Source: Alphaproteobacteria bacterium
Lineage (GTDB): Bacteria; Pseudomonadota; Alphaproteobacteria; GCA-2746255
Length of the DNA: 64,000 nucleotides
Assembly (NCBI GenBank): GCA_965249135.1
Contig: OZ252220.1
Span: 864,001 to 928,000 of the forward strand
Reading direction: 5' to 3'
Each line of letters opens with the position of its first letter. The stretch's first letter is position 1. Shown in pieces: positions 1 through 64,000 of the stretch. Under the pieces are notes generated by a model that did no database searches, was not told the DNA's origin, and saw nothing but the letters and a program-made list of their open reading frames with translations. The position numbers were made by a program, and so were the translations under genes.

Positions 1-110
1 GATCGCGCGACGACGGCATCTTTCAGGGCATCGAGCGACCAGCCGGGACGTTTCGCGCAAGGGCCGGACGAGAAAAAGGGATTCTGCAGCCGAGAAGTCG
101 GCTTCGTCAT
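1..110 (-). CDS. serC: Phosphoserine aminotransferase, 5' part (runs off window)
   Basis: Manual translation from ATG at 110 gives [29 protein letters not shown], the [13 protein letters not shown]-terminus of alphaproteobacterial SerC. Not in the ORF track. Confidence 0.85.
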
Positions 111-294
111 GTGCTTCCCTGTGGAGACGGCCTGCCGGAATAGCAAATTCGCGCGGAGTTTAGTGGGCAGCGGCGTAGGGCGTCAACGGCGGATCGGGCC
201 CGGATTCGCGATTTGCCGGGCGGTCGAACGACGGGTACTCTTCCCCCCTATGGGCCATCGGGCCCAAAAAATATGACGGGGGAGGAAGGCCTTA

Positions 295-2073
295 ATGACG
301 GTCGACCAAGCCGCCTTGTTCGCCATCTTGCTGGCGGCGCTGGCGTTCTTCATCTGGGGCAGGTGGCGCTACGACGCGGTTGCCGTCGGCGCGCTGCTGG
401 CTGCCGTCTTCGCCGGCATCGTGCCCGCCGAAAGCGCCTTTTCCGGCTTCGGCCATCCGGCCGTCATCACGGTTGCCGCCGTTCTCGTGATTACGCGCGC
501 GCTGCATCATTCCGCAATCCCGGATTTGTTGGCCAACGCCATGCAGCCCTTCGGCAGCCACACGACCCTGCAGGTCGCTGCCCTCACCGTCGTCGTCGCC
601 ATCTTCTCCTCGTTCATGAACAACGTCGGCGCGCTTGCGCTCATGATGCCGGTTGCGCTCCAGATCGCCAACAAGACCGGGCGTCCGACCTCCGTCGTGC
701 TGATGCCGCTCTCCTTTGGCTCGCTTCTGGGCGGCCTGATGACGATGATCGGCACGCCGCCGAACATCATCATCGCCAATTACCGGACGACGCTCGGTGA
801 TGAGCCCTTTGGCATGTTCGATTTCTCTCCGGTGGGCATTGGCGTGGCCATCGTTGGCGTGTGTTTCATCGTCATCGTTGGCTGGCGATTGCTGCCGCAA
901 CGCAAAGGAGCCGTGCATGCCGATACCGTCTTCGAACAGATCGAGGACTACATCACCGAAGCCCGGCTGGGTCCGGATTCGGAATTCGTTGGCGCGACGC
1001 TGCAGGAACTGGAAGCGATCGGCCAGGAAGACGTCGCCATCGTCGGTCTCATCCGGGGGGAACGGAAATTCTTAGCCCCTTCCAGCTTCATCCGGCTTCA
1101 GGAAGGTGACATCCTGATCCTCGAAGCCGATCCGGATGCGCTTCGCACGCTCGTCGATCAGGCAAAACTCGAACTCATCGGAAGCGAGGGGTTGAGCGCG
1201 GAAACCATCCGCTCGGATGACGTTCGCCTGATCGAGGCCGTCGTCCCGCCCGGATCGGCGATGGAAAGCCAGACCTCCCGCAGCCTCAGGCTCCATGCTC
1301 GTTTCGGGATCAACATGCTGGGCGTCGCCCGGCACGGCGTGCCGGTGAAGGAGCGGTTGGGGCGCATCCGCTATCAGGCGGGCGACGTCCTGTTGTTGCA
1401 GGGAGACACGGTGGCGCTTGCCGAGGCGATGTCCGAACTCGGCTGCCTGCCGCTGGCCCGGCGCGACCTTCGGCTCGGCAAGCGCCAGCGGACCCTGCTT
1501 CCGGTCGGCATCTTCGCCGTCGCCATTGCGCTCACCACCTTCGGCGTCCTGCCGGCGGCCATTGCCTTCACCGGTGCCGTGGTGGCCATCGTGTTCTTCG
1601 ATCTCTTGACGCTTCGCGAGGCCTACGAAGCCATCGAATGGCCGATCATCGTCCTGCTCGGCGCCATGATCCCGGTCGGCGAGGCGTTGCGGTACACCGG
1701 TGGGGACGGCCTCATCGGCGGGACGATCGTCGGCTTTTCCGAATTCATGGATCCGACGCTGATCCTGGTGCTGATCATGGTGGCGACGATGTTGCTGTCG
1801 GACGTCATCAACAACGCCGCAACCGCGGTTCTGATGGCGCCGATCGCCGTCAGCGTCGCCATCGGGCTCGGCGTGAACACGGATCCCTTCCTGATGGCGG
1901 TCGCGGTGGGGGCGTCGTCGACCTTCCTGACCCCGATCGGCCATCAATCGAACACGCTGGTGATGGGACCCGGCGGCTACAAGTTCGGCGACTACTGGCG
2001 AATGGGATTGCCGCTCGACATCCTGATCATCGCCGTCAGCATTCCGCTGATCCTGCGCTTCTGGCCGCTTTAG
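295..2073 (+). CDS. SLC13/CitMHS-type permease with TrkA-C domains
   Basis: 592 aa, hydrophobic ends, FMNNVGA and IGTPPNII motifs, central TrkA-C-like repeats, TPIGHQSN..GPGGYKFGDY C-terminus. Confidence 0.85.
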   Translation: MTVDQAALFAILLAALAFFIWGRWRYDAVAVGALLAAVFAGIVPAESAFSGFGHPAVITVAAVLVITRALHHSAIPDLLANAMQPFGSHTTLQVAALTVVVAIFSSFMNNVGALALMMPVALQIANKTGRPTSVVLMPLSFGSLLGGLMTMIGTPPNIIIANYRTTLGDEPFGMFDFSPVGIGVAIVGVCFIVIVGWRLLPQRKGAVHADTVFEQIEDYITEARLGPDSEFVGATLQELEAIGQEDVAIVGLIRGERKFLAPSSFIRLQEGDILILEADPDALRTLVDQAKLELIGSEGLSAETIRSDDVRLIEAVVPPGSAMESQTSRSLRLHARFGINMLGVARHGVPVKERLGRIRYQAGDVLLLQGDTVALAEAMSELGCLPLARRDLRLGKRQRTLLPVGIFAVAIALTTFGVLPAAIAFTGAVVAIVFFDLLTLREAYEAIEWPIIVLLGAMIPVGEALRYTGGDGLIGGTIVGFSEFMDPTLILVLIMVATMLLSDVINNAATAVLMAPIAVSVAIGLGVNTDPFLMAVAVGASSTFLTPIGHQSNTLVMGPGGYKFGDYWRMGLPLDILIIAVSIPLILRFWPL

Positions 2074-2882
2074 GCGGCGCCTCCCTTTCGATCCATGAGC
2101 GGGTGGCCATGGTTGAGCGGCCCATGGCCGCGGCCGAAGCCGGGTGCCGTGCGAATCGCCTCCTGAACGTAAATGCGCGCGCGCAGAACCGCGTCGCGTA
2201 AGCTGAGGCCCTGGGCAAGGCCGGTGGCGATCGCCGAGGCCAGCGTGCAACCCGTGCCGTGGGTATGGCGCGTCTCGATCCTGGGGTGTGCAAACATCTC
2301 GATGCCGTCCGGTGTCGCCAGCACGTCCCGGACCGTCTTCTCCGTGAGATGGCCGCCGGTCAGCAGGACCGCCTTCGACCCAAGGGTGAGCAAGGCTCGC
2401 GCCGCGTGTTCGAGATCGTCGAGCGAGGAAATGCGAAGGCCCGTCAAGGCTTCCGCCTCTGGCAGGTTCGGCGTCATCACGTCGGCCTTAAGCAAAAGCC
2501 GCTCCTTCAGCATCTTGATCCCAGGGCCATCGAGCAAGGGCTCGCCCCCCTTCGCCACGACGATGGGATCGACGACAAGCGGCACGTCTGGCGCCTTCCT
2601 CTCGACGACCTCGACGACCGCCTCGACGACCTCGGCGGTGTGCAGCATGCCGGTCTTCAAGGCATCGGCCCCGATGTCGGAAAGCACGACCTCCATCTGC
2701 CGGCGCACGAAAGAGGCCGGTACGGCAAAGATCCCGGCGACGACTTCTGTATTTTGGGCGGTCAGCGCGGTCAGCGCCGTCGCGGCGTAGCCGCCAAGGG
2801 CGGTCACCGTCTTGATGTCCGCCTGAATTCCGGCACCGCCGCTGGAATCGGAGCCCGCAATGATAAGAACCCGTCCTTGCAT
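2070..2882 (-). CDS. thiD: Hydroxymethylpyrimidine/phosphomethylpyrimidine kinase
   Basis: IAGSDSSGGAGIQADIKT, TPNLPEA, HTHGTGCTLASA motifs. Confidence 0.95.
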   Translation of the reverse strand: MQGRVLIIAGSDSSGGAGIQADIKTVTALGGYAATALTALTAQNTEVVAGIFAVPASFVRRQMEVVLSDIGADALKTGMLHTAEVVEAVVEVVERKAPDVPLVVDPIVVAKGGEPLLDGPGIKMLKERLLLKADVMTPNLPEAEALTGLRISSLDDLEHAARALLTLGSKAVLLTGGHLTEKTVRDVLATPDGIEMFAHPRIETRHTHGTGCTLASAIATGLAQGLSLRDAVLRARIYVQEAIRTAPGFGRGHGPLNHGHPLMDRKGGAA

Positions 2883-2902
2883 GTCGCCTGCTGCTTCTGG
2901 GA

Positions 2903-4246
2903 TTAACGTGCGGTGCGTTCGATGGCGGTCACGATGTTATCGACGACGCGGTCGATCAGCGCCTCATCGCTTCCCTCGGCCATGACCCGGATGACGGGCT
3001 CGGTGCCGGACTTACGGATGAGCAGCCGCCCATCCTCACCCAGCGTCGTTTCCCCTTCCTGGATCGCCCGCAACACGTCCTTGTCCTCAAGGGGTGCTGT
3101 CTCGTCGAAACGCACGCTTCGAAGCAGTTGCGGCATCGGGTTGAAGCAACGCACCACCTCGCTCGTCGGCCGCTCCGCGTGCACGATTTCCGCCAGCACC
3201 TGCAGGGCGGCGATCAGCCCGTCGCCGGTCGTCCCGAAGTCACTGAAAATAATGTGGCCGGATTGTTCGCCGCCGACGTTGTAGCCGTGTTTCCGCATGT
3301 ACTCGACGACGTAACGATCGCCGACCTGCACCCGGGCAAGCTCGAGCCCATGGGACTTGAGATAGTGTTCAAGTCCAAGATTCGACATCACGGTGGCGAC
3401 GATCCCACCGCCTTGAAGCCGCTTCGTCTCCTGCCAGGACCGCGCGATCAACGCCATGATCTGATCGCCATCCACCAGCTCGCCGGCCTCATCGGCCAGC
3501 ACCATCCGATCCGCATCGCCATCCAGTGCGATGCCCAGATGCGCTTGCTTAGCCTTGACCGCCTCGCACATCGCCTGTGGGTCCGTCGAGCCGCAGGCGT
3601 GGTTGATGTTGAGGCCGTCCGGCGAAACCCCGATCGGCACGACCTCCGCGCCAAGCTCCCAAAGCACGGTGGGCGCCACCTTATAGGCGGCGCCGTTTGC
3701 ACAATCAACGACGATGCGAAGCCCATCCAGCGTCAGTCCGCGCGGGAAGGTCGTCTTGACGTGTTCCATATAACGCCCAAGCGCGTCATCCAGGCGCATC
3801 GCACGGCCCAACTGGTCGGACGCCACCAGGTCTTCTTCGGTGCCATTGTCGATTCGGTGTTCGATGGTGGCTTCGATCTCGTCGGAAAGCTTGCAGCCGT
3901 CCGGACCGAAAAGTTTGATCCCATTGTCCTGATGGGGGTTATGGGATGCCGAGATCATGACGCCGATGTCGGCGCGCAAGGAACGCGTCAGCATCGCGAT
4001 CGCCGGCGTCGGCATCGGGCCGACCAGGATGACGTCCATCCCCATCGAAACGAAGCCCGCGGTGAGCGCAGGCTCCAGCAAATAACCGGAAAGCCGCGTG
4101 TCCTTGCCGATGACGACCCGATGGCGGTGATCGCCACGGAGGAATTGCCGCCCGGCCGCCATGCCGACCTTCAGCGCCGTTTCCGCCGTCATCGGCTCCC
4201 GATTGGAGGTGCCGCGAATTCCATCCGTCCCGAAGAGTCTTCGCAT
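2903..4246 (-). CDS. glmM: Phosphoglucosamine mutase
   Basis: [29 protein letters not shown] motifs. Confidence 0.96.
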
Positions 4247-4313
4247 GGTCCCTTATCCCTTCCGGAAACGCCGCCCGGGATTGTAGCAGAAGGCCCTGGG
4301 CGGGAAAGGAAAT

Positions 4314-5441
4314 TTAACGATTCCTCCCACTCCGAAGGGCCGACCAGACACGTAATGCCTGCACCGACTCCGGTATGTCATGGACGCGCAAGAATTGCAC
4401 CCCCTGGTTCAAACAGCCAAGTCCCGCCGCGATGGATGCGGACCGCCGCTCTTTCGGCGCGAACTCCGGCCGGGTGCGCGCAAGAAAGCGTTTTCGCGAG
4501 ACGCCGACCAGGATCGCCGTGCCGAGCCCATGAAAGAGCGAAAGCTTCGCGAGGATTTCCAGATTGTCGTTCGCCGTCTTGCCGAAGCCGATGCCCGGAT
4601 CGACGCAAAGGTTGCCGCGCGCCATTCCCGCCTTCTCGCAAGCCTCAACCCGTGCTTCCAGATAATCGAAGATGTCGAGCGCGACGTCGTCGTAAGCAGG
4701 CGCGTCCTGCATCGTTCGTGGGTCGCCCTGCATGTGCATGAGCACGGTGGGCGCTTGCCGTTCCGCCGCCAAGGCAAGGGAGGCGCTTTCATGCGTCAAC
4801 GCCGTCACGTCGTTCAATACACACGCGCCGGCATCAAGTGCTGCCGCCATGACATCGGCGTGCCGGCTGTCGATGGAAACGATAGTGCCTTGCGATGCCA
4901 GCGCGCCGACGACCGGCAGCACGCGCGCAAGTTCTTCTTTGATGCTCACGGGTTCCGCCCCCGGTCTCGTCGACTCGCCCCCGATGTCGACGATGGCAGC
5001 ACCCGCTTGCGTGAGGAAGGCGCCATGGGCGATGGCACTGTCCGGGTCCGCATAGTCCCCGCCATCCGAGAAGCTGTCCGGGGTGACGTTGAGAACGCCG
5101 AAAAGATGGGGGTGATCGAGGGAGACACCGGCAAAGGGCGGGCGCGCGCAGATGAGATTGGCCGCGAGCCGGGCGATCCGTTTTGCGACGCACCCCCCCT
5201 TCGCCTCGGCCCAGTCCCGGACTTGCCCAAGGCTTGCCCGCCAGGCCCGCGTTTCCGCCGTTCCTCTGGTGATGAGCTCGACGCGGCGAAAGGCGAAAGG
5301 CCCGTCGGCCAAGCCTTGGGCCGCGCCCGCCGCCCGCGCGGCCCGCCCGCCCGCACCAGCCAGCAGCTCAACGGGTCTTAAGTAAAGGGCCTCCGCCTCG
5401 ACGGGATCGGGAGGCCGGCTTTCGGGTCGCCAGAACGGCAT
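4314..5441 (-). CDS. folP: Dihydropteroate synthase with N-terminal extension
   Basis: LNVTPDSFSDGG, DIGGESTRPGA, DPGIGFGK, GVSRKRF, LRVHD; position in ftsH-folP-glmM; exact start uncertain. Confidence 0.93.
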   Translation of the reverse strand: MPFWRPESRPPDPVEAEALYLRPVELLAGAGGRAARAAGAAQGLADGPFAFRRVELITRGTAETRAWRASLGQVRDWAEAKGGCVAKRIARLAANLICARPPFAGVSLDHPHLFGVLNVTPDSFSDGGDYADPDSAIAHGAFLTQAGAAIVDIGGESTRPGAEPVSIKEELARVLPVVGALASQGTIVSIDSRHADVMAAALDAGACVLNDVTALTHESASLALAAERQAPTVLMHMQGDPRTMQDAPAYDDVALDIFDYLEARVEACEKAGMARGNLCVDPGIGFGKTANDNLEILAKLSLFHGLGTAILVGVSRKRFLARTRPEFAPKERRSASIAAGLGCLNQGVQFLRVHDIPESVQALRVWSALRSGRNR

Positions 5442-5458
5442 CGGCTTGGGTGTAAGGA

Positions 5459-7405
<1,947 letters not shown>

Positions 7406-7523
7406 CGTTTCCTCTGCTTGACCCCGAACATCCGCGAGGCCTCGCCGCGCCCTTCGCCCAAGCGAAGGATATTAGCACGCAAGGCATGACCGCCCCATAA
7501 AGATAGGGACTCCGCCGCTTCCC

Positions 7524-8861
7524 TTAAACCGGAAAAACCGGGCCCGCCAGGGGCTGAACGGGGCAGAAATCCAGGCGCTTCAGGGCCACCCCCTCGGCAA
7601 GGCCGGCCCGGGCATAGCCGAGATGGGGCACCAGCAAGACCCCGCGGCGGTCCCAAAGTGCTGGCAGCGTCGGCCGCACACTGGCCGGCAGCCGGGTGTC
7701 GCGCAACCCCGGCTCGGCGGCGGCGATCTCGGCCCATCCCTTCGCACCCAGCCGGCGAAGCTTCGTCTGCTTCGCCCGTTTCGCAAGCGCGCTCCCTTGC
7801 CTTGCCGCCGCCACCTCGATTAAAAAGCGTCCGTCCCAATGAAGGCGGGCGCCGGGCACGGGGGTAAGCGGCCCTTCCTCGCCGCGTGCCTCGCGGCAAA
7901 TGAGGAAGCCATCCGCCTCAGGCAACACCCGGCAGCCGCCCAGTGTGCGGCCCTTGCCAAGCCGGCCACGGCAAAGCACATCGTGCAGTCGCTCCAGCCG
8001 TTCCTGCCTCGGCCCATGCGGCGAACCGCCAACCACCCGCAACAGGCGGCCAAGCGCACGCTGCGCCGACGCAGCGGGTGCTGCCAGAAACGGCTCCGCC
8101 TTCAGCTGGGCATAGCCTTCGGGGTAAAGGGTCGCCGTGCTTGCCAAGAGCGTCGCCGTCACCGTCTCGAAATCGGCCCGCACATGGGCCAGGCGTTGTG
8201 CCGTCCCATGCAGGCGCCCCGCCGTCACCCCTTCGCGGGCAAGAATGGGCAGCATTTGGCGAAGCCGCACCCGGGCAAAGGTGCGATCTTCGTTCGAGGG
8301 ATCCTCGATCCAGGCTTGTCCAAACGCCTCGAGGCTTTCCCGAAGACGGGCCTTCGGCGTCGCGAGCAGCGGGCGAAGCAGCCGAAGATCCGGCCGTTCA
8401 CTCTCGCGCGGCATGCCGGCCAGGCCCTCGACGCCGCTTCCCCGGGCCAGCCGGAAAAGAAACGTCTCCGCCTGATCCTCCCGGTGATGGGCGAGCAGAA
8501 GGTGCAGGATGCCTTCCTTGCCACAGCGTTCCATGAGCAGCCCATAGCGGGCATCGCGGGCAGCCGCTTGGATGCCGGTTTTCGGCTTTCTCCCCTGCCA
8601 GCGAAGAATCCGATGGGGCACCTGGCGGGCGCACAGCCATTTGCCGACCTGGCGCGCCTCCGCCGCCGATGCATCGCGCAAGCCATGATCGACCGTCAAC
8701 GCCAGCACGCCGCCGCCCCGGGCCTTCGCCCAATGATCGGCGAGCAGCGCCAGCGCCAGGCTATCTGCCCCTCCGGAAACCGCCACCGCTAGGCGCGGTT
8801 TTGCTTCGAAAGGATCGAACGCGGCCATGAGGTCCGCAAATTCCTTCGCGTGCATGGGCAT
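7524..8861 (-). CDS. tilS: tRNA(Ile)-lysidine synthetase
   Basis: AVSGGADS PP-loop, TVDHGLR, AHHREDQAETFL, WIEDPSN. Confidence 0.95.
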   Translation of the reverse strand: MPMHAKEFADLMAAFDPFEAKPRLAVAVSGGADSLALALLADHWAKARGGGVLALTVDHGLRDASAAEARQVGKWLCARQVPHRILRWQGRKPKTGIQAAARDARYGLLMERCGKEGILHLLLAHHREDQAETFLFRLARGSGVEGLAGMPRESERPDLRLLRPLLATPKARLRESLEAFGQAWIEDPSNEDRTFARVRLRQMLPILAREGVTAGRLHGTAQRLAHVRADFETVTATLLASTATLYPEGYAQLKAEPFLAAPAASAQRALGRLLRVVGGSPHGPRQERLERLHDVLCRGRLGKGRTLGGCRVLPEADGFLICREARGEEGPLTPVPGARLHWDGRFLIEVAAARQGSALAKRAKQTKLRRLGAKGWAEIAAAEPGLRDTRLPASVRPTLPALWDRRGVLLVPHLGYARAGLAEGVALKRLDFCPVQPLAGPVFPV

Positions 8862-8885
8862 TGTCTTCGATTGGGTTCCAGAAAA

Positions 8886-9821
8886 TTACGTGCAGGCGTT
8901 CCGTTTGCGTTCGGCCGCGGCGCGCTGCTTGATGGTCGCCGCCGCGTTCGGAAACTCTTTTTTCAGCCGGTTGAGCGTGGTGCAGGCTTCCTTCTTCTCG
9001 CGTAGATTGCCAAGCGATTTTGCCAATTTCAACAGATGGTCCGGCGCCTTCGAGCCCTTCGGGTCCTTCTGGTAGCCTTGAAGAAACGTCACGGCGGCCT
9101 GGCGAAAGTCGTTCCGCACGTAATAGGTCTCGCCAAGCCAGTAGGTCGCGTTCGCGGCCAGCGCGTCGTTCGGATAGGCCTCGAGAAAGGCCTGAAGCTC
9201 CCGTTCCGCATCCGCGTATTCCCGGCTTGAGAGCAGGGAAAAGGCGTGGTTATAGGCCTCCTTCGGCGGCAGGCTCGCCGCTTTCGTCGCAACCTCTTCG
9301 ACGGGCTCGGCCGATGGCACCGTCGCCAGTGGTGGCGGCGGCGCATCGGTTTTCGCCCGTGCCGCACCCGGCGGCGGAACGGTGAAATACCCCGTCTCGG
9401 CACCCCGCGTGGTGCCCGCCGTGGTGCCACCCTGCTCGAGCGCGCCGAGGCGAAGCTCGAGATCGCCGGTCAGGCGATCGAGGCGTTCGGTAAGTTCCGT
9501 CAACTTGAATTGGATCTCTTCGATGCGGCCGGTGAGCTCGCGGATCTGCGATTCGAAGCCCGTGAAGCGAAGCTCGGCGCGGGCGGCCGGCGTCGGCGCG
9601 TCGGCATAGGACGGTGCCGGCGTCGCCTCCGCGCTCGACGGCGGCGCGGAAGGTGGCGTCTTGTCCCGATACGTCTCGCGCTGCAGGATCTGCAGATTCC
9701 GCTCCAAGCGATCGAGACGATCGACCAGGACCCCCACCTCCGGGGACTGGGCAAAGGCAGGCGTGCCGAGCAAAAAGCCGAGAAAGACCGGCATACCGAT
9801 TTTCAGAAGCAGTCTGTTCAT
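8886..9821 (-). CDS. cpoB: Tol-pal system protein YbgF/CpoB
   Basis: Signal peptide, coiled coil, C-terminal TPR (NATYWLGETYY), downstream of pal. Confidence 0.9.
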   Translation of the reverse strand: MNRLLLKIGMPVFLGFLLGTPAFAQSPEVGVLVDRLDRLERNLQILQRETYRDKTPPSAPPSSAEATPAPSYADAPTPAARAELRFTGFESQIRELTGRIEEIQFKLTELTERLDRLTGDLELRLGALEQGGTTAGTTRGAETGYFTVPPPGAARAKTDAPPPPLATVPSAEPVEEVATKAASLPPKEAYNHAFSLLSSREYADAERELQAFLEAYPNDALAANATYWLGETYYVRNDFRQAAVTFLQGYQKDPKGSKAPDHLLKLAKSLGNLREKKEACTTLNRLKKEFPNAAATIKQRAAAERKRNACT

Positions 9822-9922
9822 CCTTCAAATATGCATCGTCCGCCCGACTCGAAAGGTTCCCAAGAACCCGGAAGTCGGACGGACGATGCATTCACTAGAA
9901 GCGCCGATCGCGTTTGAGATGC

Positions 9923-10396
9923 TTAGTTGACTTTCGTTACCCCGCGGCGGTTCTGCGTCCAGGCCGAATCGTTATGGCCAAGGGCTACTGGCCGCTCTTC
10001 GCCGTAACTGATCGTCGTTATCCGGCTCGCGGAAACGCCAAGCGCAACGAGGTAATCCTTCACCGCATTCGCGCGCTGTTCGCCGAGCGCCAGGTTGTAT
10101 TCCCGCGTACCCCGTTCATCACAATGGCCTTCGATGGTGATGCTCAAACTCGAATTCCGCCGAAGCCAGCCGGCCTGCGCCTTCAGCGTCTTCTGGGAGT
10201 CCGCGCGTATCCCGTATTTGTTGAAATCGAAGAAGACCCGATCGCCAACCTTGGCGACAAGCTCTTGCTGGGGGCTCATGCTGCCGGCGCCACCATAGGC
10301 ACCTCCGGCACCTCTGGCGCCTCCCGTACCAGCGGTCTGGGTCTCACAGGCGGTGAGGAGGACGACCGCTGCAACCATCACTAAAAACCGACGCAT
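9923..10396 (-). CDS. pal: Peptidoglycan-associated lipoprotein Pal
   Basis: Lipobox LTAC, IEGHCDERGTREYNLALGEQRA, SYGEERP. Confidence 0.96.
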   Translation of the reverse strand: MRRFLVMVAAVVLLTACETQTAGTGGARGAGGAYGGAGSMSPQQELVAKVGDRVFFDFNKYGIRADSQKTLKAQAGWLRRNSSLSITIEGHCDERGTREYNLALGEQRANAVKDYLVALGVSASRITTISYGEERPVALGHNDSAWTQNRRGVTKVN

Positions 10397-10578
10397 CTAC
10401 TTGTTCTCCCAATCGAAACCTGGCTGGACGGTTAAATCACGTATATGGTTTACAAATCCTAAAGAAACTGTCCGCCGGACCACCGAAACCGCCCGGCGCC
10501 TAGGGTTCACCCCCGTATCCCATGGTTTTGTTAACCATACTGGCCCGGATTCCCGGAATCAAGGGAATCCAAGGAAAA

Positions 10579-11952
10579 TCAGGGAATGAGCGGGGACCAG
10601 GCCGGATCGGAGGCATCCAGCGGCGTGACCACCTCACGTTCGTTGGCGCCGGTGAGGTCGATCGAGTAGAGCCGGATGCGATCGCGAAGGCCGTCCGGAC
10701 CACCGGGAGTCTGGCGGAAAAACATCAGCACACGGCCATTTGGCGCCCAGGTCGGGCCCTCGTCGCGAAAGCTTTCCGTCAATAACCGCTCGCCGCTGCC
10801 ATCCGGTTTCATGACGCCGATGAAGAAGCGGTTCTGATAGATCTTCGTAAAGGCGATCAGGTCGCCCCGCGGCGACCATACGGGCGTACCGTAGCGGCCC
10901 TTCCCGAAACTGATCCGGCGGATGTTCCGCCCGCTCACATTCATCGTGTAAAGCTGCTGCGATCCGCCGCGATCCGAATTAAAGACGATGCGTCCGCCGT
11001 CCGGTGCAAAGGAAGGCGACGTGTCGATGGCCGGATTCGACGTGAGCCGCCTCGAGCTTCGCGCATTTAGGTTCATGATGTAGATGTCGGAATTGCCATT
11101 CTCGGCATAGCTCATGGCGACTTCTGAATCGTCCGGCGAGAAGCGGGGCGCGAACGTCATGCCGGGAAAGTCGCCGAGACGCTCCTGGACTCCCGTTTCG
11201 ATGTCGAAAAGGTAAACCCGGGGAATATCCAGATAATAGGAAAGGAAGACGATCTTCTGCGCCGTCTTCGAAAAACGTGGCGTCAACACGAGCGTTTCCC
11301 CGTCCGTCAGGAAACGGTGGCCCTCGCCGTCCTGATCCATGACCGCCAATCGCTTGATCCGTCGCGTCGCCGGCCCGCTTTCGGCGATGTAAATCACCCG
11401 CGTATCGAAATAGCCCGTCTCGCCCGTGACCCGCTGATAGATCGCATCCGAAATCTTATGGGCGACGCGCCGCCAGTTGCCGGGTTTCGTATGGTAGGCA
11501 AGGCCCTGCATCTGCCGTTCCGCAACCACGTCCCAGAGGCGGAATTCCACCCGCAGGCGCCCATTGCGCAGCAGCTTGACGCCGCCATTGATCAGGGCCT
11601 GCGTGCCGATCACCCGCCAGTCCGCAAAACGCGGCTGGATGTTGAGCGCGACGTTCTTCTCGATAAACGCGTTTGGATCGACCCCCCGGAAGAGGCCCGA
11701 ACGTTCAAGATTGCCAAGGATGACGAACGCGATCTTCTGCCCGATCTCCTTCTCCTGGCTCCTTTTGCCTAAAAAATCCGGAATGGCGACGGGCAAGGGC
11801 TCGACCACGCCGCGCGTGATATCGATGCGAAGCTCGGCGCGCGCCGGCATGGCCAGGAAAACGAAAAGAAAAAGGGCCAGAAAAAGGGCCAGAAAAGGGG
11901 AAGGAACGAATATCCAAAAGTCTCTTTCGTTTCTTTTTATACGGTGGATCAT
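10579..11952 (-). CDS. tolB: Tol-pal beta-propeller protein TolB
   Basis: RIDITRG N-terminus, repeated P-x-F/W-S-P-D-G propeller motifs. Confidence 0.95.
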
Positions 11953-12749
11953 GTTCCGAGCATTTCCTTTGGATTGAAGCTAAGCGTGAAGGTCTTCCAC
12001 TGTTCATATTTCCCGGGCGGCAGCCGAAGGGGACTGCACCGCGGGTTGATCACGGCGCGGTAAGCGCTCTCCGCCGCCGTCCGGAAGAAGGTGTCGCGCT
12101 TCATCCGTTCCGAATCCACGATCCGCGCCTTGCGGATCGTGCCGTCCGGATTGACGTGGACTTTAATATCGACGACGAGGTTCTCGGCGTCCTTCGCACC
12201 GACCGGCACGTTCCAGCAGCGGCTGATCTGGCTGCGGATGGCATCCAGCTCACTAAGGGTAAGCGTGGTTGCCGGATCGAAACGTCGCGGCGCGTGGATC
12301 ACCTCCGGCATTGGCTCCGCTGCCGCCGTCTCCGTCTTCTTCTGGCGGAGCTTTTCCACCGTCTTGAGGACGGAGGCGAAGGGATCCGGCGCCTTCGCCG
12401 GCGTGGGCCTAGGCTTGGGCTTCGGCTTAGCCTTCGGTTTCGGCGGCGGCGTGAGCGTTGCCGGCGTCTCCTTGGTCACCTTCTTCGTCCGCTCTAGCGA
12501 CGGGGCGGGCTTTGGTGCTGCCGTTTCTGGCAGGCTCGCCGTTTGCCGCTCGACGGCAGCTTCGCGTCTTGGTTTTTCCCGCGGCGGGCTTGGTTTCGGC
12601 AGGCTCGTCTTGTGGGAGATCGTCACCAAATCGACGACGATGGGATGGTCCTCACCCGGTGTCGGCTCGAAGAGCGCCGGCACCCCGTAATAGGCGACGA
12701 GAAGAATGCCAACATGCAGCAGTGCGGAGCTGACGAAGCCATTGCGCAT
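11949..12749 (-). CDS. tolA: TolA/TonB-like cell envelope integrity protein
   Basis: N-terminal TM with S-x3-H, Pro/Lys-rich linker, C-terminal [12 protein letters not shown] domain, operon position. Confidence 0.85.
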
Positions 12750-12755
12750 GGATGC

Positions 12756-13211
12756 CTAACCCCGCTTCGGCCGTCGCCCCTCGCCGCTGCTCCGGGCAAC
12801 GAGGCCAACCCGGTTGAAGCCGGCCGCGCTGATCGTGCTCATCACGTCCATGATGCGTCCATAATTGATCGCCTGATCCCCGCGAATGAAGATTCGCGCT
12901 TCCGGATTGTTGCCGCTGATCGCCACGAGACGCGGGGCAAGCTCCGAGATTTCCACCTGCGTTTCCTGAAGGAAGACCTCGCCTTTCGAGTTGACGGAAA
13001 CGACGAGCGGTTCGTCCCGGCCGCCAAGGGTGCCGGCGTCCGAGCGCGGCAGATCGACCGGCACGCCAACCGTCATCAAAGGCGCCGTCACCATGAAAAC
13101 GATCAGCAGAACGAGCATGACGTCCACCATCGGGGTGACGTTGATCTCGCTCATCGGACGGTAGGTGCTGCGTCCGCCGCGCGCACCGCCTTCCTGTAGG
13201 TAAATCCCCAT
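12756..13211 (-). CDS. tolR: TolR
   Basis: MSEINVTPMVDVMLVLLIVFMVTAP motif. Confidence 0.95.
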   Translation of the reverse strand: MGIYLQEGGARGGRSTYRPMSEINVTPMVDVMLVLLIVFMVTAPLMTVGVPVDLPRSDAGTLGGRDEPLVVSVNSKGEVFLQETQVEISELAPRLVAISGNNPEARIFIRGDQAINYGRIMDVMSTISAAGFNRVGLVARSSGEGRRPKRG

Positions 13212-13213
13212 GG

Positions 13214-13948
13214 TTACGCCTTTCCCTCAGACCCGCGCGCCAGCACCGCACGGAATTCCTCGGAGAATCCCTCGATGCGGTTTGCGTATTTATTAAGCTC
13301 GTTCGAAATCTTGTTGAAGGCGATGACCGCCGGGATGGCAGCCACCAGCCCCATCGCCGTCGCAAAGAGCGCCTCGGCGATGCCAGGGGCTACGACCGCA
13401 AGCGACGTGTTCTTCGAAATCGCGATCGACTGGAAGCTGTTCATGATTCCCCAGACGGTGCCGAAGAGACCAATGAAGGGCGCCGTCGAACCGACGGAGG
13501 CAAGGAAGGTGAGGTGGCGTTCCAGCCCCTCCATCTCGCGGCCAAGGACCAGGCGCATCGCGCGTTCGACCCGCTGCAACACGGTGCCGGTCCGCCCCTC
13601 CTTTGCCGACTGGCCGTCCCCGGTCGCCCCTTTCCATTCCCGCATGCCGGCGCCGAACACCGCCGACATCGGGTCCTGCGGGTTGAGACCGACGCGCTCG
13701 TAAAGCTTCACAAGCGATCCGCCGGCCCAGAAGGATTCCTCGAAACGGTCGGCAATCCCACGCAACCGGCGCAGCTTCAGAAGCTTGTCGAAGATGATCG
13801 CCCAACTCCAGAAGGACGCCGCAAGCAACAACAGCATGACCAATTTGACGATGGGATCCGCCTGTATGAACAGGGTCCACACCGACATATCCGTCGCGGC
13901 TATCGATTGACCCACGGCAACGGATTCAATGATCTCGTTTTCCATCAA
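13214..13948 (-). CDS. tolQ: TolQ
   Basis: GSTAPFIGLFGTVWGIM and VAPGIAEALFATAMGL motifs. Confidence 0.96.
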   Translation of the reverse strand: MMENEIIESVAVGQSIAATDMSVWTLFIQADPIVKLVMLLLLAASFWSWAIIFDKLLKLRRLRGIADRFEESFWAGGSLVKLYERVGLNPQDPMSAVFGAGMREWKGATGDGQSAKEGRTGTVLQRVERAMRLVLGREMEGLERHLTFLASVGSTAPFIGLFGTVWGIMNSFQSIAISKNTSLAVVAPGIAEALFATAMGLVAAIPAVIAFNKISNELNKYANRIEGFSEEFRAVLARGSEGKA

Positions 13949-14394
13949 GCACTCCGTCTCATCTTGGATAGGGGTTGGGATGCGAAGGCGTTCAAGGCAT
14001 CCCGTAATTCCACCGGCATGCGGGCGACCTTTCCATCCTCACGAATGCACGCGATGCGCACCTGAAGGCGGACCAGCGCTTCGCCGTCCCGCCGGACCGT
14101 CTGCTCTACCTTCAGGCTCGCGCCGCGAAGGTTAAGAAGGCGTGTCTCGACGTCGAGCAGATCGTCAAGGCGCGCCGGCATCCGGTAATCGATGGTGCAG
14201 TTCCGAACCACGAAGGCGAATCCAAAGCGTTCCTCCCAGCGATCGAAACCAAGGCTTCTCAGGAATTCCGTGCGGGCGCGCTCGGCAAACTTCAAATAGT
14301 TCGCGTAATAGACCATGCCGACATTATCCGTGTCCTCGTAATAGACGCGCACGGAAAAGTGGTGGACGCCCTTAGGCTTATGCGCTTGCGTCAT
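13945..14394 (-). CDS. ybgC: Tol-pal-associated acyl-CoA thioesterase
   Basis: [25 protein letters not shown]. Confidence 0.9.
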
Positions 14395-15440
14395 GCGCCC
14401 TCGCCTTCCTTGCTGGTATCCAGCAGGTCGAACTGGGCGATCGTCTTCGGCGCCTCCAGGCCCAGGTGACGGTAGGCCAGCGCCGTGAGGACGCGCCCGC
14501 GCGGTGTGCGCTGGATGAAGCCCTGCTGAATAAGAAAGGGCTCGATCACTTCCTCGATCGTGTCGCGCTCTTCGGAAAGGCTGGCGGAAAGCGTCTCGAC
14601 GCCGACCGGCCCGCCGCCGTAATGCTCGGCGATGCGCGCAATGTAACGGCGGTCCATCGCGTCGAGGCCAAGGTGATCGACCTCGAGTTGGCGAAGCGCT
14701 GCGTCCGCGGCTTGCGCATCGATCGACGTCACGCCGCCGACGGCGGCGAAGTCACGGACGCGGCGAAGCAGCCGGGTGGCGACCCTGGGCGTTCCCCGCG
14801 AACGCCTGGCGATTTCCTTAGCCCCGTCCGGCGTCAGGCGCATCGAGAGGACTTCCGCACCCCTTCGCACGATGGTCTCCAGCTCGGGCGGCTCGTAAAA
14901 GGTAAGGCGCAACGGAATGCCGAAGCGTTCCCGAAGCGGCGACGTGATCAGGCCGGAGCGTGTCGTCGCCCCGATCAGGGTAAAGGGCGGAAGGTCGATG
15001 CGCACGCTGCGCGCCGCCGGCCCCTCGCCGATCATCAGGTCCAGCTGGAAGTCCTCCATCGCCGGGTAGAGGATTTCCTCGACGGCCGGGTTCAGGCGAT
15101 GGATTTCGTCGATGAACAGGACGTCCCTGGGTTCCAGATTCGAAAGCACCGCCGCTAGGTCGCCGGCGCGCACGATGACCGGGCCCGAGCTTGCCCGAAA
15201 GCCGACCCCCAATTCGCGGGCGACGATCTGGGCAAGGGTCGTCTTGCCCAAGCCCGGCGGTCCATGGAAAAGGACATGATCGAGCGCTTCTTTGCGGTCA
15301 CGCGCAGCATCGATGAAGACGCTTAAATTCTTGCAAAGCGCTGCCTGACCGATGAACTCGGCGAGCCTTTGTGGCCGCAGCGACGCCTCCGGCGCATCTT
15401 GAGGCGCGGCCTCTCCTTTGACGAGGCGATCCTCGCTCAC
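14391..15440 (-). CDS. ruvB: Holliday junction branch migration helicase RuvB
   Basis: [36 protein letters not shown]. Confidence 0.97.
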
Positions 15441-16039
15441 GAGGCAAGCTCCTTGAGACCGGCCCGGATCAACGCCTCAACCGGCGCCTTGGGGCCCAGC
15501 CCCTGCCGCGCCCGGGTGACGGCGCCATAGGCTTCGTCGCGCCGGTAGTTCAAATTGACGAGCGCCGAAACCGCATCCTTTGCTGCCCCGTCCGCGACCT
15601 CGCCCATCCCCCTTATGCCCGCGAGTCCCGTGGGCAGATCGCCGGCCTTCTCTTTTAATTCGCTCACGATGCGCCCGGCAAGCTTCGCGCCGACCCCTTG
15701 CGCTTCCGTAAGCGCCTGCGCATCCGCGGCCGCGATGACTTGGGCAAGCTCAAAGGGGGCGCGCACGGAAAGGATGGCCAGCGCCACCTTCGCGCCGACG
15801 CCCTGCACGGTGTGGAGAAGCCGAAACCAGTCCCGTTCCGGCGCGTCGACGAAGCCGTAAAGGTGGATGTGGTCTTCCCGCACATGGGTCTCGATAAAAA
15901 GCATGACGCGTTCGCCAATGCGCGGCAGGGAACGAAGCGTGCGCGCAGACGCAAAGACCAGATAGCCGACGCCGGCGACGTCGACGACGAGACGGTCCTC
16001 GTCGGCCGAATCCAGAAGGCCGGCCAGTTTCGCGATCAT
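15437..16039 (-). CDS. ruvA: Holliday junction binding protein RuvA
   Basis: Start re-set to MIAKLAG (ATG at 16039, overlapping ruvC stop); DVAGVGY, HVRED..LYGF, VQGVGAK. Confidence 0.95.
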
Positions 16040-16548
16040 GCGGACGCCCTTTCTTTCATCGCTTTCGCCCAGCGCGTATTCGTCTCCCGATGGTGGGCGT
16101 GGCACACCGCCACCGCCAGCGCATCCGCGGCGTCGGCCGTTTCCAGCTTCGCACCTGGCAGGAGCGTGCGCACCATCATCGTCACCTGTTCCTTCGTGGC
16201 GTGACCGTTGCCGACGATTGCCTTCTTGATCAGGTTCGCCGAATATTCGGCGACGTCCAGCCCTGCCTTCGCCGGCGCCAGCAGCACGACCCCGCGGGCA
16301 AGCCCGAGTTTCAGCGTCGAGGCGGGATTGCGGTTGACGAAGGTCTCCTCGACGGCCGCCCCTTCCGGAGCAAATTCCGCGATCACCTCGCAAAGCCCAC
16401 CGTAAAGCTGAACCAGGCGCTGGGCCAAGGGTGCCGTCACATCGAGGCGGACGACCCCATCGTCCACATGGGTAAGCCGGTTGCCCTCAACGTCGATCAC
16501 GCCCCATCCGGTGTAACGGATGCCCGGGTCGAGACCAAGGAGTCGCAT
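16036..16548 (-). CDS. ruvC: Crossover junction endodeoxyribonuclease RuvC
   Basis: [32 protein letters not shown]; alternative GTG start at 16554. Confidence 0.95.
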
Positions 16549-16575
16549 GTCCACCCCTCTGGCTATCCTAGCCGT

Positions 16576-17325
16576 TTAAGCGCTCAACCTCGCGATGATC
16601 GCGTCGGAAACTTCGTAATTCGCCGAGACTGTCTGCACGTCGTCGTTGTCTTCAAGGGCGGCGATCAGGCGAAAGAGCTTTTCCGCATCCCTTTCGCCGA
16701 CCTTCGTCGTCGTCGTCGGCCTCCAGACGAGCCCGGCGCGCTCGGGACTTCCGAATTTCGTCTCGAGCCCTGCGCGTAAATTATTGAAATCCTCCGGCGC
16801 GCAACTAATTTCGTGAAGGGCGGCGTCCGTCACGATGTCCGCGGCCCCTGCCTCGATGGCCGCTTCGAAGAGCGCGCTTTCCGAAACCGTTGCCGCCGCG
16901 TAACAAATGAGCCCTGCGCGCTCGAACTGGAAGCTCACGCTGTTCGTCTCCCCCAGATTGCCGCCATGCTTGCTGAAGGCGGTGCGAAGCTCGGCCGCCG
17001 CCCGGTTGCGGTTGTCCGTCAGCGCCTCGACGATAAGCGCGACGCCGCCCGGCCCATAGCCTTCGTAGCGGATTTCCTCGTAATTTGCGCCTTCCTCGTT
17101 GCCGGCGCCGCGTGCGATCGCGCGTTCCATCCTGTCCTTCGGCAAATTCGCCGCGCGCGCGCCTACGAGCGCACTCCGAAGGCGTGGATTGGCGGCCGGG
17201 TCCGCGCCGCCCTGGCGCGCCGCCACCGTGAGCTCGCGAATGAATTTCGTGAACAATTTGGTGCGCTTCGCATCCTGAGCGCCCTTGCGGTACATGATGT
17301 TCTTGAACTTCGAGTGGCCTGCCAT
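16576..17325 (-). CDS. yebC: YebC/PmpR family protein
   Basis: Starts MAGHSKFKNI (ATG 17325); YEGYGPGG, LTDNRNR, LEDNDDVQ. Confidence 0.95.
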   Translation of the reverse strand: MAGHSKFKNIMYRKGAQDAKRTKLFTKFIRELTVAARQGGADPAANPRLRSALVGARAANLPKDRMERAIARGAGNEEGANYEEIRYEGYGPGGVALIVEALTDNRNRAAAELRTAFSKHGGNLGETNSVSFQFERAGLICYAAATVSESALFEAAIEAGAADIVTDAALHEISCAPEDFNNLRAGLETKFGSPERAGLVWRPTTTTKVGERDAEKLFRLIAALEDNDDVQTVSANYEVSDAIIARLSA

Positions 17326-17472
17326 CGTGGGTACGCTAGCCCTAAGGGGTTCAACCGCCATCTATACCAGATGCGGGGGGTCAATGCACGAAAGCGGCCC
17401 GCTTCGCCTGGCTGCCAAGCCCCCGCTGGATGGGCCACCGCGCGTGTGCTGACGCGCCTTAAAAGGGCGCGC

Positions 17473-18294
17473 TCACGCCGCATCCAGCGGCCAGGCAGAG
17501 CTAAGCCGCCCGCCCAGGCGAAGCGGCGCGGCATGGGTCGCAAGTCCGGTTTCCGGGTCCGTCTCGACGTAGAATCCGCACAGCGTCGCCTCGCCGTCGG
17601 CCGGGCTGAACGGCTCGGTCCGCATGGGGCGGAGGAAGCGCTTGATCGAGGCCTCCTTCTTCATGCCGATCACCGAATCGTAGTCCCCGCACATTCCGAT
17701 ATCCGAGATGTACGCGGTGCCGCCCGGCAACACCTGGGCATCCGCCGTCGGCACGTGGGTGTGGGTGCCCGCCACCAGGCTGACGCGCCCGTCCAGGTGA
17801 TGGGCAAACGCCATCTTCTCGCTCGTCGCCTCGGCGTGGATGTCGACGATGATCGCGCCCACCGTGCTGCCCAACCGGTGATTGGCAAGCACCTTCTCGA
17901 CGGCTGCGAACGGATCGTCGACGGACTCCATGAACAAGCGCCCCATCACCTGCACGACGAGCGCGCGTTCGCCATTCGACGTCGGGTAAAGGCCGCTGCC
18001 CAGCCCGGGCGTCGTTTCCGGATAGTTCAAGGGCCGCAGCAGTTTCGGATCGTTATCGATGTAGCCGATGATTTCGCGCTGCGCCCATGCGTGGTTGCCA
18101 AGGGTCAGCACGTCGACGCCGACTTCGTAGAATTCCTGGCACAAACGCTCCGTGATGCCGAAGCCGCCGGCCGCGTTTTCCGCATTCACGACGACCAGGT
18201 CCAGCGCCAAGCGCTCGCGAAGTTCCGGGATGCGGCCGTACACCGCCTCGCGTCCCGAGCGCCCCACCACGTCGCCGCAAAAAAGAATCCGCAT
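17473..18294 (-). CDS. YmdB-like metallophosphoesterase (TIGR00282 type)
   Basis: GDVVGRSGR, NAENAAGG, TLGNH, DIHAEATSEK, GTHTHVPTAD. Confidence 0.92.
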   Translation of the reverse strand: MRILFCGDVVGRSGREAVYGRIPELRERLALDLVVVNAENAAGGFGITERLCQEFYEVGVDVLTLGNHAWAQREIIGYIDNDPKLLRPLNYPETTPGLGSGLYPTSNGERALVVQVMGRLFMESVDDPFAAVEKVLANHRLGSTVGAIIVDIHAEATSEKMAFAHHLDGRVSLVAGTHTHVPTADAQVLPGGTAYISDIGMCGDYDSVIGMKKEASIKRFLRPMRTEPFSPADGEATLCGFYVETDPETGLATHAAPLRLGGRLSSAWPLDAA

Positions 18295-18320
18295 GTCTTA
18301 TTCCGCTTCCGCTTCCGTCC

Positions 18321-18896
18321 TTATGGCGTCCTTATGGCTTCGCGTTCCGTAACCACCCAGTCCAGCGCCTCGTCGTCCGCCGCGCGTGGCACAATGGGCA
18401 CTTCCTGGGTCGCATAGGCAAGGCCCACGGCAGTGAGGCGCCCTTGCCCGCGAAGGCTCCGCAGCGTCCGGTCATAATACCCCCCTCCATGGCCGAGCCG
18501 GTGGCCGGATCGATCAAACGCGAGCAGCGGCACCAGAAGCAAGGAGGGCTTGAGCGCCGCGGCCGGGACGGCCGGGACGGGGATGCCGTAAGCACCGGAT
18601 TCCAAAGGGTATCCAGGCCGCCAAGTCCGAAAAATCAAGGCTTCGGTGGTGGCGGCGACGACCGGCAGCGCGCATTTACACCCGGCGCGATCGAGCGCTG
18701 CGAGCAGCACGCGCGGGTCGATCTCGTCCCCGACCGGCCAATAGCCGCCGACGATTGCGCCTTTCTCCCAGGGCACGCGATCCAGGAATCGGGCGGCAAG
18801 TTGTTTCGGGGTCTGCGCATCCGCCGCCTCGGCGGCCGCCTTGCGAAGGGCCTTCGCCTTTTCCCGAACGGTTTCTTTATCGGACCCCGGTGCCAA
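18321..18896 (-). CDS. ygfA: 5-formyltetrahydrofolate cyclo-ligase
   Basis: GYWPVGDEID, VPLLAFDRSGHRLGHGGGYYDRTL. Start moved to TTG 18896 because the longer ORF overlaps 6S RNA. Confidence 0.9.
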   Translation of the reverse strand: MAPGSDKETVREKAKALRKAAAEAADAQTPKQLAARFLDRVPWEKGAIVGGYWPVGDEIDPRVLLAALDRAGCKCALPVVAATTEALIFRTWRPGYPLESGAYGIPVPAVPAAALKPSLLLVPLLAFDRSGHRLGHGGGYYDRTLRSLRGQGRLTAVGLAYATQEVPIVPRAADDEALDWVVTEREAIRTP

Positions 18897-18923
18897 ACTC
18901 GAAAACTTCCTGGAAGGAAAAGT

Positions 18924-19085
18924 GGGTAAAGCTGCGTCAGCCGTTCGGCGCCTTGCATCCTCTGCGACCTGCACTTACAGGTGGGTGCCATATACCGAGA
19001 CCACGGTCCCGGCAGGGACAGCTCCCTTGAGGTAGATATTGGTCCCAGGGATTTCTGCCGCCTGACGGGCTGCGAAGCCTTACCC
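18924..19085 (-). ncRNA. ssrS: 6S RNA
   Basis: Lies between zapA and ygfA (conserved position). Ends pair (GGGTAAGGCT..GCAGCCCGT with ACGGCTGACGCAGCTTTACCC). Contains the alphaproteobacterial 6S core ATCCCTGGG..AAGGGAGCTGTCCCTG..GGCACCCACCT. Confidence 0.88.
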
Positions 19086-19096
19086 GGACTTTCAAT

Positions 19097-19435
19097 CTAT
19101 GCAGAAACGAGCCGGTCGGCAATGTTCTCGATGCGCGCCGCCAACGTATCGAGCTTTGCGGCGATTCGATCCGCGTTTTGCTCGTCAAGCTCGTTGTTTT
19201 CGCTCTTGAGTTTCGCCAGGTCCGCATAGGCATCGGCAAGTTCATCGGCGATCAGGAGGGACACCATGACGAGCAGGCGCGCATCGCCGATCTGGCCGAC
19301 GGACGTAATCAACTCTTCGATCCGCTTGTCGACGAAGGAGGCGAGCCGTTCGAGATGTTCTTCCTGGCCATTGTCGCAGGCGATGTCGTAGCCGCGGCCA
19401 TTGATCTCCACCTTTACCTGGGCCATCTCACTCAC
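19097..19435 (-). CDS. zapA: Cell division protein ZapA
   Basis: VEINGRGYDIACDNGQEEHL..GQIGDARLLVM..LIADEL. Confidence 0.93.
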   Translation of the reverse strand: MSEMAQVKVEINGRGYDIACDNGQEEHLERLASFVDKRIEELITSVGQIGDARLLVMVSLLIADELADAYADLAKLKSENNELDEQNADRIAAKLDTLAARIENIADRLVSA

Positions 19436-19712
19436 CCAAGGTGCGTTGCAACCGGTGGATCGCCGAATCGAGACGCACGGTGACGTTGCGAATCTCTTCG
19501 CGCATCTCGTCGCCTTCCGATTTTGCGATGCTGCCTTCCGCCTCTGCGATGGACGTCACGGCCGACGTGTTCGAGGATGGCAGGTTCGAGGATGGCAGGT
19601 TCGAGGATGGCAGGCTCGCGGACGGCAGGGCCGGTTCGCGGGTGGCGAGCGCCGTTTCAAGCCGGGCGACGGCACGCTCCAACCGCTTCTCAGCTGCTCC
19701 CATATCCGCCAC
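19428..19712 (-). CDS. Coiled-coil protein upstream of zapA (DUF4164-like) with internal LPSSN repeats
   Basis: RLERAVARLETAL and RLDSAIHRLQRTLGE ends, conserved position. Confidence 0.7.
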   Translation of the reverse strand: MADMGAAEKRLERAVARLETALATREPALPSASLPSSNLPSSNLPSSNTSAVTSIAEAEGSIAKSEGDEMREEIRNVTVRLDSAIHRLQRTLGE

Positions 19713-19971
19713 CGCTCAACCCCGGCCTTTTTTGGATTTTCTCTACGCGCGCCCCTGCTTCGCGTGGCAGGATACGCCTTGCCTCCTTTCGCCGTCAACC
19801 GCGGGCCCCACCGGTTGACGCGCATCGAAGGGGGCGGCATTTTCCAGGCAGGCCCCGCCTGAGGCGACATACGATATACATACTATATAAAGTGAGGGGC
19901 ACGCCGTCGGCACTTGGGCGACAGGGAACACTTGGGCGACCTTGGGCGACAGGGAAAAGGAAACCGTAACG

Positions 19972-20979
19972 ATGACGGTTCGGGTTGGAATCAACGGATT
20001 TGGCAGGATCGGACGCTTGGCCCTTCGCGCCATCGCCGAAAGCTCACGGAACGACGTCGTCGTCGTCGGCGTGAACGATTTGGGCTCGGTCGAGACGAAC
20101 GTCCATCTGCTTCGCTACGATTCGATCCATGGGCCCTTCCCCGGCGAGGTGACGATGAACGGCGTTTGCATGGACATCGGCCAGGGGCCGATCCGGGTAA
20201 CGGCGGAACGCGAACCCGCCAAGCTTGCCTGGGGCAAGCTCGGCGTCGACGTCGTCATGGAATGCACCGGGCGCTTCCGGAAACGGGCCCAGGCCGCGCT
20301 CCATCTGGAGGCAGGCGCCGCAAGGGTTCTGGTTTCGGCGCCGGCGAACGATACCGATCTGACGGTCGTCTACGGGGTCAATCATGACCGGTTGGAGCCT
20401 TCGATGACGGTGATCTCGAACGCCTCCTGCACGACGAACTGTCTGGCCCCCGTCGCCGACGTGCTGCACAAGACGGTCGGCATCGAACAGGGATTCATGA
20501 CGACGGTCCATGCCTACACGGCGGATCAACACCTCGTCGATGGCCTGCACACGGATCTGCGGCGGGCTCGCGCCGCGGGCATCTCCATGATCCCGACCTC
20601 GACGGGCGCGGCGCGGGCCGTCGGCCTCGTTTTGCCAGAGTTGAAGGGAAAGCTCGACGGCACGGCGATCCGGGTGCCGACGGCGAACGTCTCGATGGTC
20701 GACCTTACCTTCGTCGCTTCCCGAAAAACCTCCGTCGAAGAAATCAACGGCGCCATGGTGGCGGCGGCGGAAGGACGGCTGAAGGGCGTGCTCGCCACGA
20801 ACGACGTGCCGCTCGTGTCTGCCGACTTCAATCACACCTCCCATAGCGCCATCTTCGATCTGTCCGAGACTCAAGCGATCGAGGGCAAGCTCGCCCGCGT
20901 GCTTGCCTGGTACGACAACGAGTGGGGATTCGCGAACCGCATGCTGGACACGGCGGCCTATATGGGGAACCTCGAATAG
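19972..20979 (+). CDS. gap: Type I glyceraldehyde-3-phosphate dehydrogenase
   Basis: [31 protein letters not shown]. Confidence 0.96.
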
Positions 20980-20981
20980 GC

Positions 20982-21392
20982 ATGGCGCGTGGCACCCTGA
21001 TCGTCCACGACCTCCCCCAGGCCTTGGCCGCGCTGGCCGCCGCGAAGAAGCTGAAGCAGGCGATCACGCTCCGCACCCCTTACGGGGCCGCCAGTTGCGC
21101 CGGCGCCGGCTACTTCCAGAAGGTGGCCGAGCTTGCCCGGCGCGAATACCCCGAGGTGGACGCCCACTTCGTGCTCGATTGCGGCGCCTCCCCCGGCCAG
21201 GCGCTCGGCGCCATTCGCATCGGCTGGAAGCGGATCCGGCTCGAGGCGAAGAAGGCGGCGCTCGCCAAGGTGCTCGACATCGCTACCCAAGCCGACGCCG
21301 CGCTCGACGACGAGGGCGCGCCCGTGCTCGACCTTCTGGAAACGGCGGAGCCGGAAAAAGCCGCCATTAAGTGGCTTCAACACCGCGGATAG
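20982..21392 (+). CDS. Conserved hypothetical protein upstream of class I aldolase
   Basis: ATG 2 nt after gap stop, host-like codon use, FVLDCGASPGQALGAIRIG segment. Confidence 0.65.
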   Translation: MARGTLIVHDLPQALAALAAAKKLKQAITLRTPYGAASCAGAGYFQKVAELARREYPEVDAHFVLDCGASPGQALGAIRIGWKRIRLEAKKAALAKVLDIATQADAALDDEGAPVLDLLETAEPEKAAIKWLQHRG

Positions 21393-21433
21393 GCTATGAA
21401 GTGCAAGGAATTGCAACGAAGCCTAGTTTCGTC

Positions 21434-22357
21434 ATGAAACTTACCAAGCGCGTTCAGGAGATCCTCGCGGCCTATGAAGGCGAAAGCCGCGACACCAAGG
21501 AAAACCTCGCGCGCATCCTGATGCATGGCCGTCTCGGCGGGACCGGCCGGCTCGTCATCCTGCCGGTCGATCAGGGCTTCGAACATGGGCCGGCGCGCAG
21601 TTTCGCGCCCAACCCGGATGCCTACGATCCCCACTACCACTACCGCCTAGCGATCGATGCCGGGCTTTCGGCCTATGCCGCACCCTTGGGGCTGATCGAG
21701 GCCGGCGTCGACAGCTTCGGCGACCAGATCCCGACGATCTTGAAGCTGAACAGCGCGAACAGCCTCAACCGGGCGAAGGAAATGGCGGATCAGGCGGTGA
21801 CGGGATCCATCGAGGACGCGCTCAGGCTTGGTTGCTCGGCGGTCGGTTTTACGATCTACCCGGGCGCGGACGCGGCCTATGGCATGTTCGAAGAACTGCG
21901 CGAGCTGGCGCGCGAGGCGAAGAAGATGGGGCTTGCCGTCGTCGTCTGGTCCTACCCGCGCGGCGGCAACCTGTCGAAGGATGGCGAGACGGCGATCGAT
22001 GTCGTCGCCTATGCCGCCCACATGGCCTGCCTGCTTGGCGCCAATCTCGTGAAGGTGAAGCTGCCGACGGCGCACCTGGAATTGGACGCCGCCAAGAAGG
22101 TCTACGAAGCAACGCGGATCGACATTGCCACCCTTGCCGCCCGGGTGCGTCACGTCGTCGAATGCTGCTTTAAGGGCCGGCGCCTCGTCGTCTTTTCCGG
22201 CGGCGCGTCGAAGGATCTCGACGGCCTCTATGAAGAGGCCCGCGCGGTCCGCGACGGTGGCGGCACCGGCTCGATCATCGGGCGCAACACCTTCCAAAGG
22301 CCGCGTGAAGAGGCCCTGAAGATGCTGGACACGGTCATCGGGATTTACCAGGACTAG
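21434..22357 (+). CDS. fbaB: Class I fructose-bisphosphate aldolase
   Basis: [37 protein letters not shown]. Confidence 0.93.
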
Positions 22358-22361
22358 CCGG

Positions 22362-23021
22362 ATTCAAACCCATCACACCCGTCTTTATCTTCTCACCCCG
22401 CCGAACATCGACCCACAGGCGTTTGCCGAAAGATTAGCCGAAGCGTTGAAAGCGGGCGACGTCGCCTGCCTGCAATTGCGCCTGAAGGAAGCCTCCGACG
22501 ACGCGATCCGTGACGCCGTGAAGACGCTTCTGCCCCTCTGCCACGCCCACGAGGTGCCGCTCATCGTCAACGACCGGGCCGACCTTGCCAACCAGACGGG
22601 CGCAGACGGCGTCCATGTCGGCCAGCGGGACATGGCCTGCGCGAAGGCCCGCGAAATCGTGGGCGAAGAGGCGATCGTCGGCGTTACCTGCCACGATTCG
22701 CGTCATCTTGCGATCCTCGCCGCCGAGGCCGGCGCCGACTACGTTGCCTTCGGCGCCTTCTATCCGACGACGAAGGACACGAAATACCACCCGAACCCCG
22801 AGATCCTCGAATGGTGGAGCGAGACGACGACGGTGCCGTGTGTCGCCATCGGCGGCATCACGCCGGAGAATTGCGCGCCGCTCGTCGCCGCAGGCGCCGA
22901 TTTCCTCGCCGTGCTCCGCGGCGTCTGGGACCACGCGCAGGGCCCGGCGGAAGCGGTCCGCGCCTTCAACCGGGCGATCCGCAAAGCCGCCGATGCGCCG
23001 CCGCCGCCGGAGGCCGCGTGA
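22362..23021 (+). CDS. thiE: Thiamine-phosphate synthase (probable ATT start)
   Basis: [48 protein letters not shown]. Confidence 0.9.
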
Positions 23022-23041
23022 CGCGGTTTTCCTCTGTGTCT

Positions 23042-23674
23042 TTAAGCTATCTTAAGATAGGGCCGTGGCGTACTAACATCCGGACTATGAGCAAGCTCAT
23101 CGCTCCATTGATGCCAACCTGGGTGTGGGTGGCGAGCAAACAATTCAAGATATGGCCCAGAACTACATGCTTCTACAAGGTCATACAATTCGTCTGGCTT
23201 TCTGCTGTGTTCACGCTTACGTGTTGACAACAAATTCGGCATGGTTCGACCCGGCTGTTTTGTGCGCGCATTCTTACCACGCATACCAAACAAAATGAGT
23301 TCAGTCACGTTACGGAAATAAAAGCCAACCCCCCGTCTATCTGGGCCGCCATCTTTTCGAATTTTAAACCAAATAAGATTCGTCTTATACGTGAAGCCCC
23401 ATCGCTTCATTACTTCAAGGCCCTCTGCAACAAGCGCATTTGGGACCCAAAGGTAGAGATGTGCAGTCGAATTAGCCAACCGAGCTATGGAAAGCTCCAG
23501 AATATCCGTTAGATTCATTGTTGAATAACGAGACAATCGCCTGTGCTCTGGAGCCATTTTTCCAGTTCGATTCGTAAATTGCCAAGGAGGATCCACCAAA
23601 ACTGTCGAAAACTTTTGTCCATTAACAAATGCAATGAGCTCATCAGCCGGCACAATCTCACTAGTCATCGACAT
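23042..23674 (-). CDS. MT-A70 family (N6-adenine) DNA methyltransferase of the resident R-M locus
   Basis: DPPW catalytic motif, HLYLWVPN, GFYFRNVTE, REHSRKP, YLELFAR; low GC; start overlaps the endonuclease stop. Confidence 0.9.
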   Translation of the reverse strand: MSMTSEIVPADELIAFVNGQKFSTVLVDPPWQFTNRTGKMAPEHRRLSRYSTMNLTDILELSIARLANSTAHLYLWVPNALVAEGLEVMKRWGFTYKTNLIWFKIRKDGGPDRRGVGFYFRNVTELILFGMRGKNARTKQPGRTMPNLLSTRKREHSRKPDELYDLVEACSSGPYLELFARHPHPGWHQWSDELAHSPDVSTPRPYLKIA

Positions 23675-23975
23675 ATGCCTCCTGCTTTATTCCAAAAACT
23701 GCAACGGGGCATCCCCCACCTCCCCCACCTTCAATCCTAGGCAGCAATCGACTCATATGAGTGGTTGATGAGCCATACTTTTTGCCTTTTCCAAGATCAT
23801 CGAAGATTTTCTGTAATTCATCGCAACGCGTGACTATAACTCCAACATCAATGGCCCTTAGATCGAATAAAAGCCGAAAGTTGTTTAAATCGCGATCGAA
23901 GAAAGGATCTTTGTTGTTCCACTCGACCTCAAGAGCAACTCGATTCTTAAAACAGTCAACTTTATGTGTGGGGCT
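23661..23975 (-). pseudogene. 3' half of BglII/BstYI-family restriction endonuclease interrupted by IS
   Basis: SPTHKVDCFKNRVALEVEWNNKDPFFDRDL (D..ExE nuclease core); joins in frame to 26712..26972 once the IS and one TSD are removed. Confidence 0.88.
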
Positions 23976-23983
23976 TTCGTAAA
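23976..23983. repeat. Target-site duplication TTCGTAAA (left copy)
   Basis: Identical 8-mer at 26712..26719 directly outside the other TIR. Confidence 0.92.
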
Positions 23984-24008
23984 GGGACTTGCGTAGCAAA
24001 ATCAGCAA
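23984..24008. repeat. Terminal inverted repeat (downstream end of IS)
   Basis: GGGACTTGCGTAGCAAAATCAGCAA, inverted partner at 26687..26711. Confidence 0.9.
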
Positions 24009-24033
24009 GCCGCCGGTTCAAGCCCATAACTAC

Positions 24034-24219
24034 TCACTTTTTTCTGGTCAATTTGTAGGGTTGCTCGCACTCTTTTTTCGTGGGCTCGCGGTTCTGGCTT
24101 CGCGGGCGGCTGGGCGCCGGGGCCAGCATGATCCGGCGCAGCGCTTCCTCGAACTTTCCCCGTTCGACGGGGTCTCTGTCCGTTGGATCAAGTCTCGGAG
24201 TGTTGGGCTTTCGGGGCAT
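24034..24219 (-). CDS. Small basic hypothetical protein, last ORF of the IS
   Basis: 61 aa with ATG 15 nt after the endonuclease stop, same strand, ends just inside the TIR. Confidence 0.55.
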   Translation of the reverse strand: MPRKPNTPRLDPTDRDPVERGKFEEALRRIMLAPAPSRPRSQNREPTKKECEQPYKLTRKK

Positions 24220-24233
24220 TACTTGTCTTCCAA

Positions 24234-24848
24234 TTATGGCAACACTCCGACTAGGACGAGCGGCACCGCTGGGACACCCCGACCTTGCCGCAGTACATTC
24301 AGCAGATCGCGTTCATAGTAGGGAACGCCGCTGGACATTTCCCGCTCCAATTCCTTCATCGGCAATATTTCAATCCCAACGTCAATGATATCAGACACAC
24401 AGAAACTCAGATGCTTCACGAACAAATCGTGTGCCACGAAGACATATTTGCCGAACTGAACCTCAACAGCTACACGATCCTTCACAAAATCGGTCTGATT
24501 GTAGGACATGATCGGCACATGTCCGGCTGCTTGGATCGCCTCTTTTTGCTCATGCTCTGGACGGCCATAGATGCCGCGCAATAGTTTCTCATCATCCGTC
24601 ACCCAAAACGTGTTTCTTCGCTCGCCCCAATCCCGCGCTTCAAGCCCAGCCTTGAATGCGGAATTCATCTCCGGCGGGGAATAGAGCACCCGCCCCATCA
24701 TGGTCTTTTCCTTGGATTCCTTGGTCTTGCACACTGCGGCATCGACTTCCGCTATCACGTCCCGAACCTCTCGCCAAAGTTCGTGCCGATGAACCAACAG
24801 ATATTCCTCGCCGTTAAGGTGAGAATACCGCGCTCCGATCCGCATCAA
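24234..24848 (-). CDS. BstYI-like type II restriction endonuclease (IS passenger)
   Basis: YSHLNGEEY, KESKEKT, LYSP, SYNQTDFVKDRVAVEVQFGKY (D/E/Q catalytic triad), RQGRGVPAVPLVLVG; closely resembles R.BstYI as recalled. Confidence 0.88.
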   Translation of the reverse strand: MMRIGARYSHLNGEEYLLVHRHELWREVRDVIAEVDAAVCKTKESKEKTMMGRVLYSPPEMNSAFKAGLEARDWGERRNTFWVTDDEKLLRGIYGRPEHEQKEAIQAAGHVPIMSYNQTDFVKDRVAVEVQFGKYVFVAHDLFVKHLSFCVSDIIDVGIEILPMKELEREMSSGVPYYERDLLNVLRQGRGVPAVPLVLVGVLP

Positions 24849-25675
24849 TGTCCGCCGTTCGGCAAGGTGGGGTCATAGATTGGCTTATTCATCGGACGGG
24901 TGCGAAGTTCACCGGCCTCAAGGGCCTTCACCCTCTTTTTCGCTATCTGCACATACTCGCCCATGACATCGCAGCCGTAGGCAAGCCGCTCATGCTTGAG
25001 TGCGGCAACGATTGTCGATCCAACGCCCATGTAGGGGTCGAACACGGCATCGCCCCGGTCTGTCATGGAAAGCACGAGGCGCTCCACCAACTCCACCGGA
25101 AACTGGCACGGATGGATTGTCTTCTCCGGGTGATTGTTCTTGACGTTCGGGAACGCCCAAACGTCGCTGGGATTCTTGCCTTTTGGGTTGCCGGACAACT
25201 TACCTGCGTTCGGCCCCTTGAAGTGCCGCTTGTTCGGGTACTTGGGCGGCACCCGAATTTGATCTAGGTGCCAAGTGTAATCATCGCCCTTTGTCCACCA
25301 GTTGATGGTTTCATAGCGCCCCGACAGGCGCTTGGTGCAGTGCAAGCCGTGTCCGAAATTCCATATAATCCGGTTGCGAAGCTTGAATCCCTGCGCGTGA
25401 AACAATGGATAGAGCAACGCATCGAGCGGCATGATCTCACCGTTCTCGACATAGTTCCCTACCTGCCAGCATATCGAGCCTTGGTCATGCAGGAGGCGGG
25501 CGCACTCGCCGATGACACGTTCCTGCGTGGCGAGGTAGATATCGAGGCTGGATTTGCCTTCGTAGGATTTGCCGAGATTGTATGGCGGCGATGTAACGAT
25601 CAGCTTGAATACCTCATCCGGCAAGGGCCGCATGAATGCGACATTGTCCTTGCAGGCGAGTACGGCCCGACTCAT
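24845..25675 (-). CDS. Beta-class amino (probably N4-cytosine) DNA methyltransferase (IS passenger)
   Basis: TSPPYN motif IV near the N-terminus, HPCQFP, FDPYMGVGST motif I near the C-terminus. Confidence 0.92.
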   Translation of the reverse strand: MSRAVLACKDNVAFMRPLPDEVFKLIVTSPPYNLGKSYEGKSSLDIYLATQERVIGECARLLHDQGSICWQVGNYVENGEIMPLDALLYPLFHAQGFKLRNRIIWNFGHGLHCTKRLSGRYETINWWTKGDDYTWHLDQIRVPPKYPNKRHFKGPNAGKLSGNPKGKNPSDVWAFPNVKNNHPEKTIHPCQFPVELVERLVLSMTDRGDAVFDPYMGVGSTIVAALKHERLAYGCDVMGEYVQIAKKRVKALEAGELRTRPMNKPIYDPTLPNGGH

Positions 25676-26625
25676 CGTTCCTCCGACTCCGCCACCAAAT
25701 CCCTGTACCGGAGCCGCTTGCCACCGATTCCACTGGCGAGAGCCGCCATGCGGTCCAGGGTATCGACTTCGCAGTTACCCTCGTTCAGCCGGAATGCCGT
25801 CTCATCGACGTAGCGGCTCAGATGCTTTGCGGAAACGCGGTACCACGTTCCGGTGATCGAGCGCTTGAGTACGGCCCATACGCTTTCGATCCCGTTGGTA
25901 TGTACGCCGCCGTCTCGGACGTACTCCTTGGCGCTGTGATTGACCGTCTCGTGATCGTAGGGAAGTTCCTGATAGGCCGAGGCGTCGTCGGTATAAACCG
26001 TGGCGTCCGGCGCGGCATGGGATTTGACGAAGCCGATCAGGGTAGCCACGTCGGTGCGCTCGATTGGCTTGGCGGCGACCTTGCCGCCCCGTTCCCGTGC
26101 GCCTATCACAGGAGTCTTTCCGACTGGACCCCGACCGGCGCGTAGTTTCTTCTTGGAATGTTTGTTGCGCTCGCGGCCGCCGATGTAGGTCTCGTCAACC
26201 TCCACGACCCTTTCAAGGGTGAACTCTCCCCCGGCGCAGGCTTCTCGAATGCGGTGGAGCATATGCCATGCGGTGCGGTACTGGCAACCCAGTTCCTTCG
26301 AGAGTTGCATGGCGCTCACGCCCTTGCGGGCCGTCAGAACCGAGTAGATGGCGAATACCCAGTCCTGCAACGGCTTCTTGGTAGAATGCAGGCACGTCCC
26401 TGTAGTAACCGTGAAGTGATCCCGGCAAGCCTTGCACCAGTAGGCTTTCGGCTTGCTCGGCGACGGCATCCTGATCTCATCAACGCTCCCGCAATTCGGG
26501 CAGATCGGAGTACCGCCCCAGCGCACCAACTCCAACCACTCGCGGCAAGCTTTCTCGTCCGGGAACAGCCGGTAGAGTTGAGGGACACTGATGGTCTCGG
26601 CGGTTCGTTTTTTGTTCTTGCTCAT
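25672..26625 (-). CDS. IS1595-family transposase
   Basis: Zn ribbon CPNCGS..CKAC, HTH KGVSAMQLSKELG..TAWHMLHRIR, VEVDETYIGG, VYTDD, VNHS..EYV, HTNGIESVW. Confidence 0.95.
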   Translation of the reverse strand: MSKNKKRTAETISVPQLYRLFPDEKACREWLELVRWGGTPICPNCGSVDEIRMPSPSKPKAYWCKACRDHFTVTTGTCLHSTKKPLQDWVFAIYSVLTARKGVSAMQLSKELGCQYRTAWHMLHRIREACAGGEFTLERVVEVDETYIGGRERNKHSKKKLRAGRGPVGKTPVIGARERGGKVAAKPIERTDVATLIGFVKSHAAPDATVYTDDASAYQELPYDHETVNHSAKEYVRDGGVHTNGIESVWAVLKRSITGTWYRVSAKHLSRYVDETAFRLNEGNCEVDTLDRMAALASGIGGKRLRYRDLVAESEER

Positions 26626-26651
26626 GGGAATTCCCCTGTTGACTGCTGATT

Positions 26652-26680
26652 ATTATATGTTAAATGAAATCAGATGTCTA
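26652..26680 (-). promoter_or_regulatory. Sigma70 promoter of the IS operon
   Basis: TAGACA-17 nt-TATAAT on the minus strand, just inside the TIR and upstream of the transposase ATG. Confidence 0.75.
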
Positions 26681-26686
26681 CAGGTT

Positions 26687-26711
26687 TTGCTGATTTTGCT
26701 ACATAATTCCC
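26687..26711. repeat. Terminal inverted repeat (transposase-proximal end)
   Basis: Reverse complement GGGAATTATGTAGCAAAATCAGCAA. Confidence 0.9.
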
Positions 26712-26972
26712 TTCGTAAACCGTTTCGTCGACAACGATGCTGGTTTCAAATCCTTTTTCTTTCCACCCAAGACGGTAGAAATGTCCATCTAACTTGTTGG
26801 CGATTAGCGACTTGCGTCCACCGGGTGCAAGAACATCCGTACGCATCAATTTGAAAGAGCCAAGAACCTTCACTATGTCGCTCCATTCACCTGAATGCGC
26901 CGCCGTCAGAATCGCCATTGCGTTCCGCCACTCGTGAATTGCATAAAGGCGTCTGATCTCTTTCGGGACCAT
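26712..26972 (-). pseudogene. 5' half of the interrupted BglII/BstYI-family endonuclease (includes right TSD 26712..26719)
   Basis: AGGAGG RBS then MVPKEIRRLYAIHEWRNAMAIL..PGGRKS..GWKEK..VVDETVYE, after which the frame enters the IS end. Confidence 0.88.
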
Positions 26973-27217
26973 TACGCCTCCTACATCCTGTTACTACAAA
27001 ACACTTTCCCACAAAATGTAGCACTTCTAAAAGTTTGGCTAAACAGATGTCTCTCGAACTAGCCATAAGACACCTATTGGAACAAATCAAGAACGTTCTA
27101 GATTTTGTTGGTATGTGGAAGATTCGGCGTCAAAGACCCGTTTTATTGCCCAAGCCGCGGCGACCTGTTAGGTATCCCCGCGGCGATTCTTCGAAAAACC
27201 TTAACTCACCTACGAAG

Positions 27218-27787
27218 ATGAAGATCAGCGGCAACGCCATCCGTTCCGGCATGGTGATCGAACACAAGGGAAGGCTTTCGGTGGCGGTGAAGACCCAGCA
27301 CACTCAGCCCGGCAAGGGCGGCGCCTATCTCCAGGTCGAGCTGCGCGACATCCGCGACGGCACGAAGCTGAACGAGCGTTTCCGCTCGAGCGAAGACGTC
27401 GAGCGCGTCCGCCTCGACCAGCGGACCTACCAGTATCTCTATCGGGAAGAGAAGCTCCTCACCTTCATGGACACGGAGACCTTCGACCAGGTGACGATCG
27501 ACGAGGCGCTCCTCGGCGAGGCGGTAGCCTTCCTTCAGGACGACATGACGGTTACCATCGAATCCTACGAAGGCGACCCGGTGGGCGTGACGCTGCCCGA
27601 CACCGCCGTCTGCACGGTTACGGAAACGGAAAGCGTGATCAAGGGGCAGACGGCGGCTGCTTCCTACAAGCCGGCGGTTCTCGACAACGGGGTCCGCATC
27701 TCCGTGCCGCCGCATATCGAGATGGGCAATCGCGTCGTCGTGAACACGGCGATGCGAACCTATGTCGAGCGGGCAAAAGATAAATGA
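27218..27787 (+). CDS. efp: Elongation factor P
   Basis: MKISGNAIR start, HTQPGKGGAY, KGQTAAASYKPA, YVERA. Confidence 0.96.
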   Translation: MKISGNAIRSGMVIEHKGRLSVAVKTQHTQPGKGGAYLQVELRDIRDGTKLNERFRSSEDVERVRLDQRTYQYLYREEKLLTFMDTETFDQVTIDEALLGEAVAFLQDDMTVTIESYEGDPVGVTLPDTAVCTVTETESVIKGQTAAASYKPAVLDNGVRISVPPHIEMGNRVVVNTAMRTYVERAKDK

Positions 27788-28602
27788 GCACGCGGTCTGC
27801 CATCATCAACGTCATGGAGGGCGCCGCCCGCAAGGCAGCGCGCGCGCTCGTGCACGACTTCGGCGAGGTTGAACAGCTCCAGGTCTCGAAGAAGGGGCCG
27901 GGCGATTTCGTGACGAATGCCGATCTCAAATCCGAGAAGATCCTGCACAGGGAATTGCGCCGCGCCAGGCCCGATTACGGACTCCTGCTCGAGGAAAGCG
28001 GGGCCGAAGAAGGAACGGACCCGGACCACACCTGGCTTGTCGACCCGCTCGACGGCACCTCGAACTTCCTTCACGGCAATCCCCACTTCTCCATCACGAT
28101 TGCGCTCAAACGCGAAGACAAGATCGTGGCCGGGATCATCCTCGATCCGATCCAGGACGAACTCTTCTGGGCGGAACGCGGCGGCGGTGCTTTCCTGAAC
28201 GACCGCCGGCTTCGCGTCTCGGCACGCACCCGGCTGGATGAGGCGCTGCTCGCCTATGGGGAACCCTTCGGCGGCCGTACCGGTAAAGAGATTTTCGCCA
28301 AGGTGCTGCCGCTGGTCATGGAAAGGACGGCCGGCATCCGCCGCACCGGGGCGGCCGCCCAAGACCTCGCCTATGTCGCCGCCGGACGTTTCGACGGCTA
28401 TTGGGAGGACGGCCTCAAGCCTTGGGATATGGCGGCCGGCATCCTGCTCGTCCAGGAGGCGGGCGGTTACGTGACGGAAATCGGTGGTGGCAAGAACATG
28501 CTCGAATCGGGAAGTGTGCTCGCCACGAACGACCGTCTCTACCCTGCCGTCGCCGGATTGCTGCGCGAGGCCTATGCGGCGGCGGGTGAAGTAACGGATT
28601 GA
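27784..28602 (+). CDS. suhB: Inositol monophosphatase family protein
   Basis: DFVTNAD, WLVDPLDGTSNFLHG, WDMAAGILLVQEAGG. Confidence 0.92.
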   Translation: MSTRSAIINVMEGAARKAARALVHDFGEVEQLQVSKKGPGDFVTNADLKSEKILHRELRRARPDYGLLLEESGAEEGTDPDHTWLVDPLDGTSNFLHGNPHFSITIALKREDKIVAGIILDPIQDELFWAERGGGAFLNDRRLRVSARTRLDEALLAYGEPFGGRTGKEIFAKVLPLVMERTAGIRRTGAAAQDLAYVAAGRFDGYWEDGLKPWDMAAGILLVQEAGGYVTEIGGGKNMLESGSVLATNDRLYPAVAGLLREAYAAAGEVTD

Positions 28603-28653
28603 TTTTCGGTTCGAATCTTCGCGACCCCATTGTCTGATGCGGGGCTCTGAGTT

Positions 28654-29694
28654 ATGGTCGCCGGCATGTTTCCGCATCATCGCACACGGATCGGCGTCCT
28701 CGCCGTAAGCGGGCTCGTGCTTGCCAGCACCGCCGCGTTTGCCGAGGAACCTGTCGTCGTCGTCGGCAGCGGCAAACCGAGCGTGACGATCGACTATGGC
28801 GTGCTCGATGAACTCAGCCGGTGGCCGGTCGTGCCGCGCCTCCTGATGCCGGGACCGGGCCCGGCCCAGGGCGGCCGCATCACACTTCGAAGGCCGGGCG
28901 AGGCTGCGCCCCAAGCAGAGGCCGCGTCCCAGGCAGCGGTGGCACCGGAGGTGACACCTGCACCGAAGGTGACGCCGGCACCCGCCCCGGTCGAAGAGGC
29001 AGCCCCTGCGCCTGCCCCGGTCGAAGCGGCAGCCGCGGAGAAGATCCTGCTGACGCCCCCGCCGCCGGTGAAGCCGAAAGAAGCGGCGAAGCCGAAAGAA
29101 GCGGCGAAGCCGAAAGAAGTGGCGAAGCCGAAGGCAGTGGCCGAACCGAAGGTCCCACCGCCGCCTCCGATGTTGGAGCCGAAGGCCGTGGCCCCCGAAC
29201 GGCTTAAGCCTGCCCTTCAGATGCCCGACGCCCCGCCGCCTCCGGTCGTGCTTACCGAGCCGATCCCGACCCCGCCGCCGCCCGCACCGAAAGCGGCCGC
29301 AAAGCAGGCGCCCTCGCCCGAAGGCAAGCCGGCGATGGAACAGACGGCAAAGTTGCCACCGGCATCCGCACCGCTTGAGCCCGGCGAGCCCTTAAGCATC
29401 GCGTTTAGCAGCGAAAGCGCGCTTCTGTCCGATAAGGCGAAGGCCGGGCTTGAGGATTTCGCAAGACGGCTGAAGGACAATCCCGCACTTCGAATCCAGC
29501 TGCTGGCCCATGCAAGCGGCACCCAGGAAACCGCGAGCCAAGCGCGGCGCCTTTCGCTTTCGCGCGCCCTTGTCGTTCGCTCCTATCTCATCGAGGCCGG
29601 AGTTTCCAGCATTCGGATCGACGTCCGCGCACTCGGCAACAAGGTCGAGGACGAGCCGGCGGACCGCGTCGACCTCGTCTACGCGAACGGCTAA
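28654..29694 (+). CDS. OmpA/MotB-domain periplasmic protein with Pro/Ala-rich linker
   Basis: Signal peptide, KPKEAA repeats, C-terminal RRLSLSRALVVRSYLI..IDVRALG..DRVD. Confidence 0.8.
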   Translation: MVAGMFPHHRTRIGVLAVSGLVLASTAAFAEEPVVVVGSGKPSVTIDYGVLDELSRWPVVPRLLMPGPGPAQGGRITLRRPGEAAPQAEAASQAAVAPEVTPAPKVTPAPAPVEEAAPAPAPVEAAAAEKILLTPPPPVKPKEAAKPKEAAKPKEVAKPKAVAEPKVPPPPPMLEPKAVAPERLKPALQMPDAPPPPVVLTEPIPTPPPPAPKAAAKQAPSPEGKPAMEQTAKLPPASAPLEPGEPLSIAFSSESALLSDKAKAGLEDFARRLKDNPALRIQLLAHASGTQETASQARRLSLSRALVVRSYLIEAGVSSIRIDVRALGNKVEDEPADRVDLVYANG

Positions 29695-29714
29695 TCCCGA
29701 AGATATAAAGAAGC

Positions 29715-31538
29715 CTAGCCGAGCGACGAACGCCCGAGCGATGAACGAATGAGTTCCGGCTCGAACTGAAGTTCGGCCAGGCGCGCATAAAGGGGCGAGG
29801 TTCCGAGAAGCTCTCCGTGGGTGCCGATGGCGACGATTTTCCCATCCTCCAGGACGACGATGCGATCCGCCTTGAGCACGGTCGAAAGCCGGTGCGCGAT
29901 CACCAGCGTCGTGCGTTCCGCCATCAGCTTTTCCAGCGCGTCTTGAACGACGCACTCGCTTTCCGAATCAAGGGCGCTCGTCGCCTCGTCCAGCAGCAGC
30001 ACGGCGGGGTCTCGTAAAATCGCCCGCGCGATGGCGATCCGTTGTTTCTGCCCGCCCGAAAGCCGGACGCCGCGTTCGCCGAGAAAGCTCGCGAAGCCTT
30101 CCGGCAACTGGTCGAGGAATTCGGCCGCGTGCGCGGCCTCCGCGGCGGCACGGATCGCGGACTCGTCGGCCTCGGGACGGCCGTAGCGAATGTTCTCCCA
30201 GGCATCCGCCGAGAAGATGATGGGGTCCTGGGGAACCAGGCCAAGCCGCGCCCGCACCTCCTTAGGGCTCGCGTCACGAAGCAGGACCCCATCCAGCGTG
30301 ATGCGGCCATTTTGCGGATCGTAAAAGCGCAGCAACAGTTGAAAGACGGTCGACTTGCCGGCGCCCGAGGGACCGACCAGCGCAAGCTTTTCGCCGGGCG
30401 CCACTGCTAGGGTGAAATCGCTGAGCGCCGGATGGCCGGCGCGGGAGGGATAGGTAAAGGTGACACCCTCGAAACCGACCGCGCCACGCGCCGGCGATGG
30501 AAGGGGCTTAGGTCTTTCGGGTGCGATAATCTCCGGCTGCATCGCTAGAAGGTCGAACAATCGCTCCGTCGCACCGGCGGCCCGCTGAAGATCGCCGATG
30601 ACCTCGCTGATCGCGCCGACCGCGCCGGCGACGATGGCAGCGTAAAAGACGAAGGCTGCCAAGTCGCCGGCGCTTAAGTCCCCGGCAAGCACCTCGTGAC
30701 CGCCCACCCAAAGAATGCAGCCGATCGCACTGAAGGTCAGCACGATCACGATGACCGTAAGCATGGCGCGCACGCGCACGCGACGCATGCTCGTACGCAA
30801 CGCGTCCTCGACGCGGCCGGCAAAACGCGTCCGGTCGACGTCTTCGTGCCCGAAGGCCTGCACGGTGCGAACAGCGTTGATGCTTTCTTCGACGTAAGCG
30901 CCGACGTCTGCGACGCGATCCTGGCTTTCCCGCGAAAGCCTGCGCACGCGCCGGCCAAGCAAAAGGATCGGAACGACGAGGGCGGGAACGACGAGGACGA
31001 CGAGAAGCGTCAGTTTCGGGCTCGTGATGGCAAGAAGGACGATGCCGCCGATCAGCATAAGCACGTTGCGAAGCGCCATCGAAAGGCTTGAGCCGACGAC
31101 GACCTGAAGAAGCGTGGTGTCCGTCGTCAGGCGCGACAGCACCTCGCCTGTCTTCGTCACCTCGAAAAAACCCGGGCTCAAGCTCAGGATGTGGTTGAAG
31201 ACCGCGCGGCGAAGGTCGGCGACGACGCGCTCGCCGACCCAGGACACCAGCGTGAACCGCCCATAGGTCGCCACCGCCAACAGCACGATGACGCCAAGCA
31301 ACACCATCAACGCCTGATCCAGCAACTCGGCGTTGTCGGCGCCGAAGCCCTCATCGACCAGCGTGCGCAGGCCTAAGCCAAGCGCAAGCACCGTGCCGGC
31401 AGCCAGCGTAAGGGCGGCCAGCGCGCCCAGGATGCCAAGCGTATAGGGCCGAAGAAAGGGCACGAGCCTTCGAAGGTGGCGAAGATCCCCAGGCGAGCCC
31501 CTTTCCGGGGCGATGGATGAAGGCGTTTCTCGTGCCAT
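29715..31538 (-). CDS. ABC transporter fused permease/ATPase (MsbA-related)
   Basis: TM domain, GPSGAGKST, LSGGQKQR, LLLDEATSALD. Confidence 0.93.
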   Translation of the reverse strand: MARETPSSIAPERGSPGDLRHLRRLVPFLRPYTLGILGALAALTLAAGTVLALGLGLRTLVDEGFGADNAELLDQALMVLLGVIVLLAVATYGRFTLVSWVGERVVADLRRAVFNHILSLSPGFFEVTKTGEVLSRLTTDTTLLQVVVGSSLSMALRNVLMLIGGIVLLAITSPKLTLLVVLVVPALVVPILLLGRRVRRLSRESQDRVADVGAYVEESINAVRTVQAFGHEDVDRTRFAGRVEDALRTSMRRVRVRAMLTVIVIVLTFSAIGCILWVGGHEVLAGDLSAGDLAAFVFYAAIVAGAVGAISEVIGDLQRAAGATERLFDLLAMQPEIIAPERPKPLPSPARGAVGFEGVTFTYPSRAGHPALSDFTLAVAPGEKLALVGPSGAGKSTVFQLLLRFYDPQNGRITLDGVLLRDASPKEVRARLGLVPQDPIIFSADAWENIRYGRPEADESAIRAAAEAAHAAEFLDQLPEGFASFLGERGVRLSGGQKQRIAIARAILRDPAVLLLDEATSALDSESECVVQDALEKLMAERTTLVIAHRLSTVLKADRIVVLEDGKIVAIGTHGELLGTSPLYARLAELQFEPELIRSSLGRSSLG

Positions 31539-31684
31539 GAAAGCGGTTTGATCCCCTCTTCGTGTGCTGGCTCAAAACTATCAACTGTCCCCTGAACCAA
31601 CAAGGAAGGCTTCTCCATCCACCCCTTGTTCCGGTACCGCTCCTTCGCTATAAGGTTGACCCCTTGAAGGCTAAGAGGCGAAGG

Positions 31685-31909
31685 ATGAAAAAAGGAGGCC
31701 ACCCCAAGTATCACACGATCAACGTCGTGTGCACCGACGGCACCACGTTCCAGACGCGCTCCACCTGGGGCAAGGAAGGCGACACGCTGAGATTGGACGT
31801 CGATCCGCTCTCGCATCCCGCCTGGACCGGCGTGCACCGCCTGAGCGAGCACGGCGGCCAGCTCGCCAAGTTCAAGAAACGTTTCCAGGATTTCGGCCTG
31901 AAATCCTAG
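31685..31909 (+). CDS. rpmE: 50S ribosomal protein L31
   Basis: [29 protein letters not shown]. Confidence 0.95.
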
Positions 31910-31926
31910 TCACTCCGCATTTCTGG

Positions 31927-31956
31927 CCGCTACTTCTTGAAAAACCGCTCGGCATC
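31927..31956. repeat. Direct repeat of DUF1192 3' end (islet boundary; partner 36829..36858)
   Basis: CCGCTACTTCTTGAAAAACCGCTCGGCATC vs CCGCTACTTCCTGAAAAACCGTTCGACGTC, 26/30 identical. Confidence 0.75.
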
Positions 31957-32192
31957 GGGCCGATCTCCGTAGAAGATATCTTGCCCACCTACATCAACCC
32001 TAATCACAGAAATTCTGCCTCTTAGAAGGGGACTCACCAGATTCCGGTGGTCGTGCGCACCATCGCCAACCCGGTCCTGGTGCTGGGCCCTGATGGGAGG
32101 CGTCCGGCGACCCACTTAAGAAAGCGACAGCGTACTCTCGTTGCGATTTCCCGGACGACGTCCGGCAACGCGGCAAAGAGAAGAGGCTGCAG

Positions 32193-32261
32193 ATGTTCAT
32201 TCAAACAGAACACACGCCCAATCCCGCGACACTGAAATTCCTGCCCGGCCGACACCGATGA
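32193..32261 (+). pseudogene. N-terminal fragment of NifU/NfuA-type Fe-S carrier gene
   Basis: MFIQTEHTPNPATLKFLPGRHR-stop, the characteristic NFU N-terminus. Confidence 0.7.
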
Positions 32262-32380
32262 CCTCCAACGGGCCAATCCGGCCTCCGACGGTCAAGTAGT
32301 CGTCGATATTCGTATCCTAGCTTCGGGCGTACTATCATCATTTCCGGCGCGTGAACCCGGAATGAACCAGGGCCGTTGAA

Positions 32381-33025
32381 ATGGCTGGAAAGCACGAATC
32401 CGTCTTTGCGGCGACGGACGTCCTCCGCATGTTTCCGACGTTTGTTTGGAAGGCTGAGCTTGAACCAGAGATTCATCGAAGAATCAACAAGAGCATCATC
32501 CACAAGCTCGAACAGATAAGACGATCCGGTCCAGAGCTTGCCCCCGGTCAGGGTTGGCAGTCGGGTAACGACCTACACAAATGGAATGAATTTCGTGAGC
32601 TGGCGTCTTGTGTGAACCACGCTGTCAGGCGTGTCTTGGACTTCCTGAAGATCGGTGAGGTGGATTTTGAAATAACCGGTTGTTGGGCCAGCATGAGCCC
32701 GCCCGATGCCGCGCATGGAATGCATAACCATCCCAACAATTTCCTGAGCGGTGTCTACTACGTACAGACGAATAAGGGGGCCAATACCATCAACTTCCAT
32801 GATCCGAGGTCCCAGGCGGAAATCATCAAGCCTCCGGTAATGGGATTGACCGCCGAGAACACGGATCAGGTCGTGGTCAAGGTGAGGAACGGGACCCTTT
32901 TGATCTTCCCCTCTTGGTTGGCGCACTCGGTGGACACCAACAGGAGCGATGAAACAAGAATAAGCATCAGTTTCAACGTCATGTTTTCCGCATATGCAGA
33001 AAAGATGAGCAAGCCACTTTGGTAG
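32381..33025 (+). CDS. Putative 2OG-Fe(II) oxygenase (TIGR02466-like)
   Basis: HNHPNNFLSGVYY, FHDPR, LLIFPSWLAHSV, RISISFN. Confidence 0.85.
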   Translation: MAGKHESVFAATDVLRMFPTFVWKAELEPEIHRRINKSIIHKLEQIRRSGPELAPGQGWQSGNDLHKWNEFRELASCVNHAVRRVLDFLKIGEVDFEITGCWASMSPPDAAHGMHNHPNNFLSGVYYVQTNKGANTINFHDPRSQAEIIKPPVMGLTAENTDQVVVKVRNGTLLIFPSWLAHSVDTNRSDETRISISFNVMFSAYAEKMSKPLW

Positions 33026-33206
33026 CCGAGGCATTGTCACATTTACGACCCTGGACGTATGACGACGCTAACTTACCAGGCGTCATGCGGTGGCCGTCAC
33101 CTCCGCCCAAGCATCGAAGGCTTCGGCGTAAAACCGTCGCAAGCTGCCGCCATTCGCACCCGTAGCTCGGGCCTCATCCGGAAATCGCTGAGAGAAAAGG
33201 ACTTAG

Positions 33207-33235
33207 TGGCGAGGGGGCAGTCTCGAGCGAACCCG
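33207..33235. repeat. att-like direct repeat (partner 33955..33984)
   Basis: TGGCG-AGGGGGCAGTCTCGAGCGAACCCG vs TGGCGGAGCGGGTAGTCTTGAGCAAACCCG, 25/30. Confidence 0.55.
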
Positions 33236-33355
33236 CCTCCATAGAACCGGCCTGTAATCGACTAGGTCCTACCCTCTAACGGACGGAGATCACTTGGCTA
33301 TTTAGCCGAATTCCCTACGCGACGTGACATTCATATTGCCCGTCCCCATCATCGT

Positions 33356-33814
33356 CTAGGGGTGCTTGTCGTATGCGTCGATCTCGTCATCGGCATTCAT
33401 AAGACGGGATGCAGGATCGTCACCCGGATATTCGTCGAATTCGATGACGTTGCGATCCGGATCGCGCACAAACAATGAGTTCATATCGTTGACGGTGAAA
33501 CGCCCCGTGATCTCGATCTTGTTCTCGTTCAGGAACGCTTCGAGATCGGCCAGCGATTCGATCTTCAACGCCATGTGGTTATACCCGGCGTATTTTCGAT
33601 CGATGTCCATCAGGACATTTTCATCTTCTTGAACCGTGCTCGGGCCAAGCAGGTTCAGCACGACGCCTGATGCATGGCGCATAATAATCGGATGGCCTTT
33701 CTCAAAACCGGCGTCGAAGATCAGTTTAAACCCGAACTTTTCGTAGAAATCGGTCGCGCGCTGTTTCTCTTTCACGCGGATACCGATGTGATCGATTTTC
33801 TGTATGGCCACCAT
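33356..33814 (-). CDS. VOC/glyoxalase family protein
   Basis: IDHIGIRV..FYEKFGF, YNHMAL, FVRDPDRNVIEF. Confidence 0.88.
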   Translation of the reverse strand: MVAIQKIDHIGIRVKEKQRATDFYEKFGFKLIFDAGFEKGHPIIMRHASGVVLNLLGPSTVQEDENVLMDIDRKYAGYNHMALKIESLADLEAFLNENKIEITGRFTVNDMNSLFVRDPDRNVIEFDEYPGDDPASRLMNADDEIDAYDKHP

Positions 33815-34085
33815 GGCAGCTCTCCTTATATAAGAACGACCCCATTCTCCCGGCCCGGCTTGTGACGCGACTGGGCGCAAAGGCCCGCAGACTGCCGGGA
33901 ATTATGCCGGCAAACTAAATCCCGACTAGAGATTTCATGAACTCAAAGACGTGTTGGCGGAGCGGGTAGTCTTGAGCAAACCCGTTTTTCGCGCCCAAAT
34001 TCGCTGTTAAACAGCGAAAAACAGGGAATTTTCTGCCGGGACAGGGCGGCTGGAAAACTTTCCGCGACTCCCCCAAAGAAAAACA

Positions 34086-34101
34086 TTGACCGACCGATCT
34101 A
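34086..34101. promoter_or_regulatory. Putative TetR operator overlapping -35 of tetR gene
   Basis: TTGACCGACCGATCTA, an imperfect TAGACC-N4-GGTCTA-type palindrome. Confidence 0.55.
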
Positions 34102-34120
34102 AGTATGGGATACCTCCCCC

Positions 34121-34711
34121 ATGAGCCGAGGACCAGACAAACAGTTCGACCCGCCCGAGGTCCTGGAAAAGGCCATGGAACTCTTCTGGGCGAAAGGATA
34201 CGCAGCCACGGGGTTGGCTGAACTACAGGAGCAGATGGGCATCGGCAGAAAGAGCCTTTACGACACGTTCGGAAACAAACGCCAGCTTTTCATCAAGGCC
34301 CTGCAGCATTACTCGGATAGCGTGGTACGTCGGATGTTCAATGAGCTTAAAAAAGAAGGATCACCCCTTGGCAATGTTCGCCGTTTTATGCGGGCACTTC
34401 AGGAGCAGCATTCCATGCCGGTGAGCAACGGCTGCCTATTCGGCGTGAGCATGGCCCAATTCCGCACCGATGATCCGGAGATCGCCGAAGTGCTGCGCCG
34501 CCACTTAAAAAGCATCGAAGAAGCCTTCTACAGGACGTTCAAGCGCGCCCAGGATGTGAGCGAGTTGGACGAAAATACGAACGTCCGGGACTTAGCCCGG
34601 CTCTATATGGGAATCGCTCAGGGCCTGGCCCTGATCGGACGGGTGCAGGATACCCCGGCGGTGCCGCGCAGCATCGTGAACGCCGCATTAGCGACGCTGG
34701 AGACGGCTTGA
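34121..34711 (+). CDS. TetR/AcrR family regulator (NemR/ComR-like)
   Basis: AMELFWAKGYAATG..MGIGRKSLYDTFGNKRQLF HTH, GCLF motif. Confidence 0.92.
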   Translation: MSRGPDKQFDPPEVLEKAMELFWAKGYAATGLAELQEQMGIGRKSLYDTFGNKRQLFIKALQHYSDSVVRRMFNELKKEGSPLGNVRRFMRALQEQHSMPVSNGCLFGVSMAQFRTDDPEIAEVLRRHLKSIEEAFYRTFKRAQDVSELDENTNVRDLARLYMGIAQGLALIGRVQDTPAVPRSIVNAALATLETA

Positions 34712-34729
34712 TATTTTTTTATCTAAACA

Positions 34730-34745
34730 TAGACCGATTGGTCAA
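34730..34745. promoter_or_regulatory. Putative TetR operator upstream of SDR gene
   Basis: TAGACCGATTGGTCAA palindrome. Confidence 0.6.
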
Positions 34746-34762
34746 GGAAAAGGAGAAAGACC

Positions 34763-35512
34763 ATGCGCAAGTTGAACAACAAAGTTGCAGTCGTTACCGG
34801 AGGAAGCAGTGGCATAGGCTTGGCCACCGCCCAGCGGTTCATCGCCGACGGGGCTGAAGTCGTCATCACGGGTCGCAACCAGGAAGCCCTGGATGCCGCC
34901 GTCGCCGAACTCGGCGACCGGGCTACGGGCATCCAAGGTGACGTTGCGAATCTCAAAGATTTGGACCGTTTGTACGCTCAAGTGAAGGAGCGGTTCGGCC
35001 GTGTGGACGTGCTCTTTGCGAACGCGGGCATCGCACCGTTTGTCCCATTCAAGGCGGTGACGGAAGAACACTTCGACGATCTGTTCAACATCAACGTCCG
35101 AGGCCTCTTCTTCACGGTTCAAAAGGCCCTGCCACTTCTCGCCGAAGGTGCGTCGGTCGTTCTCAACGCCACCGTCCTTGCGCAGATCGGGCTACCGAAC
35201 ACGAGCGTTTATTCGGCATCGAAAGCAGCGGTTCGTTCGCTGGGCCGCACGCTTGCAGCCGAACTCTCGCCTCGCGGCATCCGTGTCAACGTCGTCAGCC
35301 CAGGGCTCATCGAAACGCCACTCGTCGGCAAGCTCGGTCTGAGCGAGGACGAAGTTGCCGCCCTTGCCGGGCAGATCGTTCAACAGACCCCGCTCGCCCG
35401 CCCGGGTAGACCCGAGGAAATCGCTGCAACCGTGGCCTTTCTCGCCTCCGACGATGCGAGCTACTTCACCGGCGCCGAGTTCGTTGCCGACGGCGGACTG
35501 TCCCATGTCTAG
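34763..35512 (+). CDS. SDR family oxidoreductase
   Basis: TGGSSGIG, FANAG, YSASK, NVVSPG. Confidence 0.93.
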   Translation: MRKLNNKVAVVTGGSSGIGLATAQRFIADGAEVVITGRNQEALDAAVAELGDRATGIQGDVANLKDLDRLYAQVKERFGRVDVLFANAGIAPFVPFKAVTEEHFDDLFNINVRGLFFTVQKALPLLAEGASVVLNATVLAQIGLPNTSVYSASKAAVRSLGRTLAAELSPRGIRVNVVSPGLIETPLVGKLGLSEDEVAALAGQIVQQTPLARPGRPEEIAATVAFLASDDASYFTGAEFVADGGLSHV

Positions 35513-35543
35513 ACCCGATAACACATCACAAGGAGTAAGACCC

Positions 35544-35918
35544 ATGACGAATACTCAAGCAAACGCGAACGATCATGACGCGATCATAAAAACCCTCCAG
35601 CCCTACATCGATGGTGCCAGGTCCGGCAAAGGCGACGACATGAAACCCGCCTTTCACGAGGACGCGACGGTCTTCGGTTATGTCGGAGACGACCTTTTCG
35701 CCGGGCCCATCGAGAAGCTTTATGCCTGGAACGATGAAAATGGACCGGCAGCCGGGCTTCATGCGCGGATCGCCGACATCGACATCGTCGGAACGGTTGC
35801 CACCGTGCGGCTCGAACTCGACGACTGGACCGGTTACCGGTTCACCGATTTGTTCACGCTGCTCAAAGTCGATGGCGCGTGGAAGATCATGAACAAGGTC
35901 TTCCATCTGCATTCCTGA
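35544..35918 (+). CDS. NTF2-like/putative lumazine-binding protein
   Basis: RBS AGGAG then MTNTQ; YIDG..AFHEDA..FTDLFTLLKVDGAWKIMNKVFH. Confidence 0.8.
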   Translation: MTNTQANANDHDAIIKTLQPYIDGARSGKGDDMKPAFHEDATVFGYVGDDLFAGPIEKLYAWNDENGPAAGLHARIADIDIVGTVATVRLELDDWTGYRFTDLFTLLKVDGAWKIMNKVFHLHS

Positions 35919-35937
35919 CGGAGCAAGGAGCAAGGCT

Positions 35938-36806
35938 ATGAACCAGATTCTTTCCACCACGTCGTCGACGCTGAGCACGCCGCAATCCATTGTGGAGACA
36001 CGCGCGGCGTTGTCCTTCATTCGCCCGCAGGACACGAAACCGGTGTTCCTGAGCGCCGCGCTGACGGGCGGCGCCGCGCAAGTCTTCTTCGAGGCAGACG
36101 AGCATACGGTCCCGATCGGCGATATGCGGGAGATCGCAGACACGCTGTCCATCGACCGTGAAGGGTTCGAGCTGCTGCGCCATCCGACCGCCGTTCGGGA
36201 CCTCTACGACGATGCCGCGGTGAACAGCCGGTACTACCCGGAAATCGAGGCGCTTCTGCGCCAACGGTTCGACGCCGACCGGGTCGTGATTTTCGACGCA
36301 ACCCGGCGCTCCGATGGCGACGCAGGGGCTGCAAACCGCGACGGTCTGCGCGGCCCAGCCAAGCGCGTACATGTGGACTACACCGTAAAAAGCGGCCCCC
36401 ACGCATGAAGGACGCGCTTGGCCAAGTCGAGGCGGCACGCCTTGCCGCGTCCGGCGCACGGATCATCCAGGTCAATGTCTGGCGACCGATCCACGGCCCC
36501 GTCGCGCGTGCGCCGCTAGCCCTTGCCGATGCATCCACCATACGGCCGGAGGAATTAATCGCGACCGATCAGGTGTTCCCCGACCGCATCGGCAAAATCT
36601 ACCACCTCGCCCATGCGCCGTCCCAGCGCTGGTACTTCGCGCCGCGCATGACTAGGGACGAGGTTCTGCTGATCAAGGGTTGGGACAGCCTCGATGACGG
36701 CCGCGCGCGCTTCACCCCGCACGGCGCGTTCGAACTCCCCGACACGGCCAAAACCGCGGCCCCGCGCGAGAGCATCGAGCTGCGCAGCTTCGTGATCGTC
36801 GAATAG
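35938..36806 (+). pseudogene. CmcJ/NvfI (AsaB-like) oxidoreductase, frameshifted near 36400
   Basis: LSIDREGFEL, YYPEIE, VHVDYT in frame 1; QVNVWRPI, PLALADA, WYFAPRM, FTPHGAF, RESIELR in frame 2. Confidence 0.8.
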
Positions 36807-36831
36807 GGGTGTTTTTTTTAAGCGTGGCCCG

Positions 36832-37017
36832 CTACTTCCTGAAAAACCGTTCGACGTCTTTGCCGTGGGATTGCTTCGCGGCGATCGCTCGCCGAACCCG
36901 CGCGATTTCCGCTTCCAGTTCCGCGATGTAATCCTTCAGCTCCTCTATCCCCATCGGGGTGAGGTCTTTACGCTTAGGTTTCGCCTTCTGCGGCAAATTT
37001 TCGTCGTCGACGTCCAT
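36832..37017 (-). CDS. DUF1192 family protein
   Basis: DLTPMGIEELKDYIAELEAEIAR..FFRK; divergent from quinone oxidoreductase. Confidence 0.85.
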   Translation of the reverse strand: MDVDDENLPQKAKPKRKDLTPMGIEELKDYIAELEAEIARVRRAIAAKQSHGKDVERFFRK

Positions 37018-37125
37018 TTTTGCTTCCGCCGAATCGGGCCTTGCCTTACTTGCGCGTTCCGAGCGACGATCCTACACCACCCGGCCCGGTCCCGACACTT
37101 GGAACGCAAAAGTGAAGCTACGAAC

Positions 37126-38127
37126 ATGTCCCTTCCCACGCCCTCAAAGATGGCCGCGATCGAAATTACCGGGCCCGGCGGCCCGCAGATGCTTGCGCTC
37201 GTCACAAGGTGCGTGCCGGAGCCGGGCCCCGGCGAAGTCCTGGTGAAAATTGCCGCGGCCGGCGTCAATCGCCCGGACATCATGCAACGCGAAGGCGCCT
37301 ATCCGCCGCCGAAAGGTGCTTCCGACCTTCCGGGCCTCGAGGTCGCAGGGCAGGTTGTGGCGTTGGGCCCGGACGTGACGGAACTCAAATCCGGCCAAGA
37401 GGTCACCGCCCTTCTCGCCGGCGGCGGCTATGCGGAATATTGCGTGGCGTCTGCGCCGCTCGCACTTCCCATGCCCCGAGGACTTAACATGGTCGAGGCG
37501 GCCTGCATTCCGGAAACCTTTGCCACGGTCTGGACAAACGTCTTCGAGCGCGCAAACTTAAAGTCCGGCGAGACCCTCCTCGTCCATGGCGGAACCAGCG
37601 GTATCGGCACCACGGCGATCCAGCTTGCCAAGGCCTTCGGCGCCACCGTGCTGACGACGGCGGGGAGCGATGCGAAATGCGCCTTCTGTGAAGAGCTCGG
37701 CGCGGACCTTGCGGTTCCTTACCAGGCGGACGACTTCGTCGCCGCCGTCAAGGCCTTCACCTCGGGGCGCGGCGTCGACGTGATCCTGGATATGGTCGGC
37801 GGCGACTACATCCAGCGCAACCTCGATTGCCTGGGCACGGAAGGCCGCCTCGTCCAGATCGCTTATCTCAAGGGCGCCAAGGTGGAACTGAACCTCACAC
37901 GCCTTCTCTTGAAGCGGCTGACCCTTGCCGGTTCCGTGCTGCGCTCGCGCAGCGTGGACGAGAAGGCGCGCATCCTGGCGGGACTCTTTGAGCACGTCTG
38001 GCCGCTGCTTGAGGAAAAGCGCGTGAAGCCGATCCTCGATTCGACCTATCCGCTGAAAGATGCCGCCGAAGCCCACCGGCGCATGGAAACCAGCCAGCAC
38101 ATCGGCAAGATCGTGCTGGTTCCTTGA
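37126..38127 (+). CDS. NAD(P)H-quinone oxidoreductase (PIG3 family)
   Basis: AAGVNRPD..YPPPKGAS..PGLE, HGGTSGIG, HIGKIVL. Confidence 0.92.
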   Translation: MSLPTPSKMAAIEITGPGGPQMLALVTRCVPEPGPGEVLVKIAAAGVNRPDIMQREGAYPPPKGASDLPGLEVAGQVVALGPDVTELKSGQEVTALLAGGGYAEYCVASAPLALPMPRGLNMVEAACIPETFATVWTNVFERANLKSGETLLVHGGTSGIGTTAIQLAKAFGATVLTTAGSDAKCAFCEELGADLAVPYQADDFVAAVKAFTSGRGVDVILDMVGGDYIQRNLDCLGTEGRLVQIAYLKGAKVELNLTRLLLKRLTLAGSVLRSRSVDEKARILAGLFEHVWPLLEEKRVKPILDSTYPLKDAAEAHRRMETSQHIGKIVLVP

Positions 38128-38202
38128 AGCAGTGGCCGATGGGCCGCGGGTCCCTTTGACGAAGGCCCCCTTGGTGCCAGGAGGGGACCTTGAGGCTGCC
38201 GG

Positions 38203-38592
38203 TCAGCTTAATACGGTCGGTGACCGTTCGCCCGAAACGAACCGGATAACATCGACAACATCGATGACCAGCGAGACGGAGTTTAAAAGCACCAGCGACG
38301 CCAGCCAGATGCCGAAGGGACTGTCCACGCCAACCTCGCCTAATCGAAAGCCGAACCAGATCACAAGCGGTATCCAAAAGATGTGACCCAGCCCAAGCAA
38401 TCGTACGAAGCCGAGCCTTGAGTGAAGTGTGGATTGCACGATAGCACCGGCAAAAAATGCGGCGATTGCAAGTTGTGCCTCTAATGTCTGGATATAAAAC
38501 AGCGGCACGACGAAATTTACCGCCACCAAAAGCATTATCTAGGCGACCCATGGAGCGGGCATTTTCAATATGGACTTCATCCATCCAATCAT
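38203..38592 (-). pseudogene. Small membrane protein with in-frame TAG at codon 18
   Basis: MIGWMKSILKMPAPWVA-TAG-IMLLVAVNF.. continuing as 4 hydrophobic segments; TAG at 38539..38541, probably from TGG. Confidence 0.65.
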
Positions 38593-38640
38593 AATTTCTG
38601 ACCTTCTTGATCGAACCTTCGGCTAGGATATTCCCAGCCC

Positions 38641-39132
38641 TCAAACCCCGGCAGGTTTCGGCAGGGTGTAGTTGAGTTCGCCGATGATCGCATCCAGCGA
38701 GCCTTCCTTCTTTTCCGCGGCTTCCATCTCCAGCCACCACAACACGACGGCCTCGTGGGTGACCATCGCCTTTAGCATCGCTTGGTCCTCAGGCAGTGCA
38801 ATCGCCTCGATTTCCTGAAACCGCACATGGAAGCCTTCGACGACCGGGACGATGATCCGCATGAATGCCGGCCAGGCGCTTTGCTGGTAAGCCGCGACGA
38901 AGCCCTGAACGTCGCTCAAGTCCATGCGCTCCGAGAGATCGATGCCGTACTTGCTTAAGAAAGGCCGCAGCCGCGCCTTTGTTTTGGTCTCCAACTGCAG
39001 CAGTGTTCCGAAGTGGTAACGCTCGCGATCGTTCTTCGCGACATCGAGGAGCGCAAGAAAGCTCGCCTCGCCGAGGATCTCGGTTTCGTAAAGTTCCCGA
39101 ATGCACTGAGGGTATGCCACCTCACCCATCAT
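38641..39132 (-). CDS. Hypothetical helical protein (possibly ferritin-like)
   Basis: RBS AAGGAG before MMGEVAY; E-x2-GE, LQLETKT, MVTHE pattern. Confidence 0.6.
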   Translation of the reverse strand: MMGEVAYPQCIRELYETEILGEASFLALLDVAKNDRERYHFGTLLQLETKTKARLRPFLSKYGIDLSERMDLSDVQGFVAAYQQSAWPAFMRIIVPVVEGFHVRFQEIEAIALPEDQAMLKAMVTHEAVVLWWLEMEAAEKKEGSLDAIIGELNYTLPKPAGV

Positions 39133-39343
39133 CCACTCCTTAAGGAGGGATACCCCATACCCTAATCCAGCCTTTCGCCGGTTGCGAGCGGCCGGCGCAG
39201 ATCTCCCCTTAAAGCGCCCACCGGTGCCTAGAAACCAGCCAACGCATCGGAAAAATCGCGCCGATTCCTTGAGACAGAAGACGCGGGACCGCCTGACGAT
39301 GGTCCGCTTGGCGCCGGAAAGCGACATCGGGTGTCCGGACAAA

Positions 39344-39437
39344 CCGGCTCCATCGCCTAGGACGTCAGCCGTTGACCCAACGCCCGTAACCCGGCTCCAT
39401 CGCCTAGGACGTCAGCCGTTGACCCAACGCCCGTAAC
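39344..39437. repeat. Perfect 47-bp tandem duplication spanning the MBL gene stop
   Basis: CCGGCTCCATCGCCTAGGACGTCAGCCGTTGACCCAACGCCCGTAAC x2. Confidence 0.95.
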
Positions 39438-40138
39438 AGAGCCGCCCCATCGCCGCGCCAAGCCGCCCCGTGCATGCAGGCCAGAATTTCTGGCTCGTGT
39501 CCGGCAAGCTTGTCGATGAGTGTGGCGCAATGTTTCGTGTGGGAATAGTAATCAAAAACCGTACGCGTCCGTTCGCTGGGTTCCAGTATGTCCTTCTCGG
39601 TGACCGCCGGATGTTCGGCGCCGAGCTGGGTGAAGAGGTCGCCGCAGAAGAGCGTGCGGGTCTCACTTTCATAGAGGTGCCCGCATTCCCAACTGCGCGG
39701 CAAATGAGGCGTCGTAATCCATGTGACGTGGTGGCCGCCGAGTCCCAGGGTCTCGCCGTCAGCCATCGCACGCGGCGGCCGGTCGGCCAAATCGCCGACC
39801 GAGACTATGGCGGCAACATCGCCGCATAGGGGCTCGGCATGGGGAGCGACTTCCAAAAAGTCGTTGAGGGCACCGCACTCGTCGGTTTCGACGTGGGAAA
39901 ATCCGACATAGCGCAGCTTGTCCACCGGCATGACGGAGGCAATCGCCTGATAGGTGAGCGGAAACATTTGCCGCAGACCCGTATGATAGAGGAGCGGATG
40001 ATCGTCGACGATCAGGTATTGATTGAAAGTGAAACCCCCCGGCAGGTCGTCGCTGGGCGGCACCGGTGTGCTGATGCGGTGAATGCCGTCGGCAATTTCA
40101 TCGACGGCGGTGCCGGATTCCTGGTTGATGACAGGCAT
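39404..40138 (-). CDS. MBL-fold protein (FprA/ODP-like)
   Basis: FTFNQYLIVDD.PLLYHTG, FSHVETDECG, LFCGDLF, ACMHG; RBS AAGGAG before ATG 40138. Confidence 0.85.
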   Translation of the reverse strand: MPVINQESGTAVDEIADGIHRISTPVPPSDDLPGGFTFNQYLIVDDHPLLYHTGLRQMFPLTYQAIASVMPVDKLRYVGFSHVETDECGALNDFLEVAPHAEPLCGDVAAIVSVGDLADRPPRAMADGETLGLGGHHVTWITTPHLPRSWECGHLYESETRTLFCGDLFTQLGAEHPAVTEKDILEPSERTRTVFDYYSHTKHCATLIDKLAGHEPEILACMHGAAWRGDGAALLRALGQRLTS

Positions 40139-40196
40139 GGTCTGCTCCTTCGGATCGGCCTGGAGCTTCAGCATAACATTCACCCGCCACGCATAA

Positions 40197-40220
40197 CCCC
40201 CCCCCCCCCCGCCCCCCCCC
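40197..40220. repeat. Homopolymer tract C14-G-C9
   Basis: Directly visible, intergenic. Confidence 0.95.
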
Positions 40221-40309
40221 TCGATCGGGGCTTTGATTTCCGCTCTCCGCGCGCTATAGCGGGCCATACGGAGAAGCCAAATTCCTTGCCTAGAGGCTTT
40301 GATTTCCGT

Positions 40310-40318
40310 TTATCCACA
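40310..40318 (+). promoter_or_regulatory. Consensus DnaA box in putative trcR promoter
   Basis: TTATCCACA between TTGATT and CTATAG hexamers. Confidence 0.55.
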
Positions 40319-40419
40319 CGCTATAGTAGATAAAGTCGTTTCCAAACAATGGATTGTTGATCCCTAAGACCACGCGCCTAGCGCCGGGTCGGCCTTATAG
40401 GAATGATTCCGGAGGAAGT

Positions 40420-41277
40420 ATGCCGAAACCCCTGATGCCCAAGGCGACGGCCGTTTGGCTGATCGACAACACGACGCTCACCTTCGAGCAGATCGGCGAT
40501 CTTTGCGAACTGCACAGCCTCGAGGTGCAGGGCATCGCCGATGAAGAAGTGGCGGTCGGCATCGTCGGCGCGAGCCCGATCGAGACCGGCGAGTTGACGC
40601 AAGCCGAGATCGCGCGCTGCCAGAACGATCCGTCCGTCCGCCTTGTGATGGCGAAGGGGGAATTGCCGGTGCCGGTCGCGCGCTCCAAGGGCCCGCGTTA
40701 TACGCCGGTCTCGAAACGTCAGGATCGCCCGGACGCCATCGCCTGGCTGCTCACCCAGCATCCCGAGCTTGGCGATGCACAGATCTCCAGGCTGGTCGGC
40801 ACGACGAAGCCGACGATCAATGCGATCCGCGAACGGGACCACTGGAACATGCAGAACCTGAAACCCCAAAGCCCGGTGAAGCTTGGCCTCTGCAGCCAGG
40901 CGGAGCTGGCCAGCGACCTCGCCAAGGCCGAACGCGCGGCGGCCCGGCGGGCCAAGCGCGAGGCGAAAGCTGCGGCTGCCGCCGCAAAGGCGGCGGGCGA
41001 ACCGGCAGCCGGCGAGGTCCCCGTCGCGGAAGCCGCGACCTTAGGCCCACGCGTCGCGGAAGCCGCGACCTTAGGCCCAGGTGAAAGTGAAAGCCCGGAT
41101 TCGGTCTCGCCCGCGCCCGAAACGCCGCCGGCGCTGCCCAGCAAATGGTATGTGCCTCTCCCCGCTACAAGCCCAGGTGAAGAGGCCAAAACGCCCGTCG
41201 AAGCGGAGCCCGCGCAGGCGGCGAGCGAAGAAGAGGCCCCCCACGAAGAAAAGGAGCGCACCGAAGAAAACGGCTAA
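40420..41277 (+). CDS. trcR: DUF1013 family cell-cycle transcription factor TrcR
   Basis: PLMPKATAVWLIDNTTLTFEQI, YTPVSKRQDRPDAIAWL, VGTTKPTI..IRERDHWN. Confidence 0.9.
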   Translation: MPKPLMPKATAVWLIDNTTLTFEQIGDLCELHSLEVQGIADEEVAVGIVGASPIETGELTQAEIARCQNDPSVRLVMAKGELPVPVARSKGPRYTPVSKRQDRPDAIAWLLTQHPELGDAQISRLVGTTKPTINAIRERDHWNMQNLKPQSPVKLGLCSQAELASDLAKAERAAARRAKREAKAAAAAAKAAGEPAAGEVPVAEAATLGPRVAEAATLGPGESESPDSVSPAPETPPALPSKWYVPLPATSPGEEAKTPVEAEPAQAASEEEAPHEEKERTEENG

Positions 41278-41291
41278 GGCAACGCCGGCGC

Positions 41292-43208
41292 TTATCCCGA
41301 CGCCTTCGCCTCCTTCGGATAGCCGACCTTTTCCAGTGCCGCACCGATCTCGTTCAAAATTTCCGGATCGTCGATCGTCGCCGGCGTCTCGAAGGCCTCC
41401 CCGTCGGCGAGTTTCTGCATCGATCCACGCAGTATCTTGCCGGACCGTGTCTTCGGCAAGCGTTTCACGACGCAGGCAAGTTTAAAGGCGGCAACGGCGC
41501 CGATGCGTTCGCGGACCATGGCGATGGTCTCCCGAACGATCGCGTCTTCCGCGCGCTCGACACCCGCCTTCAACACCAAAAGCCCCAGCGGCACCTGCCC
41601 CTTTAACGCATCCCCCACGCCAAAGACCGCGCATTCCGCCACGTCCGGATGTTCGGAAAGCACCTCTTCCATGCCGCCCGTCGATAGCCGGTGACCGGCG
41701 ACGTTGATGATGTCGTCCGTGCGGCTCATGACGAAAAGGTAGCCGTCTTCATCCAAATAGCCGGCATCGCCCGTCAGGTAATAGCCGGGATATCGGGTGA
41801 GGTAGGATTCCACGAAGCCCGCATCGTTCTGCCAAAGGGTGGGCAGACAGCCCGGCGGCAGGGGTAATTTCAGCACGATGGCGCCGATGTCGCCCGGTTT
41901 CGCCTCGCTGCCTTCCTCATCGAGCACACGGATGTCGTAGCCGGGCACCGCCTTGGTGGGCGAACCCGGCTTGACCGGAAGCGCGCCGAGACCGATGCAG
42001 TTCGCCGCCGCCGGCCAGCCGGTTTCCGTCTGCCACCAGTGGTCGATGACGGGGCGTTCGAGCATGTCCTCGGCCCAGTGAAGCGTGTCCGGATCCGTGC
42101 GCTCGCCGGCCAGGAACAGCGTCGTAAACGCCGAGAGGTCTTTGCCCTTTAAGTAGTCCCCCTTGGGGTCCTCGCGCTTGATCGCCCGAAACGCGGTCGG
42201 CGCCGTGAACAGCACCTTCACCTTGTGCTCGGCGATCACCCGCCAGAAGGCGCCGGGGTCCGGCGTGCCCACCGGCTTGCCCTCGAACAGGATCGCGGTC
42301 GCGCCATGCAGCAGCGGCGCATAGACGATGTAGGAATGGCCGACCGCCCAACCGACGTCGGACGCCGCCCAGAACACCTCGCCTGGATCGACTCCGTAAA
42401 TATTCGTCATGCTCCAGACAAGGGCGACCGCATAGCCCCCATTGTCGTGGACGACCCCTTTCGGCACGCCGGTCGTGCCGGACGTATAAAGAATGTAAAG
42501 GGGGTCCGTTGCCGCAACGGGCACGCAAGGTGCAGGGCTGGCCGCTGCCATCGCGTCGGCCCAGGTGATGTCGCGCGGGGCTTGAAGATCGGCCAATCCC
42601 TGCTTGCGCTGCAACACGATGCAACGTTCCGGCCGCGACTCAAGGCTGGCCAATTCAATCGCCGCATCGAGCAGCGGCTTATAGGGGATCACGCGGGCCC
42701 CCTCGATCCCGCAGGAGCCGGCCACGATCACCTTCGGCTTCGCATCCTCGATGCGTTTCGCCAATTCGGCCGGCGCGAAGCCGCCGAAGACGACGGAATG
42801 GATGGCGCCGATGCGGGCTGAAGCCAGCATGGCGATGACCGATTCGGGCACCATCGGCATGTAGATGACGACGCGGTCGCCCTTTGTTACACCGAGCGCG
42901 CGAAGGGCGCCGGCAAAGCGCGCCACGCGGTCGCGAAGTTCCCGGTAAGTGAAGCTCTGAACCGTTTCCGTGACCGGGCTATCATAGATAAGCGCCGGCT
43001 GGTCCGCCCTTCCCCCTTCCACGTGGCGGTCGAGCGCGTTGTAACAGACGTTCAGCACGCCGCCCGCGAACCACTCGTAAAAAGGGGCGTTCGAGGAATC
43101 GAGGACGCGATCCCACTTCTTTTCCCAATCGAGCGCTTCGGCCGCTTCGGCCCAGAAGCCTTCCGGGTCCGCCTGCCAGCGTGCAGTGACCTCGTCGGTG
43201 CGGCTCAT
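41292..43208 (-). CDS. prpE: Propionyl-CoA synthetase
   Basis: YILYTSGTTGVPKG, AASDVGW, GKPVGTPD, DHWWQTETG, LPKTRSGK. Confidence 0.88.
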   Translation of the reverse strand: MSRTDEVTARWQADPEGFWAEAAEALDWEKKWDRVLDSSNAPFYEWFAGGVLNVCYNALDRHVEGGRADQPALIYDSPVTETVQSFTYRELRDRVARFAGALRALGVTKGDRVVIYMPMVPESVIAMLASARIGAIHSVVFGGFAPAELAKRIEDAKPKVIVAGSCGIEGARVIPYKPLLDAAIELASLESRPERCIVLQRKQGLADLQAPRDITWADAMAAASPAPCVPVAATDPLYILYTSGTTGVPKGVVHDNGGYAVALVWSMTNIYGVDPGEVFWAASDVGWAVGHSYIVYAPLLHGATAILFEGKPVGTPDPGAFWRVIAEHKVKVLFTAPTAFRAIKREDPKGDYLKGKDLSAFTTLFLAGERTDPDTLHWAEDMLERPVIDHWWQTETGWPAAANCIGLGALPVKPGSPTKAVPGYDIRVLDEEGSEAKPGDIGAIVLKLPLPPGCLPTLWQNDAGFVESYLTRYPGYYLTGDAGYLDEDGYLFVMSRTDDIINVAGHRLSTGGMEEVLSEHPDVAECAVFGVGDALKGQVPLGLLVLKAGVERAEDAIVRETIAMVRERIGAVAAFKLACVVKRLPKTRSGKILRGSMQKLADGEAFETPATIDDPEILNEIGAALEKVGYPKEAKASG

Positions 43209-43336
43209 CCCCCCTCCCCGTTTTGCCCGCTAGGGTTTCAGGCCCCAACGCAACGATCAAGGCCCATCGCGCAAATGCGTCCCTTCCGCCGAAAGCGCAA
43301 AGGGGGCGGTGCGGTCGCTTAAGGCAACGGCCAAGG

Positions 43337-43504
43337 CTAGATGGCTTCTAGCCGAAGGAGTTCGTCTTTGATATGGAGTTTTTGGCGTTTGAGTTGGTGG
43401 ATATACGAGTCGTCGGGTCGCGGTCGTTGATTTTCTTCTTCGATCTTGGTTTCCAGTGCGGCGTGTTCCGCCTTTAGCTGCTCAACTTCTTCCGTACTCG
43501 TCAT
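43337..43504 (-). CDS. YdcH/DUF465 family small protein
   Basis: LKAEHAALETKIEEE..RPRPD..LKRQKLHIKDEL; GGAGG RBS. Confidence 0.8.
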   Translation of the reverse strand: MTSTEEVEQLKAEHAALETKIEEENQRPRPDDSYIHQLKRQKLHIKDELLRLEAI

Positions 43505-43595
43505 ATTGAACCTCCCACCTAGTTCAAAACGAAACCCAGGACTCTTAAAGCCTACCCCTTCGCCGACCCCTTGACCAGAAAAGGCGCGAACCGCC

Positions 43596-44681
43596 TCAAT
43601 CCCCCAGCGAAATCCCAAGGCCACGGGCGGTTTTCACGATGCTCCCCTTTAGGTCGACGCTGCGGTGATGGGCGAGCACCTCTCGGATCGGAACCTCGAC
43701 GGCGCGCCGGTCCTGCCAGGCGACCATCTGGCCGAACTTGCCTTCCGCGATCAGGTCGACGGCGCGCACGCCGAAGACCGAAGCCATCAGGCGGTCGCGC
43801 GGCGTCGGCATGCCACCCCGCTGAAGGTGGCCAAGCACGGTGACGCGCGTCTGGGCGCCGGTAAGTTCGGCGATGCGCTCGCCCAAGTAATGGCCGATGC
43901 CGCCATAGCGCACATTGCCCGATTCGTCTTTCACGCCGATCGACTCGCCGCTTTCCGTCTTTACCGATTCGGTGACGACGACCAGCGCGTGGTTGCGCCC
44001 CATTTCCCGAAGGCTTTCGATCTTCGCCGCTACCTTCTCAATCGCGTAGGGAATTTCCGGGATCAGGATCACGTCGGCGCCGCCGGCAATCCCGGCCGCC
44101 AGTGCGATGTGGCCGGCGTCCCTTCCCATCACCTCCAGGATGATGACGCGGCTATGGCTCGCCGCGGTGGGCTGCAGACGGTCGAGCGCTTCCGTCGCCA
44201 CATAAACGGCGGTATTGTATCCGATACAGGTTTCGGTGAAGCCGACGTCGTTGTCGATCGTCTTCGGAATGGCGACGATCTTCAAACCGCCCTGCTCGGC
44301 AAGCCTCTCGAGGATCCGAAGGCTCCCGTCGCCGCCGATGACGACCAACGCTTCCAGCCCAAGCTCGCGATAGCCTTCGATGACCTCCGCCGAACGGTCG
44401 GTCACGCTTCCGTCCGGCATCGGAAAGGCGAACGGGTCGCCCGTGTTCGTCGTGCCGAGGATGGTGCCGCCCATGCGAAGCACGTTGCCCGTGAAGATTC
44501 GAAGCGTGAGCTCTTCGTAATCGACCGGCCGGCGAAGCAGCCCCATCGTTCCTTCATGGATGCCGAGCACCTGCCAGCCATAGGTCTCGATCGCGCGACG
44601 GACGACCGCCCGGATCACCGCGTTGAGGCCGGAACAATCCCCGCCGCTGGTCAGGATGCCGATTCGTTTCTTATCACCCAT
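43596..44681 (-). CDS. pfkA: 6-phosphofructokinase (probably ATP-dependent)
   Basis: LTSGGDCSGLN, GGTILGT, IGGDGS, PKTIDND, EVMGRDAG, LGHLQRGG. Confidence 0.92.
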   Translation of the reverse strand: MGDKKRIGILTSGGDCSGLNAVIRAVVRRAIETYGWQVLGIHEGTMGLLRRPVDYEELTLRIFTGNVLRMGGTILGTTNTGDPFAFPMPDGSVTDRSAEVIEGYRELGLEALVVIGGDGSLRILERLAEQGGLKIVAIPKTIDNDVGFTETCIGYNTAVYVATEALDRLQPTAASHSRVIILEVMGRDAGHIALAAGIAGGADVILIPEIPYAIEKVAAKIESLREMGRNHALVVVTESVKTESGESIGVKDESGNVRYGGIGHYLGERIAELTGAQTRVTVLGHLQRGGMPTPRDRLMASVFGVRAVDLIAEGKFGQMVAWQDRRAVEVPIREVLAHHRSVDLKGSIVKTARGLGISLGD

Positions 44682-44760
44682 GCGCCCACTTCCTCCGCCT
44701 TCAGCCTATGCGGAGAATGGATCATCGGAAAGGGTTTGTGTAAGCTAAAGGCGCGTGCGT

Positions 44761-45519
44761 CTAGTTCTCGCTTTCGTCGGTTTCGTTCGCCCCGCTGGCA
44801 GCGGCCTTCCGCTGGCGCTTCTGCGCATACATCTCCTGATCGGTCGCTTCGATCGCGCCGTCGATGTCCTCCGTGCCCTCGAACAGGTGCACACCATAAG
44901 AAACGGAAAGCTCCATCGTCTTTCCTTTCCAGTCGAAGGGGCTCTGCTCGATCAGCCGGGCCAAGATCCCCGCCTTTTCCTTCCCCGCCTTGAGGCCGGT
45001 CTGGGCAAGCAGGACGCCGAACTCATCGCCGCCCAGCCTCCCCAGGATGTCCGATTCGCGGACGTTGCCAAGAAAGAGTTGGGCGACGTGGCGAAGGGCG
45101 GCATCGCCCGCGGCGTGGCCTTCCGAATCGTTGATGAGCTTCAGGCCGTCGAGATCGAAATAAAGAATGCAACCGGTCGACCCATAGCGTTCCGCATAGG
45201 ACATCATCCGCGCCAGATGCCGGACGAAGGCGCGACGGTTGGAGATCGAAAGCAGCGGATCGTGGTCCGCCTCATGCTCAAGCAGCGACACCCGCTCCTT
45301 GAAGACCGCGAGTTCCTGGCGCAGCCGATCGACCTCCGCCATCAGACCAAGCAACGCCGAGCGCACCTTCGGCGTCAACTCTTCTTCGGGGATCCCCATG
45401 ACGGAGGTGACGTCCTCCACGTCCTCAAGGGATGCCACCGCGCTCCGGTCGGTGGCGCGCTTGCCGACGGAGGAAACGCGCGCCGTATCGCGAAGTGGGT
45501 TGGTCTTTTCGACCTTCAT
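44761..45519 (-). CDS. Diguanylate cyclase (GGDEF domain)
   Basis: [31 protein letters not shown]; start uncertain. Confidence 0.9.
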
Positions 45520-45714
45520 ACGAGGCCTCGCCAATGCTTGCGCCCAAAGACGACAAAGCCAAGCCTTTGGAGCCTGGCAAACCTATCGGGTAAATCCTAT
45601 CACAAAATGGCCCTGAAATCCTTAACGGGGCAGAGGCTTGCTTGCCTAACGCCAAACCCTCCCTTACATTGGCGCCCTTTCCGGCCAAGCCAAAAGGCCT
45701 TGGAGCGCCGCGCC

Positions 45715-46218
45715 ATGGGATCGAAAGAGGGATCGAAAGAACCGATCGTCGGCATCCTCATGGGAAGCCAATCCGACTGGGAGACGATGCACCACGCGGG
45801 TGAGGTTCTGGACGCGCTTGGCATCGCTTACGAGAAGAAAATCGTGTCTGCCCATCGCACGCCGAAACGGCTTTACGCCTATGCCGAGCTTGCCCACGAA
45901 CGCGGCCTCAAGGTGCTGATCGCCGGCGCCGGCGGGGCCGCCCATTTGCCCGGTATGGTCGCCGCCTTGACCGCGCTTCCCGTCCTCGGCGTGCCGGTCG
46001 AATCGAAGGCGCTGAAGGGCCTCGACAGCCTGCTTTCGATCGCCCAGATGCCGGGCGGCGTGCCGGTCGGTACGCTTGCCGTAGGCCCGGCCGGCGCCAA
46101 GAACGCGGGCCTCCTTGCTGCCGCCATCGTCGCCCTGTTCGATCCGAAGGTGGCGAGTGCACTCGACGACTGGCGCGCGCATCAAACCGAAGCCGTCGCC
46201 GAAACCCCAAGCGACTAA
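45715..46218 (+). CDS. purE: N5-CAIR mutase
   Basis: [36 protein letters not shown]. Confidence 0.96.
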
Positions 46219-46224
46219 AACCCC

Positions 46225-47310
46225 ATGACCCAAGCGCCCCTGCCACCGGGTTCGACGATCGGCATCTTCGGCGGCGGACAGCTTGGCCGGATGACGGCGC
46301 TGGCGGCGGGAAAGCTCGGCTATCGCGTTCACGTCTTCGACCCGGAAGTCGATTGCCCGGCGGCCCAGGTCGCTGCCCACCACACCGCGGCCGCCTATGA
46401 CGACGAGGCAGCGATCGAAAGATTTGCGGACGCCATCGACGTCGCCACCTTCGAGTTCGAGAACGTGCCAAGCACAACCCTCGCCGCCCTGGAAGGAAAG
46501 GCCCCGGTGCGCCCGAGGGGTGCGATCCTCCATACCGTGCAGGATCGCCTGCGGGAGAAGGATTTCCTGAACGGGCTGGGCATCGCCACCACCGCTTATG
46601 CAAACATCACCTCGCCGGCCGAGCTTTCCTCGCAACTGAAGGAAATCGGTCTGCCGACGGTCCTCAAAGGAGCGCGACTTGGCTATGACGGCAAGGGCCA
46701 GCAACGAATCGAAGCAGCGAGCGATGCCGATGCCGCCTGGAAGGCGCTGAACGCCGAGCGCGCCATCCTCGAATCCTGGGTCGACTTCTTTTGCGAGATT
46801 TCCGTCGTCGTCGCCCGCGGCCTCGATGGAACCCTTGCCGCCTTTGCCCCGTCCGAGAACCTGCACCGCGATCACATCTTAAGAGAGACCCGCGTGCCGG
46901 CTTCGATCGCGCCCAAGATCGGCCGTGAGGCCCAGGCCATCGCGGAAAGGATCGCCGACGCGCTCGGCCTGGTCGGCTTGCTCGCCGTCGAATTCTTCGT
47001 GACGAAGGACAGAGCGCTTCTGGTGAACGAGATCGCACCCCGCCCCCACAATTCCGGCCACTGGACGATGGATGCCTGCGTCACCAGCCAGTTCGAACAG
47101 TTCGTCCGGGCGATTACCGGGCTCCCCCTGGGCACGGCGGAACGCCATTCGGACGCGGTGATGACGAACCTGCTTGGGGATGAGGTAGCACGCTGGCAGG
47201 CGCTTGCCGCCGAGCTCGGCGCGAGCGTGCACCTCTATGGCAAGAAAGAGGTGCGCCCGGGCAGGAAGATGGGGCACATCACCCGCCTGGCACCGAACCG
47301 CGAGTCCTAG
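46225..47310 (+). CDS. purK: N5-CAIR synthase
   Basis: GGGQLGRM, TFEFENV, GYDGKGQ, NEIAPRPHNSGH, GRKMGH. Confidence 0.96.
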   Translation: MTQAPLPPGSTIGIFGGGQLGRMTALAAGKLGYRVHVFDPEVDCPAAQVAAHHTAAAYDDEAAIERFADAIDVATFEFENVPSTTLAALEGKAPVRPRGAILHTVQDRLREKDFLNGLGIATTAYANITSPAELSSQLKEIGLPTVLKGARLGYDGKGQQRIEAASDADAAWKALNAERAILESWVDFFCEISVVVARGLDGTLAAFAPSENLHRDHILRETRVPASIAPKIGREAQAIAERIADALGLVGLLAVEFFVTKDRALLVNEIAPRPHNSGHWTMDACVTSQFEQFVRAITGLPLGTAERHSDAVMTNLLGDEVARWQALAAELGASVHLYGKKEVRPGRKMGHITRLAPNRES

Positions 47311-47942
47311 CGTCCCGGATTTACGAACCGGCGGCCCGCTGCCGTAAGACGGCTAAGCGCGGCTTCCGCTTGGCCTCGGATCTTCGGCACCTTCATGACG
47401 TCATTGATGCGCCGATCCAGGAACGCCCAGGTCTCGGTGAAGTCTTCCGAATCGTCGTTCAGCCAAGTAAAGAAGGTCGAGACGTAGACGGCGGCAAGCA
47501 GAGCGCGCTTCGAATAGAAGTTGAAATCCGCCGATCGGTCCCCGATCGCATACCAGATCGCATCGACCGTCCGCCAGGTGGTGGCCGCCCCTTCGCGCGC
47601 CTGGGCGGGTCGCATGAGATAGGCCACGGCGCGCCGCGCGGCCTCCCGGTGTTCGGCGTTCTGCGTAAGCCGCGTGCGCACGGCAAGCGCGATCTTGTCG
47701 CGGATCCGCATCCCTTCCAGATCACTCGCCTCGAGGGCCGCCACCATCTTACGGTCGGCCTCCGTCACGTAAGCGCGGAAGAGATCCCGAACCCCTCTCG
47801 GGAAGGCGCACGCAAGTTGAGCCTGATCCGCGCCTACTTCCCTGGCGCCCTCGGCAAGTGCCTGCTCCGTCCAGCCGTCGAAGGGCACGTGACGTAAAGC
47901 GGCTTCGAGAATTTCCAGGCGTATGCGCTCAAGGTCCGGCAC
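47307..47942 (-). CDS. COQ9 family protein
   Basis: HVPFDGW, IRDKIALAVRTRL, DAIWYAIGDRSADFNFYSKR, FLDRRI; GTG start assumed. Confidence 0.88.
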   Translation of the reverse strand: MPDLERIRLEILEAALRHVPFDGWTEQALAEGAREVGADQAQLACAFPRGVRDLFRAYVTEADRKMVAALEASDLEGMRIRDKIALAVRTRLTQNAEHREAARRAVAYLMRPAQAREGAATTWRTVDAIWYAIGDRSADFNFYSKRALLAAVYVSTFFTWLNDDSEDFTETWAFLDRRINDVMKVPKIRGQAEAALSRLTAAGRRFVNPGR

Positions 47943-47967
47943 GTTCCTATACCCTCGAAGTTCTGAC

Positions 47968-48576
47968 CTAAAGTTCCGGCAGCGTCTTTTCCATCTCGTC
48001 AATATAGCCGAAATTGGAAATATCCTTTATCCGCATCGGATAGAGAATGCCGTCCAGATGATCCGCCTCGTGCTGGACGACGCGGGCGTGAAAGCCGCTC
48101 ACCTCACGCGCGATCGTGTCCCCTTCCGGCGTCACCCCCCGGTAGCGCACTTCAACGTAGCGCGGCACGAGGCCGGCCATGCCGGGAAGCGAAAGGCAGC
48201 CTTCCCACGCTTCCTCCATCGCCTCTCCGACCGGCTCGATGACCGGATTGATGAGCGTGGTGAGCACCATCTCCGGCGGCGCATCGCCTGGCAAAGCCTC
48301 GCCTTCCGCCACCGGGCCTTCCGTCACCGGGCCTTCCGTCACCGGGCCTTCCACCACCGGCCCAGCCGGCACCGGCCCTTCCGGCAGCTCGAAGATAAGG
48401 ACGCGCTTGGCAACGGCGATCTGGGGGGCGGCAAGCCCGATCCCGGCCATCGCCCGCATCGTCTCGATCATGTCGGCGATAAGGGCCGCGATGGCCGGAT
48501 CCAATGGGTCCGCCACTGCCTCCGCCACCCCGCTTAAAACCGGGTGCCCCATGCGGGCGATTTCGAGAACGGCCAT
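47968..48576 (-). CDS. def: Peptide deformylase with repeat insertion
   Basis: GIGLAAPQI, EGCLSLP, QHEADHLDG. Confidence 0.95.
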   Translation of the reverse strand: MAVLEIARMGHPVLSGVAEAVADPLDPAIAALIADMIETMRAMAGIGLAAPQIAVAKRVLIFELPEGPVPAGPVVEGPVTEGPVTEGPVAEGEALPGDAPPEMVLTTLINPVIEPVGEAMEEAWEGCLSLPGMAGLVPRYVEVRYRGVTPEGDTIAREVSGFHARVVQHEADHLDGILYPMRIKDISNFGYIDEMEKTLPEL

Positions 48577-48766
48577 CTGGCTACTATGGGCGGCGGGCCG
48601 GCGGACTTCCAGGGAACTTTTCCAGAAAATGGCAGAAAACCGGGGATTTTAGCGAGGCTCCCCTTTCCAAAGGGTGCCGGCTGTGCTATGTAGCGGCCCA
48701 CTTAAGACAACCTTGTCACCTTGGGAATTCATTACACCGTTTCCCACGGAAACGGAGGAGAGACGT

Positions 48767-48967
48767 TTGCAGGTCACGGTTCGCGATAACAATGTCGATC
48801 AGGCCCTTCGGGCGCTGAAGAAGAAGATGCAGCGCGAGGGCATTTTCCGCGAGATGAAGATGCGCCGCTCTTACGAGAAACCATCCGAAAAACGCGCGCG
48901 CGAACGCGCCGAAGCGGTGCGCCGGGCCCGCAAGCTGGAACGCAAGCGCCAAGAACGCGAACTTTAG
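48767..48967 (+). CDS. rpsU: 30S ribosomal protein S21
   Basis: (M)[31 protein letters not shown]; TTG start after GGAG. Confidence 0.95.
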
Positions 48968-49007
48968 GAAAGAACGCGAACTCTAGGAACCGATCTTCAT
49001 TTAAACC

Positions 49008-49040
49008 AAAACCCCCCGGACCGGACCTGAGGGGTTTTTT
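49008..49040 (+). terminator. Intrinsic terminator after rpsU
   Basis: AAAACCCC..GGGGTTTTTT hairpin with T run. Confidence 0.6.
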
Positions 49041-49060
49041 GATTCCTCTAAACCGCGCGC

Positions 49061-49092
49061 AAAAAAAACGGCGGAGTCGCCCCCGCCGCTTT
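49061..49092 (-). terminator. Intrinsic terminator after pntB
   Basis: CGGCGG..CCGCCG stem followed by a T run on the minus strand. Confidence 0.6.
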
Positions 49093-49115
49093 CAATGCCC
49101 CCAAAGCTATCCTGG

Positions 49116-50504
49116 TCAGAACGCCTTGACGATAGCTTCGACCATTTTCTTGGCGTCGCCGAATAGCATCATCGTATTGTCGCGATAGAAGAGCTCGTTA
49201 TCAACCCCTGCGTAGCCGGGCGAGAGAGAACGTTTTACGAACAAAACGGTCTTCGCGTCCTCGACGTCGAGGATCGGCATGCCGTAGATCGGGCTCGCCG
49301 GGTCCTTCTTGGCGATCGGGTTCGTCACGTCGTTGGCGCCGATGACGAAGGCGACGTCCGACGAGGCGAAATCGTGGTTAATTTCCTCCAGTTCGAAGAC
49401 CTCATCATAGGGCACGTTCGCCTCCGCCAGCAGCACGTTCATGTGCCCCGGCATGCGGCCGGCGACCGGGTGAATCGCGTAACTCACCTTCACCCCTTCC
49501 GCCTTTAAGAGGTCCCCCATCTCGCGGAGCGCGTGCTGGGCCTGGGCGACCGCCATCCCATAGCCGGGCACGATGATGACGGAGGCGGCGTTCTTGAGGA
49601 TGAAGGCACCGTCGTCGCCGCTCCCGGATTTCACGCTGCGATCGCCGCCGGCCACGCCGGGTGCCGCGTGTCCCTCGCCGCCGAAACCGCCGAGCACGAC
49701 GTTGAAGATCGAGCGGTTCATCCCCTTGCACATGATGTAACTGAGGATGGCGCCCGACGAGCCGACGAGGGCGCCGGTGATGATGAGCAGGTGGTTGTCG
49801 AGCGTGAATCCGATGCCACACGCCGCCCATCCCGAATAGGAGTTCAGCATCGAGATGACGACCGGCATGTCGGCCCCGCCGATCGGCACGATGATCAGGA
49901 AGCCGACCAGGAAGGCGAGCGCGGCCATCGCCCAGAACACCTCGACCGACTCGTTCGATCCGAAAGTGGCGATCAGGCCGACGATCGCGATTCCTAACAC
50001 CGCGTTCAGCGGATGCTGGCCGGGAAAGACCAGCGGCGATCCGGACACCAGCCCCTGCAGCTTCGCAAACGCCACGACGGAACCCGAAAAGGTGATCGCG
50101 CCGATGACCATGCCGATCCCCATCTCGACCCGGTTGGCGACAGGGATCGATCCGATGTCGCCGATCCCGTACGCCGCCGGCGAATAAAGGGCGGCCGCCG
50201 CAACGAACACGGCGGCCATGCCGACCAGGCTGTGAAAGGCCGCCACCAGCTGGGGCAAGGCCGTCATATGGATGCGAAGCGCGATCACGGTGCCGATGGC
50301 GCCGCCGATCAGCACGCCGAGAATGATCAGCGTGTAGCTTGTGACTTCCGGTGAAACGAGCGTCGTCGCCACGGCGATCAGCATGCCGGCGATGCCGTAG
50401 AGGTTGCCGACCCGCGCCGTCACCGGCGAGCTTAAGCCCCGCAGCGCCATGATGAAGCAGATCGAGGCGATGAGATAGGCGAGCGCCGTGGTGGTTACGG
50501 TCAA
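49116..50504 (-). CDS. pntB: NAD(P) transhydrogenase subunit beta
   Basis: LVAAFHSLVG, IGGADMPVVISMLNSYSGW, HPVAGRMPGHMNVLLAEA. Confidence 0.96.
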   Translation of the reverse strand: MTVTTTALAYLIASICFIMALRGLSSPVTARVGNLYGIAGMLIAVATTLVSPEVTSYTLIILGVLIGGAIGTVIALRIHMTALPQLVAAFHSLVGMAAVFVAAAALYSPAAYGIGDIGSIPVANRVEMGIGMVIGAITFSGSVVAFAKLQGLVSGSPLVFPGQHPLNAVLGIAIVGLIATFGSNESVEVFWAMAALAFLVGFLIIVPIGGADMPVVISMLNSYSGWAACGIGFTLDNHLLIITGALVGSSGAILSYIMCKGMNRSIFNVVLGGFGGEGHAAPGVAGGDRSVKSGSGDDGAFILKNAASVIIVPGYGMAVAQAQHALREMGDLLKAEGVKVSYAIHPVAGRMPGHMNVLLAEANVPYDEVFELEEINHDFASSDVAFVIGANDVTNPIAKKDPASPIYGMPILDVEDAKTVLFVKRSLSPGYAGVDNELFYRDNTMMLFGDAKKMVEAIVKAF

Positions 50505-50519
50505 GCTTCCCTCCCCCCG

Positions 50520-50849
50520 TTAGCTTTTCTTCTTGAACATCTGCAGCATGCGCTGGGTCACGATGAACCCGCCGAAGATGTTGATGCTCGCCAGGATCAC
50601 GCCTGCAAAGCCGATCAGTTTCGAGAACGTCGTCTCCATCGGCCCCGCCGCAATCAGCGCGCCGACGATGATCACGCTCGAGATGGCGTTCGTGACGCTC
50701 ATCAGCGGCGAATGCAACGCCGGCGTCACGTTCCAGACGACGTAATAGCCGACGAAAATTGCCAAAATGAAGATCGTCAGTGCGAAGACGATCAGATCCG
50801 CTTGCGCCGCGCCCGCCGCACTCTCAGCCATCTTTTGCATGTGTTCCAT
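50520..50849 (-). CDS. pntAB: NAD(P) transhydrogenase alpha subunit part 2
   Basis: [34 protein letters not shown]. Confidence 0.94.
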
Positions 50850-50852
50850 GAC

Positions 50853-52007
50853 CTAGTCTCCCTTGTCCAAGAAGGCGGAATGGACGATCGCGCCGCCTTG
50901 GGTGAGCTGGGTGCCCTGGATGATCTCGTCTTCCGGATCAAGCTTCAGCGTCTTCGTCTCCGCATCGACGAGGGGGGTTAGAAAATTCAGCAGGTTCTTC
51001 GCATAAAGCGCGCTCGCATCCTCGGCGATGCGGCTCGGCAGGTTCGCATAGGCGACGATCGTCACGCCATGGGCCTCGACGATGCCTTCCTCGCTAAGTT
51101 CGCAATTGCCGCCCGCCTCGATCGCCAAATCGACGATCACGGAACCCGGCTTCATGTCACGGACCATCGCGTCGGTAATCAGGACCGGCGCCGGCTTGCC
51201 GGGGATCAGCGCCGTCGGGATGACGATGTCCTGTTTCTTGAGCGTCTCATGGATAAGCTCGGATTGCTTGCGCTTGTAGTCTTCGCTCATCTCCTTCGCA
51301 TAGCCGCCGGCGGTTTCGGCTGCTGCCGTTTCTTCCGATTCGACCTCGACGAAGGTGGCGCCCAGGCTTTCCACCTGTTCCTTCACGGCCGGCCTGACGT
51401 CGAAGGCAAAAACGACGGCGCCCAGGCGCTTGGCCGTCGCGACCGCCTGCAGGCCGGCGACGCCGGCGCCCAGGATGAGGACGCGGGCCGGCGCCACGGT
51501 GCCGGCCGCCGTCATCATCATCGGCATGCCCCGGCCAAACACGTTGCAGGCCTCGAGCACCGCCCGATAACCGGCGAGGTTGCTCTGGGAGGAAAGCACA
51601 TCCATGCTTTGGGCGCGCGTGATGCGCGGCAGAAGTTCCATCGCAAAGGCATCGACCTTCGCATCCGCGTAAGCCTTCACCTGTTCCGGGTTCGCGTAAG
51701 CGCTAAGTGAGCCGATCAGCTTCGCGCCCGCCTTCATGTAGGAAAGTTCGTCCGGCCCGCCTTCCGCTTCCGTGAGCGGGCGCTGCACCTTGAGCACGAT
51801 GTCCGCATCCTGTAGGGCGGCCGCCGCATCGGCGGCGATGGTGGCGCCAGCCGCCCGATAGGCCGGATCCAAGAGCGAAGCACCGGCGCCGGCGTCCTTT
51901 TCGACCATCACCTCGAAGCCAAGGCCGATCAGTTTCTTGACCGTGTCCGGCGTCGCCGCGACCCGGTGCTCGTGTTCGCGCCGTTCTTTCGGTATGCCAA
52001 TTTTCAT
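50853..52007 (-). CDS. pntAA: NAD(P) transhydrogenase alpha subunit part 1
   Basis: RVAATP, RITRAQSMDVLSSQ, GAGVAGL, GGYAKEMS, GGNC. Confidence 0.95.
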   Translation of the reverse strand: MKIGIPKERREHEHRVAATPDTVKKLIGLGFEVMVEKDAGAGASLLDPAYRAAGATIAADAAAALQDADIVLKVQRPLTEAEGGPDELSYMKAGAKLIGSLSAYANPEQVKAYADAKVDAFAMELLPRITRAQSMDVLSSQSNLAGYRAVLEACNVFGRGMPMMMTAAGTVAPARVLILGAGVAGLQAVATAKRLGAVVFAFDVRPAVKEQVESLGATFVEVESEETAAAETAGGYAKEMSEDYKRKQSELIHETLKKQDIVIPTALIPGKPAPVLITDAMVRDMKPGSVIVDLAIEAGGNCELSEEGIVEAHGVTIVAYANLPSRIAEDASALYAKNLLNFLTPLVDAETKTLKLDPEDEIIQGTQLTQGGAIVHSAFLDKGD

Positions 52008-52080
52008 CGTCGCCCCGTATCCTCCCCCTTGAAAATCCGCACCCCCGCTTTAAAAAATTCGGCCGAGTGTGCCGTGTTCG

Positions 52081-52122
52081 GCCCGGTTTGCCAAGCCCGG
52101 TTTGTCAAGCCCGGTTTGCCAA
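52081..52122. repeat. 14-bp tandem repeat x3 upstream of pntA
   Basis: GCCCGGTTTGYCAA x3. Confidence 0.9.
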
Positions 52123-52153
52123 GGACGAACCGCCACCCTGGACGCCGAAGGCT

Positions 52154-53938
52154 TTAAGAAAGGGTTTCCAATTCGTCGATCATGCGTGCAATGACGCCGA
52201 GCCCCTGCCCCCAGAAGGCGGGGTCCGAGGCATCCAACCCGAAAGGTGCGAGCAATTCCCCATGCCGGAGCGTGCCGCCGGCTCGCAGCATGTCGAGATA
52301 TTTCTCCGCAAACCCAGCCTCCGTCTCCTCGTATGCCGCGTAAAGGGAATTCACCAGGCAATCCCCGAAGGCGTAGGCATGGACGTAAAAGGGCGAATGG
52401 ATGAAGTGGGGGATGTAGGCCCAGAAGGCGCGGTAGTCGTCATCGAGACGAATGGCGGGACCTAAGCTTTCCGCCTGCACCTCGAGCCAGATCTCGGACA
52501 GGCGGTCCGCGGAAAGCTCGCCCGCTCTTCGTGCGTCATGGACGCGTTCCTCGAAACTGTGAAAGGCGATCTGGCGGACGACCGTGTTCAGCATGTCCTC
52601 GACCTTCCCCGCCAGCAGGTTGCGCCTCCGCTTGCGCTCCTTCTCAAGGCCCAGCAGCCGCTTGAAGGTCAGCATCTCGCCGAAGACCGAGGCCGTCTCG
52701 GCCAGCGTCAGCGGCGTTTCCGCAAGCAACAGCCCGTTCTTTGCGGCGAGGATCTGATGGACGCCGTGGCCCAGTTCGTGGGCCAGCGTCATGACGTCCC
52801 GCGTCTTTCCCTGATAGTTGAGAAGAAGGTAAGGATGGTGGGACGGCACGGTGGGATGGGCAAAGGCGCCGGAGGCCTTGCCGGGGCGAGGGCCGGCATC
52901 GATCCAGGCCGCATCGAAGAAGCGCTTTCCCACATTCGCCATTTCCAGCGCAAACCCCGCGTAAGCCTCGAGCACGGTGCGCACCGCCTCCTCCCAGGGG
53001 ATGATGCGCACCCCTTCATCCGGCAAGGGCGCGTTCCGGTCCCAGTAATCGAGCCTGTCCACCCCGAACAGGCGCGCCTTCCATGCGTAGTAGCGGTGCG
53101 CGAGGCGCGGATAGGCGTCGCGCACGGCACTCACCAAGGCGCTCACCACCGCATCCTCCACCTGGTTCTCCAGATTCCTCGCCGAGACGGGTTTTGAAAA
53201 CTTCCGCCACGCGTCTTCGATCGCCTTGTCCTTGGCAAGCGTGTTCGTGATCAGTGCAAACAGCCGGATGTTTTCGCCGAACACCTTGCCAAGCGCCTTC
53301 GCAGCCTCTTTGCGAAGTGCGCCCTTCGGGCTTGACAGCAAGTCGAGCGCTTCCGTCTCCGTCAGCTCCTTCCCGTCCACGGAAAAGCGAAGGGCGGCCA
53401 TCGTCTCATCGAAAAGCCGGGTCCAGGCGGCCCGGCCCGAAAGGCGTTTCTCATGGAAGAGCCGCTCAACGTCGTCGGACAATTGATGGTCGCGAAAGAG
53501 ACGGATGTCCCGAAGCCAGGGCCCATAATGGGCAAGGCTGGGCGCGCGCATCTTCTGGGCCAAGGCCTCATCCGAAAGCCGGTTGATCTCAAGCGTGAAG
53601 AACAGAAGCTCGGTGCCGATCGCGTTCGTCTTCTCCTGAATGTCCTGAAGAAACGTGCCGCGTGCCGTATCCTCGACGTCGGCCGCGTAGCGAAGCGTCG
53701 CATAGGCCATAAGCCGGCCGATTCTTTCCTGAATGCGCTCAAAGTCCGCGACGGCGGCTCCCAATTCCTCGCCCGCCATCTCGGCGAGCCTGCCCCCATG
53801 GTTCGTGTGGAAACGCTTGGCCTCCGCCATGGCCGCTTGCACATCGGCCGCAAGTTCGGGCGCCTCGGGGCTTGCATAAAAGTCGCCCAAGTCCCATTCC
53901 GGTAATGGCCTCAACGCGCGCTCGCCGCTTGCATCCAT
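52154..53938 (-). CDS. M3 family oligoendopeptidase (PepF-like)
   Basis: LPEWDL, TLAHELGHGVHQ zinc motif, AETASVFGE, YIPHFIHSPFY. Confidence 0.92.
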   Translation of the reverse strand: MDASGERALRPLPEWDLGDFYASPEAPELAADVQAAMAEAKRFHTNHGGRLAEMAGEELGAAVADFERIQERIGRLMAYATLRYAADVEDTARGTFLQDIQEKTNAIGTELLFFTLEINRLSDEALAQKMRAPSLAHYGPWLRDIRLFRDHQLSDDVERLFHEKRLSGRAAWTRLFDETMAALRFSVDGKELTETEALDLLSSPKGALRKEAAKALGKVFGENIRLFALITNTLAKDKAIEDAWRKFSKPVSARNLENQVEDAVVSALVSAVRDAYPRLAHRYYAWKARLFGVDRLDYWDRNAPLPDEGVRIIPWEEAVRTVLEAYAGFALEMANVGKRFFDAAWIDAGPRPGKASGAFAHPTVPSHHPYLLLNYQGKTRDVMTLAHELGHGVHQILAAKNGLLLAETPLTLAETASVFGEMLTFKRLLGLEKERKRRRNLLAGKVEDMLNTVVRQIAFHSFEERVHDARRAGELSADRLSEIWLEVQAESLGPAIRLDDDYRAFWAYIPHFIHSPFYVHAYAFGDCLVNSLYAAYEETEAGFAEKYLDMLRAGGTLRHGELLAPFGLDASDPAFWGQGLGVIARMIDELETLS

Positions 53939-54060
53939 TCGCCCATGCCTTCCGGGATTCCGGCGGGTCTTGACCCTTCAAGGGCAAAGCGATTGCCCCG
54001 CCTGCCCCCTTTCCGTTAAACAATAGGCAGAAAACTGGCATCCGGCCAGACAGGGGGGTC

Positions 54061-55869
54061 ATGGAACCCGCTTACGAAGCTTGGCAGAGCCTGCCGCAGA
54101 TGTTCTTCGACACGGCCGAGGAGAAGGACGCGAAGCCCTTCCTCTGGGCAAAGCGCGAGGGCGCCTACCGTGCGATGACCTGGCGGGAGTGTGCCGAGGC
54201 GGTGCGCGCATTGGCGAACGGGCTCTGCGCCTTAGGCATCCGGCCAGGGGATCGGGTTGTGCTGGTCTCCGAAAGCCGTCCGGAATGGCTGATCGCGGAC
54301 GTCGCCATCATGGCGGCCGGCGGCGTCACGGTGCCGGCCTATGTCACGAACACGATTGCCGACCATCGGCACGTCCTCACGAATTCCGGTGCCAAGGCCG
54401 TCATCGTGTCTTCCGCCAAGCTGGCCGACCGGGTCTTCCCGGCGGCAGCCGACGCGCCGCTTATCGAGACCGTGATCACGATGGAGCCGGCCGAGCCGAC
54501 AACACCGGCCGCCTTCAAGGTCATCCTGTGGGAAGAAACGCTCGCCGCCGGCCGTGACCAGACGGATGCGGTCGCAGACACGATCGCAAACGCCACGCGC
54601 GGCGATCTCGCCTGCCTCATCTACACGTCCGGCACCGGCGGCGCGCCGAAGGGGGTCATGCTGAGCCACGGCGCCATCCTTCACAACTGCGTCGGCGCCT
54701 ACCATGTCCTTATCGAGCTGGGCTTAAGCCGCGAACGTTTCCTTTCCTTCCTTCCCCTTTCCCATTCCTACGAGCACACGGCCGGTCAGTTCTTTCCGAT
54801 CTCGATCGGCGCCGAAATCTATTACGCCGAATCGATCGACAAGCTTTCGACGAACATGGCCGAGGCAAAACCGACGATCATGACGGCGGTGCCCCGGCTT
54901 TACGAAGTCCTCTTTGAGCGTATTCAGAAAGGGGTCGCCAAGGCGGGCAGCGTAAAGGCGAAGCTCTTCGCAAGGGCGGTCGCGTTGGGGCGCAAGGCCT
55001 ACGAACATCCCGGCACGCTTTCCGTGCGTGAACGCCTGCAAAATCGTCTCCTCGACGTCCTCGTTCGCCGCAAGGTCGCCAAACGCTTCGGTGGCAAGCT
55101 GAAGGCGCTGGTCTCAGGGGGCGCGCCGCTCAATTACGAGGTCGGCATGTTCTTCACCGCCCTTGGCCTTCGGCTCCTGCAAGGCTATGGCGAGACGGAA
55201 AGCGGGCCGGTCATCAGTTGCAACCGGCCCAGCCGGAACCGGCTCGACGCCGTCGGCCAGCCGCTCGAGTCAACGGAAGTCCGCATCGCCGAGGACGGGG
55301 AAATCCTGGTGCGCGGCGAGCTCGTCATGCTCGGCTATTGGGGGGACAAGGCGGCGACGGAGGCCGCCATCCGGGACGGCTGGCTCTACACCGGCGACGT
55401 CGGCCAGATCGATCCGGACGGCGCCATCCGGATCACGGATCGCAAGAAGGACATCATCGTGAATTCCGGCGGCGACAACATCTCGCCGCAGCGGGTGGAG
55501 GGCATCCTCGAACTCGAGCCGGAGATCGCCCAGACCATGGTCTATGGCGACCAGAAACCGCACCTCGTCGCCCTCATCGTGCCGAACGCGGAATTCGCCG
55601 AAGAATGGGCCCACGCCCACAAGAAACCCCATGAGCTTTTAAAGCTGCTCGAAGAGGACGCGTTTCGAAAATGCATCCTTGACGCCCTCGATCGGGCGAA
55701 CGCCAAGCTGTCGCCCATGGAAAGGGTGAAGCGTTTCGCGCTCACCGCAGAGGCCTTCACGATCGAGAACCAACGGATGACGCCGACGCTGAAGGTGCGG
55801 CGCCACAAGGTCTGCGAGCATTACGGAGAGACCCTCGAAGGGCTCTACACGGCGAAGAAATCCGCCTAA
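54061..55869 (+). CDS. Long-chain fatty acid-CoA ligase
   Basis: IYTSGTGGAPKG, FLPLSHSYE, QGYGETE, TGDVG, TPTLKVRR. Confidence 0.9.
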   Translation: MEPAYEAWQSLPQMFFDTAEEKDAKPFLWAKREGAYRAMTWRECAEAVRALANGLCALGIRPGDRVVLVSESRPEWLIADVAIMAAGGVTVPAYVTNTIADHRHVLTNSGAKAVIVSSAKLADRVFPAAADAPLIETVITMEPAEPTTPAAFKVILWEETLAAGRDQTDAVADTIANATRGDLACLIYTSGTGGAPKGVMLSHGAILHNCVGAYHVLIELGLSRERFLSFLPLSHSYEHTAGQFFPISIGAEIYYAESIDKLSTNMAEAKPTIMTAVPRLYEVLFERIQKGVAKAGSVKAKLFARAVALGRKAYEHPGTLSVRERLQNRLLDVLVRRKVAKRFGGKLKALVSGGAPLNYEVGMFFTALGLRLLQGYGETESGPVISCNRPSRNRLDAVGQPLESTEVRIAEDGEILVRGELVMLGYWGDKAATEAAIRDGWLYTGDVGQIDPDGAIRITDRKKDIIVNSGGDNISPQRVEGILELEPEIAQTMVYGDQKPHLVALIVPNAEFAEEWAHAHKKPHELLKLLEEDAFRKCILDALDRANAKLSPMERVKRFALTAEAFTIENQRMTPTLKVRRHKVCEHYGETLEGLYTAKKSA

Positions 55870-55891
55870 AGGCCGTGCCTAAAGGCCGTGC

Positions 55892-56872
55892 CTAAAAACC
55901 GTGATAGTCGCGGTACCATTTAACGAAGCGGGGGATCCCCTCGTCGATCGCAGTAAAGGGGTGGAAATCGAGATCGCGTTCCGACTCAGTAATGTCGGCG
56001 TAGGTTTCCTTGACGTCGCCTTTCTGCATCGGCTGAAAGTCGATCACCGCCTTCTTTCCCAAGGCCGCCTCGATCAACCCGATGAACCGCATCAAGGGCT
56101 CGCTCCGGTGATTGCCGAGGTTGTAGAAACGATGGGGGGCTTCCCCTTCTCTTAAAGGCGGCAGGCGATCGAGCGCCGCCAGCACGCCTTCGACGATGTC
56201 GTCGATATAGGTGAAATCCCGCTTCATCTCGCCATTGTTGAAGACTTGGACCGGCTCGCCTTCGCTGATCTTCTTCGTGAAGATATAGGCCGACATGTCC
56301 GGCCGCCCCCAGGGGCCATAGACGGTGAAGAAGCGAAGGCCGGTGGCGGGAAGGTCGTGCAGGTGGCTGTAGGTGGCGGCCATCAATTCGCCCGCCCGCT
56401 TCGTCGCCGCATAAAGCGAGATTGGTTTCTCGACCGGGTCCGTCACCGAGAAGGGAAGCTTCGTATTCCCGCCATAGACGGAGGACGAACTCGCATAGAC
56501 GAAATGCTTGAGGCCTGTGAGCCGGCGCGCTAGTTCCAGCATGTGCAGCTGACCGTCCACGTTGGACGCGATATAGGCTTCCGGGTTCTCGAACGAGTAA
56601 CGCACGCCGGCCTGGGCAGCAAAGTGGAGGACGCGATCCGTGTTCTTTAATTCCCTTCCGAAGGCTGCCATCGCATCGCCGTCCGCGATGTCGAGCTTGT
56701 GAAAGGTGAAGCCCTTCTGCTTCGTAAGCTCGCCGAGCCGAGCCTCCTTCAGCTTCACGTCGTAATAGGGGTTGAGGTTGTCGATGCCGATCACTTCCTC
56801 GCCACGGGCAAGCAGCGCGTTTGCCACGTGAAAGCCGATGAAACCGGCGGCCCCGGTGAGAAGAATGGCCAT
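55892..56872 (-). CDS. NAD-dependent epimerase (UDP-glucuronate 4-epimerase-like)
   Basis: TGAAGFIG, AAQAGVRYS, YASSSSVYG, YAATK, RFFTVYGPWGRPDM. Confidence 0.92.
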   Translation of the reverse strand: MAILLTGAAGFIGFHVANALLARGEEVIGIDNLNPYYDVKLKEARLGELTKQKGFTFHKLDIADGDAMAAFGRELKNTDRVLHFAAQAGVRYSFENPEAYIASNVDGQLHMLELARRLTGLKHFVYASSSSVYGGNTKLPFSVTDPVEKPISLYAATKRAGELMAATYSHLHDLPATGLRFFTVYGPWGRPDMSAYIFTKKISEGEPVQVFNNGEMKRDFTYIDDIVEGVLAALDRLPPLREGEAPHRFYNLGNHRSEPLMRFIGLIEAALGKKAVIDFQPMQKGDVKETYADITESERDLDFHPFTAIDEGIPRFVKWYRDYHGF

Positions 56873-56972
56873 GCGCGCGCGAACCCCTTGGATGCGAGGA
56901 CTTCCTATAGCGCGCCTGACGTAAGAAATCACCTGCTCCCGCCTAGGAAGGCGGCTCTCCGAAGCCAAGCTC

Positions 56973-57131
56973 GTGGGCGAGGTTGAAGACAAGCCCGACG
57001 ATAAGCCCGCCAAGAACGCCGCTGCCGCTGAATTAGCCCGGATGGGCGGTCAGGCGCGGGCTAAGAAGTTGAGTAAGAAGCGACGTGCAGAAATCGCCAG
57101 AAAAGCCGCTTTATCGAGATGGAAAAGTTAA
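56973..57131 (+). pseudogene. Small basic protein (GG.ARA..L...R.EIA.KAA..RW type), probably 5'-truncated mobile-element gene
   Basis: Manual translation VGEVEDKPDDKPAKNAAAAELARMGGQARAKKLSKKRRAEIARKAALSRWKS; below the ORF-track cutoff. Confidence 0.6.
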
Positions 57132-57419
57132 ATTACTTCTTCTTTTCGATGGGGACGCCTTTGCCTTTGGTGCAGGATTAACAACCGCAGCATCCAAAGT
57201 CATCTTTTTTGAGGTGTTGGAGTCCGCTCTCTGAATCCCGACATTACTTATTCCAACTGCAACACCGGGCGTCATTTGTTCAAGAGTGGGCCCATAGTTT
57301 CCTGGCGCAATCCCGAAAGTGGCCATGAGCATCCATCTGCCCTCATGGACGTTAGTTTGCTTGATGATGAGTTCAAGCAGCTCTTTATTGTTTAGAACAT
57401 ATTGATTAACTTGGGGCAT
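57111..57419 (-). CDS. Hypothetical protein coupled to hicB (candidate third TA component)
   Basis: 102 aa, start overlaps the upstream stop by 14 nt, same low-GC islet. Confidence 0.7.
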   Translation of the reverse strand: MPQVNQYVLNNKELLELIIKQTNVHEGRWMLMATFGIAPGNYGPTLEQMTPGVAVGISNVGIQRADSNTSKKMTLDAAVVNPAPKAKASPSKRRSNLTFPSR

Positions 57420-58218
57420 CGTTCAGTCCCAATACTGATAATGTTTGGTATTCGGAGTAAAAATTAAGAACCGGCTGCGTTGGTCCAGTTACCGTCCGTG
57501 GTGTGAGTACCGGCATAAGAACAACCTGTGCCATCTGCTTTGCGGGGCTGCCCACTGATTTAGCGCCGATATGCTCAGCCAGACTGCTAACGATGAATTG
57601 ATTAAGGCTAATGCCATCATGTTCGGCGGCGCGCGCGGCCTTTTTATGGAGGCTTTTCGGCAGTCTCAGTACAAGCTTCCCGCTAAATCCTATACTTTCC
57701 ATGGGTTCAGGGATGCTCTGCCCCTTTTCAAGAGCGGCCTCTAACCAGCTCCACGCGGTATCTTCCAGTTTTGCATATGCCTTCGCTACCGTATTGGCGA
57801 GAACAATACAGCCAGGAAATTCCTGCATCTCCGCACGAAACGATCCATCTTCCTCTGGCACCACTACACGACTGTATGGCTTTTTCAGATAGTCAGCAGG
57901 ATCGACAGACCTTTCAGACTTGACCTTCGTCTTCTGCATCATCTTCATCCAACCTTTTTCCCAAGCGAGGATGTCATCCTCTAACTGATTCAAGATGCTG
58001 TTCCTTGTGCCAGGCGGTAAATCCTTACCGCCGTGATGCGGGATTGCGAGTGATCGCAATTCATCAAATTCTTTGTTTTCCCACATAGGTTCCTTGCCAC
58101 GCTTCACAAGTTCCCGTCCTAGCTTTTTGGCGATTCTCTCAAGCGCACTCGCCTTTTGCGGTGCACGGCGCAGGGCCTCTACTTCTCCCCTAAGCTTGCC
58201 TAGCTTACGATCATCCAT
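57406..58218 (-). CDS. HicA-like toxin fused to HicB antitoxin
   Basis: N-terminal ~88 aa HicA-like (LERIAKKLG..IPHHGGKDLPPGT..IL); then HicB (YSRVVVPEEDGSF..EFPGC..IPEP) with RHH (SGKLVLRLPKSLH..GISLNQFI). Confidence 0.75.
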   Translation of the reverse strand: MDDRKLGKLRGEVEALRRAPQKASALERIAKKLGRELVKRGKEPMWENKEFDELRSLAIPHHGGKDLPPGTRNSILNQLEDDILAWEKGWMKMMQKTKVKSERSVDPADYLKKPYSRVVVPEEDGSFRAEMQEFPGCIVLANTVAKAYAKLEDTAWSWLEAALEKGQSIPEPMESIGFSGKLVLRLPKSLHKKAARAAEHDGISLNQFIVSSLAEHIGAKSVGSPAKQMAQVVLMPVLTPRTVTGPTQPVLNFYSEYQTLSVLGLNDAPS

Positions 58219-58288
58219 AGTACTATATATGATATCAACAGAGAGTTAAAAGTGCACGACCTCACGTGCGGTAGGATAGCTCGCGGCC

Positions 58289-58435
58289 TCACACCTCCGG
58301 ATAGGGCGGGTACTGCGTCGCCTCGTCAGCGAACGCGGGCGGCGCAAAGGTGAACACGATGAAAAGGAGGCCGAGAAGGGGCGCAATCCCTCTTTGCCGA
58401 GAGCCGTGCTGTGTCCTGTGAGGCTTACGCCGCAT
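58289..58435 (-). pseudogene. Truncated secreted-protein gene
   Basis: GGAGG RBS, MRRKPHR..LLGLLFIVFTFAPPAFA/DEATQYPPYPEV-TGA. Confidence 0.5.
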
Positions 58436-58615
58436 CGGGTTTCCTCCCCCGGCGCGTAAAGCGCCTTATTGTGCCTTTCCTTCTATCATAGGAATATTAT
58501 CCTGTAAAGGGTTGATCGCCCCGCGCCCCTCAAAGGCGGCCCATTTACCGGCGGCTCGATTGCAAAGGGGGGGTTCCGAAATTACGTTACCATCAGGGGA
58601 AAGGACGGAACTCGC

Positions 58616-61600
58616 ATGGCGCTCGCCGCAGTCTCGCTCGCCCAAGTCTCGCTCGACGACAAGTATGCCCGGGAAAGCGGCCGGATCTACCTCTCCGGCA
58701 TCCAGGCGCTGGTGCGCCTGCCTCTCATGCAACGCCACCGGGACCGCATCGCCGGCTTGAATACGGCGGGCTTCATCTCCGGCTACCGCGGCTCGCCCTT
58801 GGGCGGGTATGACACGGAGCTTTGGAAAGCGCAGAAGTACCTGGATGCGAACGCCGTCCACTTCCGCCCCGCCGTCAACGAGGATCTGGGCGCCACCGCC
58901 GTCTGGGGAAGCCAGCAGGTGAACCTCTTCGAAGGGGCGAGCTACGACGGCGTCTTTTCAATCTGGTACGGCAAGGGTCCCGGCGTCGATCGTTCCGGCG
59001 ACGTCTTCAAGCATGGCAACGCCGCCGGTTCGTCCCGACATGGCGGAGTCCTGGTGCTGGCCGGCGACGATCACGCGTGCAAGTCCTCGACCATCCCCCA
59101 GCAAAGCGAGTTCGCACTTATCGACGCCGGCATCCCGGTCCTCAACCCGGCCGATATCCAGGACGTGCTCGATTTCGGGCTCATCGGCTGGGCGATGTCG
59201 CGCTATTCCGGTTGCTGGGTCGCCATGAAGGCGATCTCGGAAACCATGGATAGCTCGGCCGCCTGCCTCGTCGCACCGGATCGTGTGCGCTTAAGTCCGC
59301 CGGAAGACTTCGAGATGCCGGAAGCAGGCCTCAACATCCGCTGGCCGGATTCGCCGCTCGCCCAGGAGACCCGGCTGCACCGCCACAAGCTCTATGCGGC
59401 GCGCGCCTTTGCGCGCGCCAACCGCCTCGATCGCGTGGTGCTGGACAGCCCCAACCCCCGTTTCGGCATCCTGACGACGGGCAAGGCGGCCAACGACGTC
59501 CGCCAGGCGCTTCGCAATTTAGGCATCGACGCGGCGGAAGCGGCCCGCATCGGCCTTCGCGTCCTCAAAATCGGCTTAAGCTGGCCCTTGGATCCGAACA
59601 CCTCGCGCAGCTTCGCCGAAGGCCTCGAGGAAGTCCTCATCGTCGAGGAAAAGCGCGCCGTGCTCGAGAACCAGTTGAAAGAGCAGCTTTACAACCTACC
59701 CGCAGGTAACCGCCCCCGCATCGTCGGCAAGCGGGACGAGGAAGGTGCCTGGCTGGTGCCGTCCGATGGCGAGCTTTCGCCGGCCCTCATCGCGCGCGCC
59801 ATCGCGGCCCGGCTTGCGCGGTTCCACACCAGCCCCATGATTGAGGAACGGCTTGCCTTCCTGGAAGCGAAGGAGGCGGCGCTCGAGAAACCGCGCAGTC
59901 TGATCGAGCGCGTCCCCTATTTCTGTTCCGGCTGCCCCCACAACAGCTCGACCCAGGTGCCGGATGAAAGTCGCGCCATGGCCGGCATCGGCTGCCACTA
60001 CATGGTGCAGTGGATGGATCGCTCGACGGACCTCTTCACCCATATGGGCGGCGAGGGTGCGAACTGGATCGGTCAGGCGCCCTTCACCACAACACCCCAC
60101 ATCTTCCAGAACATCGGCGATGGCACCTACTTCCACTCCGGCTTGCTTGCCATCCGCGCCGCCGTCGCGGCCGACGTCAACATCACCTACAAGGTCCTCT
60201 ACAACGACGCCGTCGCCATGACCGGCGGCCAGCCGGTCGACGGCTCGCTTTCCGTCTCCCAGATCACCCATCAGCTTTATGGCGAAGGGGTCGGCCGTAT
60301 CGTCGTCGTGACGGACGAACCCGACAAGTACCCCAAAGACGTCGATTTCGCAGCCGGCGTCACCGTCCACCACCGGGACGCCATGGATCGCCTGCAACGC
60401 GAACTCCGCGAGGTGAAAGGCGTCTCCGTCCTCATCTACGACCAGGTATGCGCGGCCGAAAAACGCCGCCGCCGCAAGCGCGGCTTGCTCGAGGACCCGC
60501 CGCTTCGCGTCTTCATCAACCCGGAAGTCTGCGAAGGCTGCGGCGATTGCGGCACGAAGTCGAATTGCCTTTCCGTCGTGCCCCTCGAGACGGAGTTCGG
60601 CCGCAAGCGGGCGATCGACCAGTCGTCCTGCAACAAGGACTATTCCTGCCTGAACGGCTTCTGCCCAAGCTTCGTCACCGTCGAGGGCGGCGCGCCGCGC
60701 CGGCGAAGCTTAAGCAATCTCGACGGCCTCCCCACGCCCCCCGAACCGGCCCTGCCCAAAACGGCAGAGCCCTACAACATCGTCATCGCCGGCGTCGGCG
60801 GCACCGGCATCGTGACGCTCAGCAACCTCTTGGGCATGGCGGCCCATCTCGAAGGAAAAAGCGTCACCGTGCTCGATCAGACCGGCCTCGCCCAGAAGGG
60901 CGGCGCCGTGTGGAGCCATGTGCGGATCGCGGACGGGCCGGCCGACCTGTTCGCCGTGCGCATACCGGCCGGTCGCGCAGGCCTCCTGCTCGGCTGCGAC
61001 CTCGTCGTGGCGGCAAGTTTCGAGTCGCTGGCCAAGACCTCGCCCGAGACGCGCGCCATCGTCAACAGCCACGAGACGCTGACCGGCGACTTTGCGCGGC
61101 ATCCCGACCTCGCCTTCCCCGAGCACGCCATGCAGGCCGCCATCCGCGAGGCGACGGAAGGTCACGCATCCTTCTTGGACGCAAGCCGCCTTGCCACCCG
61201 CCTGATGGGGGATTCGATTGCGACCAACCTCTTCCTGCTCGGCCACGTCTACCAGAAGGGCCTCGTTCCCCTTTCGGCCGAAGCGATCGCGCGTGCCATC
61301 GAACTGAACGGGGTGGCGGCCGCCCAAAACCTCGATACCTTCCGCTGGGGAAGGTTGTCGGCTGCCGATCCCGACCTCGTCCGGCGCACCGCCGGCATCG
61401 AGGACGAGGCGAAAGAAGAAACGACCGCGCTCGATGCCTTGCTTGCGCGGCGGCGCGAATTCTTGACGAATTATCAGAACGGCCGCCTTGCCGATCGGTA
61501 CGCAGGGCTGGTGAACCGTGCTAGGGAAGCGGAAGCGGCGATCGATGGGCAAGGTCTCGCCATCGCCGTCGCCAAGGCCTATTTCAAGCTTCTCGCCTAC

Positions 61601-62080
61601 AAGGACGAATACGAAGTCGCCCGCCTTTACTCAGACGGCGATTTCGAGCGCCGTCTTCACGATCAGTTCGAAGGGGATTTCAAGATCACCTTTCATCTGG
61701 CGCCGCCGCTTTTTGCGCGTCCCCATCCGGAAACCGGCGAACCCAGGAAGATCCGCTTCGGGCCCTGGATGCAGACGGTCTTTCGCGCACTGGCACCCCT
61801 TCGTTTCCTGCGCGGCACGCCGTTCGACCCCTTCGGCCATGGCGCCGATCGCAAGCGCGAACGCTGGCTGATCGCGGAATACGAGCGCGTCTTGGACGAA
61901 CTCCTCGACGGGTTGACGCCCGAAAACCATGGCTTGGCGATCGAGATCGCAGCACTACCGGAACGCATTCGCGGCTTCGGCCATGTAAAGGAAGCGGCTA
62001 TGATGGACGCGAAACGCCGCGAGGCGGAATTGCTGGCGAATTTTCGGAACGCCGGCCGTTACGTCTCGGCGGCGGAGTGA
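58616..62080 (+). CDS. Indolepyruvate ferredoxin oxidoreductase family protein (fused subunits)
   Basis: SGYRGSPLGG, WYGKGPGVDRSGD, FCSGCPHN, GDGTYFHSG, CEGCGDC ferredoxin motif, GLAQKGG, AYKDEYEVARL. Confidence 0.93.
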   Translation: MALAAVSLAQVSLDDKYARESGRIYLSGIQALVRLPLMQRHRDRIAGLNTAGFISGYRGSPLGGYDTELWKAQKYLDANAVHFRPAVNEDLGATAVWGSQQVNLFEGASYDGVFSIWYGKGPGVDRSGDVFKHGNAAGSSRHGGVLVLAGDDHACKSSTIPQQSEFALIDAGIPVLNPADIQDVLDFGLIGWAMSRYSGCWVAMKAISETMDSSAACLVAPDRVRLSPPEDFEMPEAGLNIRWPDSPLAQETRLHRHKLYAARAFARANRLDRVVLDSPNPRFGILTTGKAANDVRQALRNLGIDAAEAARIGLRVLKIGLSWPLDPNTSRSFAEGLEEVLIVEEKRAVLENQLKEQLYNLPAGNRPRIVGKRDEEGAWLVPSDGELSPALIARAIAARLARFHTSPMIEERLAFLEAKEAALEKPRSLIERVPYFCSGCPHNSSTQVPDESRAMAGIGCHYMVQWMDRSTDLFTHMGGEGANWIGQAPFTTTPHIFQNIGDGTYFHSGLLAIRAAVAADVNITYKVLYNDAVAMTGGQPVDGSLSVSQITHQLYGEGVGRIVVVTDEPDKYPKDVDFAAGVTVHHRDAMDRLQRELREVKGVSVLIYDQVCAAEKRRRRKRGLLEDPPLRVFINPEVCEGCGDCGTKSNCLSVVPLETEFGRKRAIDQSSCNKDYSCLNGFCPSFVTVEGGAPRRRSLSNLDGLPTPPEPALPKTAEPYNIVIAGVGGTGIVTLSNLLGMAAHLEGKSVTVLDQTGLAQKGGAVWSHVRIADGPADLFAVRIPAGRAGLLLGCDLVVAASFESLAKTSPETRAIVNSHETLTGDFARHPDLAFPEHAMQAAIREATEGHASFLDASRLATRLMGDSIATNLFLLGHVYQKGLVPLSAEAIARAIELNGVAAAQNLDTFRWGRLSAADPDLVRRTAGIEDEAKEETTALDALLARRREFLTNYQNGRLADRYAGLVNRAREAEAAIDGQGLAIAVAKAYFKLLAYKDEYEVARLYSDGDFERRLHDQFEGDFKITFHLAPPLFARPHPETGEPRKIRFGPWMQTVFRALAPLRFLRGTPFDPFGHGADRKRERWLIAEYERVLDELLDGLTPENHGLAIEIAALPERIRGFGHVKEAAMMDAKRREAELLANFRNAGRYVSAAE

Positions 62081-62145
62081 GGCATCCAAGGCAAAAGAAC
62101 GAATGGGGGCATTCGGACCGACTGTAACAACGAAGGAAGAAAAAA

Positions 62146-62733
62146 ATGCGTAGCCTTGCCCCCCTCTTCATCCTTCTGCTCGGCCTTGGACTCATGGCCT
62201 GCGGCAAGGGCGAGCCCAGCTTCGACGACCTGCTTGCGAAGGCCGAAGCCGGTGATCCAGACACCCAGTATTCGGTCGGCCTTGCCTATCAGGAAGGCCG
62301 CGGCACCGAGAAGGACTTAGGCGAGGCGATCGCCTGGTACAAAAAGGCGGCCGAACAGGGCGAGGTGAACGCGCTCTATACGCTGGGCTACATGGGCCAC
62401 CACAAGATCGGCATGGAGCGGAACTTCGACGCTGCGGCCGTGTGGTACCGCAAAGCGGGCGATGCCGGTCACCCCAAGGCGATGTTCGAACTGGCGCGCT
62501 TCTATACACGCGGGCTCAGCGTCGAGCGCAGCTTCCCGGAAGCCGTGAAATGGATCGAGAAGGCCGCCAACCAGGGCATGTTCGAGGCCCAGTGGCGCAT
62601 GGGCGAGATCTACACGACCGGCGGCATCGGCATCGAAGGCGACATCAAGAAGGCGAAGATGTGGTACGACCGCGCCGAGAAGTCGGGCGATCTCAACTCC
62701 GATTACGATCCGGACTACCGCTTTGGGCCTTAG
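62146..62733 (+). CDS. Sel1-repeat lipoprotein
   Basis: Lipobox LMAC, four A..WY.KAA.QG Sel1 repeats. Confidence 0.88.
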   Translation: MRSLAPLFILLLGLGLMACGKGEPSFDDLLAKAEAGDPDTQYSVGLAYQEGRGTEKDLGEAIAWYKKAAEQGEVNALYTLGYMGHHKIGMERNFDAAAVWYRKAGDAGHPKAMFELARFYTRGLSVERSFPEAVKWIEKAANQGMFEAQWRMGEIYTTGGIGIEGDIKKAKMWYDRAEKSGDLNSDYDPDYRFGP

Positions 62734-62766
62734 GCGCTTTTAGGCCTTGAAACCGGAACCTAAAGC

Positions 62767-63069
62767 CTAGCCTTGCGTCTTCTTCTGGGCCGCCTCGAAG
62801 GCGGCGAGTGCCTCGGGCGTCGCTTCCCTTTGATACTTCGCCTGCCACTCCTTGTACGGCATGCCGTAGACGATCTCGCGAGCTTCCGTCTCGGTCATGG
62901 CAAGGCCCTTGGCCTCGGCCGCCGCCACGTACCACTTCGAAAGACAATTCCGGCAGAAGCCGGCAAGGTTCATGAGATCGATGTTCTGCACGTCCGTTCG
63001 CTCACGCAGGTGCTGAACCAGCGTGCGGAAGGCCGCCGCCTCGAGTTCCGTCTGGGTCTCCTTCTCCAT
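62767..63069 (-). CDS. DUF1244 family protein
   Basis: ELEAAAFR.LVQHLRERTDVQNIDLMNLAGFCRNCLSKWY..YGMPY. Confidence 0.9.
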   Translation of the reverse strand: MEKETQTELEAAAFRTLVQHLRERTDVQNIDLMNLAGFCRNCLSKWYVAAAEAKGLAMTETEAREIVYGMPYKEWQAKYQREATPEALAAFEAAQKKTQG

Positions 63070-63076
63070 CCTTCTT

Positions 63077-64000
63077 CTATAGTCCTTCTTGGGTCTCGCG
63101 AATAAGAAAGTCGACGACGGCGCGAAGCCCGGCCTTCTCTTCCTTGCCCTTGTCGATTGCTTCGCCATAGGCCGCCAATTGCCGGTGCGCGCTGGTGCCG
63201 CGCTTCAGGATCGCGCGGGTGGCACGAACCTCCGCCGTGCAACCAAGGATCTCGGCATCCTCGGCCACCAGTTCAAGCAGTTCCTCCAGAAGGTCCGCGT
63301 AAGGAACGATCCTGCCCTTGCCGAAATCCATCAGCCCCTCGTCGATGCCGTAACGCTGGGCCCGCCAGCGGTTTTCGCTGACCAGCGCGCGCGAATAGAC
63401 CCGCCAGCGTTGGTTCTCCCCCTTAAGCCGGGTCAGCATATGAAGAAGGGAAATATAAAGGGCGGCGATGGCGATCGCGTCGTCGACCAGCGTGCAGATG
63501 TCGGTGATCCGCATCTCGAGCGTGGGAAAGCGCGCCGAGGGGCGAATGTCCCACCACAGTTTCGTGCCGTCCTCGATCAGGCCCGCCCGCACCATGACGG
63601 CAAGCAGCCGCTGATACTCCGCGTCGCTCTCGAACTGTTCCGGCAGGCCGGTGCGGGGCACCTCGTCGAAGATGCTAAGGCGATAGGATTTGAGGCCGGT
63701 ATCCTCGCCCTGCCAGAACGGCGAGGAGGTGCTGAGCGCCAGCAAATGCGGCAGGAAATAGGTCACCTGGTTCATCAGGTCGATCCGCAAATCCGGGTCC
63801 GAGACCCCGACATGGACGTGCATGCCGCAGATCAGCAGCCTGCGCGCCACCCCTTGCAGGTCGCGCGCCAGCACGTTGTAGCGGTCCTTGTCCGTGCGTT
63901 TCTGCTTGCCCCAACTGGCGAAGGGATGGGTCGAGGCGGCAATCATGGCGAAGCCATGCTTCCCCACTACCTCGCTTACCGTCCTGCGCAATCGCACCAG
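63077..64000 (-). CDS. Carboxylate-amine ligase (YbdK/GCS2 family), 3' part
   Basis: STHPF, ICGMHVHVG, LSTSSPFW, WWDIRP..FPTLEMR, ENRWRAQRYG; start lies beyond the window. Confidence 0.9.
   Translation of the reverse strand: MVRLRRTVSEVVGKHGFAMIAASTHPFASWGKQKRTDKDRYNVLARDLQGVARRLLICGMHVHVGVSDPDLRIDLMNQVTYFLPHLLALSTSSPFWQGEDTGLKSYRLSIFDEVPRTGLPEQFESDAEYQRLLAVMVRAGLIEDGTKLWWDIRPSARFPTLEMRITDICTLVDDAIAIAALYISLLHMLTRLKGENQRWRVYSRALVSENRWRAQRYGIDEGLMDFGKGRIVPYADLLEELLELVAEDAEILGCTAEVRATRAILKRGTSAHRQLAAYGEAIDKGKEEKAGLRAVVDFLIRETQEGL

Follow-up and report, generated by a model that had tools for sequence, protein, structure and literature searches.

Between thiE and efp, the window (the whole 64,000-nucleotide stretch of DNA analysed) carries a strain-specific island in which an IS1595-family element of 2728 bp (23984–26711) interrupts the endonuclease gene of a resident restriction–modification (R-M) pair (Table 1). 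The genes of the element all lie on the minus strand and encode a transposase, a beta-class methyltransferase, a BstYI-type endonuclease and a conserved 61-aa ORF. This is the content given by the initial annotation, and the first three genes have Pfam matches.

Table 1 Features of the thiE–efp island, in window coordinates
Feature	Position	Strand	Evidence
thiE–efp island, 4.1 kb, strain-specific	23025..27144		resident low-GC R-M pair plus element
Intact gene for the resident MT-A70-family DNA methyltransferase, 210 aa	23042..23674	-	PF05063, 2.8e-29
Resident endonuclease, C-terminal part	23661..23983	-	PF09195 positions 69-163, E 4.4e-34
Target-site duplication, left copy	23976..23983		TTCGTAAA
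Terminal inverted repeat, end far from transposase gene	23984..24008		22/25 match to 26687-26711
Small ORF of transposon backbone, 61 aa	24034..24219	-	conserved
Passenger type II restriction endonuclease, BstYI-like	24234..24848	-	PF09195, 2.3e-33
Passenger beta-class N4/N6 DNA methyltransferase	24845..25675	-	PF01555, 2.7e-51
IS1595-family transposase gene, 317 aa	25672..26625	-	PF12762, 4.9e-42; PF12760, 6.9e-10
Promoter-like site between inverted repeat and transposase start	26652..26680	-	TAGACA, 17 nt, TATAAT
Terminal inverted repeat, transposase end	26687..26711		outside-in reading GGGAATTATGTAGC...
Target-site duplication, right copy	26712..26719		TTCGTAAA
Resident endonuclease, N-terminal part, 87 codons	26712..26972	-	PF09195 positions 1-61, E 2.6e-6

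The borders of the element are sharply defined. Its 25-bp inverted ends, one reading GGGAATTAT and the other GGGACTTGC, are the longest inverted repeat found within 23600–27100, and the core GTAGCAAAATCnGCAA of the far repeat is common to the ends of related elements. The flanking copies of TTCGTAAA are identical at 8/8 positions, an agreement with a chance of about 1.5e-5 at one fixed pair of places. Length, inverted repeats and perfect duplication had all been noted before, and each was recovered at the place given. In the ISNwi1-like IS1595 subgroup, inverted ends of about 25 bp start with the consensus GGnnATTAT, and both ends of the element fit this start and length; the affinity with the ISNwi1 group that the initial annotation had given, down to the ggnnatTAT ends and duplications of about 8 bp, is consistent with the observed ends and flanks. 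The element belongs to the IS1595 family, in a passenger-carrying form with ends resembling the ISNwi1 subgroup.

The transposase covers PF12762 profile positions 2–153 of 153. In an alignment with 17 relatives, D144, D213, E247, K254, E275 and R279 were invariant, as were the zinc-ribbon cysteines C42, C45 and C67, and every column invariant across these relatives is retained in the element's copy. The motif name DDEK+ER4 denotes catalytic D, D and E, then K, plus an E..R pair. The gene is apparently intact. Its stop codon overlaps the start of the methyltransferase gene (ATGA), the stop of which in turn overlaps the endonuclease start. The beta class of methyltransferases is defined by an (S/D)PPY motif preceding the cofactor-binding motif, and the passenger translation has SPPY near residue 29 and an FxGxG-like motif near residue 214.

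The passenger endonuclease matched BstYI (1sdo) with an E value of 2.7e-82 over 203 residues. It shares with the nuclease of the BstYI R-M system (1sdo, 1vrr, 2p0j) its length, about 62% of its residues (~126/203, counted from the alignment) and the catalytic stretch: DFVKDRVAvEVQFGKY aligns to BstYI, so that the D..EVQ core noted earlier is kept. Its start is probably the ATG at 24845 (203 aa, as in BstYI) rather than the TTG at 24848. The element carries what looks from its sequence like a complete BstYI-type R-M pair, probably, to judge by the identity of its nuclease to BstYI, specific for RGATCY. The small ORF has homologues in 17/76 related loci (tblastn) and, in an alignment of 15 relatives with the window copy, invariant N43, R44, P46 and E50 inside a SENREPT-like stretch; it has no Pfam match, and its protein Atlas matches are hypothetical proteins only. 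The promoter-like site agrees with 11/12 consensus positions and is a consensus match only; the four such sites in the region do not exceed shuffles (3.0, s.d. 1.7).

The resident methyltransferase gene was left intact by the insertion, as had been proposed, with its product covering positions 1–171 of the 172 in the PF05063 profile. Its homologues (64–68% identity) lie on plasmids beside BglII/BstYI-family endonuclease genes, and this pairing recurs: nine plasmid records, with the two matches no more than about 1 kb apart, appeared in both match lists. The resident endonuclease gene is split cleanly in the middle, between ..ETVYE and SPTHK... The last codons of its C-terminal part, in which the PF09195 match spans 23664–23981, overlap the methyltransferase start, and the frame of the N-terminal part continues 13 codons into the element (ORF 26670–26972). 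When the host gene was rebuilt by script through deletion of the element and one repeat copy, a 191-aa frame resulted. Its residues 2–191 aligned gap-free, at 53.7% identity, to an intact gene annotated as BglII/BstYI-family on a Dyadobacter plasmid; the frame also aligned gap-free to an intact homologue on an Acinetobacter plasmid. Neither half shows an accumulated stop or frameshift. Both the resident and the passenger nuclease belong to PF09195, in agreement with the earlier claim that the element had entered a gene of its own nuclease family, and the resident enzyme is not close to any solved structure. As a system the resident pair is not intact, with a whole methylase gene and a split nuclease gene; the best explanation is that the old system is now an orphan methyltransferase and that a new R-M system has been added.

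We consider it probable that the locus records the chance insertion of an IS1595 transporter IS (tIS) with BstYI-type R-M cargo into an acquired low-GC R-M pair. The DDE transposase is predicted to recognise both 25-bp inverted ends and to insert the whole 2.7-kb unit, duplicating 8 bp of target DNA. The cargo is a predicted BstYI-type type II R-M system whose genes overlap at their stop and start codons; it lies directly behind the transposase gene, with the small backbone ORF last. Translation of the cargo genes may be coupled and, because the methyltransferase gene comes first, the modification enzyme would be made no later than the nuclease. On this reading the element entered the nuclease gene of a pair obtained by horizontal transfer (BglII-family nuclease and MT-A70 methyltransferase), turning the old system into an orphan methyltransferase while a probable RGATCY system was gained in the same step; one specificity may thereby have replaced another. 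The family shows a preference for A/T-rich 8-mers, and the island offers a rare A/T-rich, dispensable stretch in a compact 60%-GC genome, in which only insertions sparing the methyltransferase gene would survive.

In 5/5 same-genus genomes, thiE and efp adjoin and the island is missing; the nearest (G002, L006) has 14 bases in place of the island's 4120. A search for the empty-site allele in relatives or reads had been suggested: the island-free thiE–efp arrangement was found, whereas none of the five genomes has an uninterrupted resident pair, and the empty site is evidenced by the in-frame restoration and the homologues only. It is possible, if rather unlikely, that the insertion happened elsewhere: the element would have hit the R-M pair in a different host or while the pair was plasmid-borne, and the 4.1-kb island, by then composite, would have been acquired whole at the thiE–efp site. 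Such a history would fit the absence of all 4.1 kb, and of any uninterrupted intermediate, from the five genomes, as well as the abundance of homologous R-M pairs on plasmids and the differing GC contents of the resident parts (0.42–0.47), the element (~0.57) and the host genome (0.60). However, the island borders show neither repeats nor an integrase, and insertion on the spot would have been just as easy, given the presence in this genome of five further IS1595-family elements whose ends are perfect or nearly so.

The initial annotation had called for other copies and their targets. The exact element proved to be single-copy in this genome, with no second copy found, whereas related elements and their targets were recovered; its mobility is thus inferred from its ends, its duplication and its relatives. 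The nearest transposase relatives are 74–76% identical. Among 76 loci with transposase relatives (best 74%), 20 elements could be delimited by the shared end core, 14 of them with identical 8-bp flanks, and an additional search yielded six further related elements with perfect duplications. All 16 related elements whose ends were inspected start with GG, and 15/16 with GGGA. Lengths range from 1390 bp (cargo-free) to 4046 bp, and six copies of the 1390-bp form in one genome show that multi-copy relatives exist. We regard it as improbable that the element is a fossil, whole-looking and immobile, with R-M genes that are now resident host genes. Its single copy, the 3/25 differing positions in one inverted end and the truncation or loss of the transposase gene in related BstYI-type cassettes (L104–L107 and L113) would suit that reading; against it, the transposase frame is open with all invariant residues kept, and the perfect duplication and undecayed split gene point to a recent event.

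The initial annotation had weighed chance insertion into A/T-rich DNA against a recurring form of competition between R-M systems. Ten frames spanning the junctions of related insertions were compared with Pfam: six had no match, two were weak or uninformative (a hydrolase domain within a giant ORF, and a weak SLT match), and two were informative, namely a threonyl-tRNA synthetase (with the insertion just before the gene) and a C5 DNA methylase (L021). In the same genome, the three other elements that could be delimited lie at the ends of genes. The duplicated targets of related elements are mostly A/T-rich, and the resident nuclease gene contains 110 of the genome's 108,992 8-mers with at least six A/T (0.10%), about 3.7-fold the proportion expected from its length. 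Chance insertion fits these data better, and recurrence found no support. That the restriction gene was hit by chance rather than by aim is the most likely reading, and a judgement, because the prior for this gene is about 0.1% per insertion even with the A/T preference.

An aimed or selected event, in which the element prefers restriction genes or knock-out of the resident nuclease is favoured and R-M transposons routinely displace older systems, strikes us as quite improbable. An example of such an advantage would be an incoming methylase that covers the resident enzyme's sites. Membership of both nucleases in PF09195 speaks for this reading, as do the L021 insertion into a C5 DNA methylase gene that has a Uma2-family gene as its neighbour and the rank of AGATCT (an RGATCY site) as the genome's most under-represented palindromic hexamer (observed/expected 0.59). 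However, that methylase is just one of 10 junction-spanning frames, the three other delimited elements lie at gene ends, the resident nuclease is not close to any solved enzyme and the resident methylase is of the MT-A70 type, unlike the passenger methylase. The window's own case is no evidence for aiming, because the window was chosen for that insertion. The L021 insertion allows for some bias in favour of R-M targets, and the scarcity of AGATCT would be consistent with prolonged exposure to an activity like that of BglII.

Unspanned junctions had been named as a possible refutation; instead, short-read contigs bridge both junctions, the left one in X2 record 9 (22400–24513), X1 record 2 and X3 record 19, and the right one in X1 record 7 (26267–27800) and X2 record 16. 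DNA near-identical to the element was found in three runs from a single sample and nowhere else. The bridging runs may derive from the genome's own source sample and are therefore a check on the assembly, not independent evidence. Misplacement of the element in this locus by the assembly, for which only the general risk of metagenome assemblies speaks, is highly improbable, as the separate junction-crossing contigs of runs X1–X3 show no differences from the window and an 8-bp duplication with in-frame host-gene restoration is unlike a chimera.

The element is a further case of a known kind, given that passenger-carrying IS1595 elements and transposon-like R-M units have both been published. 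Siguier, Gagnevin and Chandler reportedly described passenger-carrying tIS of the IS1595 family in 2009, including the ISNwi1 and ISNha5 groups; the way Furuta et al. cite their paper suggests that it may list R-M cargo. With the IS1595 tIS (tISCpe8, MTnSag1, ISNwi1/ISNha5) the element shares an IS1595-type DDE transposase that bears a zinc ribbon at its N terminus, inverted ends roughly 25 bp long, an 8-bp duplication and passengers behind the transposase gene. The named tIS carry lincosamide resistance or regulator genes, whereas the element carries a full R-M pair and includes a further conserved small ORF in its backbone. Published accounts place tIS in the IS1595 and IS66 families (bioRxiv 10.1101/2021.05.26.445724), describe 25-bp ends and an IS1595-type transposase for MTnSag1 and tISCpe8 (PMC5704250), and give transcription regulators as the passenger genes of ISNha5, of the IS1595 family (PMC11891212).

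In the transposon-like units of Furuta, Abe and Kobayashi (2010), R-M genes are bounded by imperfect inverted repeats with an 8-bp target duplication outside them, and a Neisseria gonorrhoeae unit has 26-bp repeats and a gene with a transposase motif; the authors could not identify the mover, and call the transposase-like gene a likely inactivated derivative (PMC2853133). The element resembles the units so described in having R-M genes inside inverted repeats and a short target duplication; unlike them, its operon includes an intact-looking IS1595 transposase gene, and its target is a restriction gene. Tn7-like transposons habitually carry defence systems, R-M included, as Benler et al. 2021 (PMC8649781) report; these are large multi-gene machines with site-specific targeting, whereas the element has one transposase and spans <3 kb.

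R-M cargo recurs across the family. A DNA methyltransferase homologue lies downstream on the same strand in 12/39 loci with a near-complete transposase gene, 11 of the 12 within 140 bp of it; for more distant transposase relatives, found on viral contigs, the figure is 3/71. Of the cargo ORFs scanned, 16/30 carry methylase, restriction-nuclease or HEPN domains; 13/30 had no recognisable domain. In this 2.1-Mb genome, a methyltransferase gene follows 5/6 full-length IS1595 transposase genes, and these five account for 5/11 of its PF01555/PF00145 loci. Of the 80 loci with BstYI homologues retained from metagenomes, 72 likewise place a methylase gene immediately upstream of that for the nuclease, and in most of the other eight the contig stops there. 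An IS1595 transposase gene or fragment lies directly upstream in 6/80; most cassettes lack one, unlike the element's copy, which is tied to its transposase gene. BstYI-type cassettes also occur on distant IS1595 backbones. Cargo may have been exchanged between backbones, since closely related transposases precede different cargo, and transposases just 42–50% identical share the same BstYI-type cassette.

We advance only tentatively, with somewhat more doubt than belief, the broader view that the ISNwi1-like clade is a dedicated modular R-M carrier, with a swapped cargo slot behind the transposase, and the main R-M route into small genomes, sometimes silencing older systems. On this view the stop and start codons often overlap at the cargo slot, and its occupants vary between methylase and nuclease pairs, methylase–nuclease fusions (HNH, T5orf172, Mrr-like) and single-chain type IIG enzymes.

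R-M systems are known to be mobile and their vehicle is seldom visible; here vehicle, ends, duplication and damage are legible at one locus. A one-transposase element of <3 kb brings a complete-looking defence system and leaves an older one as an orphan methylase, and its layout, with the methylase first and translation presumably coupled, offers a simple model in which to test the safe transfer of a nuclease gene. The wider pattern is perhaps weightier: about one-third of near transposase relatives and 5/6 genomic IS1595 copies carry DNA methylases, which suggests that R-M turnover by way of small IS-type transposons is under-counted.

Re-examination of the sequence bore out the coordinates and features that the initial annotation had assigned to the IS1595-family element. 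Its inverted ends match at 22 of 25 positions and form the longest inverted repeat within the surrounding 3.5 kb. Four genes lie within it. The transposase gene ends in an ATGA overlap with the methylase start, and the end of the methylase gene in turn overlaps the start of the nuclease gene, probably the ATG at 24845, giving a 203-aa protein, the same length as BstYI. Between the inverted repeat and the transposase start is a promoter-like site (11 of 12 consensus positions, as a consensus match only). In a transposase alignment (n = 17), D144, D213, E247, K254, E275 and R279 were invariant, and all are present in the window's copy.

The passenger nuclease matched BstYI over its full length (E = 2.7e-82, with about 126 of 203 residues identical as counted from the alignment) and retains the catalytic stretch. 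In the passenger methylase, SPPY precedes the cofactor motif, which is the order found in beta-class methyltransferases. We infer that the pair is likely to be an RGATCY system with cytosine-N4 methylation. The small ORF, conserved across the element's clade, encodes a small, basic protein with an invariant N-R-x-P within a SENREPT-like stretch (alignment with 15 related loci) and had tblastn matches in 17 of 76 related loci. A Pfam search gave no match for it, and its protein Atlas matches, at 0.88–0.90, were hypothetical proteins only. Because in two cargo-free 1,436-bp elements (L025 and L051) it comes immediately after the transposase gene, we regard it as part of the transposon backbone.

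Coordinates of the element and its features (window positions) and of the IS1595-family loci in the same genome (genome positions)
Feature	Position	Strand	Size	Content or profile match	Ends or target duplication
IS1595-family element	23984-26711		2728 bp		
Target duplication	23976-23983 and 26712-26719			Flanks element on both sides	TTCGTAAA
Transposase		minus	317 aa	PF12762 4.9e-42, PF12760 6.9e-10	
Methyltransferase		minus	276 aa	PF01555 2.7e-51	
Endonuclease		minus	204 aa	PF09195 2.3e-33	
Small ORF	24034-24219	minus	61 aa		
Window's element, in genome	0.89 Mb		2728 bp	Methylase, BstYI-type nuclease, small ORF	Duplication TTCGTAAA
L263	1278500-1284500 (1.28 Mb)		2515 bp	Methylase, uncharacterised 224-aa ORF	Duplication CTTTTTTA
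L264	33000-38500 (35 kb)			Methylase, uncharacterised 219-aa ORF	Ends not delimited
L265	1509000-1516000 (1.51 Mb)		3666 bp	C5 methylase, HNH nuclease, Vsr	Ends 25/25
L262	1038000-1045000 (1.04 Mb)			Methylase-Mrr fusion	Ends not delimited
L266	669500-676500		3481 bp		

The element splits a resident gene, of which residues 1–87 correspond to PF09195 positions 1–61 and the last 106 residues to positions 69–163. Removing the element and one repeat copy in silico yielded a 191-aa open frame, residues 2–191 of which align without gaps to an intact Dyadobacter plasmid gene annotated as a BglII/BstYI-family endonuclease (53.7% identity); the rebuilt frame also aligns to an intact Acinetobacter plasmid gene. 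The resident fragment had no match among solved structures. As neither half contains a stop or frameshift, the insertion is probably recent. The adjoining MT-A70 methyltransferase gene is intact (PF05063, 171 of 172 profile positions) and overlaps the end of the nuclease gene. Nine plasmid records appeared in both the nuclease and the methylase hit lists, with matches no more than about 1 kb apart; the pairing of a PF09195 nuclease with an MT-A70 methyltransferase is a real, recurrent restriction–modification (R-M) type.

Misassembly, which the initial annotation had proposed to assess with reads, is not indicated, as both element junctions are spanned by short-read contigs from three public runs (X1–X3; one sample, one study). 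X2 record 9 (22400-24513), X1 record 2 and X3 record 19 crossed the left junction without differences, as did X1 record 7 (26267-27800) and X2 record 16 the right. The runs perhaps represent the genome's source sample and serve as a test of the assembly, not as independent occurrences. No loose contig end coincided with the element ends among the loose ends listed, and no contig joint among those listed for X1–X3 matched the empty site; because contigs drop rare variants, the absence of such joints is uninformative on a minority empty-site allele. One joint in X2, from 22696 to 27306, was set aside: its shorter side spans only 21 letters, and a relative may be its source.

The host genome (G000) is a single contig of 2.12 Mb with 60% GC, and the resident R-M pair, with the element nested inside, has a GC fraction of 0.42–0.47. 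The genes thiE and efp are adjacent in each of the five same-genus genomes searched, and in the nearest of these 14 bases replace 4,120 bases of the window (23025-27144). Since this stretch is missing from the same-genus genomes, the resident pair is itself a strain-specific low-GC island in the thiE–efp spacer; no repeats or integrase were evident at its borders. The element may have inserted at thiE–efp, or into the R-M pair before the island was acquired.

Scanning one genome per species for relatives of the transposase gave 76 loci, the closest transposase being 74% identical. Related elements were delimited by a motif search for the inverted-end core GTAGCAAAATCnGCAA, which is preceded by GGGAATTRT and present at both ends, and ranged from 1,390 bp (six cargo-free copies in one genome) to 4,046 bp. 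The 8-bp flanks were identical in 14 of 20 delimited relatives, and a second pass recovered six further elements with perfect duplications. The six of 20 without matching flanks include L072 and L079, two elements on one chromosome record. Their flanks are swapped, the left of one being the right of the other and vice versa, as would be expected from inversion through recombination between two IS copies.

A near-complete transposase gene and no less than 1.5 kb of downstream DNA were available at 39 loci; in 12 of these a DNA methyltransferase homologue followed in the same orientation, no more than 140 bp away in 11. A Pfam scan of 30 cargo ORFs found methylase, restriction-nuclease or HEPN domains in 16 and a weak protease match in one; 13 had no Pfam match, and ten of these also had no NCBIfam match. 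The commonest recognisable passenger in the clade was a one-gene fusion of a PF01555 methylase with an HNH, T5orf172 or Mrr-type nuclease domain, counting the host genome's L262 with seven of the loci tabulated below.

Recognisable cargo of transposase relatives, by locus
Cargo	Loci
Methylase-HNH fusion	L024, L042, L046, L047
Methylase-T5orf172 fusion	L032, L049
Methylase-Mrr fusion	L052
Single-chain type IIG-like enzyme	L029, L048
N6 methylase and specificity subunit	L044
Methylase and SmaI-like nuclease	L031
Methylase and weak NotI-like match, below cut-off	L028
HEPN protein and large methylase	L045
ResIII helicase	L033

Viral contigs contained 535 stretches encoding more distant transposase relatives, 80 of which were kept (L182–L261; 45–52% identical); a methylase lay within 3 kb downstream in only 3 of the 71 assessable, a rough control drawn from a different collection. 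No plasmid record carried at least 80% of the element. The best plasmid DNA match (68%) was to an R-M pair, lacking a transposase gene, on a Sphingobium plasmid, and the best plasmid transposase match reached 46%.

We also considered whether insertion into an R-M gene was aimed or accidental. The empty sites of related elements were rebuilt, and ten frames that run across the junction were scanned. One was a C5 DNA methylase gene with a Uma2-family gene adjoining; here a 1,752-bp relative without R-M cargo (L021:4432-6183, duplication CAGCGAAA) splits the gene (PF00145, 1.6e-37) about 300 codons into its 357-codon frame. Of the other nine, one was a threonyl-tRNA synthetase gene, whose open frame meets the junction after 25 codons, one was a giant ORF containing a hydrolase domain, one gave a weak SLT match and six gave none. 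None of the three other delimited elements in the host genome lies within an open frame; all sit at frame ends. Duplicated targets were mostly A/T-rich (for example AAATATTT, AAACTAAA, TTCTTTTT and TTTTTTTG), CAGCGAAA being one of the exceptions. Of the 108,992 8-mers in the genome with at least six A/T, 110 fall in the resident nuclease gene, about 3.7 times its length share, and only 1.9% of 500-bp windows are below 50% GC. Any insertion that disrupted an essential gene, or the methylase gene of an active R-M pair, would be lost.

Taken with the loss of lethal insertions, the target and composition evidence makes chance insertion at a permissive A/T-rich site the simplest reading, and the arrival of the element in a restriction gene whose product shares an enzyme family with the passenger nuclease is probably accidental. 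The initial annotation had left the choice between chance in AT-rich DNA and a recurring form of R-M competition; the A/T-rich targets favour the former, and the single R-M gene among ten scanned frames speaks against recurrence. With so few sites scanned, insertions may yet be modestly biased towards R-M genes. AGATCT is the genome's most under-represented palindromic hexamer (284 observed versus 484 expected, ratio 0.59; GGATCC 0.83, non-palindromic AGATCC/GGATCT 1.01). We treat this as a lead on past BglII-like pressure that carries no weight, as the count covers this genome alone.

The BstYI-type cassette also occurs on other backbones. A scan of metagenomes for the passenger nuclease kept 80 loci (58–80% identical by best segment); a methylase gene lay just upstream of the nuclease gene in 72, and most of the other eight had a contig end there. 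In six (L099, L112, L104–L106 and L113), an IS1595 transposase gene or fragment directly preceded the methylase gene. The L112 element is complete at 2.66 kb, having inverted ends of its own, the duplication CAAACTTG and an open transposase frame; L107 has an inverted end beside the methylase gene and no transposase gene. On five metagenome contigs (L104–L107 and L113), the IS1595-type inverted end GGGAATTATATACTTGACTAACC was kept and the transposase gene was truncated or gone, which suggests cassettes outlasting a decayed vehicle.

The transposases of the cassette loci are 42–50% identical to that of the window's element, compared with 71–79% for the methylase and nuclease. In a quick transposase tree (midpoint-rooted, with SH-aLRT as the only support and the careful search unfinished), the window's transposase fell within a supported group whose members differ widely in cargo, and L099 in a separate supported group. 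Very similar transposases were also paired with different cargo (L031/L035 and L026/L048). Together, the diverged transposases with similar cassettes, the tree and these close pairs indicate that cargo has been exchanged between transposon backbones. A swap by recombination inside the transposase gene was unsupported: windowed identity to the L099 and L112 transposases was no higher at the C-terminal end than elsewhere in the alignment, and there it stays below that to the related locus L018.

Similar variety is found within the host genome, which has six full-length IS1595-family transposase genes, five of them followed by a methyltransferase gene. The cargo scan covered the window's element, L262, L263, L264 and L265. 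Three of the others were delimited by their inverted ends: the 8-bp flanks are perfect at L263, agree at 7 of 8 positions at L265 and match at L266 after a one-base shift of the ends. The five loci with a methyltransferase gene account for 5 of the genome's 11 above-cut-off PF01555 or PF00145 loci.

Related arrangements have been reported. A preprint (bioRxiv 10.1101/2021.05.26.445724) places passenger-carrying 'transporter IS' in the IS1595 and IS66 families, and a further source gives MTnSag1 and tISCpe8 IS1595-type transposases and 25-bp ends (PMC5704250). A review quotes Siguier et al. 2009 on regulators, methyltransferases and resistance genes as IS passengers in various families (PMC11891212). 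Furuta et al. 2010 report units in which R-M genes lie between inverted repeats and are flanked by 8-bp duplications; one of these units has a transposase-like gene. Siguier 2009 is among the reports they cite for IS-flanked R-M or methylase genes (PMC2853133). No paper treating R-M-carrying IS1595 elements as a class came up in a full-text search, which does not disprove the existence of one. The window's element is a genuine R-M transposon, well preserved and of a kind already known, and more interesting than its insertion site is the breadth of R-M cargo across the clade and within this one genome.
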